A stretch of 64,000 bases of DNA from Okamejei kenojei. Its lineage: Eukaryota. The notes below the pieces were generated by a model. The model did no database searches. It was not told the DNA's origin and worked only from the letters and a program-made list of their open reading frames with translations. The stretch is taken from positions 17,670,001 through 17,734,000 of the forward strand of contig CM069142.1 in NCBI GenBank assembly GCA_035221665.1, in the 5' to 3' direction. The stretch's first letter is position 1. The number at the start of each line of letters is the position of its first letter. Shown here one piece after another: positions 1-64,000 of this stretch. A program made the translations under genes and the position numbers.

Positions 1-2619
1 TTTTCTGGTATAGCAATGCTGGCTGCTTCCCCTAAAACGGCAGGAAGCATTTGGTTGGGGCAGGGGGTGTTCTGATCACAAGAGCACACTATCGTTTGAA
101 AATAAATTTCATCCCATTGCTTTCCTTCTTCAGAAAGTCAAACATGGAACAACACAATAATTGCTTCCAGGTACTCTCAAGAAATGTTTAAGTCATCAAA
201 ACTGAAATTATTGTAACTCCAAAAGATATTTTAGCATAAGCGGAGTATATTCAATTTACGTTAGAATTGGCATTTGCTTATCTCATTACTTTGTGTTTAT
301 TTAAGTTCATAAAGGTTTTAAACACCTTATAAGCTGGAGCAAGGATAAGTTTTGTTTCTCTTCCCCTGGTCACCACGATGGAGGAAATGGTAATGTTGGA
401 GTATTTGATCATCCTATGTGTATTTTTACATTTGTAACTCTGAGCAGCATTATTCTTCAGCTGTTTAACCACCTGCTTTTATCAGGAGCAGAAAAAAATC
501 ATCTGTTTTCATCACAGAAAAAAATAATCAGTGATGTTAGAACTGGGGCCCAGATGAGCTTTCATTGTGAGAACTTCAGATATGAGCTGCGACTTAAATG
601 AGCTACACTGCGATAATTGGTTGAAAATTTAATGTAATGGCTCTTTTGTTGTATGTCCTTATACAAAGATGACTGAAGTGGATTAAAATGGATTTACTAG
701 ATGTATAATCTCTTGCAAGTGAACCAGAGAAATCTTTCTCAATTAAAAATAATTGTTTGAAAATTCTTCCACTTCAATGGATGTTATCCAAAGATCGCAT
801 GTTAAGAATGTGCAAAGCTCTAATGGCCTGAATTCGCTTTTGTTTTTTAGTACTGTTGAATACATGGGCAAAAGAATAAACTTCTAAACAAGCAAGTCAT
901 GTGGAACAATTTAAGAAGTGGATATTTTAGGGCTTTAATAACATTTGGAATGAGTCCATGATTTATTTTTGTGACCAAGATCATCTGAGCCCATCCCATC
1001 TCATATGTCAGATAACTTAATAATGTCTGTTCCGGTGCATTTTGGTAAGCAGATGAAAGATAGCAAATGCCTTTACCTATTAAATGGTGTGGTTGGTCCT
1101 CAATTTGTGTACAGCAATGGTAACCTCTGGATGGGAGAAATGCTTAAAAGTCAGAATCTTGGAAGGGGCACACACGCTGGTCACGTTTTGGAATGCCAGG
1201 ACCGCTGGGGGTTTATAAGCCTTCGGAATTTGCATAATAAAGATTTCAAACCCATTAGAAAGTTGGAGATAAGTATAATGAAGTAGCTTCATTATATGGT
1301 TTATTGGCCGCATTGAAAGTTTATAGGATTTCACAAAGATCTTGCAAGAACATGGGTATGAGGAAAGTTAGCCTAGCTTAGAAAGTGAATTATCCCCGTA
1401 CATTAAGGATAGGCACAGTTGTCACGTTAGTTTCTTTCTTTAGTTTTGCAATAAGGCTGGACGTCTTTTCATCTCCCTAATGTCAAACTTGTGATATCAG
1501 CTTGCCACATTCAACTAGATTAAGCTCTAGGTTTCAAGTCTTTTGAGTAAACATTGAAATTCAAATGTGGGTAATAATATTTTTAATGTTCATTTTTATC
1601 TCTTTTGGAAATTTTGTATGCGTTTGACTGAAATGGCTTTCTCCAACGAATCATGTTAGAGATAACCATGTAATGTTTTAACAAAAATATTTTTTTGTGA
1701 CTGAACGGTTGACAAATCGTAATGTGAGTGAGGCCAATGTTTGCTAACGCTGTCAGCTTGTACAAATACACAAACATTTCCCATGAGATTTTTGATAGAT
1801 TTTATGATCCCTGCAAATGTCAAAGCCTGAAAATACATATTGTTTCCAACAGAGGGCAGTACAGTGTTCACAGTGGAAAATGAAGCATTCTTTTGGAAGT
1901 GTCTGCTTTTTTTTTCCACAGTGTACTCCAATTTACTTTTCATCATTGAAGAATGTCATTACTAATAACTGTCAGAGAAATCCTCCATAACAATTACTTG
2001 GGGTGTTTTTAAAGAATATTGCAAAGATTTATTTGATACGTATACACTTCATTATTCCATTTATGAAAGGTTCTAAAAAATGTAGACAAGTAATTCACAG
2101 GAATATGCTAGATTGGTTCGCATTCATATTTAGTTAATGTAGCGAAATGCTTCATTTCCCATTCCTGCATGTTATGCCAGTCTTTAATTTAGTTAATATT
2201 TAACTTGATGTCTAAATTATGGTGAGACATAATGTGTTCGCCACTGTGTGTCTACTAATTTGTTCAAATAGTAACATTTAATATAGGTTAGAATATGTTC
2301 TTGCATAATATTGAATTAGATTTTACTAACGAAGGTGCAGTCCAAACTTGAAATGTTTTGCCGTGAATATTGCTTCACTACTGTTTTCCAGCGCAACCAT
2401 TGTACTCTCTCTTTCTAATTGTACATTCCTAACTGCCCATCCATTCCTCCAATTCACCAAAGAACGTGTTGCTGCCTCCAATTCTGGCATCTTTCGCTCC
2501 CTACATCTCACTACTGGCGGTCAAGCCATAACTTCTGAAATTCTTTCCAAGAACATGCTAACCTGTAGAATTCCATTGCGGCAGGGAACGGTTGGGCAAT
2601 AATATAGAAGCATTTATTT

Positions 2620-2732
2620 AATGGAAGACTGGGCAAGCACATGTCCAAGGGAACAAAGCAAAGTGAGGAGGAGCACGAGCATTGCTGTGGACTAATTGGG
2701 TTGAATGGCCCTTTCTTGAGCTTTGTATTCAA
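2620..2732 (+). mobile_element. Degraded CR1-like LINE 3' tail
   Basis: Resembles the CR1 3'UTR seen elsewhere in the window (ggactaattgggttgaatggccctttct). Confidence 0.4.
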
Positions 2733-3974
2733 TGGAATCTAAAATCACCAGGTTTCTCTCCTCCCCATTGATGATTCTTATTCCTTGGTAGTTTTTTTTT
2801 AATTAAAAAATTAAATGTAGTTATTAACAATCTTTAACACATTTTTTTTATTTGAGTGATCAAAACCTGAGTGAAATTATTAATTCAATTTCAAGGAGCA
2901 TCTTGAAAAAAATAGAGCGGATTAGACAGTTGGAGTCTTGAGGTTCAAATTGTCTTGTGTCCTGGTTGGCCATAATACATCGGTCTGAAGTGAAGCAACT
3001 GGATTCATAGGTGGAGGAGTGAATTTCTCTTAAGGCTTTGGGAGTGCAGGAAGTTACTGAGAGTGGGATGAAGCCAAGGGGGAACTTGAAAACAAGGAAA
3101 ATAGATCCATGAAGACATTTTTCTCAGTTCTTACGGAAGACAAATCAAGAACTAGAAGCAGCAGTTCGCTCTCAATCCTATTTTCATCCCCACCCAGAAT
3201 AGGCGACATCTTATTTTGTTGCTACAGCATCTGGTTCTGGGAAATATCATCCTCAGGATTTGCAGAAGAATAAGTGCCATTGCGAGCAATTTTAGTCCTG
3301 AGTTTTATGTTGAATTCACCAGATTGGATTCTTAAATCCCATCCATCTGGGCACAGGCATTGGGTTTCTAGGAGAATGCTGTGATCGACCTTATCAAATA
3401 TGATAGATGGGTCAAGGAGATGAGCTGTGATGAAAAATGTCCTGTACTATCATGGAGAGTGTCATCTGTGAATTGAGTAAGACCTGCTACGTTGAACTGT
3501 ATTGATATATTTTGAAGGTTATGGTGTTATTTGCATGTAGGTTGTTTTAATTGGGGAATTTTCCTCTTTTTATCTGCAGAATGAATTGGGCTGTATTCAG
3601 ATATACAATAACCTGCTCACTGAGCTCTGGTAAAAGTAGCAGTTTGTTGCTAAAAATGTTTTGGAACTTGGGACTGTGTCTGGGCATTGACATTTAATTA
3701 GCATTTTGCAAGGGAACTTGGTTCAAGTGGTATTCTGATTTGGGTAATTTATATTGATTTATCAGGTTTAGTTTGCTTTGAGTTTATTCTTGACTCGTAA
3801 AGCAATCATTGAAATTGTTATGATGCTTTAAGGCTATTTTAATTTGTTATTGGCCAGTTATATCATACGCCCAGTGATGTTAATAAAGAGCAAGTGCTGA
3901 TGACAGTCGGGCAGCAAAGGAAAAGTAGTTCATCAGAACATCATTACCGTAGTATTTACAAGTGCTGCCTCCCC

Positions 3975-4319
3975 TGTATAAAATCATGACAGGCATAGTT
4001 CGGGTAGATGCACAGAATCTCTTGCCCAGAGAAGGGGAATCGAGGACCAGAGGGCATAGGTTCAAGGTGAAGGGGAATAGATTTAATAGGAATCTGAGGG
4101 GCAACATTTTCACACAAAGGGTTGTGGGTGTATGGAACAAGCTGCCAGAGGAGGTAGTTGAGGCTAGGAAAACAGTTAGACAGGTACATGGATAGGACAG
4201 GTTTGGAGGGATATGGACCAAACGCAGGCAGGTGGCACTAGTGCAGTTGGGACATGTTGGTCAGTCTGGGCAAGTTGGGCCTAAGGGCCTGTTTCCACAC
4301 TGTATCACTCTGACTATGA
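3975..4319 (+). mobile_element. CR1 (HER1-like) LINE, 5'-truncated 3' end
   Basis: ORF2 C-terminus SRTRGHRFKVKGNRFNRNLRGNIFTQRVVGVWNKLPEEVVEA followed by the 3'UTR gggcctgtttccacactgtatcactct. Confidence 0.92.
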
Positions 4320-5377
4320 GCTGGGAACTAAGGTCAGTTTCCGATTTTATTTCAGATTTCCAGCATGAGCAGTATTTGCTTTTGTATTAATGCACACGGA
4401 CTGATTGTCATGTTTTATTTTTGGCCTCCGTCAACGAGTTCCCCAAGTGACAAGAGGCTGAAAAGTAAAGCTGAGAAAGCAACTGTGCCTCTGCTTGTCA
4501 GAGTTTCTGTTCCTGCATCTGTCATCAGATATCCAGTAATGACAGACTGGTGCTCATTGTGGTTCTGCACTCTTTGCGATCAGTTGGATGCTCGGGCCAC
4601 GTGTCTCTTGTGATCGCCCGCGTCGATGAGTGCGTATGTTTCTGTCCCTTTTCTTCCCCTGCTACCACACCAGTCTCCTGTAAATGTTAGCAACAAACCT
4701 GGATAATTATCCTTCAACCACACGGAGCAAACTAGAAATTCTGGGTGGCAACTTGAATTTTGCCATGTTTGCTTAATATGAAAAATCTTGCATTTTCACT
4801 GCTGACACCAAATCCCTGTCAGGGATAGGATTCCCGAGGCCTACTGCTTTCTGAAATTTGCTTTCCTCCAGCTTAAAACTCCATATTTTATTGTTAATCA
4901 GTCAAGGGAATGCACAATACTTGGGATTTATTTTCAGTGAAAGGGTTTCAGCAAGTTGCTGTTGTGTGGTTCCGCTCCTGAAAACTGTTAAGGAGATTTT
5001 GCCCATCAGCTGTCCATGTTGTCTTGCTCTTTTATCAAAGATTTAAAAATAATCTTAATCCTTTTTAATAAGTGGCAAACAGTAATAGTTTCCTCACAAA
5101 ATCCTCTGGAGGATTTTGAAAGGGATCTTGGAGGAGGCTAGATTGTCTGCACAGTGCTGATATGGGGAAGGCTCGGGTTTCAGGCTTTGAAAATATTTTC
5201 AAAATATTTTCCGTACATTGTTGAATGTTCTCTGTATGATATTAAAATACTATTCCTGCAGAGTGGAAATTTCTGATTCAAGCCAACTTCAGCAATGATA
5301 ATCCAAAAGATCGCAGCTAAATATTGCTAGATACTTATTTTTTTCTGAAACAAAACCACAGCCAGCAAACAAGCAAG

Positions 5378-5545
5378 AGGCTGCTGTTGCTGGAAGCTAT
5401 AGAGCGAAATGGACAGGTGAATTTTGGGTAAGGACCATTAAATCTGTAGAAGGGTCCTGATCCAAAACACCATTGGTTCATTTCCCGCTACAGATTCAAC
5501 CTGCCCCATTGAGGTCCTCCTGCAGTTTGTTTGTTTGCTGAAGAT
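5378..5545. mobile_element. Old degenerate PLE terminal-repeat palindrome
   Basis: ctgtagaagggtcctgatccaaaac with degenerate inverted arms similar to younger copies. Confidence 0.5.
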
Positions 5546-6937
5546 CACGATCACTGTGTGATGTGAGTTATTGCAATACAGGGTTAGCGTGCATCAAAGG
5601 TCAGAGCAGTCAGAATGGTAACTTGCATTGATAAAATCCCTTTAATGTTGAGATTATTTTACTGATGGTCCTTTCTAATCTATAGTCTATTGAGATTAAC
5701 CATAGTTTGGCAACATGGTACAGAAGGAGCTTTAGAATGCAAAGACATGCAAGGTTTTTATGAATTTAAATTCCTGAAATTAAACAATAAATGTTTTTTC
5801 TACTTTCAAATCAATACAGTACATCTGTTTAGTACATTTTATGTTATCGCTGGATATCTGATGGTGTTCATTATGGAGAGTCCATTTGAATTGGGGTTGA
5901 GTGGCAGGGAATGTGTAGATCAGAAACCTCAGGGGCATTTTAATTCCAATTTAATGTCAAGTGTTCAGCATGCAGAGTTTGATTTTGTATTGTTTATAGT
6001 TTAAAAAGAGCAGAACTGGGTAGAGATGGAAAATAGCAGTGCCGCTGTGGTTGGAGTTGAAGAGCTTTAAGTGCTGCTCTGTCATGATGAGTTGCGCTGG
6101 TTTTTTTGATGTGGGTAAAACAAGAGTTTTGTTTTACTTTGAGCATGAATTTGTTCTGCTAAATATTTTGACCACATATGCTGAAATAAATGGACGGTTG
6201 ACCTCTTGTCTTGCACCATAAAGTGCAAAAACTGAATTGCATGACTGGTTATTTACATCTACTTGCAGTGGAATACAAATAATTAAAAGTTGCTTTCAGG
6301 TGACTTTCAGATTTATTTTTGGCAGATAGGTTTGGAAGCTGCCTTTGAATATGTGTAGATTGGTGCAGGATTGTAGAGGTATTTACTGTTGCAACCCAAG
6401 CTATGCAATGTTGGGTGAGGAAAATGTAGCACCACAGCCTAGGGTTGTGAAAGGCAATGGGTAACAAGCAATACCTTGATATTGGGCAAAAGGAATGTTT
6501 AGGATATTTAGCCAGTCTGTTTGCTGAGCTAAATTGAGGTCAGAAATTTAGTTTGACTTCATAACAATAACGAGGCATCCCTTAGTGATTAAGACTGACT
6601 AAAATTCAGCAAATTTGTTCAAAAGAACTTCTGATTGCATAAGTGCTGAATAGTTAGTCTATTCAGTAAGTTAGATTGAAAGGAGTTTTTCTTATTGCTG
6701 TAAAGCTTGTTGCATTGGTAAAATGTGAGGCAGCACTGTGAGTTGGTTGTCACCCCTCTAATGTGTGGTGTGCCTCCCACATGATGTGTGTGGTGGATTA
6801 GTACCTCCTCACGTTTGTTCAGCATTCTGCCTATGTTGATTCACTCTCAGTAATGGTAACCATGTCTTTATTCATATGGAACTAACTGTAATATATGAAC
6901 TTACCTACTTAATGTTCGAATATTGTGATTTACAGAT

Positions 6938-7206
6938 TAGTTTGGAAATACAGCGTGGAAATAGGCCTTTCGGCCCACTAAGTCCATGCTGACCAATGAT
7001 CACCCATACATTAGTTCTATCCTACACACTAGGGACAATTGACAGAAGCCAAGTAACCTACAAACCTGCACGTATTTTGGATTTGGCAGGAAACCGGAGA
7101 AAACCCAGGCAGGCTTAGGGGGAACGTCCAAGCTCCGTACAGACCGTGGGATCGACTGCGGGTCTCTGGCACTGTAAGGCAGCAACTCTCCCGCTGTGCC
7201 GCCCTG
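6938..7206 (-). mobile_element. V-SINE (HE1-like); a second older partial copy follows at ~7210-7328
   Basis: Reverse complement has a tRNA-like head, V-domain (ggttttctccggtttcctgcc) and CR1-like tail (gggccgaaaggcctatttccacgctgtat). Confidence 0.85.
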
Positions 7207-9354
7207 ATCCCTTGGGGGCAATTTACAGTGGCCAATTAACATACCCATCCTTGTGTTTGGAAGGTGAGAAGAAACTGGAACACACGAGAAAACGCTTGAG
7301 TCACAGAGAGAACATGCAAACTCCAGACTTCTCTCAATTCTTGTAATTTCTTTCTGGGTATTTTCATACCTGACTTTTCTTTGTGCTGGAATTATCTTGG
7401 TTCTCAAGGTAATGTTTTCAATCGGTTTATCCATTTACCTGATCCATTGCAGTAATGCATCTCCTGAGATTTTTTTTATTTGATTGAAAATAAAAAATAC
7501 ATTCAAAGGGAAAGGTATATTTAGTTTCCAACAATTAGGTCTTACTATTAACCTGGTTAATTTCTTGGGGGATATCGCTGATTATAATGCAAGATCCGGA
7601 TAAGAGTTGGGCCTTCCATCAGCCACTCCTCCCTTGTTTGTGCAAGCCCTTTTATTTTTTCCGGCAATAGATCAAATGAGAGTAACAGGTAAGAGAAAGG
7701 ATAGTCACTCTGGGCACATTTTCTCTTCATTAGCGACATAACCCTTCACTCAACTTTGACAAGCTTGTGTCTGCTTTGCCTCAGCCACCAGTTAAAACTA
7801 GATGCTAACTATGAAACCTCCTTTCCCCGAGATCTCATAAATCTTACCCATTCCTGTTAGTGCAGAACACGGCATGGCTGCTGGAAACTATATACTAAGG
7901 ACACCAACGGCTACTTGAAGGCTCTGCCCCAACAATTTGAAATGGCAGAATCAAGAAAACATATAACAAGCCTTTGGGAAATGGATGTCACAAACGTTGC
8001 ACACATGTTGACCTTTTTGAAGCAGAGAATAGCCATGTGGCCTCGCACATCACCATTCAGTAGGCTTATGAATAAAGTGCACTCCAGCATGCTTGATCCT
8101 TGTATCCTTAAATTGGATCGTCACTAAAATTGCTGATCTGAGCACTGCATGCACTGAAGCTTCCGCAGAAAATTCCTTCACTTTAAAATCTTTGCAGTGA
8201 AGAAACTTCTCTGAAGTAACCAAATCTTGTCAAGAGACTTTCCTAGTTCTTAAGCCTGAAAAAAACAAACCCCAAAATGACAATCTATCGCTTTCCATTT
8301 CTTAGAGCATCATATTTTTAGCTGAGTTTGGTATCTCATTCTCCCAAATTCTAGTGACTTGAACCAACCTTTGTAATAAGTGTACAAATCCCTCATGCTC
8401 AGAATCAGCCAGTGTATAGTTCTAGTTGGTCGCATTGACCTAAACTGCATGCAACATTCAGGACATGGTTTCAGTACAATTACTACAAAGTTTCCTTACT
8501 GTTATATGCAAACCCCTTTGCAATAAAAGCTGTCAATTCATGTAATTCATGCCAACCGTGGACCACTAAACTCTCGTAGTAGATCTAAACCTGCTCATTA
8601 TTAGTTCAACATGGGAGCATCAGTAAGGCATTGCTATATAATTGAACTGCAGTTTCATAAAAATGAGGCCCATTCATACATTTCTATTTTCAGTTTGCAT
8701 TTACACTGTAAAGATTTATGATCTGGACCATAGTCCTAATTACACATGTTTAACTATAGAAAGAAAACAATTTAATGATTGTATTGCATTTGCATTTTAC
8801 ATGTCATTGTTTAACAACTGTTTTTATGAGTGCGTTTGCTCCTGAATTTAAACCACAGAACTGGGAAGATTTTGAGAGCTAGTTAATTCTGGAGTCACTA
8901 TTCATAACTGACTGAGCCTGTGGCCCTGGAAGTGATAGCTCAGCTAACTTTGCAAAATTCTCCCTCATAAATATCTGTGGATAAGTCTTGGAATTGGGAA
9001 AGACGTCACACAAACTAGTTGAGCAAAAGTCTTGCATGTTTTTGCATCATTTCGCCCTCATACCTGTAATAGATTATGTGATGGTTTTTTTCATTACAAT
9101 CTCTAGCTGTGTTCTCTCCCCCCCGTCCAGGTAAACCATAAAAGGTGGTGGAACTTTGGAATGAAGGCAGGAAGGAATAGCCATTGGAGCAAACACCTTG
9201 GAAGTCAGAACCCACAATGTCCTGTAGCATCAGGTCAAATCTGGCCAAGAGAATTCCTCCATATGGCCATCTGATCTTCAGCCATTGTATTTGGGCTACT
9301 TCATGTTAAATAAGACCGAGAAGTGAAGAAAGGCAGGGTGGGGGGGGGGGGAAG

Positions 9355-9575
9355 AGTTTTTAACACAAGAATGCCGGTTGACTGAACACACTGCCAAGAG
9401 CGGTGGTGGAAACAGATATGATAATGATTGTTATGTGGCATTTAGGCAGATATATATGCTAGGAATGCGGGGATTACGGCTCTCAGGCAGGTAGAAGAGA
9501 CTAGTTTAATTTGGCATCATGTTATGCACAGAGATTGTGGGCCTCGGGGCCTGTTTCTGTGATATACTGTTCTAT
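9355..9575 (+). mobile_element. Old CR1 3' end
   Basis: Degenerate FTQR/WN-LP region plus the tail gggcctgtttctgtgatatactgttctatg. Confidence 0.65.
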
Positions 9576-10409
9576 GGGAGAGTCATTCTTGGATCAGTCC
9601 TCGGTCGGGGCATCTTCAGTTGCTTCATTAAAGACATTCTTTTCAACATAAGGTTAGATTTGGGATTTTTGCACAAGGCTGTGTAATGTTCCACCTTCAA
9701 AGCCTTAGCAAATGAACCAGTGTATAATCTGTGTGCAGCAAGACAATGAGCAGTAAAAGCAGAAAACAGTTGTGGTGTTGAAGTGCCAGCCACTGCCGTC
9801 TCGAACCACTAATCTTTGACGTGAGCAATGTGAAGTTCAATGCCATCACCATCCTTGAGTCACGAGACTTGGGGCAACTCACCTGGACTTTTCACAGCAA
9901 TAATGGGGCTTCTGGAGCAGGGCAGAGGCAGGATATCCCGTAGTATTTCCTGATGCCCCACCATCTGCAGGGATGTTGGGAGTGTGATGGAATATTTTAA
10001 GTTTTCAAAATGAGCAATATTCCCATGGGTTGTGGTTATCTACCCAATACTCTTTAACCAACTTGGATTATCATTTAATGATTTCTAACACTGTCTCCAT
10101 CTCTTCAGAATTTATGGTCAAGGTTTCTCTATTTAGGCCCTTCCCAAATCGACCATTGTTTCTTATTGTTCACTTATCGTGTAATTACGTCCGTTCTGAA
10201 TGCCAACTAATTTTGCTGTTTATAAACTCCAATGGAGAAAAATACTGCTGCCCTATTAACTTTGCACATTTTGTTTTCTCCTTCAACTGAATATACAGAG
10301 TAAGGAACATTGAATTTACATAGTGTATATATTAAATGTTACTAGGTTGATTTCTGGTTGACCCTTGCTTCTGCCCTGCACTATTTCTAAGCATAGCAGG
10401 AAACCTTAG

Positions 10410-10489
10410 GTAGACAAAAATGCTGGGGAAACTCAGCAGGTGAGACAGCATCTATGGAGCGATGGAAATAGGCAATGTTTCTTCAGACA
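10410..10489 (-). mobile_element. PLE terminal-repeat fragment
   Basis: agacaaaaatgctggggaaactcagcagg...cagcatctatggag...cttcagac. Confidence 0.7.
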
Positions 10490-11429
10490 GGAAACCTTAA
10501 ATTGGTTTATGTTTGTTCCACTATGTCTGAATGGCTGTTTTTCTTTCTATCTTTATCAACCTCTACTCTGCCTGATCACCTTTCTGACTATTCCCTGAAG
10601 CACTGGAGTTTAAGAGCTCTCTGTTTATGTATGGCATTGTGTACTGCGTGTCGTTGACCTGAAACATCCATCTCTCCAGTTTTAATCTGAGTTTGAAAGT
10701 ATTGGATTGCAGTGGGTTCCTGCACCGAATCGAACAAAGACCTCCAAGTAATGATGAATGCAAAAATAACAAGTTGCTGGAGTAGTCTTGCCTAATAATC
10801 TGCTGATTCAGATTTAATATGATTCTGTCAGGTACGTCGGTATATTTTTCTGCATTAAAAGTGCTTACTAGAAGTAAACTGTTATTGTTGTTATAATTCA
10901 GTTCTGTCCCATTGTCAGCTTTACGGCCCTTCACCTCCATTCCCCAGATTATCCCATCAGCAACAACTGATTAAACAAATATATAAACATTATTTGGAGC
11001 CCAAGAACTGCTGCTCTAGCTCATGACATTTGTTACAATCTTTTTCCTTCAATGGCACTTTTGGGCCCTAGGTTTACAGGAAGCCCAGATTGATGGCATG
11101 ATAACTTTCTTTAATTGTTGATAACGAAAGCCAGTTAATTTCAGTCCCCTAAACTATCTTGGCAACTACTGCTGGGGGGGTTCTATTATTTCTTGGGTAT
11201 GTTCTGGGTTAATTCCTTCTCCATCTCACCATGACCACTGACTCCACCATTAGTGCCAGTGTGATCAGTTTCTTCATACAAAACTTGAATTTTCTTTCCT
11301 TATCCATTCACTTTTCTTGCCATTTAAAAAAATGTTTCCCAAGCTACACATGTCTCTGAGTTTTGACTCGCCCTGCTCCGTGTGCTACACACCGCTTCCA
11401 CTCTCCCTTCCATCCATCCTGACCACACT

Positions 11430-12359
11430 TGAACTCCACGTCGACCAGTGATCATCCGTACACTAGTTTTATTCTACACACTCGGAACAATTTACTGAAG
11501 CCAATTAACCGACAAACCTGTTCATCTCTGGAATGTGTGAGGAAATCGAATCGGCCAGTCGAATTTGTAGTGAAGAAACCATGTGCTATGCCAGCATTTG
11601 CATCGAGAGGGTTTGTATACAAAAACAGGGATGTAATGCTGAGCTCTATAAGGTGCTGGTCAGGTCGTATTTTGAATATTGAGAGCAATTTTGGGCATCA
11701 TATCTGAGGAAGGATGTGCTGGCTCTGGAGAGGGTCCAGAGGAGGGTTACAAGAATGATCCCAGAAACGAGTAGGTTAACGTATGATGAATGTTTGATAG
11801 CACTGGGCCTGTACTCGCTGGAGTTTAGAAGAATGAGGGTGGATCACATTGAAGCATACAAAATAGTGAAAGGCTTGGATAGAGTGGATGAGGCGAGGAA
11901 GTTTCCACTAGTGGGAGAATCTAGGACTAGAGGTCATAGCCTTTGAATTAAAGGATGTTCTTTTAGGAAGGAGATGAGGAATTTCTTTGGTCAGAGGGTG
12001 GTAAATCTGTGGAATTCTTTGCCATTGAAGGCTGAGGAGACCAAGTCAGTGGATATATTTAAGGCAGAGACAGATAGATTCTTGATTAGTGCAGGTGTCA
12101 GAGGTTGTGGGGAGAAGGCAGGAGAATGGAGTTAGGAGGGAGAGATAGATCAGCCATGATTGAATGACAGAGTAGACTTGAAGGGCCAAATGGCTTAATT
12201 CTGCTCCTCCTACATATGTTATGAAACCGGAGCATCCGGAGAAAAGCCACTCATTGGGAGAATGTCCAAACTCCGTACAGACAGCTCCTGTAGTCAGGAT
12301 CGAACCCCAAGCTCTGGCACGTAAAGCAGCAACTCTACCACTGTGTCACTGTGCTGCCC
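11430..12359 (-). mobile_element. V-SINE (11430-11549 + 12222-12359) split by a CR1 insertion
   Basis: The two halves join at gaaa(t/c)cg into a complete SINE like the one at 26327. Confidence 0.8.
11565..12221 (+). mobile_element. CR1 LINE 3' fragment nested in the V-SINE
   Basis: LALERVQRRVTRMIP...LGLYSLEFRRMR...SRTRGHSL followed by 3'UTR. Confidence 0.92.
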
Positions 12360-12545
12360 TATGCAATGTTAATACAATGTAAATGTATTTTTTAATTTCA
12401 TGCAGTTTGTATTTAGCAATTCTTAATGTTACTCTAAATGGTTTACATTGATAACTGAACAAGGATACAGCAATTATTTTTTTTTAATAACTGAGTTGAT
12501 CAGGAGCATTTTCCATTTTCATACTGCCCAGTTTTGTACTGAAAC

Positions 12546-13660
12546 ATCAGAATCAGAATCGGATTTTATTCGCCAAGTATGTTTTGCAACATATGAGGAA
12601 TTTCACTGGCCAGGTCAGTCATACAATTAAAAGCAGCAGACTCAAAAACACATTTTAACATGAACATCAACCACAGTGACTCCTACACATTCCTCAATGT
12701 GATGGAAGGCGAAATAAAGTTGAAGTCTCTTCCTTTTGTTCTTCCTCGGTCGGGGCCCTCGAGCCCCCGTTGACGGGATTGTCTTGAACAAGTTAGGTCT
12801 TTATTCTTTGGAGCGCAGAAGGTTAAGGGGGGACTTGATTGAGGTCTTTAAAATGATGAAAGGGATAGACGGAGTTGACGTGGATAAGCTTTTCCCATTG
12901 AGGGTAGGGAAGATTCAAACAAGAGGGCATGACATGAGAATTAAGGGACAGAGGTTTATGGGTAACGTGAGGGGGAACTTCTTTACTCAGAGGGTGGTGG
13001 CTGTGTGGAATGAGCTTCCAACAGAAGTGGTGGAGGCAGGATCGATTTTAACATTTAAAAGTAAAGTGGATAGGTATATGGACAAGAAGGGAATGGAGGG
13101 GTATGGTCTGAGTGCAGGTAGATGGGACTAGGGGAAAACAAATGGTCGGCACGGACTGGAAGGGCCGAGAGGACCTGTTTCCGTGCTGTAATTGTTATAT
13201 GGTCTTGACTCCCGCAGCCGGTGGCATGCGCCGGGCGGTCAAACCTCGCGGGGGGCTGGTTGAGCCTTCCTCGACGTTGGAGCTCCCGACTAGCCTCTCC
13301 CGAGACTGCGAGCTCTTGATGGTAAGTCCGCAGGCCACGGTGGGAGCGATCCCACGCAAGGGATCAGCTGCGATGCTAAGTCTGCGCCCCGCGATAGGGC
13401 TCACGACAGTCCGAGGAGGCTTCCAACTCCATCGATGGTAGGCCGCAGAGCCCGGAGAATGTGATCCGAAAAATGATCACATCTCCGGGAAGGTAAGAAC
13501 TTGAAAATAAATTTCCCCCAATTTTTTTTCTTTTTTTTTTCTTTTACCACCCCCCCCCCCCCCCCCCCCCACACATAAAACCGACCGAAGAACATTAAAA
13601 CAAACTCTTAACAGACGCTAAAAATAACAAAAAGATGAAAAACGAACAAACTGCCAGCAG
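12546..13660 (-). mobile_element. GC-rich non-autonomous retroelement with aataaa and (ctgatt)n tail, interrupted by CR1
   Basis: Tail atcagaatcagaatc...ttttatt at 12546; the CpG-rich body resumes at 13202; family not identified. Confidence 0.55.
12788..13201 (+). mobile_element. CR1 LINE 3' end with TSD GTCTTGA
   Basis: LGLYSLERRRLRGDLIEVFK...FFTQRVVAVWNELP; gtcttga at 12781-12787 and 13202-13208. Confidence 0.93.
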
Positions 13661-14238
13661 GGCTCCCCTGGTGGCCTCAAGAGTTGGTGTGTAATGTAGT
13701 GTATCCAGAGAGCCAAACCTTGTTGAATGGGGTGGGTGGCTGGAGATCTGGGTCTGGTAGGATGGGAAAATGTGTTGGGTTTTTGCTGTCAAATATTAAA
13801 GCCTGCTGGGCGTAAACTGAAGATCGGGGCCTGAGGAGGTGGATGAGCGGAGTAAATAGCCAAAGTGTTGGGGCGGTTTGATGGGGCACTGGTTTGAGAA
13901 TGGGGATTGGGGATGGACGTTTGTGGATGGATGTATCGCCTGAAAACCAGAGGGCATTCATATTATTAGCAATTGCAAAATTAACATTCTCTATAGTTGG
14001 GACATTTCCTATTGATCTATTTGTTCAGTTTCGCTTGTATTGTCTTTGTCCCATTGTGTGACGTCGGTCCACTAAAAAACCTTGTAACTGATTAGCTGTG
14101 ATATTAGCAAGGCTGGTCTATATTGGCTACATTTATTGTCCTTGCACTGAATGGCTTGCTGATCCATTTCTGAGGATAATGAACAGTCTTGGTTCTGGAG
14201 GTATATTAGGCCAGGGTAAAGAAAGCAATCCTTTCCGT

Positions 14239-14700
14239 TACAGGCAGCATCTCTGGAGAGAAGGAATGGGAGACGTTCGGGTCGAGACCCTTCTTCAGAT
14301 TGAGAGTCGGGGGAGAGGGAAATTGAAGATATGGAAGGGGTTAAAGAGAATTTGAGATGTGAAAGCGACAGATCAAGGCAGATGATGATCAAGGAAATGT
14401 AGAATGGTTCATTGTTGACTTTGGGGAAGGCATGCAATCAGTATAATTAATCAGGAGGAGAGTGAAACTAGTGGGGGGGGGGGGGGGGGGCACACAGAGG
14501 GAAAGCAAGGGCTATTTGAAGTCAGAGTTTGTACCATGCCATATCTCCAGTTTCCCTCTCCCCTGACTTTCAATCTGAAGAAGGATCTCGACCCGAAACG
14601 TCACCCACTCCTTCTCTCCAGAGATGCTGCCTGTCCCACTGAGTTACTCCAGCATTTTTTGTATCTTCGGTGTAAACTGGCTTCCTGCACAGTCCCTTCA
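14239..14700. mobile_element. PLE inverted terminal-repeat pair (minus arm ~14239-14530, plus arm ~14535-14700)
   Basis: acaggcagcatctctggagagaagg...cttcag and its reverse complement. Confidence 0.85.
14575..14602 (+). ncRNA. Minimal type I hammerhead ribozyme-like core in PLE repeat
   Basis: CTGAAGA-A-GGATCTCGACCC-GAAA-CG-TC: CUGANGA box, stem II with one mismatch, GAAA, palindromic ACGT, UH. Confidence 0.55.
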
Positions 14701-16214
14701 CCATTACTGCTGTTGAGGTTTTGATTACAGAATATATTTAATTAACTGAATTTTAATTTGTGGTGGGATTCAAATTATTGTCTCCATCAGCCAATAACTG
14801 CTAGTACAGTAACTTAACCACAGAGCTATAGTACCCATATGCATTTTGCCAGCAAGGTGCTATCAAGGGGGCTATACACAATTCCCACTTGAGTCTTAAA
14901 TCATTTTCTATTGCTTAATTCTGCTCATAAAGTCTCTATTGCCTGCTTACTTATTATATTCTTTCCCATTAATGATGTTATTTCATTCCTTAATCGCGGC
15001 TACTCCTCCTCCACTATTTTCACTCCCATTGTTGCTGAGGTTATAACTGAGCATAATTTCTTCCCACCCCTGGCCATCCCGCACTTGAGTGGTGTGCATG
15101 TCATGTACTCTTTTTTTTTTTAATGATATCCTTGGCAACCCATCTGATTGCTTAATGGTATGAACATTTATGGCCCACATGCGCATCAATTGGAATGTGA
15201 TAAATGATATCCATGGAAAATGTTACTTTGAATTGAGGCAGTATGACAATGCTGTTTTTTTCCATGAATGTAATGAGTCTTCAGATGGTCCTTATGTTGC
15301 AGTTTTGTTTTCATGACACTGTGTATTTTAAACATTGAAGCTATAATTAATTATTTCCAGCCTACCAAAAGGCTAACATTTTTCTGTTCAATTTTCTTTC
15401 ATTCATGCTGCCTTTCAGAATCCAACTTGGAACAAGGCTGTTGTCAGTCACTCGTGTGTATTTTAGGACAGTCCACTCTCCAAGGGGACTTGGGGAGTGA
15501 ACAGCAGCCTCAGAGGGCGATCTGTTATTTTAGCGTAGACTGAGCATTGTGCGAATGTGCCAACATTAAAAATAAAAAGCTTGAGTTCATCTTCATACTG
15601 TGGACCGGCTGTTTATCCAATGAATCAGGTTGAAAAATATCTATAAACTGTGGGCAGGTTGAAAAATATTGTGGGAAGTATTTCTGATGACTGATATAAG
15701 AAAAATATTCTGACTTTAAAACCTAACGTAGAAGCGACACTTAGGTTTCTTGGAATAAATTGGATTCAATTCTGGTTCATTGAGTCGACGGTGAAAGTTT
15801 GATTCAGCACTGTATATACGGTGAATTTGAACTGACAGGTCTGATTGAAAATAATTGGATTTAAATCATTCATTGAGGTTAGGGCCCTGACATTTATGAG
15901 TAGGTGGGACAGGTGCAGTTCAGTAGTCGGGAACCGCTGAAGAATGCCCGAATAACACCGGGAATGTTGCAGTTACATTCCGTCCTCGTGCAATGCTCAT
16001 TTGACACAGAGCCATACGTACGAGCTGATAACTGTCAGGGGCACAGAGAAAATAGGATGTGAAAACCAGTGTGGAATGCAGTTTTGACACTGTTTGAAGG
16101 GATGCTCAGTTACCTAGAAGCTCATCGGAGATTCAGTAGAAGGAAGTTGTGGTCAGTGGGCTTTAATTACCATTTTGTGTTTGCTGGTAATTAAGTTGAA
16201 AGTTGCAATAACTC

Positions 16215-16530
16215 TTAGTTAAGTTTATTATTATTGTCACTGTACCCGAGGGACAGTGAAAAGCTTTTTGTTGAAAGGTCTATACATGATTGCAATCAAG
16301 CCATCCACAGTGTACCGATACAGGATAAAGGGAATAATGCTTAGTGCAAAATAAAGTCCAGTAAAGTTCGATTATAGATAGCCTAAGGGTCTCCGATGAG
16401 GTAGATTGATGGAAGGTCAGAACCATTCACGAGTTGTTGATAGGATGGTTCATTTGCCTGATAACAGCTGGGAAGGGACTGGCCCTGAATCTGGAGGTAC
16501 GTGTTTTCAAGCTCCTGTACCTCTTGCCAG
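16215..16530 (-). mobile_element. Rex1/Babar-like LINE 3' end
   Basis: Minus-strand translation SGKRYRSLKTRTSRFRASPFPAVIRQMN matches the Rex1-type C-terminal motif; aataaactaa-like tail. Confidence 0.75.
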
Positions 16531-17204
16531 ATTAGCGAGTGTGACAGGGGTGAGACTTAGACCTTCGGGATCAGGAAGAGAGGGCCAGAAAACAAGCATC
16601 TTGCATGCAGACAGGCCGCAGAAAGATGGTCAGATGTGCTCTGGTCAGATGTGCTCTGGTCAGGAAATGCTGCTCTAACGATCTTCCAGAACCTCTGAGC
16701 GTTTTATAAGTGGCCAAGATCAGCGTAGTCAGAAGTTCCCCTCCTGTGCATTCGGAGGTCAAGATCGCAGTGGCTCTGAACAGTTTAGTCTCTGGGTCAT
16801 CGCAGACAGCACCGAGAGAGGGCAATTTCCAGCCCTTTGTTGCAGTTGCGATTTGAAGGAGTCTCTCAGCTTGCGCAGTGAGTAACAGAATCTTCGGATT
16901 CCTGGTGTTTCATTGAGTGATAGATTGCACTGGAGCTCTCCTTCAGCAGAAACGACCATCACATCTTGAACATGCAACTGAAGTGTGACTGCTGCTAAGA
17001 ACCGATCTTGCTAAAATATCATAAACCTTGATTGGCAGTCAGTGAAATTCTTCAATAAAGTTGTCTTTTGTTGTCATCATCTCAATATACCCTATCAATT
17101 TTTGTGACATTTCAGTTTAAGTTATTTAATTTTATACCCCAGTTCACATTTCAAAACAGAATTATTTGATTAGACAGTATGAATATTTATTTTAGACAAA
17201 AGAC

Positions 17205-17395
17205 AATATGTGCGGGAGTAGGCCATTCGGCCCTTCGGGCCAGCACCGCCATTCACTGTGATCATGGCTGATCATCCACGATCACGATTCCTGCCTTCTC
17301 CCCATATCCCTTTACTCCCCTATCTTTAAGAGCTCTATCTATCTCTCTCTTGAAAGCATCCAGAGAATTGTCCTCCACTGCCTTCTGAGGCAGAG
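17205..17395 (-). mobile_element. CR1 3' tail fragment
   Basis: ggagtaggccattcggccc...catggctgatcatcc...ctgccttctccccatatccc. Confidence 0.85.
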
Positions 17396-17670
17396 GATGG
17401 AGGCAGAGGCAGATGGTAATCAGTGCAAAAATAATAGGCTTAAATAATAAATATTAATTAAGTACACCATTGGTATGAATCTCATCGGGCACAGCCTTAT
17501 TAATTTGTTTTCTTTAACTTGAAACACACTTTAACATTTAGCAAAGTAAAGTAAGATGTGTATTTTGAAAATATAATTTGTAAAAAAAAGAATTTGATGT
17601 TGAACTCTTGCCTAATTCCTGTTTTCACTTGACTGAATTCGGTGAGAACACAAAGTTAACTATGAAAGAT

Positions 17671-18110
17671 TAATATTAAAATTTTGTGAAGGCCCTGTAA
17701 CCCCCACAATTATAATGTGAATTATGGAAATGTCGGAGACCCTACATTTGGAAAGATTAAGATTTGTCTTAATGGACAAACAAGAACTATTTACTAGAAT
17801 ATGGTCTCCATTCATTGACTATTGGAAGGGGCAAACCGGTTCGGCACGAGAACCTGACTGAAACCCGAATCGAGGATTAGATGAAGAATTACATTTTATA
17901 ATTCACGGACATATCTCCAATAATGTATAATTAATTGATTATTCCATTCTCTTTTAATTTTTTGGTTTCTTTTCTCTATTTCTTTCTATATGAAAATAAA
18001 AAAAATATAGTACAATTATACAATTGATAATATAAACAATATTAATGTATGACTACTACAAACAAAATGTCTTTTATTATGTATTTACTTCTAATAAAAA
18101 AAAATAAAAA
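17671..18110 (+). mobile_element. L1-clade LINE 3' end with poly(A) and 9-bp TSD
   Basis: LILKFCEGPVTPTIIM*IMEMSETLHLERLRFVLMDKQELFTRIWSPFIDYW resembles L1 ORF2 C-terminus; AT-rich 3'UTR; aataaaaaaaaataaaaa; ATGAAAGAT at 17662-17670 and 18111-18119. Confidence 0.85.
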
Positions 18111-18114
18111 ATGA

Positions 18115-18245
18115 AAGATAGACACAAGATGCTGGATTAACTCAGTGGGTCAGGTAGCTTCTCTGGAGAAAATTGATCAGTGACGCTTGGGATGGGAGCC
18201 TTCTTCAGACTTTGGTATAAACCAACTTCTGCCGGTCCTTTTTAT
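18115..18245 (-). mobile_element. PLE terminal-repeat fragment
   Basis: agatagacacaagatgctggattaactcag...cttcttcagac. Confidence 0.75.
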
Positions 18246-20859
18246 TACGTTAGCGATGAATTCATTTATGATAGTTGTCAGGTTACCATGCCACCGGTAA
18301 TAAGAAAATGCTCAGGGCCATTTTATAGGACTTTATTAGTCTCCGAATAGAGATCATGAGAAGTACCTTTTTAAATGACAGGCTCCAGCCACTAATGTAA
18401 TAGAAGTCTTTGAGGAGATTATATTGTGATAAGAAAAATGATGAAAATAGAACTTATTTTCAAGAGAGAGTGCTGATAACCGCATTCTATCATGTTGCCT
18501 TGGCACTGGATTGGAAACTGAAATGGTATCTGGGTCATTCATCTGACTCTGAACTAAATGCTCTTTGGTCCATGTGATCTGTTAGTTAAGCAGATGGGAT
18601 TGCGAGGTCCAGTGGCTGACAGGTGAAAATAAGCAGGAGGTTATGTGGAGAAGAAAATTGAAAACTAACTCCTATGACTTCTGAAAGGTCTTGAAACTGT
18701 GAACTTCAGTGATATCGACTTCCAAAAAAGTTATGTGTATTGATCGCCTATCTGTTCTTGTTAATTTACCTTTCCGAAAAGTTTAAGAAGCCAGACTTAC
18801 ACATCAATTTCCAACTTCCCAAGATACTGCTGGAAGTCACCTCCTCAACCGTGTGAAATGTAAATGACTCCTTTTACTGCACAAATCTTACCTTTTTTCT
18901 TATGATTATTTGACCTGTTCATAAATCTGTGACTGTAATTTGGCTGCAGATAGTTCAGCGTTCTGTAACCCGACAGGATATTCTGTAGGATGACTTTCAG
19001 AAGCAACTTTGTCAATGTATCAAGAGTAGCCTTTACAACTCTTAAGAGGTGCATAATCAGACAGTGAAGTCGTATCAAGTCAACAACATGGGCTGACCCA
19101 TGTTTATTCATGTGAGCAAGATGTCAATATACACTCGCCCCATTTCCCCACCATTGGCCCATAGCCCTCGAAAACTTTCCCATCCATCTACCTGTCCGAA
19201 TGTATTTTAAATGTTATTTTTTGTACCTGCTTCAGCCACTTCCTCTGGCAACACATTGCAGAGAAATCCATACCGTCCTCTGAATGGCAAAAGTTGCCCC
19301 TCGGGTTCCTATTAAATATTTTCTTCTCACCTTAAACCTATACCCTCTAGTTCTTGGTTCTCTACCCTGCGAAAATGACTTTGCATTCACCCTACTTATT
19401 CCTCTCATGAATTTATTCAGCTCTTTAAGATCATCCTTCAGTCTCCTGCACTCCGAGGAATTGTCCCGTCTTTCCCGATCTCTCCCCATAGCGCAGGTCC
19501 TCGAGTCCCGGCAATATCATAAATCTTCTCAGCACTCTTTTCATCTTAATGGCTTCTTTCCTTTGGCAGAGTGACCTAATTGAACATCCAAGTGCTGCCT
19601 CACCAACATATTATACAACTGTAACATAAACCTCTATACTCCATATTCTCTATACTCTATACTCCAGCATTTTGTGACTACCCGCTATACTCCCTGACTG
19701 ACTGAAGAACGCCAGCTTGCCAAAAAATGCCGCCTTCACTCGAACTATGTACATATGCTCCTAAATCCCTTGAGATTCCCCAGGCCCCTACCTTTCACTA
19801 TGAAGGTTCTGCTCTGATTTGACTTCTTAACATGTAACACCTCATACTTATTAAATTCTGTTTGCCATTTGGCCAGCTGATCAAGATCCTGCCTTAATTC
19901 CTGATAACCATCTTCATTCAATACTATCTATTTTTGTTTCATCTGCCTTGGATATTGTCATCTAAATTGTCGATTATAAGTGACAACTTGAGGCACACCC
20001 CTAATCATAGGCTTCCAGTCTGATAAACAACTATACAAACCTTCAGCATCATTCTCCGCTTCCTATCCACACACCAGTTATGTATCCAACTGGCTAACTC
20101 ACCCTGGATTCCATGCATTTAACCTTCCGGAGTAAGCTACCATGCTGAAATCCATATAGACCACGTTCTACCTTTGGCCCTCATCAACTTTCTTGATTAC
20201 ATTTTTTTTAAAACTCAAATTCGTGAGAAATAATCTCCCGCCCACAGAGTCCTGCTGACTATTTCTAATCAACCCCTGTTCTTTCCAAAAGCATGTATAT
20301 CTTATTCCTCAGAATCCCCTCCAGTAATTTACCTCACCTGTGGGCTAATGATGCGTATATCCCAGCCCGAGTGCGTATCTCAATTTCTTCGCTAGATTCC
20401 CACAGTGTTCAAACATATACTTGATCACGCTCTGGAGATTTAATTACATTATGTTTTTAGTTGTCTAGGATCTTACTATAAAGAGGCCTAGCCCCAAGAC
20501 ATGCCCATTAACATCCTTGAGTTCCCTAGTCTTCATGTCTTTCTCCGCAGTTAAAACCTGAGATGTTCTTAAAGGATCTTCCCCATCACTTCGGCCCCAA
20601 ACATAGATGTCCACTTTTGTTCTTGAGGGGCTCTATTTTCTCCCTTGTTTTTCCTTAATGTACTAAAATCACTTTGGATCCTTATTACTCTTCTCTGCTA
20701 AAGCTATCCCATGTCCTCTTTTAGTCCTCCCGATTTCCTTCTTAAGGAAACTTCTACATTCCCGTTTTAGGGGATCCACAGATTGTCCACAGATGTTGCA
20801 TCCTCCACAGATTCACTTCATCGCAGCTGCTTGTACTTGACCCAGGATGCACACAAATT

Positions 20860-21961
20860 GCTGGAGAGAAGGAATGGGTGATGTTTTCGGTTGAGATCCT
20901 TCTTTCGACAACGTCAGCCATTCCTTCTCTCGAGAGATACTGCATATCCCTCTGAGTTACTCCAGCATTTTGGGTCTATCTTTGGTGTATAGAAACATAG
21001 AAACATAGAAAAATAAGTGCACGGGTATGCCATTCGGCCCTTCAAGCCAGCACTGCCATTCAATATGATCATGGCTGATCATCCAAAATCAGTACTCCGT
21101 TCCTGCTTTTTCCCCATATCCCTCGAGTCCTTTAGCCCCAAGAGCTAAATCAAACTCTCTCTTGAAAACATCCTGTGAATTGGCCTCTACTGCCTTCTAT
21201 GGCTGAGAATTCCACAGATTCACAACACTCTGGGTGAAGTTTTTCCTCATCTCAGTCCCAAATAGCGTACCCCTTATTCTTAAACTGTGATCCCCTGGTT
21301 CTGGACTCTCCCAACATCGGAAACAATTTTCCTGCATCTAGCCTGTCCAATCCTTTATGAATTTTATATGTTTCTATAAGATCCCCTCTCATCCTTCTAA
21401 ACTCCAGTGAATACAAGCCCAGTCGGCCCTTTCTTTCATCATATGACAGTCCCGCCATCCTGGGAATTAACCTGGTGAACCTACGCTGCACTCCCTCAAT
21501 AGCAAGAATGTCCTTCCTCAATTTAGGAGACCAAAACTGCACACATTGCTTCAGGTGTGGTCTTACCAGGGCCCTGTACAACTGCAGTAGGACATCCTTG
21601 CTCCTATACTCAAATCCTCTCGCTATGAAGGCCAACATGCCATTAGCTTTCTTCACTGCCTGCTGTACCCGCATGCTTACTTTCAGTGACTGATGAACAA
21701 GCACAACTAGGCGTCGTTGCAACTCCTTTTCCTAATCTGACACCATTCAGATAATAATCTGCCTTCCTGTTCTTGCCACCAAAGTGGATAACCTCACATT
21801 TATCCACATTATACTGCATCTGCCATGCATCTGCCCACTTGCCCAACCTATCCAAGTCACCCCGCAGCTTCATAGCATCCTCATCGCAGCTCACACTGCC
21901 ACCCAGCTTTGTGTCATCCGCAAATTTGGAGATAACTAGCATCTGCAATTCCTTCCGACAC
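20860..21961. mobile_element. PLE palindrome (20860-20989 + 21936-21961) split by a CR1
   Basis: ...ctatctttggtgta | CR1 | ctagcatctgcaattccttcc rejoins into the end shared by other PLE copies. Confidence 0.75.
20990..21935 (-). mobile_element. Young CR1 LINE 3' ~950 bp
   Basis: [50 protein letters not shown]; (ctatgttt)n tail. Confidence 0.95.
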
Positions 21962-23035
21962 TTTTCGTCTGTACCTGATCCATGTCTCTTTTTTTCTGAG
22001 CAGAGACACACTATCTAATGTCAACCAGTGTTCCCTTCCCCTGCTGGCTTTGACCTTCACTCTAACAGGAACATACAGACTTGAACTCTCGTTATCTCAT
22101 TCTTAAAAAGCCTTCCACTTTCCGAATGTTCCTTTCCCTTAAAACAACATACCCCAATCAACTTTTGAAACGAATGTTATCAAAATTTGCCTTGCCCCAA
22201 TTTAGAACATTAACTTGTGGGATAGTTCTGTACTTTCATGTCCATAATTATTTAAATAGTAATAGAACGATGGTCATCCCAACTGCCATCCCCATTGATA
22301 TAATAGTCACTGGCATTGCCCTATTTTCTAATAGGTCAAGTTTAGACCTCTTTGAAAGCCAACAGCAATATCCCAAAGCAATCATACCCTTCTTCTCAGC
22401 TCCACCCATAAAACATCACTGGATGAACCCTCAGTAATTTTATTGTGGTCGACTGTTTTCTCCTTTAATCAAAAATGCAGCTCTTCCCTCCACCTCTGTC
22501 TTGCCTGTAGCATCTATATTTGGAATATTTAACTGCCAGTCCTGTCCCTCCCCTCTCCTAACCATGACCAAAATCAGAGTTTCAATTGTTGATGTTGATG
22601 ATGATGATGATACTTTGTTTTCGCAGGTACCTAGCTAGGTACAGTGAGATTCTTTGTTTTTGGACACAAAAATAATGTACATTCCTGTGGATCATTCACA
22701 GAATGCGACATGCAATTTGAATTTTTTAATGAGTATTTTTGCAATTCTCTGGGCACTTACAAAATAAGTAGTGACTGACTATTTTTTTTTAATTTCCTGC
22801 AAAACATTCTTTTGAAATTTGAATAAAGCACGTTAAAACTGCAACAAATCTGTGAATATAAGAGGAAATGATCACTAGTTCCAAAATCCATGCTCCTGGA
22901 TTGGATCCTTCTCCCTCTTTGGGGCCTGTGACCCCCAAGTGGGAATGGCGGAAGTCTCTTGAACTGATGATGTGGCAAGGCTTTCAAATTGAACTCATTT
23001 TCTTAGCCTCCTAGACACTGAAGGCAACCATAGCA

Positions 23036-23168
23036 AGTCTGAAGAAGGTTCTCGACCTGAAACATCACCCATTTCTTCTCTCCAGGGATCCTGCCTGTCC
23101 CGCTGAGTTACTTCAGCATTTTGTGTCTATCTTCAGTTTAAACCAGCATTTGACTTCCTTCCTACACA
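23036..23168 (+). mobile_element. PLE terminal repeat with degenerate hammerhead core
   Basis: gtctgaagaaggttctcgacctgaaacatcaccc...gagttacttcagcattttgtgtc. Confidence 0.8.
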
Positions 23169-24044
23169 AGTTTGTTTTTTTGTCAGAGATCTTCAATTTA
23201 TTGATTGGTATATACCAATGGAACTTGTTATCTTTCGATGATTTAAATGTAGTTTATTGACAAGTGGAGGACTTTGCAGTAACACCAAAAACCATGTTAT
23301 TTTATCACGTATAGTTTTGGGAATGCTTTTAACAAGAATAACAGAATTGCTTTCTGTTGCACAATTTGCCATTTGGAAGCACAACTGAAAGTTCCTGACG
23401 CAGTGATTGATATGCATAAGTATTTGTTAAACGAAGCTTTAATTTTCAGCAGGAAGGAATATATGACCGTGAGGTTCTTTGAAAGGTTGAATCAACCACA
23501 TTTGCTGGTGTCACAGTGTTAGTTTCTCAGTGGTTAAACCAGGTTGTAGATTATACACACCCATTGTTAGCATAAACCGAATGTAAAATCTATCGTGAAT
23601 CAGTGCAGTCAGAGAGCATAAGTGAACTTGACTGTCAGCTGGAACAAGGCCAGTGAGACTGCATGGTGATAGGAAAAGATGTATAAAAGAATCGGAGAAA
23701 TATCCTCTGTGGATTGAAGCTGGAGAGCACGAGCTAATTGGCATTTTGTTCGATTTGTAAACTTTACAAAAAATTTCACAGCACTTTCTGATTTAAATAA
23801 ATCCCGGACATGCTGACTTAGTATTCTTAGTATTATGCTTGTTTCATCGACGCTACCTGATGCATCAGCTGCAGCATAGACCTGGGTCCGCGACTTGCTA
23901 ACGTGACAAGTTGACTGATGAAAGCTGGACTCCTGTGAAGGAGGATTTCTGCAAATCGGTTGGATTACCATCAGTCATTTATTTTGGCCTCTTCCCTCTT
24001 TTTTCCCCACAAGAACAAGTATTAGTAGAAACACTTTTCCCACC

Positions 24045-24200
24045 TGAAAGTGTGAACGGATTGTTGATCAGAACCCAAACCTCCAGGTGAGGCACAGATT
24101 TACACGCACTTTCTCCAATCTCGCCCACTGATCTCAGTGCTCCCAGTGTGGCCACCTCTACATCGGCGAGGCCAAGGGCAGACTGGCCACCAAATGGAAG
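24045..24200 (+). mobile_element. PLE GIY-YIG endonuclease remnant
   Basis: VRHRFTRTFSNLAH*SQCSQCGHLYIGEAKGRL contains the CxxC...YIGE motif. Confidence 0.7.
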
Positions 24201-24214
24201 AGCACGTGCACTGG

Positions 24215-24532
24215 AGTGAAACAGGGTGGAAACAGGCCATTTGGCCCAACTTGCCCACGCCGGCCAATATGTCCCACCTGCCTGCGCTTGGTGCATATCC
24301 CCCCAAACTTCTCCTATCCATGTACCTGTCCGTCTCTTAAATGTTCAGATAGGCCCAGCTTCAACTCTCTCCTCCGGCAGCTCGTTCCATACACCCACCA
24401 CCCTTTGTGAAAAAGTTACCCCTCAGATTCCTATTAAATCTTTTCCCCTTCACCTTGAATCTATGTTCTCTGGTCCTCGATTCCCCTACTCTGGGCAAGA
24501 GATAATGTGCATCTACCCCTCTCATTTTATAC
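24215..24532 (-). mobile_element. CR1 3' end
   Basis: VGESRTREHRFKVKGKRFNRNLRGNFF plus 3'UTR. Confidence 0.9.
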
Positions 24533-24567
24533 GCCTTGTTTTTTTTCACTCACAACAGGCATCTTGA

Positions 24568-24927
24568 GCTGAAGATGGGCACAAAAAGCTGGAGTAACTC
24601 AGCGGTCAGACAGCGTCTCTGGAGAAAAGGAAGAGACTGGATGAGGGGATATAGGGTGATCTTATAGAGGTGTATAAAATGATGAGAGGAATAGATTGGG
24701 TAGATGCACAGAGTCTCTTGCCAAGAGTAGGCGAATCGAGGACCTAAGTTTAAGATGAAGGGGAATAGATGTAATGGGAATCTGAGGGGTAACTTTTTCA
24801 CACAAAGGGTGATGGGTGTATGGAACAAGCTGCCAGAGGAGGCAGTCGACCCGAAGCGTCACCAATCCCTTTTCTCCTGAGATGCTGCCTGTCCACTGAG
24901 GCACGACAGTTTTTTGTGTCTATCTCC
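24568..24927. mobile_element. PLE palindrome whose centre is occupied by an internal CR1 fragment (~24633-24845, +)
   Basis: Arms ~24568-24632 and ~24846-24927; the middle is atgaggggat...gatcttatagaggtgtataaaatg...aagctgccagaggag. Confidence 0.8.
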
Positions 24928-25179
24928 AATTATTGAGTTGTGCCAGTGAATGAATATTTAGGCAATGGTGTTTTCTGTATATTGTGAGACATTGGATGCT
25001 ATATTCTGCTGCTGAAATGGTGCCCACATAAATATTCAGATGGTATCAAAAGGCTGAAAATTTATTTCCTGAATACTTGAAATAATGAGAAAGCTCATTC
25101 TATGGTTTTGTTACTTTGTTTCTAACATAAGCTGCAGGAGACTACTACCCAGGGAGAAAATTGGATTGCAACAGCTTTA

Positions 25180-25476
25180 AGCCCCTGTCCCACTTTCCGA
25201 GTTAGTCACAAATTCTCCTGAGTTTTCCCCTTGATTCATACTCGGAGATGCCAGCCATAGGTACTCGGGGCTATATTTTTTACTTGTGGACATTTTTCAA
25301 TGTGCTGAAAAAACATCCCGACTTACCTGATGCTCCGAGTACCTACGGCTGACATAACGAGCCGCTACGAAATATCTACGGACTCCTATGGACTCGCTAT
25401 GGACATTCTCCGCGCTTGAATCAAGGGGAAAACTCGGGAGAATTCGTGAGTAACTCGGGAAAGTGGGATAGAGGCT
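25180..25476. mobile_element. MITE, PIF/Harbinger-like
   Basis: ~55-bp TIRs agcccctgtcccactttcc / ggaaagtgggatagaggct; TTA on both flanks. Confidence 0.85.
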
Positions 25477-25729
25477 TTATGCTGACTTCGAGAGTTGGTT
25501 GTTGATGAACTGATGGTGGGGAAGCAACTCGTGTGCTCAAATTTAAGTCTCGTTTCATTCCCATTTGATTCATTGCCAATTAATATGGTTGTTTTGCACC
25601 AAAGCAACGTGATCACATTTTTTTAAATTTGTAACAGCATGGGGTTTTTTTTTTCTCCCTTTTACAATGTGAGATACAAGTCAATGAGTGGCAACCAGCA
25701 TCAACAGACTAATAATGATTCTCAACATT

Positions 25730-26138
25730 GCTTACATTCACTGGAATTTCGATGTTTGAGAGGGTATCTTATAGAAACATATGCAATTCTTAAGGGATTG
25801 GACAGGCTAGATGCAGGAAAAATGTTTCCGATGTTGGGGGAATCCAGACCAGGGATCACAGTTTAAGAATAAGGGGCAGGCCATTTAGGACTGAGATGAG
25901 GAAAATCTTTTTCACCCAGGGTTGTGAATCTGTGGAATTCTCTGCCACAGTAGGCAGTGGAGGCCAATTCACTGGATATATTCAAGAGAGAGTTAGATAT
26001 AGCTCACGGAGTGAAGGCATATGGGGAGAAAGCAGGAACGAGGTATTGATTTTGGTTGATCGGCCATGATCATATTGAATTTCGGTGCTGGCTCGAAGGG
26101 CTGAATGGCCTACTCCTGCACCTATTTTCTATGTTTCT
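25730..26138 (+). mobile_element. CR1 3' end
   Basis: SLEFRCLRGYLIETYAILKGLDRLDAGKMFPMLGESR plus the tail ttctatgtttct. Confidence 0.92.
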
Positions 26139-26326
26139 AAGTCTAATAGAGGATAGTACTCCCATTTCGGGTTACACCTGTAGAATATAAAGTATGTTTT
26201 TTCTATCTTTCAAAATTGCGCGTGAATTGAGGCATTCTTTTTGCTGAGAAGGTTCCGCTGAGATTGGAGACTGGAATGTGTGATGTATCTGGATATGAAT
26301 GAGATTATTCTATCAGGGTGAAGAAT

Positions 26327-26615
26327 GGGTGACACGGTGGTGCGGCTGTAGTCGGAGCGCCAGGTTTGATCCAGACTATGGGTGCTGTCTGTACGGAGTT
26401 TGTACGTTCTCCCCGTGACTGCGTGGGTTTTCTCCGACATCTTCGGTTTCCTCCCACAAATCAAAGATGTACAGGTTTTTGGGTTAATTGGCTTGGTATC
26501 AGTGTAAATTGTCCCCTAGTGTGTGTAGGATGGTGTTGGCGTGCGGGGAGCGCTGGTCGGTGCGGACTCGGTGGTCCGAAGGGCCTGTTTCCACGCTGTA
26601 TCTCTAAACTAAACT
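26327..26615 (+). mobile_element. V-SINE (HE1-like), near full length
   Basis: Head acggtggtgc...ggtttgatcc, V-domain ggagtttgtacgttctccccgtgactgcgtgggttttctccg, CR1-like tail and (aaact)n. Confidence 0.9.
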
Positions 26616-27067
26616 GAGCATCCTTGCATTTCGCATTCAAGCTTGAAGTGTCTCTTCATTTTCTGCCTTCCCCGGTCACCCACTCTCTCACACGCAGTGG
26701 CTTATGTAGTTGAAGCTAGGCCGCACTGCTCACAGGAGAATTGCATCGAGGGGTCGGCAGTTTTCGGGTAAGTGCACCCGAGTGAAATGAAGATGTTGCA
26801 CCTGCTATTCCTTACTCTGCTGCAGGAAGGAGCATTTGTTCTCTGCATTTGCGACCTCTTGGTTCTCTCTTCTCAAACAGCTTAACTTGTTCTGCGTGTG
26901 CCCTCTCCTAGTCATTGCCTGGAGAAAACTTTAGAATGTCTGGGCGCAACTGGTTTCCAAAGGTTTAAATCAAAAATATCCTCTAACTTCTGTCCTACCT
27001 CTTCTGGATTTTTCTCCTCAGAAGGAAGAGGGGCAGAACTTAAAGGACACTTGTGCCTTCAGGACTA

Positions 27068-27345
27068 TTTAGACTTTGCTTTGGAGATACAGCATGGAAA
27101 CGGGTACTTCGGCTCACCATGTCCACGCCGACCAGCGATCACTCCGTACACTCGATAGAACCTACACACTGGGGACATTTTACAGTTTTTACTGAAGCAA
27201 TAAACCTACAAATCTGTTTGCCTTTGGAGTGTGGGAAGAAACCCAGGTGGTCACAGGGAGAATGTACAAACAGCACCCATAGCCCATAGTCAGCCCAGGT
27301 CTCCAGCGTAAGGCAGCATCTCTACTGCTGCGCCACCATGCCACC
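27068..27345 (-). mobile_element. V-SINE
   Basis: Reverse-complement match to the copy at 26327. Confidence 0.82.
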
Positions 27346-27374
27346 TCAAAAGGTCTTTGACGATCCCTTTTGAA

Positions 27375-28385
27375 TTGTATTGGTGTGACCCTTCCTCGCT
27401 GCTTTCTTTGGCTTCTGGGGTACCTCTTTAAGTGTGGGAGACGCCAGCGAGGAGGTGCATGTGAGCATCTGTCTCATTTGGAAACACTGTTAGGGTTCCT
27501 GGATGGAGTTGAGGGAGGAAGTATAAGGATGGGTGTTGCATCTTCTGTGCTTGTCGGGGAAAGTATTTGGGGAGCGGGTGGTTTGGGTGGGATATGAGTG
27601 AGCCAAGGAGTGAGCAGACTTGTGGGGAAAGTGGAGATGGGAAGATGTGGTTGCACTACGTTGGAGGTGATGGTAATTTTTGCAGATACAAGTGTTGGTT
27701 GCGGACATTGGTGAAGGGAAAGGAGAGAACCGGGGGACCTCTATCTTTGTTGCGCCTGTGGCAAGAGGGGACAAGAGTGGAACTCCAGAACATAGAGGTG
27801 CAGGATCCATATGACAGCCAGGGGGAAACCATGGCTGTCATATGGATCCTGCATCTTTGGAAGCGGCAGGGTGGGAGGAAGTGCAATCGAGATAACTCTG
27901 GGAGTCGGTTTGTCATTGACGTCAGTCGATAGTCTGTCCTCGGTGATGGAGACAGAGAGATCAAGAAAGGGGAGAGAGATGTCAGAGATAGTCCAGGTGA
28001 ATTTGAAGGCAGGGTGGCAGTCCTTGAGTCCTGCACAGATACAGGAGGCAACCCTGATGCAGTCATCGATGCAGTGGAGAAAGAGTTGCAGGATAGGACT
28101 GGTATGTGCCTGGATTAAGGACTGTTCAACGTAACCAACAACAATACAGGCATATGCCCTTGCCCCCCCCCCCTTTAACTTGGAGAAAGTGAGAGGAGTC
28201 CAAAGGGATGTTGTTGAAGGCGAGGACAAGTTCTATTAGGCGGAGGAGAGTTGGTGGAGGGAAATTGGTTGGGTCTCTGTTCAAGGACTAAACGGGGGGC
28301 CTTTCGGTTGGGGGGGGGGGGGGGGGGGGATAGAGGAGCAGAGGGACTGCACGCACATGGCAAAGATGAGTGACTGAGGGCCTAA
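27375..28385 (-). mobile_element. Penelope-like element RT remnant
   Basis: AYACIVVGYVEQSL...LFLHCIDDCI...KFTWTISDISLPFLDLSVSI...DKPT matches PLE RT motifs (degenerate YIDD). Confidence 0.85.
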
Positions 28386-28411
28386 AAGCTGAAAGTTATT
28401 AAAGATTTGAA

Positions 28412-29000
28412 GATTGCTCACTACTTCAACTCGCTTCTCATTCCCGCACTGACCTTTCTGTCCTTGGCCTCCTCCATTGCCAGAATGAGGCCACACTCAA
28501 ATTGGAGGAACAGCATCTTGTATTTCACTTGGGTAGTTTAAAATCCAGCGGTATGAATCTTGAATTCTCTCATTTTAGGTAACTTCTACAGACTTGGATG
28601 ATCTGCCATGATCATATTGAATGGTGGTGCAGGCTCGAAGGGCCGATGGCCTACTCCTGCACCTATTTTCTATGTTTCTATACACATTCCTCCCCTTTCC
28701 CTCTCCCCTTCCTCAACTAAAAGTCAGTCGATCAGTTCTTCGCTCACAACGATGTATTTGTCACCCTGTCCCATGCCAACAATCGCCTATCAGAGAACCT
28801 CCTTGCCGGAGGTCATCTGTTGCCAACCCCGATGTTGACCTTTTTTGTTCCTAACTTCCAGTTTCTCCCCCCCCCCCCCCCCCCCCCCACACCAAAATAA
28901 GTCTGAAAAAGGGTCCCGACCCGAAAATGCCACACCTACGTTTTCTCCAGAGATGCTGCCTAACCCGCTGAGTTTCTCTAGCATTTTGTGTCTATCTTCA
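28412..29000 (+). mobile_element. PLE 3' end / pseudo-LTR in inverted orientation, with a CR1 tail inserted at ~28595-28682
   Basis: AHYFNS...DLSVLGLLHCQNEATLKLEEQHLVFHLGSL...GMN (GIY-YIG C-terminus), then the terminal repeat gtctgaaaaagggtcccgacccgaaa. Confidence 0.8.
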
Positions 29001-32000
29001 ATCTACATGAATACTTTTTCAAATGCTGCGTCCTCTGATTTTTTTTTTAAAGCAAGAGTTTCATTTTTTCGAATTTCATTTTCATTAGGTATGACATATT
29101 TGCAGTGCTGCTCCAAGTAAGATTTATGTCTGCATAGTTCCAACTGTTCTGTGCTTAAAATGCACGTAGTTAGGGTGAATAGCAGCTTCAAACAGTTCAG
29201 GACTGCACGTAAGTAGAATAGTTGTTATGTTGTTGAAAGGCAGGCGTTTCTCTGTGGGAGAGTACATAGACTGTTGCCCAAACTACAGTGACAGCTGCCC
29301 TGCACTGTTTGAAGCTAGTATTTAGGCCATTACTTGAATAAATCCTTATATGTGCTGTCAATAGGAAGTTGTAATGTGGGTAGCTATACTTTTAGGCAGG
29401 AAGTTTGTTGCTTCTGCGTGACGTCTGGAATTTGAAACATCTTGGGGCCTCAACAGTGTCGACATCAGAGGCTGGGAAGCCTGATTGTTCCTCCCCTATA
29501 GAGTTCTTCTTTCAAGGGCAGTTGATTTGTTTTGGTGCGTGTGCACCAGCTAAGGGGAAAGATGGTTGATTGCTCAAATTGCATTTAAACGACTGAAAGG
29601 ACAAGAGTGTGACACAAAATAAATAGTTTTAATTTTAGAGCACTTGATGGCATTTGTGTCTTGTAAACTGCAGTCACCAACAATGTTTTGGTGTGAGGAT
29701 TCGGAAGACAACTGTAAGTGTAAACTGCTGAATAATATTTTTGTCACTGCGTGCAAATTCTCTTGTTTACAATGCATTTTTCATGTGGACACATTAATGA
29801 AAATAGCAATGTTTAACTGAGCAATTTGTTCTAGCGCATTTCAGCCTCCCAATTAGAGGTGATTCATCTCGGGAAATTGTTAAATGTATGAATAAGTAAG
29901 CAAGAATTTGTGCATCTTTGTGTGACATAATGTATGTAAAATATTATTTGGCAAGTGTAAATTATTTGGAGAATGATTGTAACTTGAACTTTTATGTTTA
30001 TTACCAAAGGTGCCTTTTTTTACACCAAAAGCAGTAATTCTTGGAGATTCCACAGAAACGTTTTGACACGTGGAATTATGGTGCTTGTTTAAAGTGACAG
30101 TGTTACTGTAAAGCTGTGTGACAAATTGCCAGCTATGTACCAGGTGACAGAGGAATATGTTGGCAAACAAAATTCAACACTGGAGGGCATTTGACCCTCA
30201 TATCTGCGCCTGCGTTATCATTGTTTTCAACTGACCCCTTTGCACTAAGCCTGTTTCTTAAAGCTTTCCCTGTGTATTGATTATGGTTACCTTTGATGTT
30301 TTCCAGAATTTGATCCATCTTGAAAATATACTTCTAACCATAAAGTTACCCTAAAGACATTAATGCTGCAATACATGTTCTGTTTTCTTCTGTGGCCATT
30401 GGAAGCAATTTGTTTGGGAGCTTGTTTTTGACTTTACCAAAGTTCACATTAAATGAAAAACATTTATAACTTGTTCTGGTCAGTGTTTGTTTTGGCAATC
30501 GCTGGGTAACAAATGAGTTCTGTTCTTACAGATTGCCATAATTCTATTTTGTCTAAGCTGGAATATATTCTAAAAATCACCCCCCCCCCCCCCCCCCCCA
30601 ACAGTATTGTAATAAAGAGCATCACAAACAAGTCAGATAAAAAAAGAATGTGTGAGAGAGAAAGAGAGAGGAAACTACTTCTGCTCTTAATGGATACAAA
30701 CATACATATGTACATTGGACCGGCATTGGAGCAAGCACAATACAGGTGGTACCTAGTGATGAACGACGGAATTGACAATAAGTATGTGTATCCATAACCT
30801 GGTGTTCATGCCTGTATTGTGCTTGCTTATGGAAATATTACTTTAGGATTTGTAATCAATTCAAAATCTGCAAATGCACCTTGTGACTGAAGATGTTTTT
30901 ATTGACACTCTAGAAGATGATGGCATTATTCATAACAGCAACTTGACCTTTATTCTGTTGTCGCTCTGCAGAGCTTGCTGGATTACATGGAAAGTAATAG
31001 CTCATTAAAAATACTTGTGTGCACTTCTCAAACATGTGTGTATCACTGGATAGGAATAATGGCCTGGTTCTTGCATTCCCTGGTCAGTTGAAGGCTGTAG
31101 ATGCTATACTTGAAGAAAGTTCTGCACGTAAAATGCAGTAGTCTCCATAGCATTGACGCCCTTTGCTAACATCCGATGTCCTTGGCATTGTTTTAATGTG
31201 AACCTTGCAACAGTGATGTTATCAACTGAGCTGACAGGCAGTCATGGAAAAATGGGCAAACTAATCCCCAGGAATGCAAGAGTGCAAGTGTTTCCAAACA
31301 TTAAAAGATTTTGAGTTTAAAGTAAGGACTAGAATATATTAAAACAATATCAAAATAGATAATGGAAAAATCAAACCATTTTTAACAAAGGAATGTTATC
31401 TTACAATGTATGAATTGAAATATTTAAGAGGGGAACAATATGTATCAATCCTTTTATGGTGATGGAGTTGAACGGTAAATGGCTTACTAATCTTGCAGTG
31501 CATACAAAATCTATATTTTTTTTAGTATGTTTTGTAAGTGGCCAAATGTCATTTCCCTTTTCCCTCGATCAGGATGCAGAAAACGCAAAGGGATGCAAGA
31601 TTGCTAAATTATTGATCTCAATATCTGTATTGAACTGTGAAAGTGAAGAAATGCTCAATTGCATACCAATTGATTGGGCAATGATGGCAAAATCTGTCAG
31701 AGATTCATGAAGTGGCAATAATTAGTTGAATGGGTAGACAAGGCTCCCAATCAAAAGTGGACAAGGTGCACACATACTTGTTTATGCACTTCTCAGGATG
31801 TTGGAAAATATTCCAGCACAGATAATTGTTTGTGAAAAGTACCATTTAAGGGAAAAAATAGAATAACTAAGGAAGATGCATCGAGTATTTTATTGCAATT
31901 ACGCAATAAACTTTAGTGAACCTGAAAAACCTGTTCTTGGAACTAGCATGTTTCAAAATCGATAGATATCAGAAAAAGTATATATTTAGCTGATGAAAAT

Positions 32001-32269
32001 ATATATTGCCAGTGACGTTGAGCCTACTGCAGTTATTGTCTTTCCATTGATTTTATGCCTGTCCGAGCACCGAGTGCATAGAGTTTTGTTAATAGCTCAT
32101 GCAAAACAAACTGGTTGAAGAACTCAGCAGGTCAGGCAGCGTCTGTGGAGGGAACTGGCTAGTCTTGCAGTTTGCCTCTGGCATTTCCTGTCCTATTCTG
32201 TCTCCATATTCCAATTGGTTTTGGCTCCATCACTGCTCTTTCATTTAATAGATCTACACCCATGGCATG

Positions 32270-32357
32270 AAGATAGACACACAATAATTTACACTCAGCG
32301 GGACAGGCAGCATCTCTGGATAGAAGGAATTGGTGACGTTTCGGATTGAGACCCTTC
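32270..32357 (-). mobile_element. PLE terminal-repeat fragment (older pieces at ~32100-32160, ~33060-33140, ~33715-33830)
   Basis: ctcagcgggacaggcagcatctctgg...gtgacgtttcgg. Confidence 0.75.
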
Positions 32358-34589
32358 CACCCACGGCACATTGTCCTCCTTTAACTGTCCATAGCTGTGT
32401 CCCTGGCTGTTTTGTACAACTTCCTTCAAACCTTTGTTTACTTGTGACTACTCCTCGTGTGTCCCTGAGAAGTATTAAATGGCTGCTCCCCTTTCAGATG
32501 CGTTGGATATGTTTGCCAGATTCAAATATGAAGGCACAAACACCATGCTTTGGTCACCCTGGCCAAATGTGATTTGGTCCAATGCATCCCTGAACCTCTG
32601 CATGTATATGATGGTTGGTTGCAAAGTGGTATGATTTGATTGAATGTGGGTGAACCACCACTATAGTCATGCCCCTATACTTTGCCATATAACTATATCA
32701 GAATCCCAAGTGAAGCCACTACGGATTTTGAAATGGAGAGATCGAGGAAGGTTTAAGGGACTTAATTTCTTAATTTCCAAATGGCACGTGCGCCACAGTT
32801 TTCTCGGGTCACTGTTAGGGACTGAATGTCATTGGTACTTCATTCTCACATGTACCTAGTTACAGTAAATTATTTTTATGCGTTCAGTTCAGTGACAATC
32901 TTACTATACATTAGGCACAATGTAAGATAGTAGATTATCCGTTATGTGGTCACTCTGATGTTGATCATTTATTGCCCTTATTTTGCATCAGTGTAATGGG
33001 CGCAAGGAAAGCACGACCCTGTAATTTGTACATTGATGCAGGGAAAGCAGAAAGTAAAATATGAAATGCTGGAAGTATTCAGCAGTTCAGGTGACATTTG
33101 TGGAAAGTCAGAGTTAATTTTGTAGGGTGATGACCCTTTTTGAGAAGTGAGAAAACTTGAGTCTAACTTCTGGAAAACAAATTTGCGGAGTATAAATTCC
33201 TGACTTTGAACACTGCAAATTCTTGTCAGAAATTTGGCTACACATCACTCAAACGTTTGCAACCGTTACTTCGAATATCTGAAAAAAATCATGTGCAGCT
33301 GAATTTCTCTGGTACACTTCCAAGGGTTGAGGATCCCTGCTAAGAAAGCTGTTGTAAATAATCTGTAATTGCCTCAGCTTGGAGTCTTCCCAGACCTGTG
33401 TTTTCTGTTTAATTATTCCAACATTGGAACAAAGCAGATATTTAAAATTTGAAGTTTGGTTTGGTAATAAACATCTTGCTAACTGCAAAATATCCATTAT
33501 GGTTGTCATATTGGGAACCATTTGCCTCAGGTGGTTTGTCTCATGGTTAATGCTTCATGTCCAATGGCTGAGAGGTTGTTCTGGAAAGTTCTTCATGTCC
33601 ATTAAGGAAACTATTAATTGCGGTGGGTGGAAAGCACCCTCAGAGATTGCATTGTGCATGGATAAATGTAGAAAATAAATAGGATCAATAAACGGGTTTA
33701 TAGGGTGAAAGACTGCTGGAGGATTTCAATGGGTCAATCTGAAGAAGGATCCTGACCGGAAACATTGCCCTTCCATTCTTTCCACAGATCTGTCGCCTGA
33801 TCCACTGAGTTCCTCCAGCAGTCTGCGTTTAGCAACTTCGTCTTGCAGCCTCCAGTGTTCCCAGTTTTAAAATATCAATTTTATATCAAACTTCAACAAA
33901 GGATAAAATTCTGTGAAGAATTTCAGGGTAATGAAATTATGTCACATTTCTACCTCATTGTAATTGGATTGAAAGAAATTTGCTGGAGGCGTTTTGCTCT
34001 TTGCACTATTGTGGGTTGGCATCTTGAATTTTTGCCAAGGCCAAGAACAGAATAATAATACCACGGATCTATTTGGAATTCTGTCTTATTAAAACACCTA
34101 TAAAGCACAGTGCCAGAGATTTATTTCATGAAGTGTCACAGTATTTTTGTTTTAGATGTTCTCAGTTGGCCAAAAGCTGCCTCACAGTGGGGCACAGAGG
34201 TGAAGGTTATGTGTTCATTGTGAGAGTTTTGGGTCTTTGTTTGGTTCCATTCAATGCCCAAATATCCCCGAGGAGAGATGTGCATGAACCATCTTTCTCA
34301 TTAACTCCATTAACGAATTAAACTAACTCCATCAGCCACTGAAGAGTTTCGGGAGCTTCTATTTAAAACAAAACCAAACAATTTCATCCTTCTTTACGAT
34401 CACTTCATGCCTCGAAGTGCAAGAACAAACAGGAGAATAGAGTAGGCCTTCAAGCATACTTCAAATAAAATCTCAACATATTGCTGCAAAATCTGTAAAG
34501 TGGTTTTGAGGGGAAATATTAAATTAGAAGGAAACTATTATTGTTCTAAATGAATGAACTAGTGATTTCCTGCCCACTTGATTTCACTT

Positions 34590-35038
34590 TTTAGTTCAGT
34601 TTAGATTGACAACATGGGAACATGCTCTTCAGCCCACGGAGTCCACACCGACCATCGATCATCCATTCACACGAGTTCTATGTTAACCCACTTCTCATCC
34701 ACTCCCTGCACACTAGGGGAAATTTTCAGAAGCCACTTGTCCTACATACCTGCATGTCTTTGCGACGTGGGAGGAAACTGGAGCGCCTGGAAAAACCTGT
34801 GCGGTCACAGGCAAACAATCAATCAGTTTTACTCATCACATGTACAATAAAGTGCAGTGAAATGAATTGGCCAACAGCGGTACAATCAAAAAAGAACACA
34901 CAATACACAATAACATTGAACACAAACATCGTGGACATATCGTGCAAATTGCATACGGACATCACCCGAGGTCAGGATTGAACCCGGGTTTCTGGTGCTG
35001 TGAGGCAGCATCTCTACCAGCTGGGCCACTGTGCCGCC
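34590..35038 (-). mobile_element. V-SINE with a ~115-bp nested retroelement tail (~34817-34930)
   Basis: SINE match interrupted by atcaatcagttttact...aacacaaaca; aaaca on both sides. Confidence 0.75.
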
Positions 35039-35649
35039 CTCGTGTCACCCTTCTTCCTTAGTTTCCATTTGCTCATGATGCAAACTCAATATGAAGTGTG
35101 ATTTGGTGAGCTGCACCGCCTGACACTCTACCCTGTCTAGGCTGACTTTGGCCTATGTCCTCCAGAGTGTGAGTGTGAAGCAGCTTCAATTACTGTATCA
35201 CTTCTTCACTGTTTCCTTACAAATATTTTTCAACTTATTTACTTGATTTTTTTTGTTCTCCAACAGCACCCTTTTCAGTGACTCACCAGATAGTTACAGA
35301 TTTTGTTGGGGAAGAGTATTTATCTCCCGTTTTCTTTGATTCTGTTAGAGTAAGGCAAGGATCAATCAAATAGTATCCCTTTGGAGTCCGTGGGCAGCAG
35401 AAAGTGGCAGTGATTTTGTTTCCACTTAAAATTCTGTCACAATCTACAATTAATTCGTAGCACATGCAGCTCAATACCAAATTCATACCATGTACCCCAT
35501 TTGCCTCAAGATAAAACGTCCCTTTGCATAATGTTTTTTAAGCCATAACACACATAGAACGTATTACATTAAAAGTAAAAACTAAAACGAGGAATTATAC
35601 GATTCACTCTTACTGTTTGGCTCATGGTATCCTTTTCTTTCCCTACTTG

Positions 35650-35846
35650 GTCACACTCGGACTATCCTTGACTGGACTTTACTGACCTTACCTTGGAATA
35701 AACGATATTCCCATATCATGTATCTCTATACTGTAAATGGCTCGATTGTAATCATGTATTGTCTTTTTGCTGATTGGATAGCAAGCAACAAAACCTTTTC
35801 ACTGTTACACGTGACAATAAACTAATCTATGCTAAATTAAACTAAA
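35650..35846 (+). mobile_element. Rex1/Babar-like 3'UTR tail
   Basis: Homologous to the reverse complement of 16215-16400 (gattgtaatcatgta...cttttcactgt...gtgacaataaactaa). Confidence 0.7.
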
Positions 35847-36344
35847 CCTTTTCTCTCTTGCCGAACAATTGATCTCTTTTCTATTCGGTTTCCCCGTCAT
35901 CCAAAGCTGAGCCAGTATAATATATACCTGAAAATCTGTTTTCGTCACGTTTCAAATAAACTTCTTTTACTTTCATTTTATTTGAATCGACCTTGTAAAT
36001 AATCGTCTTTCACATTGCGATTCTTCTGAAAGATGTGTATTCAGAGCAAAGATTATACTTTTCTCTTTCTCCTTTCCTCTCTGTCGATTCCAGTTTTGAT
36101 TTCTCTTCGTTTATTCCAATGGAACGATCATCCCAGTAATTTGAGTTAATGCCCCACAATTGTTCAAATTAAGATGCAGGTTAAGTTTTTTTCATTGCGT
36201 ACAAGGAGCTTGGTGAGTGAGTGGGTTACAAGGTCGAAGTGAAGTTGCATTGATTAGTATAGAACTTTCTGACTGACTTAAATCTTTTGCTTAAGATGTA
36301 TCCAAGGAACATACCTTCATTTTCATGTGCATGTGCACTTCTGA

Positions 36345-36658
36345 AGTTTGGATTAGATTGGAGATGTGACAGGGAAACCGGCCCTTTGGCCCATCGAGTC
36401 CATACTGACCATCGATCACCGATTCAAACAAGTTCAATGTTATCCAACTTTCATATCCATTTCCAACACATTAGAGTCCAATTAACCTACTAACCTGTGG
36501 GTCTTTGGGATGTGGGAGGAAAGTGGAGCATGTCAACAAACCCACACGGTCACAGGGAGAACGTGCAAACTCCACATGGAGAGCACCCAAGGTCACAATC
36601 AAACGGGGTTTCTAGCGTTGTGAGTCAGCAGCTCCTACAGCGGTGTCACTGTGCCAGC
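36345..36658 (-). mobile_element. V-SINE
   Basis: acccacacggtcacagggagaacgtgcaaactccaca. Confidence 0.82.
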
Positions 36659-37880
36659 CTCCTCTGCTACTTTGCCATCCCAGTTAATTTCGGGAGTGTA
36701 CATTTGGTTTTAGTAGAAGAGTCATCAGAGTACAACCGCATCCATCCAACAGAAAGCGGAGGATGTTTTTTACCATTAGTAATTCCAGAAAACACAGAAT
36801 GTGGCGCAGTTGCTATTAATGCCAGATAGTTGATGGGCAGCTAATCTTTTTTTGAAACTTCTCAAAGATTACACAAATGTAAAGTCAAGGTATTTTGGAA
36901 AATGCTGTGCAAGGAGAATTATTTTACCTCTGGGGGTGGTGTGTGGGGCAGAGGAGGAATGTGATTATGGTATTGAGGTGGGACGTTCCTACACTAATTA
37001 TGGATGGAGGCTGCACTTCATGTGGCTCCACAAGATTGCTGGTATTTTCTTTTGGCTAGAAATTCAAAGGGGAGAGCCCATTATTGATCCTTCCATGTTT
37101 TTCATATCCAACAGGAGAAACATTTAATTGTGTAATTCAGCCACTCCTTATCTCTAAGTTTGTGAGTAATGGACGTGCTTTGAATTTGATGTAATTTCTG
37201 CCATATTTCAGGCATGTTTTGGCTGGATGTAGTTTTTTTTAAGTCCTCCATAATACATTGCATTGAAAGTGGAAACTAAACTAAGAATTATTATAGACTA
37301 TTATTCCTGTAGCTTGGGTGGTGATACACATTCTCTCTTGCAGAACGCTTTACCTTCTCATAGACATGACGAGATTTGTGATGCAATTACTTCTGCGCAC
37401 CACCAGAGTCATTTGCAATGGCTATATTTTTTTTTATAGTTCTAATTAAACCTTAACTTTTATGATGCTTGCACAGGAGTCGGCAGCAACCAACTGCTGC
37501 AGGTCAGTGCTTAAGTGATTGACGAGAGTGCGAGAGTGGAGGTGCAGCGCCCTGCTGTTACCTGTGCTATAGGGCTGCCAACAGAAGCATTACAATCTAA
37601 TCTCCTGCCTCCAGTTGCCCTGCTCGTTCACTCCTAACTTGGGGCACCTCCTGCTTCCACACTCAAGGCTGCCTCCAGATGGGAAAGAGAATGGACATTA
37701 TATAAACAAAAAGCGGGTTGTGGCTGATGTCAACAACAGAGGGTTCAGCGATTGGGGGGTGAAGGGATCCAATTGGAGTGTGAGGGGAAGGGTGGAAAGA
37801 AACAGGTGACATGAGGCTTAGGTTCAGGTGGGAAGGAGGTTCCTTTATGTTGTTTTGTTTTAAACGGAACTTTTGTTGTT

Positions 37881-38083
37881 TAGGAAGGAACTGCAGATGC
37901 TGGTTTAAACTGAAGATAGGCGCAAAAAGCTGGAGTAACTCAGCGGGACAGGCAGCATCTCTGGAGAGAAGGAATGGGGACGTTTCGGGTCGAGGCCCTT
38001 CTTCCGACGTCTCGACCCATTTCTTGTCTCCAGAGATGCTGCCTGTCCCATTGAGTTACTCCAGCATTTTGTGTCTGCCTTCG
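37881..38083. mobile_element. PLE palindrome; degraded pseudo-LTR pieces extend to ~38530
   Basis: gctggagtaactcagcgggacaggcagcatctctggaga / tctccagagatgctgcctgtcccattgagttactccagc. Confidence 0.85.
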
Positions 38084-38704
38084 AAAAAAACACTCTTGAT
38101 GTGTGAGAGGACGAGGGTAGATAGAAGAGGGAAAGTGGCTGAGGGGTTGTGGGTTACCTGAAGTTGGAGAATTCTATGTTTGTGATGTTTGGGCCGTCTG
38201 GGGGAATGTGAGGTGCTGTTTGTCTAGTTTGCAGCATGCCAGCAGTGGAGGGGACCGAGGTCAGGCAGGCTGGCGGGCTTCGGAATGAGAAGGGAATTAA
38301 AATAAATGGCAACTGGGAATTCCTGATGGTCACAGTGGACCTGTTGCCACCAGGCTTCATTCAGTTACATTCTTCACATTCCCGTCCCATCAGCATCCAG
38401 AACATGCAGCCTTTGTTGGCTCCAAGGGTCTTGTCTGTAAACATTGACTATCCATTTCCCTCCACAGATGCTGCCTGACCCATGGAGTCTATTCAGCTAT
38501 TCTCCATATTTGTTTTTTTCCTGCAGATTTTGCAGTCTGTCATACTTGGTCTCTTCATTAGCTTATTATTTTGGCTATTCATTAATATTTTGGCCTCCAT
38601 AAATGAGCTTGCATACCTACAAATTTCAATGGGAAGAATGTTGGAGTCGGGTACAGCACATTGACATTGGTATCTGGTGCATTTGTGCAAACAAGGATAA
38701 ATGA

Positions 38705-39290
38705 CTACCTGTTAGACCCCACAACCTTCCATTATAGCCACATGCCATTTTGTCCACCTTGTCTCTGTTTGTCTTTTGACTCTAGCAGTCTTGCTCATAC
38801 CCACTTCCCTGTGTTTTGTCCATAGTGCTGTAATAACTTCAGAATAAGTCTTATGAGAAATCTTGTTGACTCTCTTGTATTGATGGTCTCTGGTTCTGCG
38901 CCACAAGTAAAATCGATCTTTCGAGATCCATGCTCTCAAAAGCTTCTATAATTTTAAAGACCTCCATAAAGTCACCTATTAACTTTCCCCTGGCAAGAGA
39001 AGAGACAGTCTTTTAATCCTTGCATGATATTTATGTCCTTGCATTTCAGATAATATTCTACCCTTCAGCAAACCAAACAGTATATCATAGTTCACATGCA
39101 CTCTAAGCAAGGTTTGATGAGGATTTAACATAACTTTGCTACTTTTTAGTTCTATTCCTCAAGAAATCAGAATACTTTGTTAGCTCCTTTATAGCTTTGT
39201 TAACCTATATCTTTGATTGATAGATGTGTCTGCACACTGAGATCGCTTTGTTCCTTTACCCCACCTAGATTCATGCCTTCTGAGTAATAA
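38705..39290 (-). mobile_element. Old CR1 fragment
   Basis: Degenerate RTRDHQYK; ttttaaagacctccataaagtcacct is the reverse complement of the GDLIEVFK-type region. Confidence 0.55.
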
Positions 39291-39293
39291 GTA

Positions 39294-39428
39294 ACAGCAT
39301 CTCTGGAGGGAAGGAATGGGTGACATTTCGGGTCGTCTGAAGAAGGGTCTCGACCCGAAATATCCCCCTTTCCTTTCCTCCAGAGATGCTGCCTGTCCCA
39401 CTGAGTTACCTCAGAATTTTGTGTCTGT
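39294..39428. mobile_element. PLE palindrome with hammerhead-like core at 39337-39364
   Basis: CTGAAGA-A-GGGTCTCGACCC-GAAA-TA-TC. Confidence 0.82.
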
Positions 39429-40509
39429 CCAATAAACATTCTAGGAAATCCATTATTATCCTCTAAACACATTAGTTCAAATAATACAAAGATTGTTGAA
39501 ATCTGCCATGATTATTATTCTGTTGCTTACTCAAATCCCAAATTTGTCTTCCCATTTCTCCCACCATCTCTCTTTCACAGATATGCTCCTGAAGACTTCA
39601 CTGATGAGTGCGATTGATCTTTTATTATCATTTATCTCCGCATACTTAATAGCGCAAAACTACTAAAGTAGTCGGATCAAGCTCTTGCTTGTTTCCTTTG
39701 TTGTACTGTGTCCAATGACATTCTACTTTTATGAGCTGAATCTCTCACTAATAGTTGCCCATTCACAATCCTGAGGAAGATGAAAAATATCACAAATGTG
39801 CCAATGTCACTCCACAAAAAATGAGGAATAATGAGATGCATCCCTGCTTCAGTAGCATATATTGTGTGTCACCTTGGCTATAACATTTATGCCCAAGTTG
39901 CAAACAATGACAGAAACACAGTGTTAAACAGCAAGTAAAAGATTGGAAAGCGAGCAGTCTTCACTTTTGCGAATATTATTTCAAACTAAACTCTATATTA
40001 ACAAAATTCTTTACAATATGTAGAGCAGTATGTTGTGCGGTTTGCCATATGCCAACATTGATTCATTTAATGGCCTACAAGTGGAACACTGATGCGCTGT
40101 AATTCTGTGGTTTACTGGCGGTTGAAACTGGACCATTTGAGTCTATCAAAGCAGTTTGATTATCAAAGACTGAAGGAGTGTGTGTTTGAAGGACTCTGCA
40201 CTATTATTAAAATGTTTGACATCCAAAAGTGACCACTTTGCAGATTTTGCAGCAATATGGTGAAATGTTTTGAATTATGATTGAAGGCTGACTCCATTTT
40301 CCTATTTGTTCCTGCACATATCCACACACAGAGTGTACAGAAAGGTCATATGGAGAGATGAAAAGGTTTGGTTTTGTTCTTTTTCATAGAAGTATCCCTC
40401 GTATTTATGTTTGGGGAAACTTGATAGTGGTTTTCCGAACAGGACTCAAGCACATTTTGATCAGTGAAGTTAATGTAACTTTAAAGCATGTGGGCAGATT
40501 TATACCAAG

Positions 40510-40850
40510 GATTTTGCTTTCTCAACAATAGCTCCTTCCATATATGTGACAACTTGAACATATCAAAGTGTGCCAAGGTGCTTTGAGGAATGTTATCAAA
40601 CAAAAATTGATGCTGAGCCACATAAAAAATGATATTGCAACAGATTATCAAAAAACATGGTCAAACAAATGGATATTAAGATGTGTTGAAAGAAGAAATG
40701 GGAGACGAGAACATTTTATAAGGGAAATTCCATACTTGGCCGCTGAAGGTATGGCCATCAAGTGTGGTGCAATTAGGCTTGATCAAAGACACAAGGCAAA
40801 ATGGCTGGGGGATTGCAGCCATTTCTATAGATTATAATGAGATTACAGAG
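40510..40850 (-). mobile_element. Old L2-like 3' end
   Basis: ccaaggtgcttt...ttatcaaacaaaa...atgctgagccacat pattern resembles chondrichthyan L2-type tails from memory. Confidence 0.4.
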
Positions 40851-41807
40851 CAGGAGAGGGCTAATGAGAACAAGAAGATTGCAAATGTATCATTTTTTTA
40901 TTTGATTATACCTGCCTTGATCTCTGAGTGACCACTGTGTATTGGACCACAGCATAAAATTATCTCTTTTTTGTAATGAAATCTCAAATGCTATAATGAT
41001 GAATCTCATGTACACTGATGTTGAGTGGGCTCACACACACATTTGTTTGTTGCATCTTGGGGCATGTTTCAAAGGATTTTTTTTTATACCTGGGATGAAA
41101 TGTTTCTTTTTAGGTTTATTGCCAGAATGGAATAATTGCTTCACATATAGATAAATGCATGAGACCAAAAAATCACCCATCTTTCAATATGGCTCTAACC
41201 TGGTTAGAGTCCATTTGACAGATTAAAAGTGATCTGCGGGATCTGTTGAAAACATTGTGCAAAATAACTCCCCATGGCTGTGTTAAGCATTGGAGTTATC
41301 AAAATGTTAGATCTGACCTTGATCTCAGGTTATTAAGTGGCTTATGCTTGTTAAGTCTTTTTTCCCCAGGAAAGGATTGAGTAAGAAAAAAGGAGAATGC
41401 GCAGGATTACTAACTAAAATTTTGAAACAACATACTTTGTGCTAACATTATCTTTTGCATTGCACGAATTGTAAGAGTGGAAGTGTAAAGTTAAATCATA
41501 ATCACATCATCCGCAGAAGGATGTGCCGAAAACACTTAAAGCAACAACGATCAGTGCTGTTCCCGCAACTCAAGAAAGAGTAACTCAAATGTGAGATCGA
41601 TTTTAAAATCAGACTTGTGGAATTCAACAAGTAATTAAACATTTTTTCTGTCAAAGATTTGTGCTTGCAATTTGCAAGCACAGCATGGGTGCAGGGGAAG
41701 AATTGTAAGGAAAAGTGAATGCAAAAAAAAATGATGGCTTCAAGTATTTTTCTCTTGGTTACCATGAGGATGCCCCTGGTCTTGCTTATCTGCAAATGAG
41801 AGCATTA

Positions 41808-42337
41808 AGGGCCTGTCCCACCAGCATGCAACTCCATGCGATGAGCGCCGCCGAACGTGATCGCTTGAGCCGTCTGGCGTCGCGGGGCCGGTCCCACTTC
41901 GATCGCCGGAGCCGTGCGGAATTGTGCGGAGTTCGTCCCGACATCGCGCGGGGCTCCGAAAAACTGACCATGTTCAAAAATTCCGCGCGGCAATGGCTTG
42001 TCGGCTCGCAGTCGCCTCGACGCATTACGCACCGCCTCGACGTCGTGCCTCCGTGACCCTCTCTGTGTGTGCCTCTGTGCCCCTCTCTGTGTGTCCCTCT
42101 CTGTCCTGGCAAACTTACCTTTCAGACTTCGCTCCTAGATCGCCTCACTTTGCGCCGTGTCGCGACACTCACCCCACCTCCGCGTGGCCCCCGCTGCCGG
42201 TTTGGTCGCGCTCTTCGCATGCAGGCGCATGCTGTTGGGAACGGCCCTGTACAGGGATCACCCGACCTCCGCGCGGCCCCCGCTTCTAGTTTGATCGCGC
42301 TCACCGCATGGAGTCGCATGTTGGTGGGACAGGCCCT
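41808..42337. mobile_element. CpG-rich MITE, PIF/Harbinger-like
   Basis: TIRs agggcctgtcccaccagcatgcaactccatgcg / cgcatggagtcgcatgttggtgggacaggccct; flanks tta/ttg. Confidence 0.88.
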
Positions 42338-42844
42338 TTGGTAAACAAATCACTTTGCACACATACTTGGCACCATATCTCAATCATGTGCAGACATTTC
42401 CAGCTTGCCTCTCCTGTTTCAGAAAGAATTTTTCAAATTTATTTCATTTCGCCCAAAAGTATTTTGTGTGGCTTCCAATTTCTAGCATAGTGCATGCACC
42501 TCTAAGGTGGAAGGTTCAAGCTTTGATTTATAGTGATAGTAGAGATGTATATTCAAGATAGCTGAGATTGGCAAAAGAATGGAGTGCCAGATGACGCTTC
42601 CACCCGTTTGACTGGAAAATATGGATTTTGTTTAGAATAATAGTTGATGCGATGCTTAAGAGTTGCCGTCTGCCCATATCTACTCTAGGTTCACAAGTAA
42701 AATTCACCAAAAGATACATTTGAGTGTTGTGCAATGCAATTCAAAGAATTGAAGTGAGTCTAAAAACAATCCACAATAATTTTTGGCAGCATTCTTGGCT
42801 TTTGTTTATATGGCGTTATCAAATGAGGAAATGGACAAACTTCT

Positions 42845-43270
42845 TAAGTCACTGGCAGCCAAGCAGAAAAAGCCTCCTTTATTGCCACTCTTTGCCTTCT
42901 GCCATCCAGCCAAACTGCTATCCATGCTAGTATCTTCCTTCTGATACCTTGGGCTCTGATCTTCTTTAGCACCCTCACATGCAGCACCTTATCAAAGGAA
43001 TCACCAACCGGGGGTGTAGAATAGAACAATTTAATCTAACTTGAAGGGTAACCTTTTCAAACGCAGTGTGTCATGTGCATTGAAAGAGCTGCCAAAGAAA
43101 GTGGTTGAGGTACGTACAATGACAACATTTAAGAGACATTTGGACAGGAACATGGAAATAAAGGGTTTAGATGGATTGGAGCCAAGCACGGGTAAATGAG
43201 ACTAACCGGGCATCTTGGTTCGCATGGACATGTTGGGCTGAAGGGCCTGTTTCCATCCTCTATGACTCCT
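42845..43270. mobile_element. CR1 pieces in opposite orientation (42845-42998 minus, RT region; ~43040-43270 plus, 3' end)
   Basis: FDKVLH..LKKIRAQGI..ILAWIAVWLDGRRQRVAI on minus; gggtaacctttt...gggcctgtttcc on plus. Confidence 0.75.
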
Positions 43271-43952
43271 TAACACTCTGACTATATTCTCCTTTACAGA
43301 ATCCTGTAGTTGGGCATAATATTTTACAATATAATTCCTAGTTCTTTTGTATTCAAGGAAATTATTTTATTCTCAAATCGTGTTCCATGGGCAATTTGTT
43401 GAAATCAAAATTCACTATTGATTTCCAAATGGTGCGCTCAATATGTCCAAGGCAATTCATTTTAAGTCAGTGAATGGATTATGCATTTGCTTTTAAAAAT
43501 GGAGATTAAAAACAATTATGAATTAGTTTTTTCTGCAAAGACATTCTTCACTGTTTCACATTTGATAAACCAAAGAGCCCCTGGGGAAGGACGATTGACT
43601 CATGAGGAAGTATATTTGTATCATAAGTAAAGATCTTTTACAGTCTATTGCAATGGATTAAACATCACAGGATGTATTTAATGACATGGCAGTGTCCCTA
43701 TGGTTTCCACCCCAACCCAAATGGGTTGGTGCTAAACATGCCATTTTCTCATTATTGTCAGACTGTAAGAGGGAACTGCTTTTCATCAACTGCTTCACTC
43801 TAAATACGGGTTGAAAATTATTGCTGCAATGCTTGTTCTTGATGTGATGCCGATTTTTCAATGAATAAATTGCTGAACTCCTAAAAGCAGAATTTAAATG
43901 TATGGAGAAGTTTACAACTTCCCCGTGCTTGTGGAATTTAAGCTTTTCCTAA

Positions 43953-44451
43953 TGGGCCTGTCCCACTTGGCGATTTTTCAGGCGACTGCCGGTGACTGTC
44001 AAGTTGCCGGCAGTCACCTGAAAAACCGGCAACTGGAACGACAACTGTCAGACACATTTTTTTTCTCTCGCTCTCTCGCTCGCTCGCTCTCTCGCTCTCT
44101 CTCTCGCTCGGTTCTGAAAACTACGGCTTTTTTTTCCCAACGAGCCAATGAAATTCACCGGTCAGCATAGCTACAAGTTACGAGAACCTTTGATCTCCTG
44201 GCGACCCACCTACGGCACGAGAATTCTCGCTACTTTCCATGGCGGCTTCATTCTAGTCGGCGCTAATTTTTCAACATGTTGAAAAATTAGCTGCAACCAT
44301 AATGAGGCTGCGACTAGTTCCCAGAATGCGGGAACTCCTCTCGACCATGAAGACGACTCCCCGGCAACTACCCGCGAACATGTGGCGACCATGTGGCGAT
44401 TGCGTAGTCTCCTGCAGTCGCCTAAAAAGTCGCATAAGTGGGACAGGCCCA
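43953..44451. mobile_element. MITE, PIF/Harbinger-like
   Basis: TIRs tgggcctgtcccactt.gcga.ttttt.aggcgactgc / gcagtcgcctaaaaagtcgcataagtgggacaggccca; flanks taa/tta. Confidence 0.88.
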
Positions 44452-45837
44452 TTAGAGTTAACAAAAAGTCTGACAACTGCTTTACAATGCATTCTGCTTT
44501 GCTTGTCTAGCATGATATGGTAAAAATGCATTGACTAATTAAGCCATCGTCCCTAATTAATGCTGGGTTTTTTTCCCAATGTGAAGAGAACCACCGTGAA
44601 GATGTCTCCAGACATGCACACATCAAAGTTCCTTTATTTTTAGAATTTTCGATGTAACAAGGAAATGCAGCATAAATTTAGGGCCAAAACACAAATTAGT
44701 TTGTTGTGATTTTTCACTGGTGCATATTTCCTCTTGTGTTTTCCTCTAATTACATTACTCAGCAAAACCTTTTTACAGATATGTTATTTCCTTCTCTCCC
44801 CTTGAACAAACTTCCTTTTCTTGTAGCCATTCACAGACAAATAGGGATGTTTCGATTGATGCCAATATAAAATAGCCGTGCAAGATCCTTGGCCATCCTT
44901 GAGTTATGTGCAGATCAAAATGAGTCTCATACTTTGTCCTTCACTGTAATTACACATCTTGGCTGTTGGAGCACAATCCCTCTTGTCTACAATCCTGACT
45001 ATGTGTCTTAGGGTCTTCATGGTGGTTGAATTAGCTGCTTCGTAAAACCATCTGTGATTTTCCTGAACGTCATGCAGTGACATTTCACATTTCAACCAGT
45101 TTTTGACATGAACATTTCTCCTGAATGGCTTATTGGGTCCATCTCTTGACACCATGTTGTGGGTTCTCCAGAAATTGAGACACATTCATTGCATTTACTA
45201 GATTAAGGACTGAAAAATATGCTTCCTCCACTCAGTGTGGCCTTCAGCTCAGTGCAAGTTTTTATTCAGTTACAAACCTCCCTTTCTTGCGGCCATCCAC
45301 TGAATTAGGGGGATGTTTCTATTGATGCCAATGCAAAATGTCGGAGTACTCTTCAGAATACAAGTGGAACTCCCATAACCTGGCAGACACGGGACTTTGG
45401 TGCTGGACCAGCTGATTTTCCGAACTAGATGTTATTCTACTATTTTGTCGTCACGCTTTAAAATCACTTTTTCTTTTAATGTTACCCAGTAAAATGGACT
45501 AAATTGAGTGAATTGTAAGTTGAAAGAGAGTGTGAGAAACAAATAGATAAAATTCAAGAGAGGGCAGCTGAAGGAACCAGGTGAGTTTAAAGAGCGTGGG
45601 AATTGCATTCTTAGCAGGTGGCAGGGAGTGCAAGAACCAGGGTGCCAGTGAGTGGACGAGGGGCAAGGCAAGCATTACCCGCAAACCATGGATAATCAAT
45701 AGAGACGTTTAAAAAGCACAAGTCTCTGCAGTTATCAATTATTTTTCAATATACATTATTGATTGCATGTTTGTGAAAGTTGTTAGTTTTCTACCATTAT
45801 TTTCTTCCATTCGAGCCAGAAGCAAGAAGTCGGATGG

Positions 45838-45918
45838 CATAGAATCATAGAAAATAGGTGCAGGAGTAGGCCATTCGGCCCTTCGAGCCTACACCGCCAT
45901 TCAATATGATCATGGCTC
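45838..45918 (-). mobile_element. CR1 extreme 3' tail
   Basis: catagaaaataggtgcaggagtaggccattcggcccttcgagcc. Confidence 0.85.
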
Positions 45919-48377
45919 ATATTTTTGGATTTTGCTGCAGTCAAATGTTGTTACTTTTCGTAGTAAAGTTTCAATGCCAATAGATATCGCAAAGTGATTG
46001 TATTTTAATGTGAAATTCGAACCCCTTGATTGTGCAACAGTTTTCCCTCTGTTGTTTTGCAAAATTCTTGCAGTTGTCGGTCAATTTTGGAAATTCTTGT
46101 TAAAATTCTACTTAATCCGACCCAGTTAGGCCCAAACTTATCACATGAGTACATTTATACATTTTTATTGAAGAGTTAGGAGATTTCAGTGTTTATGACT
46201 CCGGAGCTGTAGAACCCTGGGCATCACTCTGAACAATCACTGCTGGGTTAAATTAAAGTAAAACATGAGGAGAATGTATTGGGAAATGGAGGCAAAAAAG
46301 CTATCCAACAAAGCTCTCAAGCAGAAAAATCCACACACACAATCCACACACTTGCCACAGCTTTAAAGTTACTTTCTGCACTGCTTTGTTAGAATGATGC
46401 AAAATTAATATTGGTTACCCTGTGAAGCAGAAAGCAGTGGAAACCTATTTGGAAAGCCAAATGCTCTGTAGTATGCAAAGCAGAATAGTTTATTGAGGCA
46501 ATTGTATGGTGGAATGTAGTTGCTAATACAATTCAAACGCCCTATATTTTGATGAATATGATCACAGTTCCGGGGAGGAACCCATTCTATTTTGGGGGTT
46601 TTCTGAGGGACTATAGTTTTATGATTGCGGATTTGAATACTGAAGTAACCGCTCATCTGCATACCTGCACCACACGGTCTACTTTATCATGTGCACTTTA
46701 GTAGTATGAATATACATGATCAAAAATCCTTAAAATAAGTGGCTTTCTGCAGATGGTAGTCATGTAACTGCTTCAGGTCTGACATTTTTCTACCGTGTCT
46801 CAAATGGCCTGCCAGTGCGGTACATTCACATGCTTGACCTTTGAAGCTCCAACACTGTGAACTCCACAAAGCACTAAGAAAATGTGAGGCCGTTGGCTGA
46901 GCGACTTGAGTTGGGTGACAACTTCATGAAAACTGTTTCAGAAAGTGTCAGCATTCAGAAAATAGTCAAGTTATTGTTTTTTTAAATTTTAACTAAATTT
47001 TATCTGAATGAATGAATGAGAAACATCTTTCTTGGAACAGTGTCTGCGAGAAGGTGGGGGAAAAAGGCTGAAGAACTGCAACTTTGTGCTGTGAGGAGTC
47101 CAATGTCAAGGTGCATTTGGGAAAATGATGGCAAACAATGACCTGTGATGTTGCTTGCACATTTATGGGGAATCTTGATGTTGGTGGCAAGCAGGAAATG
47201 CCACCAGTTCTGTCTGGAACTATAAATGTAATATTTGTTGCAAATCACAGTGTTAAATAATGTTACAAATTTTAAAATTGTGTTCTATTTCACCTTTAGT
47301 TTAAACGTACATAGGTTGCAGCACGCATGTTGATTTATTTCCTGTTCATTCGTGTAGGCTACTTTTCATGAGCTTCTGTTACTGCCCTTGCACTGATTCA
47401 GCACACGGGCTTGGACAGTAATCTGCAAATAAGATGCTCTCCTGTGCACAAAGCTTGGGCCTGATTTAACTGCAGTGGAAAGGTCAATCAACTTACAAAG
47501 GCCATTGCCATTTCTCCATCAGTTATTACCTTCAGCTTTGGGACTGGAGATTTCATTAGACTGATTTTAGTAGAAGTCATGAGGACAGCATCCTGAAATC
47601 TGTGGTAAAATAATAGATGGGAAAAGTGTACTGATATTTCAATGCAAGAGTGGGTCAATGACTAAAGTATTTCTAACATTACTTTTTCTGTATTGATGTC
47701 ACTCTGCCTCTGGATGTGGAAAGCAGAGACTAACAATCATAATATCAGAGAAATGTAAACCTGCTTGTATGTAACGCTAAGCTTCAGCAGTTGTACTTCC
47801 ATCAGACCACCTATCTATAGGCATCTGCTTTAGATAATTCCCCTTTTAAGATGCTCTTAAACACTTCTGGCAGCTTGCAAGAGGAAAACGTAAATGTTAC
47901 TTCTATTGATTCTAGTTCCGGCTCATTATTTGCAGACTATTTTCCACTTGCTGTCCTTGAGTAAGTATCTGATTAAAACCACTTGTGTCTAATGCAGAAG
48001 TATTTAATCCATGGCACTGTCTTTGTGCTGCATCAGAGATGTTTCCGTGAAGATTTTCTGCTTTGGGCAAATGGGTAATTGGAGTGGATGAACTGGGTCA
48101 GTGGAAAAAAAGAATTACGTTGATGTGCAATTGTGCAATTGTGGAACAGATAACCTAAGAAGGTGAAATAAAAGTTACGCAATATTAGCCTGTTTTAAGC
48201 AGCCTAGTGGGGATTTCTTTCAGGATTCGGGTCAGCAGCAAAAGGTGTTGCCTCCATGACCATTGCAGAGGAAGTAAAATGGTAAACATTGTGAATCAGT
48301 TGGTTTGTGTCTTTCAGGTAAAGACTGTTCTTCAGGGTGGATTTCCTGTGCTGTTGCCAGGAGAACTGGCCATCAGC

Positions 48378-48596
48378 AGTGGAATTCTCTGCCAAAGAAG
48401 GCAGTGGAGGTCAATTCAATGGATGTTTTCAAGAGAGAGTTAGATTTAGCTCTTGGGGCTAAAGGAATCAAGGGATATGGGGAAACGGCAGGAATGAGCT
48501 ACTGATTTTAAATGATCAGCCATGATCATATTGAATGTCAGTGCTGGCTCGAAGGGCCGAATGGCCTACTCCTGCACCTATTTTTCTGTTTCTATG
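48378..48596 (+). mobile_element. CR1 3' end
   Basis: WNSLPKKAVEVNSMDVFKRELDLALGAKGIKGYG plus 3'UTR. Confidence 0.9.
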
Positions 48597-48619
48597 AAAG
48601 AGAATTAGGTCCATGGCCT

Positions 48620-48920
48620 GAGATTTCGACATACAGTGAGGAAACGGGTCCTTCGTCCTCTCTAGCCTACGGCAACCAATGATCACCCCTTACACTAACA
48701 CTATCCTACACACTAGGGTCAATTTACAATTTTTTACCAAAGCCAATTAACCTACAAATCTGTACACCTTTGGAGTGCTGGAGGAAACCGGAGCACCAAG
48801 TGAAAACCCACACTGCCACTGGAAGCACGTACAAGCTCCAGCCAGACAGCACCCGTGGTCAGGATCGAACCCGGGTCTCTTGTGCTGTAACTCTACTGCT
48901 GAGCTACAGTGCCACCCTGT
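48620..48920 (-). mobile_element. V-SINE
   Basis: ggtcaggatcgaacccgggtctc (B-box reverse complement), V-domain and tail. Confidence 0.82.
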
Positions 48921-49096
48921 GGTTTCTGACTCCACCTGGTTTCTGGTCTTGTTGAGATTCACCACCATTATGCTTTGGAATTGCCTGACTTTCAACATTA
49001 GGTCAGATCCGTCTGGGGTAGAGGCGATGTTTTCTGTTGGTTCATTATGTGATATATCGGGTACCTAAGAATTAGAAGTAGGAACAGGCCATTTAA

Positions 49097-49208
49097 CGTG
49101 CAGGAAAGAACTGCAGATGCTGGCTTAAATTAAAGGTAGACACACAATACTGGGAATAACTCCAGAGATGCTGCCTGTCCCGCTGAGTTACTCCAGCATT
49201 TTGTGTCC
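49097..49208. mobile_element. PLE palindrome with central deletion
   Basis: gcaggaaagaactgcagatgctgg...ctccagagatgctgcctgtcccgctgagttactccagc. Confidence 0.78.
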
Positions 49209-49349
49209 ACTTATGGGCCATTTAATCATGGGTGCCTGCTCAGTCACTCATTAAAATTAAAGCTGAGTACTTGCATGTACTCTCCACATTTCACTCTATA
49301 AAAACCTAAGATCTCTGTTTCTAATAAACGCTTGGGCTCAGCCAATTAT

Positions 49350-49536
49350 TTTTACCAAGCCAATTAACCAACAAACCTGTACATCTTTGGAGTGTGGGAG
49401 AAAACCGGAGCTCCCGGGGAAAACATATATAGGTCACGGGGAGAACGTACAAACTCCGTACTGACAGTACCCATAGTCACGTCTGAACCCGGGTCTCTGG
49501 CGCTGTAAGGCAGCAACTCCACTGCTGAGTCGCCCT
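49350..49536 (-). mobile_element. V-SINE (partial)
   Basis: ggtcacggggagaacgtacaaactccgtac...gaacccgggtctctggcgctgtaaggcagc. Confidence 0.82.
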
Positions 49537-52067
49537 GTTAAAATGCTGGAGAATGCAGGTCAATACTGGTAAGTCTCTCCTCCCACTTCAAATCCACGTT
49601 TCCAGCAATCAATCTCGGAATCACTTGCTGCACCCCACTTGCTCTTCTTCGGGATGTGAGACCATGTCTGTATACGATAGTTCCGATGCAGTCTCAACGG
49701 GCCTTGAGGTCATTTTGAAGAAGTCATCTCTAACCTTGGACTTGAGTTATTTTGCAGTAAAGGCCATTGTCTAGCACTTGCCTTGCTAATTACTTGCTAA
49801 CTGAAGCCAAAGCCAAGCTGTGGCTCCAGCTTTGCCTCCTGTCAAAGCCAGTCAAAAACAGTGTTCTTCAGACAAGGCATCTCTGCGCTGTGCCACTTGA
49901 GGCATCCTGATTCTCCTGACCCCTTGACACAGAGGTCTAATGAGAACAGCACTCTGCATCCACATAAGGTGACCATGGGCAGGTTAGGCTGTAGATTCTA
50001 TCTCCAAGCAATGGGCTGGCTCCTGTAGGATCCAGCTCTACAAGTTCTGCCTTAAAACCAAACCGTTGGATTTCTGGGCAGTCAGACAGCCGATTATGAG
50101 AGTTTCACTGTACCTCTGCTTGTATCTGCATTCTTGACATGATTGGCTTTGAAAAATGAACGGAAGAACAGAGTCTTAGCCCCCCTTGATGTTGGTATCA
50201 AGGGTGGGATCGTTTTACTGCTGCTCAACATGAGAGTTGCCCTGTGACATGGGTAACTCTGACCAGTTCCATTGATATTAATTGTAAAAACTAATCTGGT
50301 CCTTACTGCTCAGTGCTGCAATATGTTTGCACAGGCAGGAAATGTTATCAGCGGTTATACACACAAGCATTGCTGCCTTTCACTGGATTGGATATTTGGA
50401 CACCTTGCTGTAAATAAGTATGCACCCACATTTGCTGCATAATATTTCTTGGGCTATGGTGGGTGTGTGCGCTGGTTTCTATTAAAATCCTGTCATCACT
50501 GATAAAAGGTAGTTAGTTTGCGGGTGAATACATTAAATTGTGAAAACAATCAAACAACTGTATGGCGGATGAATTGGGACGTGGGAGAAAACTGAAGCGC
50601 TGCCTGGTAGACCCTGGCAACACTTTAATTTGATAGCTGCACATCCACCCTTCAAGCTGCAGTGGAAAGTACTTGTTTGCAATGTATTTTTTCATCACCA
50701 GAAAGCTACAGAAATTCTATTATGTAAAATGATTAGGTGATTTTTTTTTTTGCTCTCTCTGTAAGGTAAAGATGCATCACGTTTATAACTATCAATTGAA
50801 GAATTAGTTCTGAAGAGTAAAAGACTAATGGTTCACAAGAGAAGACATCAAAAGCTGATCTTTGTGTGGATGAGGTGGGGACTATCATAATCAAGTGTGA
50901 CCTATTCTGGTCTCTTTAATCTTTAATGTTATTCTGTCAAATAGCTCTAGGCACCGTCAGCCTACCATATATCTCGGGTAGTTAATCATTTAACTGAGAC
51001 AGTCAGTGGTTTGCATCTGGTAACTGCGATTTGATCTGTTTCTCTTTCTTGCTTTTCGGCAGGGAGAATAAATAGACACAATTATAATCAGAGGTCTAAA
51101 TTATTATCATAATCGTTTCCAAGTCTATTTCTCATGCTGCTTTTTGCATGACAATTTTACTCAGACACTTTTCAAAGCAATTAAGCATCTTACGAGCAAA
51201 CATCTAAAATATTGAGCGTCTTAGACACATCACTGCACAATTTCCAGGTTAAAGTTATGTGAAATAGCATTTTAGTTTGATGGTTCAACGCAGAATTGAA
51301 TTACAGCTGCTGGCTCTCATTCAGATTGTTTTCAAAGAAACTCGAATGCAGTTATCTATTAGGAAATTGGATTTGTGATCTTCTGGCAATTTCCAAATCA
51401 ATAACTCTGATATTGTGAGTTTTGAGGCAATTACAGGAAACCCTTGTTATTACGGACCACTTTATAATTAGATTTTGGTCATAGCAGGCAGACTCCACAG
51501 TGATCATACACCACTGCCTCTTGAAGAGCACCAGCTGCATGTTACGCTGCGGAGGACATTGAAATCGACAAGTCATTAAAATTGCCAAACAATTGCTCCT
51601 ATCGATACTTAACTCCATTAAACTATGTAACTAACAGCTAACAAAAAAAAAATGGCTGTTACAAATAACTTTGTACATTTAGCAAGTTAGGTAAGTTAGC
51701 GTCTTTAGAAGGAGAAATGGAGATAATGTTCAAGGTCGATGTCCTTTCACCCTGAACTCTGGGGTGGGCAGTTGGTTGTTGGAATCACATTTAGAGTGGG
51801 ACAGGGTTTCCTCATCCCGCCACCCCAATGCCCCAGACCTACTGCTGCTACCCACGGCCCTCGCAGCTTCCTCGGATGCTTCATGGCCGCACCTGCCACC
51901 ACAACTGGCGTCGCCGACCCTCACCTGCACCCAGGCCGCCCACGGGCCACGTCCAATAACTCCGCTGATCCTCGCCTCTCCCACGGCCACCAGCAGACGG
52001 GGGCCGTTGACGATTCCGGGAAGAGGCGAGAGTCGCGGAGTCCTTGGCCCAATTCCAGATCAAGAGT

Positions 52068-52185
52068 TTGAAGAATGAATCTCGTGCCGAAACATCACCT
52101 ATCAGCGTTCTAAGGGATGCTGCCTGACCTGCAGGGCTTTGTGTCCTCTTGTATACTAACCAGCATCTGCAGTTCTTTGTCTCCA
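52068..52185 (+). mobile_element. PLE terminal-repeat fragment
   Basis: tttgaagaatgaatctcgtgccgaaacatcacc...ccagcatctgcagttc. Confidence 0.65.
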
Positions 52186-52678
52186 CTAAGTGCAATGATA
52201 CCTTATGACTTGGTTATAGCGGGAACGGACACCATTATATTAGGGTTTGCTGCATTTATTTAACTAAAATAACATCTTTAAAGGAATGCTTGGGGTAAAT
52301 TGTGGATTACAACTCTCACAAACGGTGGCAGGTGTTGGAAACAAATAAGTAATTAGAAATAAGTTATTTGGGAATTAAAGTCCCATTGCACTTTGCTATG
52401 TAATTGATGTTAATTTTGTTCTACCATTGATCACTTTCCCATTTTCAAATTTAGGCTGTTGTCTGCAGCCTCGATCCCAATTTATCTCCCTCCATCCTTT
52501 TAGCAGTTATTGGGGGATTATTAAAATTGCTGTCCTTAGATTTAATTCAGTTAGAGAATGTAAGATGGTAACAGATGAGAACTTGTATGGAAGCAATAAC
52601 AGCCTATTAGTGAAATTAATGAAAAGCTATTTTTAAATCAGCCCTGCGTTTATGTTAACTTTACATTAGATAGGATAA

Positions 52679-52904
52679 AGGGCCTGTCCTACTTGCCGAT
52701 GATTTTCGGCAACTGAAAAATACGCGGCGGGATGACATATGGCGTAGTGGTGACGCGGTGTGATGGCGTACGACGCGCGGTGTTTTTTCAAGTGCTGTTT
52801 TATTTTTATTGACGGCGCTGGATTTTGAAATGTTCAAGATCTTTTGGCGACACTGATATGACACTGGCAGTCGCCGAAAAAAATCGCCAAGTGGGGCAGG
52901 CCCC
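52679..52904. mobile_element. MITE (same TIR family)
   Basis: agggcctgtcctacttgccgat / atcgccaagtggggcaggcccc. Confidence 0.8.
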
Positions 52905-52976
52905 GTATGTTTATTTTTCAAGTGGAGCTAGATTTCTTTTTGATACTTATCTTGTAACTAGGGTTTTGTTTCACCT

Positions 52977-53070
52977 TAGACACAAAAGCTGGAGCAACTC
53001 AGCAGGACAGGCACCATCTCTGGAGAAAATAAATAGGTGATTTTTCGGGTCAAAACCCTTCTTCAGACTA
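52977..53070 (-). mobile_element. PLE terminal-repeat fragment
   Basis: agacacaaaagctggagcaactcagc...ttttcgggtcaaaacccttcttcagac. Confidence 0.78.
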
Positions 53071-53899
53071 AAACTTTTATTTTACCTTGTCGGGGAGAAG
53101 TATACTTTACAAAGTCATGACAAGTATTTTTTGGTTGTTGGTGCGTGGGCTTGCTATTCTATGATCACTTTCAGCCTGAGAGAAAGATTAAAAGAAGAGG
53201 CAATGAAGGAAAAAAGTGCCCCATTTGCACCCTTTATCCCCTGGTCTGACTTCCTATTTGTTTAAATTCAGAAAAGTAAATGCACGTGAGAAACAGGTTT
53301 CCGTGCCTTTCAGCTGTTGGGTGGGCATGTTTTTTTACAAGGGATATGGAGAGAAAAGTTTGAAACTCTGGTTAATACTTCAGAAAAATCTATTTTTCAG
53401 ATATCTGGGTTCATCAAAACAGTTTTGTATCCATTAATGTGATAATTAGAAGTAAAGCAACAATAGGTTAATTGAAGGAAGGCTCTGAAGCATGAAGATA
53501 ATGTTCGATATGTGCTGCCAGTCTTCTAATAATGTCAATGAGATAACGCAGTGAATGCTTAGTCGTGCAAACTCAACGTTACCTGTTTGCATCAGCTTAA
53601 TTGAGGATGTAATTTGCTTTGGAATCACAGTTATCGTTTCTTTGTTATTAGCGGTGATTTTTACCGCACATTCTATAAAATAAGTTGGTTTAAAAAATAA
53701 TATAGACAAATTCCGAAGGTGTGTTTGAAGGACCTGATTTCATCCTGCATGTGACAAAGTATGAAAATAAAAACCTACTAATCATGGTCATGAAAATGTA
53801 CTTTAAAGATGTGCCTCATTGCACCATATTTCCAGTTGATGGGAATGAATATACACCATTTTGTAACCATAAGTGGAAAGCGGTGTTTCAAAAAGAGAA

Positions 53900-54104
53900 T
53901 GTGCAGGAAGGAGCAGCAGATGCTGGTTTAAACCAAAGCTTGACACAAAATGCTGGAATAACTCAGCGGGACAGGCAGCATCTCTGGAGAAAAGGAATGG
54001 GTGATGTTTCGGGGGGGGGGGGGGGGGGATCTCGACCCGAAACGTCACCCATTCCTTCTCTCCAGAGGTGCTGCCTGTCCCGCTGAGTTAATCCTGCATT
54101 TTGT
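53900..54104. mobile_element. PLE palindrome with central poly-G
   Basis: Arms of ~75 bp around G18 at 54011-54028. Confidence 0.85.
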
Positions 54105-54454
54105 GGTTGTAAAAAACAAAATTTGATTTTACTACTGTTATTTTGAAAATGCAGTTTCCCTTTCTTGTAATTGTTCCTGCATTGGGCAGATTGGATAGAA
54201 TTTTGGGTTACAATATACTCTACCAGCTTTAATCATTCTCGTATAGGTTCCAGATGAACTTTGACCTCATCCTAGTTGGAAACATATAAGTGGCAACATG
54301 ACTTAATCAGACTAATTTGTCTAATCAGACCAATTGGTCGCTGCTAATAAACATGTCTATAGTTTTAACTAAAACGGATCCTGGAAGAAATGCAGGTGTT
54401 ACAGAGATGAATGCCCAGTTTAGGGAAAAACACATGAAAATAGGAGGAGGAGTT

Positions 54455-54812
54455 GGTCATTAATTGGAGGTGGCCTTGGAGGGGAGGATGCTCCACAAAC
54501 TGCGGAGCATCTTGGACATTACACTGGTCAACCCGAGGAGCGCCTTCAGCAACAGGCTCCACCAAGGTGCAGTACGAATGCCACAGGAAATCCTTTGTCC
54601 CTGTGGCTATCAATCTGTACAACTCCTTTTGTCACGGGGCAGACTGACTGACTCCCCGCCCCTCCCCCCCCCCTCCCCCTCCAATGTTTGCACATCGCCA
54701 AGCCTGGACTTTCCACTTGTCACTTTATTTTCATATTTCATGTATCTTCTTGTGTTTTATGACTGTTGGCAGACTACTCTCCCTCCTGGGATAAATAGTT
54801 CTATCGTATCGT
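54455..54812 (+). mobile_element. Rex1/Babar-like LINE 3' end
   Basis: LEGRMLHKLRSILD...HRKSFVPVAINLYNS; tail gggataaata...tatcgtatcgt. Confidence 0.75.
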
Positions 54813-54989
54813 CATCAGACCACTTTGCCCAGTGCTATAACACAGTGCCACCTCAAAGATTTAAAAACTAGATTTGGAACGTTATGTTTAATTTTTTATG
54901 TGTTAATTTTTTACCTTTCAGTTATTTTATTAATAATTCAGAATTCTGTGAATCAAAACAGAAGAGGAGGGCTTATTGATAAAAGTTTA

Positions 54990-55137
54990 TAAAACATTTG
55001 GACAGGATCATGGATGGGATAAGTTTAGAGGGATAGGGGCCAAACGCAACCAGGTGGGACTAGTTCAGATGGGACATGTTGGTTGGTGTAGGCAAGTTGG
55101 GCTGAAAGGCCCGTTTCCACACTGTATGACTCTGTGA
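54990..55137 (+). mobile_element. CR1 3' tail
   Basis: Same family as 3975-4319. Confidence 0.82.
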
Positions 55138-55514
55138 CATGATAGAATTTTTTTGTGATAAATGTAGCATAGTTTTTAATCAATACATATATCGGTGCCT
55201 TTTTGTTCTCCGAAAATACTGCTTTTGCCCTGCCATTTACTATGATCTTTGTTGATCTGTGCTTGCCTCAACAAATCATGGTGATTCAGCATGGAAACAG
55301 GCCCATTTCCTCTTGCCTTCACATGAAGAATATATACTGTTCTAGGAGTGATATGATATTATGGCATGTCGATATAGTGCTGTACTATGTTGATATTTCT
55401 AAGTGGGTTCATGATTTGCTCACAAATATCTATCTTCCTTGATTTCAAGTAAGTGATTTGTAATTATCTGAAAGAGCAGAGGTAAAATTGTAATTATGAG
55501 ATTTGGGATCTCAT

Positions 55515-56676
55515 ATGACAATGTCCCACACGCGAGATTAGTGTGCAAAGTTAGGGTATATGGTATTTGGGGTAGGGTATTGATGTGGAGAGAGAACTGG
55601 TTGGCAGGCAGGAAGCAGAGAGTAGCAATTAACGGGTCCTTTTCAGAATGGCAGGCAGTGACTAGTGGGATGCCGCAATGCTCAGTGCTGGGTCCCCAGA
55701 TATTTACAATATATATTAACGAGTTAGACGAGGGAATTAAATGTAACATCTTCAAATTTGCAGATGACACAAAGCTGGGTGGCAGTGTGAGCTGCGAGGG
55801 GGATGCTATAAGCCTGCAGGGTGACTTGGATAGGTTGGGTGAGCGGGCAGATGCTTGGCAGATGCAGTAAAATGGGGATGAATGTGAGGTTATCCATTTT
55901 TGTGGCAAGAACAAGAAGGCAGATTATTATCTGAATGGTGTCAGATTAAGAAAAGGGGAGGTTCAACGAGAACTGGGTGTCCTTGTACATCAGTCACTGA
56001 AAGTAAGTATGCAGGTACAGCAGGCAGTGAAGAAAGCTAATGGCATGTTGGCCTTCATTGCAAGAAGATTTGAGTTTAGAAGTAAGGAGGTCCTACTGCA
56101 GTTGTGCAGGGCCACATCTGGAGCATTGTGTGCAATTTTGGTCTTAATTTGGGGAAGGACATTCTTGCTATTGAGGGAGTGCCATGTAGGTTCACCAGGT
56201 TAAATCCCGGGATGGCGGGATTGACCTATGATGAAAGAATGGGTTGACTGGGCTTGTATTCCCTGGAATTTAGAAAGATGAGAAGGGATCTTATAGAAAT
56301 ATAAAATTCTTAAAGGATTGGGCAGGCTAGATGCAGGAAAAATGTTCCCTATGTTGGAGTCCAGAACCAGGGGGGTCACAGTTTAAGAATAAGAGGCCTG
56401 AGATGAGGAAAACAATTTTCATCCAGAGAGTTGTGAATGTGTGGAATTCTCTGCCACAGAAGACAGTTGAGACCAATTCACTTGATGTTTTCAAGAGAGA
56501 GTTTGATTTAGCTCTTGGGGATTGAGGAAACAAGGAATATGGGGGGGGGGGGGGGAAGAAGCTGGAATGGGGTACTGATTTTGGATGATCAGATGATCAG
56601 CCATGTTCATGTTGAATGGTGGTGCTGGCTTGAAGGACCGAATGGCCTACTCCTGCACCAATTTGCTATATTTCTA
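55515..56676 (+). mobile_element. CR1 LINE 3' ~1.15 kb with frameshifts and stops
   Basis: WLAGRKQRVAING...VTSG.PQ.SVLGP..FTIYIN.LD...[11 protein letters not shown]. Confidence 0.95.
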
Positions 56677-57371
56677 TAAATAAGTTGAGTGTGATTGTAA
56701 TTAATACAAGATTCAATACCAGGTTTAATTCTCTTGGATGTTACAAAACTTATTTTGACAGCACAATAATCAGAATCCAAAATCTACCAATTTAATGTAT
56801 TTCTAAGAGCATGACGATAACAGAACCACTGCTGGTTCCCGTCCAAATCACACCGCCTACTGAGCGGGAAATATATCACAGGTTCTTCGTCAATGTTAGG
56901 TCCAAGTCTTGGAACTCCCTACCCAACAGCATTGGTGGTACCTTCACCAAGCTGACTGCTCGGGTTCAAGGGGGTGACTTAACACTACCATCCTCATATT
57001 AGTTAGAGATAGTCAGTGACCCAACAGCTTGATTGTCTTTTCCATATATGACATTGAAGGATCTTGTTAAATTATTTGAGCGATACAAGTCACGTGTTGT
57101 ATATATTTTGTCTTATGAACTAGTCTTGCGGAAACTCCGCCTCGTAGGAATATAACAAATGAAATAAAAATTAGGTCACTCTTTTTAGATTTTCAGATAG
57201 AGTTGCAATGGGAGAGCGCATCTCCCTACAGGGAGTACTTTGGATCATTACTTGTATTTATCATGGTTCTATCCAGTCTGAGTCCATTAGCATTAACAAC
57301 AAAAGTCCACACTGGTATAAATTTGCCATTCCTTGTCGTTGTTATAATGTGGAGCATTTGCAGCCTGATCT

Positions 57372-57650
57372 AGATCAGGGCAGAAATTGTCACAGTTACC
57401 GACACTACTCCCTTGAAATCTCAAAATAAGATCAAGAAGATTTTGCACCATAGCTGTAACATTGGAGGGTATTATCTGTATAATATCCCAGAGAGGTATA
57501 AGCCAATGCAGTTTTGTACAGCAATCTTCCATGGCGGGTATGTAATGATAACCTATAATGTATTTTCACCTGCCAATAGCAATTTCTGCAATAGAAATGA
57601 TGATTGAATACTTTGTGCCTCTGCTGAATTTAGATGACTTTGTTAGGGGA
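57372..57650 (+). repeat. Putative donor arm of a 279-bp inverted duplication (partner 61817-62095)
   Basis: 9 substitutions and no gaps over 279 bp by manual comparison. Confidence 0.95.
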
Positions 57651-58077
57651 GCTAACATTATGGTGTAATTTTCCAGGTTTTTTCTTATAACCTTTTAAAA
57701 CCTTTAAGTAATTCTCTTGCGCCTATTTTATACTCCATTCAATTGTACTCCATTCAAGTGTAATGCTGATGACTTTTAGAGGGAAAAAAATTCATATATT
57801 GAAAAGTTAAAAATCTATATAGAATTTTTCACTTTTTTCACAATATTTCTAACGTACGTGACTCGAGCAAGATACATGTATTGTTCATTTCCCATCTCCC
57901 TGACAAGGTAATGCGGGCATATTCTTTGACCATTGAAGCCCCGTTAAGTTTGTGATCCCACAGTGATGCGAGGAACACGTTTCAAATCATTTACCATTTA
58001 GATAAATATAATCCATTATAAACGATTATATCTTATATAAACGATTATTTATCTTATAAAAGATAAATATAATCCTA

Positions 58078-59225
58078 TTACAAACTTAAAGCATACGGTA
58101 TTAGGGGTTCAGTATTGATGTGGATAGAGAACTGGCTGGCAAACAGGAAGCAAAGAGTAGGAGTAAACGGGTCCTTTTCACAATGGCAGGCAGTAACTAG
58201 TGGGGTACCGCAGGGCTCAGTGCTGGGACCCCAGCTATTTACAATATATATTAATGATCTGGATGAGGGAATTGAAGGCAATATCTCCAAGTTTGCGGAT
58301 GACACTAAGCTGGGGGGCAGTGTTCGCTGTGAGGAGGATGCTAGGAGACTGTAAGGTGACTTGGATAGGCTGGGTGAGTGGGCAAATGTTTGGCAGATGC
58401 AGTATAATGTGGATAAATGTGAGGTTATCCACTTTGGTGGCAAAAACAGGAAAGCAGACTATTATTTAAATGGTGGCCGATTAGGAAAAGGGGAGATGCA
58501 GCGAGACCTGGGTGTCATGGTACACCAGTCATTGAAAGTAGGCATGCAGGTGCAGCAGGCAGTGAAAAAAGCGAATGGTATGTTAGCTTTCATAGCAAAA
58601 GGATTTGAGTACAGGAGCAGGGAGGTTCTACTTCAGTTGTACAGGGTCTTGGTGAGACCACACCTGGAGTATTGCGTACAGTTTTGGTCTCCAAATCTGA
58701 GGAAGGACATTATTGCCATAGAGGGAGTGCAGAGAAGGTTCACCAGACTGATTCCTGGGATGTCAGGACTGTCTTATGAAGAAAGACTGGATAGACTCGG
58801 TTTATACTCTCTGGAATTTAGGAGATTGAGAGGGGATCTTATAGAAACTTACAAAATTCTTAAGGGGTTGGACAGGCTAGATGCAGGAAGATTGTTCCCG
58901 ATGTTGGGGAAGTCCAGGACAAGGGGTCACAGCTTAAGGATAAAGGGGAAATCCTTTAAGAACGAGATGAGAAAGACTTTTTTCACACAGAGAGTGGTGA
59001 GTCTCTGGAACTCTCTGCCACAGAGGGTAGTTGAGGCCAGTTCATTGGCTATATTTAAGAGTGAGTTGGATGTGGCCCTTGTGGCTAAGGGGATCAGAGG
59101 GTATGGAGAGAAGGCAGGTACGGGATACTGAGTTGGATGATCAGCCATGATCATATTGAATGGCGGTGCAGGCTCGAAGGGCTGAATGGCCTACTCCTGC
59201 ACCTAATTTCTATGTTTCTATGTTT
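58078..59225 (+). mobile_element. Young CR1 LINE 3' ~1.15 kb; RT reading frame broken by a single stop at 58352
   Basis: [24 protein letters not shown]...[11 protein letters not shown], then the 256-aa ORF 58361-59131 in the same frame; (ctatgttt)n tail. Confidence 0.97.
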
Positions 59226-59372
59226 AATCCCATGTCTTGGACGAATGTTGAATTGATGGAATTTGTCTTCACTCGTGCACAAACCTTTAGTGAAGGTACC
59301 AGAGTGAGCAAACCAATTCCATCCAGGTTAATGCAACAACATTTTGGAAGCTGAGGACTATGTGTAATTTGT

Positions 59373-59500
59373 AAGAAGGAGCTGCAGATGCTGGTTTAAA
59401 CCGAAGATAGGCACAAAAAGCTGGGGTAAGTCAGCGGGACAGGCAGCATCTCTGGAGAGAAGGAATGGGTGATGTTTCCAGTTGAGACCCTTCTTCAGAC
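59373..59500 (-). mobile_element. PLE terminal-repeat fragment
   Basis: gaaggagctgcagatgctgg...gagacccttcttcagac. Confidence 0.82.
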
Positions 59501-60444
59501 GTGTAATTGTCTGAGTTTAGATACTTGCAATGTTAGGATGAATTTCTTCCCCATGAGTGCCATTATTTATCTGCAATAATGATAAAGCAAATCACATTGC
59601 TGATTCTTCATTTACGAGATTCTTTTTGCGTTTGAGGTCTGTAACTGTGAACAACAGTCAAAACCTCAAACTTATTTGTTTTAGTTTCTATAGTTATTTA
59701 CAATAGCGGGGGTGAGATTTATTCGAGTGAAATTAGGACTTTTGCCTCATTAACAGAAAGGGTAGTGAATTCTATTTTTTATGTTCCGCTAGAAGCTGCT
59801 GCAATCTGCATTTGAAATAAACTTTCTGTGGCTCTTTAGAAAATTAATCACAGCACGTGACCCGTTGTTCAAGTCGAAGCTCTTTAAAAGTGGACTTCAG
59901 TTCCTTGCCTCGTTTTGTCCATTACTCTTTCCCAACTCATAAATCTGAATACGTGGACTCAAGTATATGCCAATTTTTCAAAACTTTCAGAGATATTCTT
60001 TCATAAGCCTTTGAAGGGTTGTACTTTGAACCTATGTAGTGAGATAGGCACGGGTGGGAATCCACCCACACTTTGCTCTTGGTTTATTGTGTTTGAAAGA
60101 CATGAATCTTAATGAGCAGGGCAAGAGGAAATGGGCAACATTAGCTTTGTTGTGTGAAAGTTGCTGCACAAATTGTAACAAAGACAGTTTTTTACATCCA
60201 GAGCAGAATACCTAAGATTAAGGGAAGTTGAAGTGATTATAATTTTCTGCATACGTTTGATCTTGAGAGAATGCTGATGCGAGGCTGGATTTTTTCACCC
60301 TAATGGGTTGGGGTGATGCTGGTAAGCTTGCTTTCTTTGTTCCTACGGATGGGAAAGGAAGAAAATAAATGATCATCCTAATGAGACACATGGATTGTGG
60401 TGATTGATTCATATGTGGAATTCATGAGTCGCGTAGTTGCACTG

Positions 60445-60670
60445 CGTAGAAACAGGTTATTTGTATTTGGCCAACTGTGTTCATGTTGACCTTCTTGTTC
60501 AATAACATTAAGCCATTTACCTGCATTAGGACTTTGTCCTCAATGCTTTGCCTATTTAGCTGTTTGTCGAAAAACCTTTTAAGCAAAGTAATTGTGTGTG
60601 ATTCCACCATCCCATCTGGCAATTTGTTCCAGTTGTCCAACACTCTTTGTGTTCCTTCCCCACACCTGAG
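60445..60670 (-). mobile_element. Old CR1 3' end
   Basis: TQRVLDNWNKLPDGMVESHTITLLKRFFDK. Confidence 0.65.
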
Positions 60671-61524
60671 GTCTATGCCCTCTTGTATTACATGGGCCCT
60701 TACCATGCAGAAATAGATTTTGGCTATGATATGTGTGCCTTTCAAGTCCGTAAATACTTCTATCAAGATGTTGTTTACTTGGGAAGGTTTTTTGATCTTC
60801 GTCCAGACAGTGATGAGAGAATTCAGACATGCCTAAAGGAAGGTGGTGTTCTCCCAATATTACGGATTGTTGTCTTTGGTGCAGAGAAGCAGTCTTGATG
60901 AGATGGTGTCACGTTTCCTGCGGATTGGACCCCTGAACTGTTGTGTGTTCGCTGATTAAATACAGAGATACTGAGGACATGAGCCGGGACGCTTATCTGG
61001 CAAACATTTTCTTCCTTGCTGGTGTTGAGTTAAATCGCTGGTTCGTACTTTTGCTGAACTGGGGCTACCCCTATAAGCGTCGACTATGCTCTCCGTATAT
61101 CCGCATGCTTGCAGTTCCTTGGACTGGACAGTCATTCCACACTTGCTGGCCCTCTGACATTTGGGATGGGTAGGGACTCTTGTGCAATGTGTTGTCCTGC
61201 AGAGCTTCTGCCCGAGTGGCAGAGCACAAAGCTGAGGGTGGAGCTTTCACCTCTCACAAAGCTATTATTGAATTCATTTTTTGAAATGGCGAGATATAGA
61301 GCGGGAGGTAGAAATCTTTATACTGAAGTAAATTCTGAAAAGAAATATTGACGGGAAGGACAAAATCAAAATCAATACTAGGGGTGTGCATTGTTTTCTA
61401 CATTAAGCTGAAACAGGATAGTTTTTCTAAAATAAATCTCATCCTTTACTTAGTTGTATGCTCTTGAAATGTATTTACTTCACTCCAACTCCACCCACCT
61501 CCTGCAACTTAAACCCTGGAATAG

Positions 61525-61816
61525 AAACATACAAACATAGAAAATAGGTGCAGGAGCAGGCCATTCGGCCCTTCGAGCCTGCACCGCCATTCAATATGAT
61601 CATGGCTGATCATCCAACTCAGTATCCTGTACCTGCCTTCTCTCCATGCCCCCTGATCCCTTTAGCCACAAGGGTCACATCTAACTCCCTCTTAAATATA
61701 GCCAATGAACTGGCCTCAACTACCTTCTGTGGAAGAGAATTCCACAGATTCACCACTCTCTGTGTGAAAAATGTTTTTCTCATCTCGGTCCTAAAAGACT
61801 TCCCCCTTATCCTTAA
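61525..61816 (-). mobile_element. CR1 3' end, 5'-fused to captured local DNA
   Basis: LRIRGKSFRTEMRKTFFTQRVVNLWNSLPQKVVEA; (gaaacata)n tail on the + strand. Confidence 0.93.
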
Positions 61817-62095
61817 TCCCCTAATAAAGTCCTCTAAATTCAGCAGAGGCACAAAGTATTCAATCATCATTTCTATTGCAGAAATTGCTATTGGCAGGTG
61901 AAAATACATTATAGGTTATCATTACATACCCGCCATGGAAGATTGCTGTCCAAAACCGCATTGGCTTATACATCTCTGGGATATTATACAGATAATACCC
62001 TACAATGTTAGAGCTATGGTGCAAAATCATCTTGATCTTATTTTGAGATTTCAAGGGAGTAGTGTCGGTAACTGTGACAATTTTTGCCCTGATCT
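61817..62095 (-). repeat. Inverted copy of 57372-57650
   Basis: Direct reverse-complement match. Confidence 0.95.
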
Positions 62096-63777
62096 GAATA
62101 GGAGTCAGTCGGCTCTAGGAGATTGTTTTTAACAATGAAACATTGATTTATTCTGTTGCATTGTAAACATGACTTAAACTTTCAATTTGTCATTGTGGAA
62201 AATCAAGACAAAATTGGCTGTTTACTTTTAGATGATTGCAATCTCAACAATTTGATCTCCGGTTGGAATTGATGATGCCCAATAAGCTGTGTGCAAAGAA
62301 TTGAGATGATGTGAGCGATAACTATCCAGTAGGCAACCCTGATTTGCCAAGGCTGACACTTAACCTTCCAAGTGAGAGGCGGTGTCTCGTAGTTTGAAAT
62401 TCACAGATGTTCAGGTGAAGCTTTGGAGTTTGTGTGCATCTCTGAATATTTATTTTTTGGAAATTAAAGCTTTCCTTTTTTTTTGCTCTGTGCTGAAACA
62501 GAAGATCCATCGACTGCACTCCAGACATGTCAGAATCCAGGGGAATATAATGGGAAAGGAGGACATTCTAAAACATTTACAGTGACTCTCTGTAACTTCC
62601 CACAGAAAATTAGCTGGTTTTGCGAATGCTCGTGATGGGGAGAACTGGTTAAAACTAAGATCTGCGATCATCCACATCTGTTGCTTGGCCACGTGGATTC
62701 AAGATAGGTATCTGTATTTAGTGTTAACCTGAAACAATGAAGTTCTTCATTTTCTGCCAGCATTTTAGTAACAATTACTGGGACACTATTCCACTCCAGA
62801 GTTTACCTGGACAACACTGGAAATGCTTGGCCGCGTGGGCTAACAGTCCTTTGAGATACTATGAACCAAATGTTTGTCTGCCTTTGTGCCCATGTACATA
62901 ACTAGGCAAGGGTTTTGAGCCATCAACATGATGAACATTTAATCATGTGCAATGTCTCACAAAACTGCACTTTGCTGCTTTCTATGATCAGGAGAACAAC
63001 ATGAACCAGCCTACATGTTGCTCAGCATTTGTTAGCAATGGTAGTCCGATTTATGAAGTACTTCAGGAGACACGACAATTTTAACAGTTGAAGTCAGCTT
63101 TTGCATTTATCAGTAGTGGTATTTGGCTGATAGAGGATTTGCATCACCATTCACAGTGGAGCCATGTACATATAGTGTTTCATTGTTTTTGAGTCTTTGC
63201 TTTGAAGCTGTTGATTTGCGATCTCATGCATGATCTGTGGGGTTTTTATCAACATTATTTCTAGGTATTTTTGTTCTTAAGCTGTGGGCTGAAAATGTCT
63301 GTAATTTTGGTGGGTGTGAATATGTTCTCAATTTGCAGTTTCAATTTCAGCAGCTGTTTTCTATGACTGAGCGCAGTTATTCTATTTCAGCAGTGTTGCT
63401 GTGGCTCTTCCAGTAGTGAATTACCAATGAACCTGCAATATTCAACAAACATTTACCTTCTGGATGTGAGTGCTATTAAAAACAAAATGCACTAAAATAA
63501 TTTGCAGATGTTAAGCGCATTGAGTAAGGTGCAGTAATTCTATTTCAGTGCTGACTTAGTGATAACGTTCACGTCCTTGTTAGTGGTTCGTGGCTTTGAA
63601 ACTCACACAAGGATTTGAGGGGATCAACCGAATGAGACAGGTCAGAGAAGAATTAAACTAAGCCTCCAGAATGAAAGTATATCCTTTGCAGCATAAGTTC
63701 ATTGTGTAATATGATGCTGTATGTATTTTCCTTTGTGGTTTCAATGCATCCTGCTTAGAATCAAAGGATTCGGATTT

Positions 63778-64000
63778 CGTGAGGAGGAATTTCTTTAAAC
63801 AAAGATTGGTGAATCTGTGGAATGAATTGTCGCATACGGCTATGGAGGCCAAGTCAATGGGTGTTTGTAAAGCAGAGATTGATCAGTTCGTAATTAGCAA
63901 GAACATCAAAGGTTACTAGAGAAGGTCACAGGAGAAAGGGAATGGGGTTGAATGTGGAAGAAATAGGTCAGCCATGATGGTGGAGTAGACTTGATGGGCT
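63778..64000 (+). mobile_element. CR1 3' end running off the window
   Basis: gaggaggaatttcttt...ggtgaatctgtggaat...ggaggccaagtcaatggg...tcagccatgat. Confidence 0.85.

Follow-up and report, generated by a model that had tools for sequence, protein, structure and literature searches.

Organization of the locus

The window (the whole stretch of DNA analysed: 64,000 nucleotides of contig CM069142.1 from Okamejei kenojei) holds an insertion in which the 5'-truncated end of a LINE is joined to an inverted copy of nearby DNA. The insertion site probably lies within dystrophin intron 1, a placement based on a 7-nt candidate exon matched to the N-terminus; this candidate first exon, at C12:17,659,849, would be spliced to an exon at 17,846,49x. 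The relevant features are as follows.

57364..57379, no strand: perfect 16-bp palindrome, halves CCTGATCT and AGATCAGG, whose centre (57371/57372) is the donor boundary
57372..57650, plus strand: donor segment, unique non-coding DNA (from sequence comparison and genome copy count)
58081..59225, plus strand: neighbouring CR1-type LINE, a later insertion than the chimera and counterpart of the second inverted arm; its subfamily is much younger (99-100% identity to 39 other copies)
61519..61524: left copy of the candidate target-site duplication (TSD) GAATAG, four of its six bases continuing the LINE tail repeat
61525..61816, minus strand: 5'-truncated 3' end of a CR1-type LINE, 292 nt, with TTTCTATG tail repeats and copies 97-98% alike
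61817..62095, minus strand: captured inverted copy of the donor, joined directly to the LINE 5' end (0 nt between them, no microhomology)
62096..62101: right copy of the candidate TSD GAATAG (swapped-flank null, 2/300)

Direct comparison of 61817-62095 with the reverse complement of 57372-57650 gave 279 nt with nine substitutions and no gaps, the same layout – inverted copy, truncated CR1 and GAATAG hexamers – as in the original prediction. A search of the 2.76-Gb genome (very common words skipped) returned two matches to the 279-mer, which are the two arms: the segment is thus not the multicopy repeat that would have undone that prediction. The donor was kept in place, and a non-LINE genomic segment was fused at the LINE 5' end; donor and insert are 4,166 bp apart today, and ~3,015 bp once the younger LINE is subtracted.

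Both joins are blunt: neither junction carries microhomology or filler, no deletion is visible, and the right hexamer directly adjoins the captured arm. Microhomology is absent from the LINE-arm join because the letters of the LINE family at its truncation point (...CACAGT/TTAAGG) differ from those of the donor (...GGGGA/GCTAAC). An AGCT microhomology at this join, read via the neighbour's subfamily, was ruled out, as two nucleotides would have to be lost and the subfamily is not the right one. Two likenesses were noticed post hoc and are unused as evidence: the donor end resembles the target site at 8/11 positions (CCCTG...TAG), and a CTAAC motif stands just past the donor end.

The LINE piece and its neighbour

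The LINE piece is 97-98% identical to its nearest copies (39 copies in the genome), and a longer member of the family contains RVT_1. This domain alone is demonstrated here; the CR1-clade label, as against L2, is the putative one of the original prediction, and HER1 LINE is a possible identity of the family. The name HER1 LINE appears in a table of PMC3747384. Like HER1 and the CR1-clade LINEs of sharks and rays the present family is non-LTR, abundant and 5'-truncated, has an RT domain and ends in a tail repeat of 8 nt, a likeness of features and not of reference sequences. Pfam gave 0 hits for 131 candidate exons and ORFs within ~100 kb of the window, the neighbour's C-terminal ORF included, and is weak evidence of absence.

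The neighbouring CR1 differs from the LINE piece at 23/292 positions and from the majority of the piece's family at 19/292. With 99-100% identity to its own 39 copies it is younger and was inserted after the chimera; it served neither as source nor as guide, and it is ruled out as a cDNA tether also. The original prediction was therefore right to set it aside as the source, with a divergence of 7.9% in place of the ~10% first given.

Age of the insertion

At 4/292 positions (1.4%) the LINE piece departs from the majority letters of the 29 copies closest to it; as these were picked by similarity, this clock is biased low. The arms have each changed by 1.4-1.8%: four of the nine differences lie on the inserted arm and five on the donor arm, so that the LINE piece (1.4%) and the arms (1.4% and 1.8%) are of like age, on small counts. 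All nine differences map to the branch of species A or of A+B, and species C, D and E carry arm differences of their own. The arms were accordingly identical at the species split (<0.6% per lineage), with no arm difference predating it. Since these three clocks agree, one event is likely.

Divergence of the flanks predicts 6.1 changes per arm. The nine differences seen do not depart significantly from the 12.1 expected (P=0.23), and for the arms neither gene conversion nor constraint is supported. The insertion has likely decayed at the neutral rate since its fixation.

Distribution among related species

Contigs of five species were examined – X1 (A), X6 and X7 (B), X9 and X10 (C), X12 (D) and X13 (E) – and a join was counted as bridged when at least 31 letters lay on each side. 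The arm-to-flank join is bridged in all five, with 42 nt within the arm in A (X1), 39 nt in B (X6), 32 nt in C (X9 and X10), 116 nt in D (X12) and 175 nt in E (X13). X11 reaches 30 letters at this join, below the threshold, and the X7 contigs of B do not show it. Because the join occurs in contigs of five species it is not a misassembly, and this threat to the original prediction is excluded. The LINE-to-arm join is found in one contig only (X12), with ~25 and ~30 letters per side, below the threshold.

At loose contig ends the right flank of the donor is identical in B, C and E, and the left flank in B. The second copy does not cover 61817-62056 in B (X6, X7), and one X7 contig stops at 62102; contigs cannot prove absence. 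Unbroken donor contigs in X1, X10 and X13 were likewise not counted as absence of the arm, because X1 bears the same species label and because X11 and X12, which come from one sample, differ in their breaks. In C, D and E one arm copy carries a 9-nt deletion. The insertion was likely fixed before the split of species A-E and is a common marker for these five related species.

The candidate target-site duplication

Beside the 5' end, a match of at least 6 nt occurred in 2/300 swapped flank pairs, a chance of ~0.7%. On the minus strand CTAT, four of the six TSD bases, is also part of the LINE tail repeat, so that independent evidence comes from the right-hand hexamer alone; the left hexamer bases may have primed on the tail repeat through this microhomology. 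TSDs of 5-9 nt exceed the swapped null in this LINE family: matches of at least 5 nt were found at 17/38 copies (null 20.5%, p=0.0007) and of at least 6 nt at 6/38 (null 6.5%, p=0.035). A clear TSD is absent from most copies, and at 14/38 not even a 4-nt flank match was found. No empty site was seen in contigs from 8 runs and 5 species, all five of which carry the insertion; because no species shows one, the TSD is unproven, and it and the direction of copying are only inferred.

A probable single chimeric insertion

The reading that we favour, and hold to be reasonably probable, is that the LINE end and the inverted 279-nt copy were laid down in one germline insertion, the truncated cDNA having been extended on nearby chromosomal DNA before closure. 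The LINE endonuclease would nick the site, and the ATAG end of the target would prime on the RNA tail. Reverse transcription would then halt after ~292 nt, and the free cDNA end would fold back onto the donor plus strand, at that time ~3.0 kb off on the primer side, where a resected duplex or D-loop could serve as template for 279 nt copied leftwards. Blunt joining of the new end to the other, 6-nt staggered end would give the TSD. A donor that is inverted and on the primer side is what fold-back in cis would be expected to give, and a DNA and an RNA template would leave the same letters. Most likely the chimera is a one-off patch made during insertion of the element.

Of the single chimeric insertion originally predicted, the incorporation of locally copied DNA thus stands on the TSD match, the exact abutment and the like ages; the stop at a hairpin tip does not. 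The hairpin is weak (-3.4 kcal/mol), and one would expect a polymerase to stall where the stem begins, not at its tip. Palindromes with arms of at least 8 occur at 183 of 1,263,879 positions, so that a boundary exactly at a centre has a chance of ~3e-4 per event, a figure arrived at post hoc; among 88 duplication ends a palindrome centre is found at one, this case alone, and in species B the palindrome has one mismatch. That the palindrome ended copying, through snap-back of the new strand and later opening at the tip, is a tentative possibility, and its presence at the donor boundary may be chance.

Several observations speak against a single insertion: 1.26 Mb holds 23 local duplications, so that events of this sort are common away from LINE ends, and, as noted, most family copies have no clear TSD (14/38 without a 4-nt match). 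To these are added the lack of an empty site, the blunt joins, a template kilobases off, and short captures that are not enriched at CR1 5' ends.

The case offers a clean germline instance, with a date attached, in which a LINE insertion was patched by DNA lying kilobases off. How such insertions are joined at the 5' end is poorly understood, and one case cannot show the mechanism; if captures genome-wide prove to be primer-side, inverted and hairpin-ended, they would show how this step finishes.

Alternative explanations

The same single event could have run differently: the CR1 reverse transcriptase may have made an end-to-end jump to a separate 279-nt stretch of local intron whose 5' end had been cut in a hairpin loop, this stretch being either RNA of the dystrophin intron, nascent or in decay, or a flap of single-stranded DNA. 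Blunt joins on both sides agree with this, the loop cut would account for a boundary at the exact centre, and the template strand, plus, is also the sense strand of dystrophin, the gene within which the site probably falls. Template jumping by non-LTR reverse transcriptases (PMC11371274) and capture of cleaved flaps (PMC11702581) are described. Against these points, strand agreement arises by chance in 50% of cases, and such a palindrome marks only 1/88 duplication ends; we consider the explanation unlikely but not negligible. The placement in intron 1, moreover, is the one based on the 7-nt candidate exon and the N-terminus, and full-length dystrophin transcription in the germline would have to be presumed. 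The narrower proposal, that the enzyme jumped in the germline and without homology onto the host gene's own intron fragment, cut at a hairpin tip, is doubtful; were it true, a hairpin-defined intron capture would have planted the region's strongest close inverted repeat in dystrophin intron 1.

Two steps would also give the arrangement: the LINE and its TSD first and, soon after, a break-repair duplication at (or deleting up to) the 5' boundary. Local duplications are indeed frequent, with 23 two-copy pairs within 15 kb of one another in 1.264 Mb, 7/23 touching a high-copy repeat and at least two lying inside an element. Nor are captures a habit of CR1 5' ends: where the original prediction would look for further local inverted captures, at other CR1 5' junctions, no long one was present in 82 other young CR1s, and short ones were not enriched (3/82 against 11/249 control points). 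Such a duplication must nevertheless have hit the very point at which the LINE 5' end met the hexamer, and within the short time left by arms identical at the split (<0.6% per lineage) and a LINE of like age, which makes this course distinctly unlikely.

If 57651-61816 had been inverted through staggered breaks, one of them at the LINE 5' end, the 279-mer would have been duplicated on either side, and this fits the order of copy, interval and inverted copy. The arrangement is common to all five species, so that the ancestral order is unseen, and no older repeat was found spanning the breakpoints to orient them. Inversion leaves the matching hexamers to chance (2/300), demands that one break coincide with the truncation point and does not explain the equal ages; it is improbable.

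The original prediction further envisaged a double arm able to form long dsRNA. The geometry is real and locally unusual, the insertion making 2/3 of the close inverted pairs (at least 250 bp, at least 90%, within 10 kb) in 1.264 Mb, and the LINE half of the double arm arose later, because the young neighbour was inserted afterwards. That the arms are kept for pre-mRNA pairing (editing, back-splicing or splicing control), as these pairs, computed duplexes of about -485 and -516 kcal/mol and fixation in five species might suggest, is very improbable given that arm divergence is neutral with no shared compensation, that one copy has lost 9 nt in C, D and E, that most of the second arm is uncovered in both B runs (from which absence cannot be proved) and that the LINE partner was inserted recently.

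Comparison with known systems

The chimera adds to two known kinds of event, L1 templated insertions and repair-mediated duplications. Chimeric L1s with templated genomic DNA are described in PMC11702581 and bioRxiv 10.1101/2024.08.27.596794; the latter gives them as rare (22/3,598), with templates that are typically <250 bp long and no more than 15 bp from the site, and the former proposes resection and self-annealing over 6.3 kb. As in those insertions, a LINE is chimeric, non-LINE genomic DNA is duplicated inside one (here candidate) TSD, and the event is rare (0/82 other copies here). The present case differs in being CR1-type, germline, fixed across species and bluntly joined, and its template (279 bp, ~3-4 kb off, 4,166 bp now) exceeds the L1 values, which are typical and not absolute. 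A pattern that human L1 is known to show in cell lines and tumours is thereby extended to a CR1-type element in a fish.

Repair-mediated proximal duplications (PMC2671141, Pace 2009) have a median of 147 bp, reach 619 bp and derive from donors under 5 kb away. They resemble the present case in size, donor distance, unique intact donor and vertebrate germline setting, and the 279-nt copy falls within their range of 50-619 bp, donor within 5 kb and low copy number. They interrupt an element, whereas the present copy sits at a LINE 5' end inside a candidate TSD; and Table 1 of that source lists microhomology, filler or both in 39/39 duplications (microhomology in 31), whereas both joins here are blunt, with no microhomology, filler or visible deletion.

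The literature searched, most subscription papers lying outside it, yielded no description of a CR1 5' end with a capture from kilobases away. Flank-derived DNA placed where the LINE 5' end meets the target is shared with the extra 5' nucleotides on LINE inserts, zebrafish ZfL2-2/CR1-2_DR among them (PMC4245944), and with the R2 'snap-back' 5' junctions onto nearby DNA (PMC11371274). Compared with those junctions the present capture is far longer and comes from kilobases away; short 5' extras occur in the present LINE family too.

The chimera and its two arms

Direct sequence comparison of the donor and inserted arms gave 279 nt with nine substitutions and no gaps. The elements are:

57372-57650, + strand: donor arm
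58081-59225, + strand: neighbour, a younger CR1-type LINE
61519-61524 and 62096-62101: GAATAG hexamers, candidate TSD
61525-61816, - strand: LINE part, a 5'-truncated LINE 3' end
61817-62095, - strand: inserted arm, an inverted copy abutting the LINE part

The composite has a GAATAG on either side, and the donor's left boundary falls at the centre of CCTGATCTAGATCAGG; arms, hexamers and palindrome-centre boundary were reproduced base for base from the original prediction. The 279-mer is not multicopy, having two matches in the 2.76-Gb genome, and the left and right insertion flanks are each single-copy.

The LINE part comes from the 3' end of a numerous family whose tail repeats read TTTCTATG, and to which we presume the labels 'CR1' and 'HER1-like' apply. 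Thirty-nine other genome copies are 97-98% identical to it, and a longer family member encodes RVT_1 (E 1.4e-20). From the majority of its 29 nearest copies (themselves with 2-8 differences each in 280 nt) it departs at 4 of 292 nt. That it differs from the neighbour held, the figure being 23/292 (7.9%) rather than roughly 10%. Thirty-nine other copies match the neighbour at 99-100%, and it inserted later than the chimera; when the chimera formed, the donor lay ~3.0 kb from the insertion site. The neighbour has a candidate TSD (TAATCC) and, on its 5' side (57999-58080), short repeats of local flank, one of them a direct 15-nt copy at a distance of 77 nt; these are probably short templated 5' filler. 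An ORF fragment with a GDSL-like esterase domain (E 2e-9) on genome piece L124 (8397-8702) is presumably a LINE ORF1 remnant.

The family reads CACAGT before the truncation point and the donor GCTAAC after the copied part; because these share nothing with the opposite side, the two parts are joined bluntly. On the minus strand the TSD opens with CTAT, four bases that prolong the LINE tail repeat, as would be expected for microhomology priming. Of 300 swapped flank pairs, two had a match of at least 6 nt adjoining the 5' end. The 39 nearest family copies, less one whose tail was not parsed, were examined over the 40 nt next to the 5' end: matches reached at least 5 nt in 17 of the 38 (null 20.5%) and at least 6 nt in six (null 6.5%); 14 had no match. 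Short TSDs and short 5' extras are thus a feature of the family, though not a universal one, and GAATAG is a good candidate TSD rather than a proven one.

Distribution among species and age

A run search found five organisms holding 21-84% of the window's words. The comparison covered 8 of 24 runs, as contigs only, from species A-E (A carries the window's own species label). The arm-to-flank join is bridged in all five; left-flank contigs of A, B, C and D end inside the LINE tail (<31 letters within), and the LINE-arm join is spanned by a single D contig, with ~25 and ~30 letters on its two sides. The misassembly entertained in the original prediction is thus very unlikely. No empty site was present in contigs of these 8 runs, and the insertion predates a species split of ~4.4% pairwise. 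In contigs of both B runs (two individuals) a single copy of 61817-62056 aligned, one contig stopping at 62102; B may since have lost most of the arm by deletion, or this may be dropout. At 59819-59846, B, C and D have in common ~14 clustered differences from the window; by hand comparison the outgroup letters are the reverse complement, pointing to a ~25-bp micro-inversion in species A.

The nine differences between the arms of A were assigned by reading contig tables of the other species; 61825 and 61832, which have no listed row, were deduced from clipped contig ends and numbers of mismatches. Four are inserted-arm changes (62084, 62029, 61950, 61825) and five are donor-arm changes, three in A (matching 62011, 62002, 61972) and two in A+B (matching 61957, 61832). 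Species C, D and E have their own common differences: a 9-nt deletion, 61865, 61889 and 61920. As the two groups share none of these differences, the arms were identical at the split (<0.6% per lineage). Four and five changes on the two arms match a neutral expectation of 6.1, with which the LINE part's 1.4% also agrees; LINE part and copied arm thus have the same age to within small-number error.

The palindrome at the donor end

Palindrome arms of at least 8 occur at 1.4e-4 per position, giving a chance of ~3e-4 for an exact palindrome-centre boundary at one of two donor ends. Among 88 ends of 22 local duplications the chance of at least one is ~1.3% (8.5% with 3 nt slack); the chimera's donor end is the only case. 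The computed hairpin has a 6-bp stem and a 4-nt loop (-3.4 kcal/mol); the palindrome of B has one mismatch. The boundary is exactly central, but the proposed stopping at the hairpin tip is unsupported in that form: a polymerase would be expected to stall at the foot of the stem, and a central boundary would need the tip to be cut, in the snapped-back new strand or in the template. A role in ending the copy is suggestive, post hoc and n=1. Elsewhere, 44262-44291 is a perfect 30-bp palindrome within a dispersed repeat family having internal inverted structure.

Base rates of local duplication and 5' capture

Self-comparison of 1.264 Mb around the window (at least 40 bp, at least 85% identity) gave 34 two-copy pairs, 23 within 15 kb; local duplication as such is routine in the region. 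High-copy repeats, 31% of the region, are touched by 7 of the 23. The proposed scan of 5' junctions was run on 83 young copies of the family, 39 of them taken with ~5 kb and 44 with 10 kb on either side, for low-copy local matches of at least 20 nt. Four had a match at the 5' join: the chimera (279 nt) and three shorter ones (26, 23 and 21 nt), of which the 21-nt one is a microsatellite TSD. Control matches numbered 1/83 at 3' ends and 11/249 at arbitrary points. The scan recovered the chimera and no long capture in the other 82 (upper bound 3.6%). Long captures are therefore rare, in line with the 22/3,598 given for human L1 templated insertions in bioRxiv 10.1101/2024.08.27.596794.

A second possible capture lies at L166 (C18:20.93 Mb), where a direct 26-nt copy of DNA 1.8 kb distant sits 12 nt off the 5' join of a CR1. 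On the window's contig (C12), 17,552,983-17,553,456 (L031) holds, beside a SINE-like repeat, a 130-bp inverted local duplication of 100% identity; the event is very young and perhaps polymorphic. Copies at 18,043,059-18,043,130 (72 bp) and 17,575,956-17,576,016 (61 bp) seem to be inserted within a CR1 and a SINE, and are classic repair-mediated duplications.

Gene context

Dystrophin exons lie downstream of the window on the + strand, among them a CH-domain exon (best match dystrophin, E 2e-27), spectrin exons and, at a distance of 114 kb, an exon that reads EREDVQKKTFTKW. Ten kb ahead of the window is a candidate coding exon of 7 nt, followed by a strong donor site; it would yield MED-EREDVQ, and we take it to be the brain-type first exon.

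L041:9849-9855 (C12:17,659,849) to L014:2497, on to L132, + strand: dystrophin gene, with a candidate 186-kb first intron holding the whole window

Given these exons, the insertion site is probably in dystrophin intron 1, with the template strand sense. For human dystrophin, PMC10949565 confirms only that there are three full-length promoters. C12:18,010,599-18,013,743 (L080), inside the gene, is a 1.58-kb tandem duplication (98.8%).

Mechanism

We favour a single insertion event completed with locally templated DNA; that the template was DNA is reasonably probable. The chimera works like L1 templated insertions (bioRxiv 10.1101/2024.08.27.596794; PMC11702581), the flank-derived 5' extras of fish LINEs (PMC4245944) and R2 snap-back junctions (PMC11371274), and matches repair-mediated duplications (PMC2671141) in size and distance; it differs from them in that the template is kilobases distant and both joins are blunt. 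A single event with an end-to-end jump onto an intron fragment is unlikely; the probably sense template and blunt joins speak for it. Slightly less likely is later repair duplication at the LINE 5' boundary, against which the common age of arm and LINE part counts. Inversion is improbable.

Of the three inverted pairs in the 1.264 Mb that are close, long and 90% identical, the insertion supplies two, among them the sole pair above 95%. A functional duplex is the most remote of these readings. The two pairs are nested in such a way that both could pair, and their decay looks neutral.
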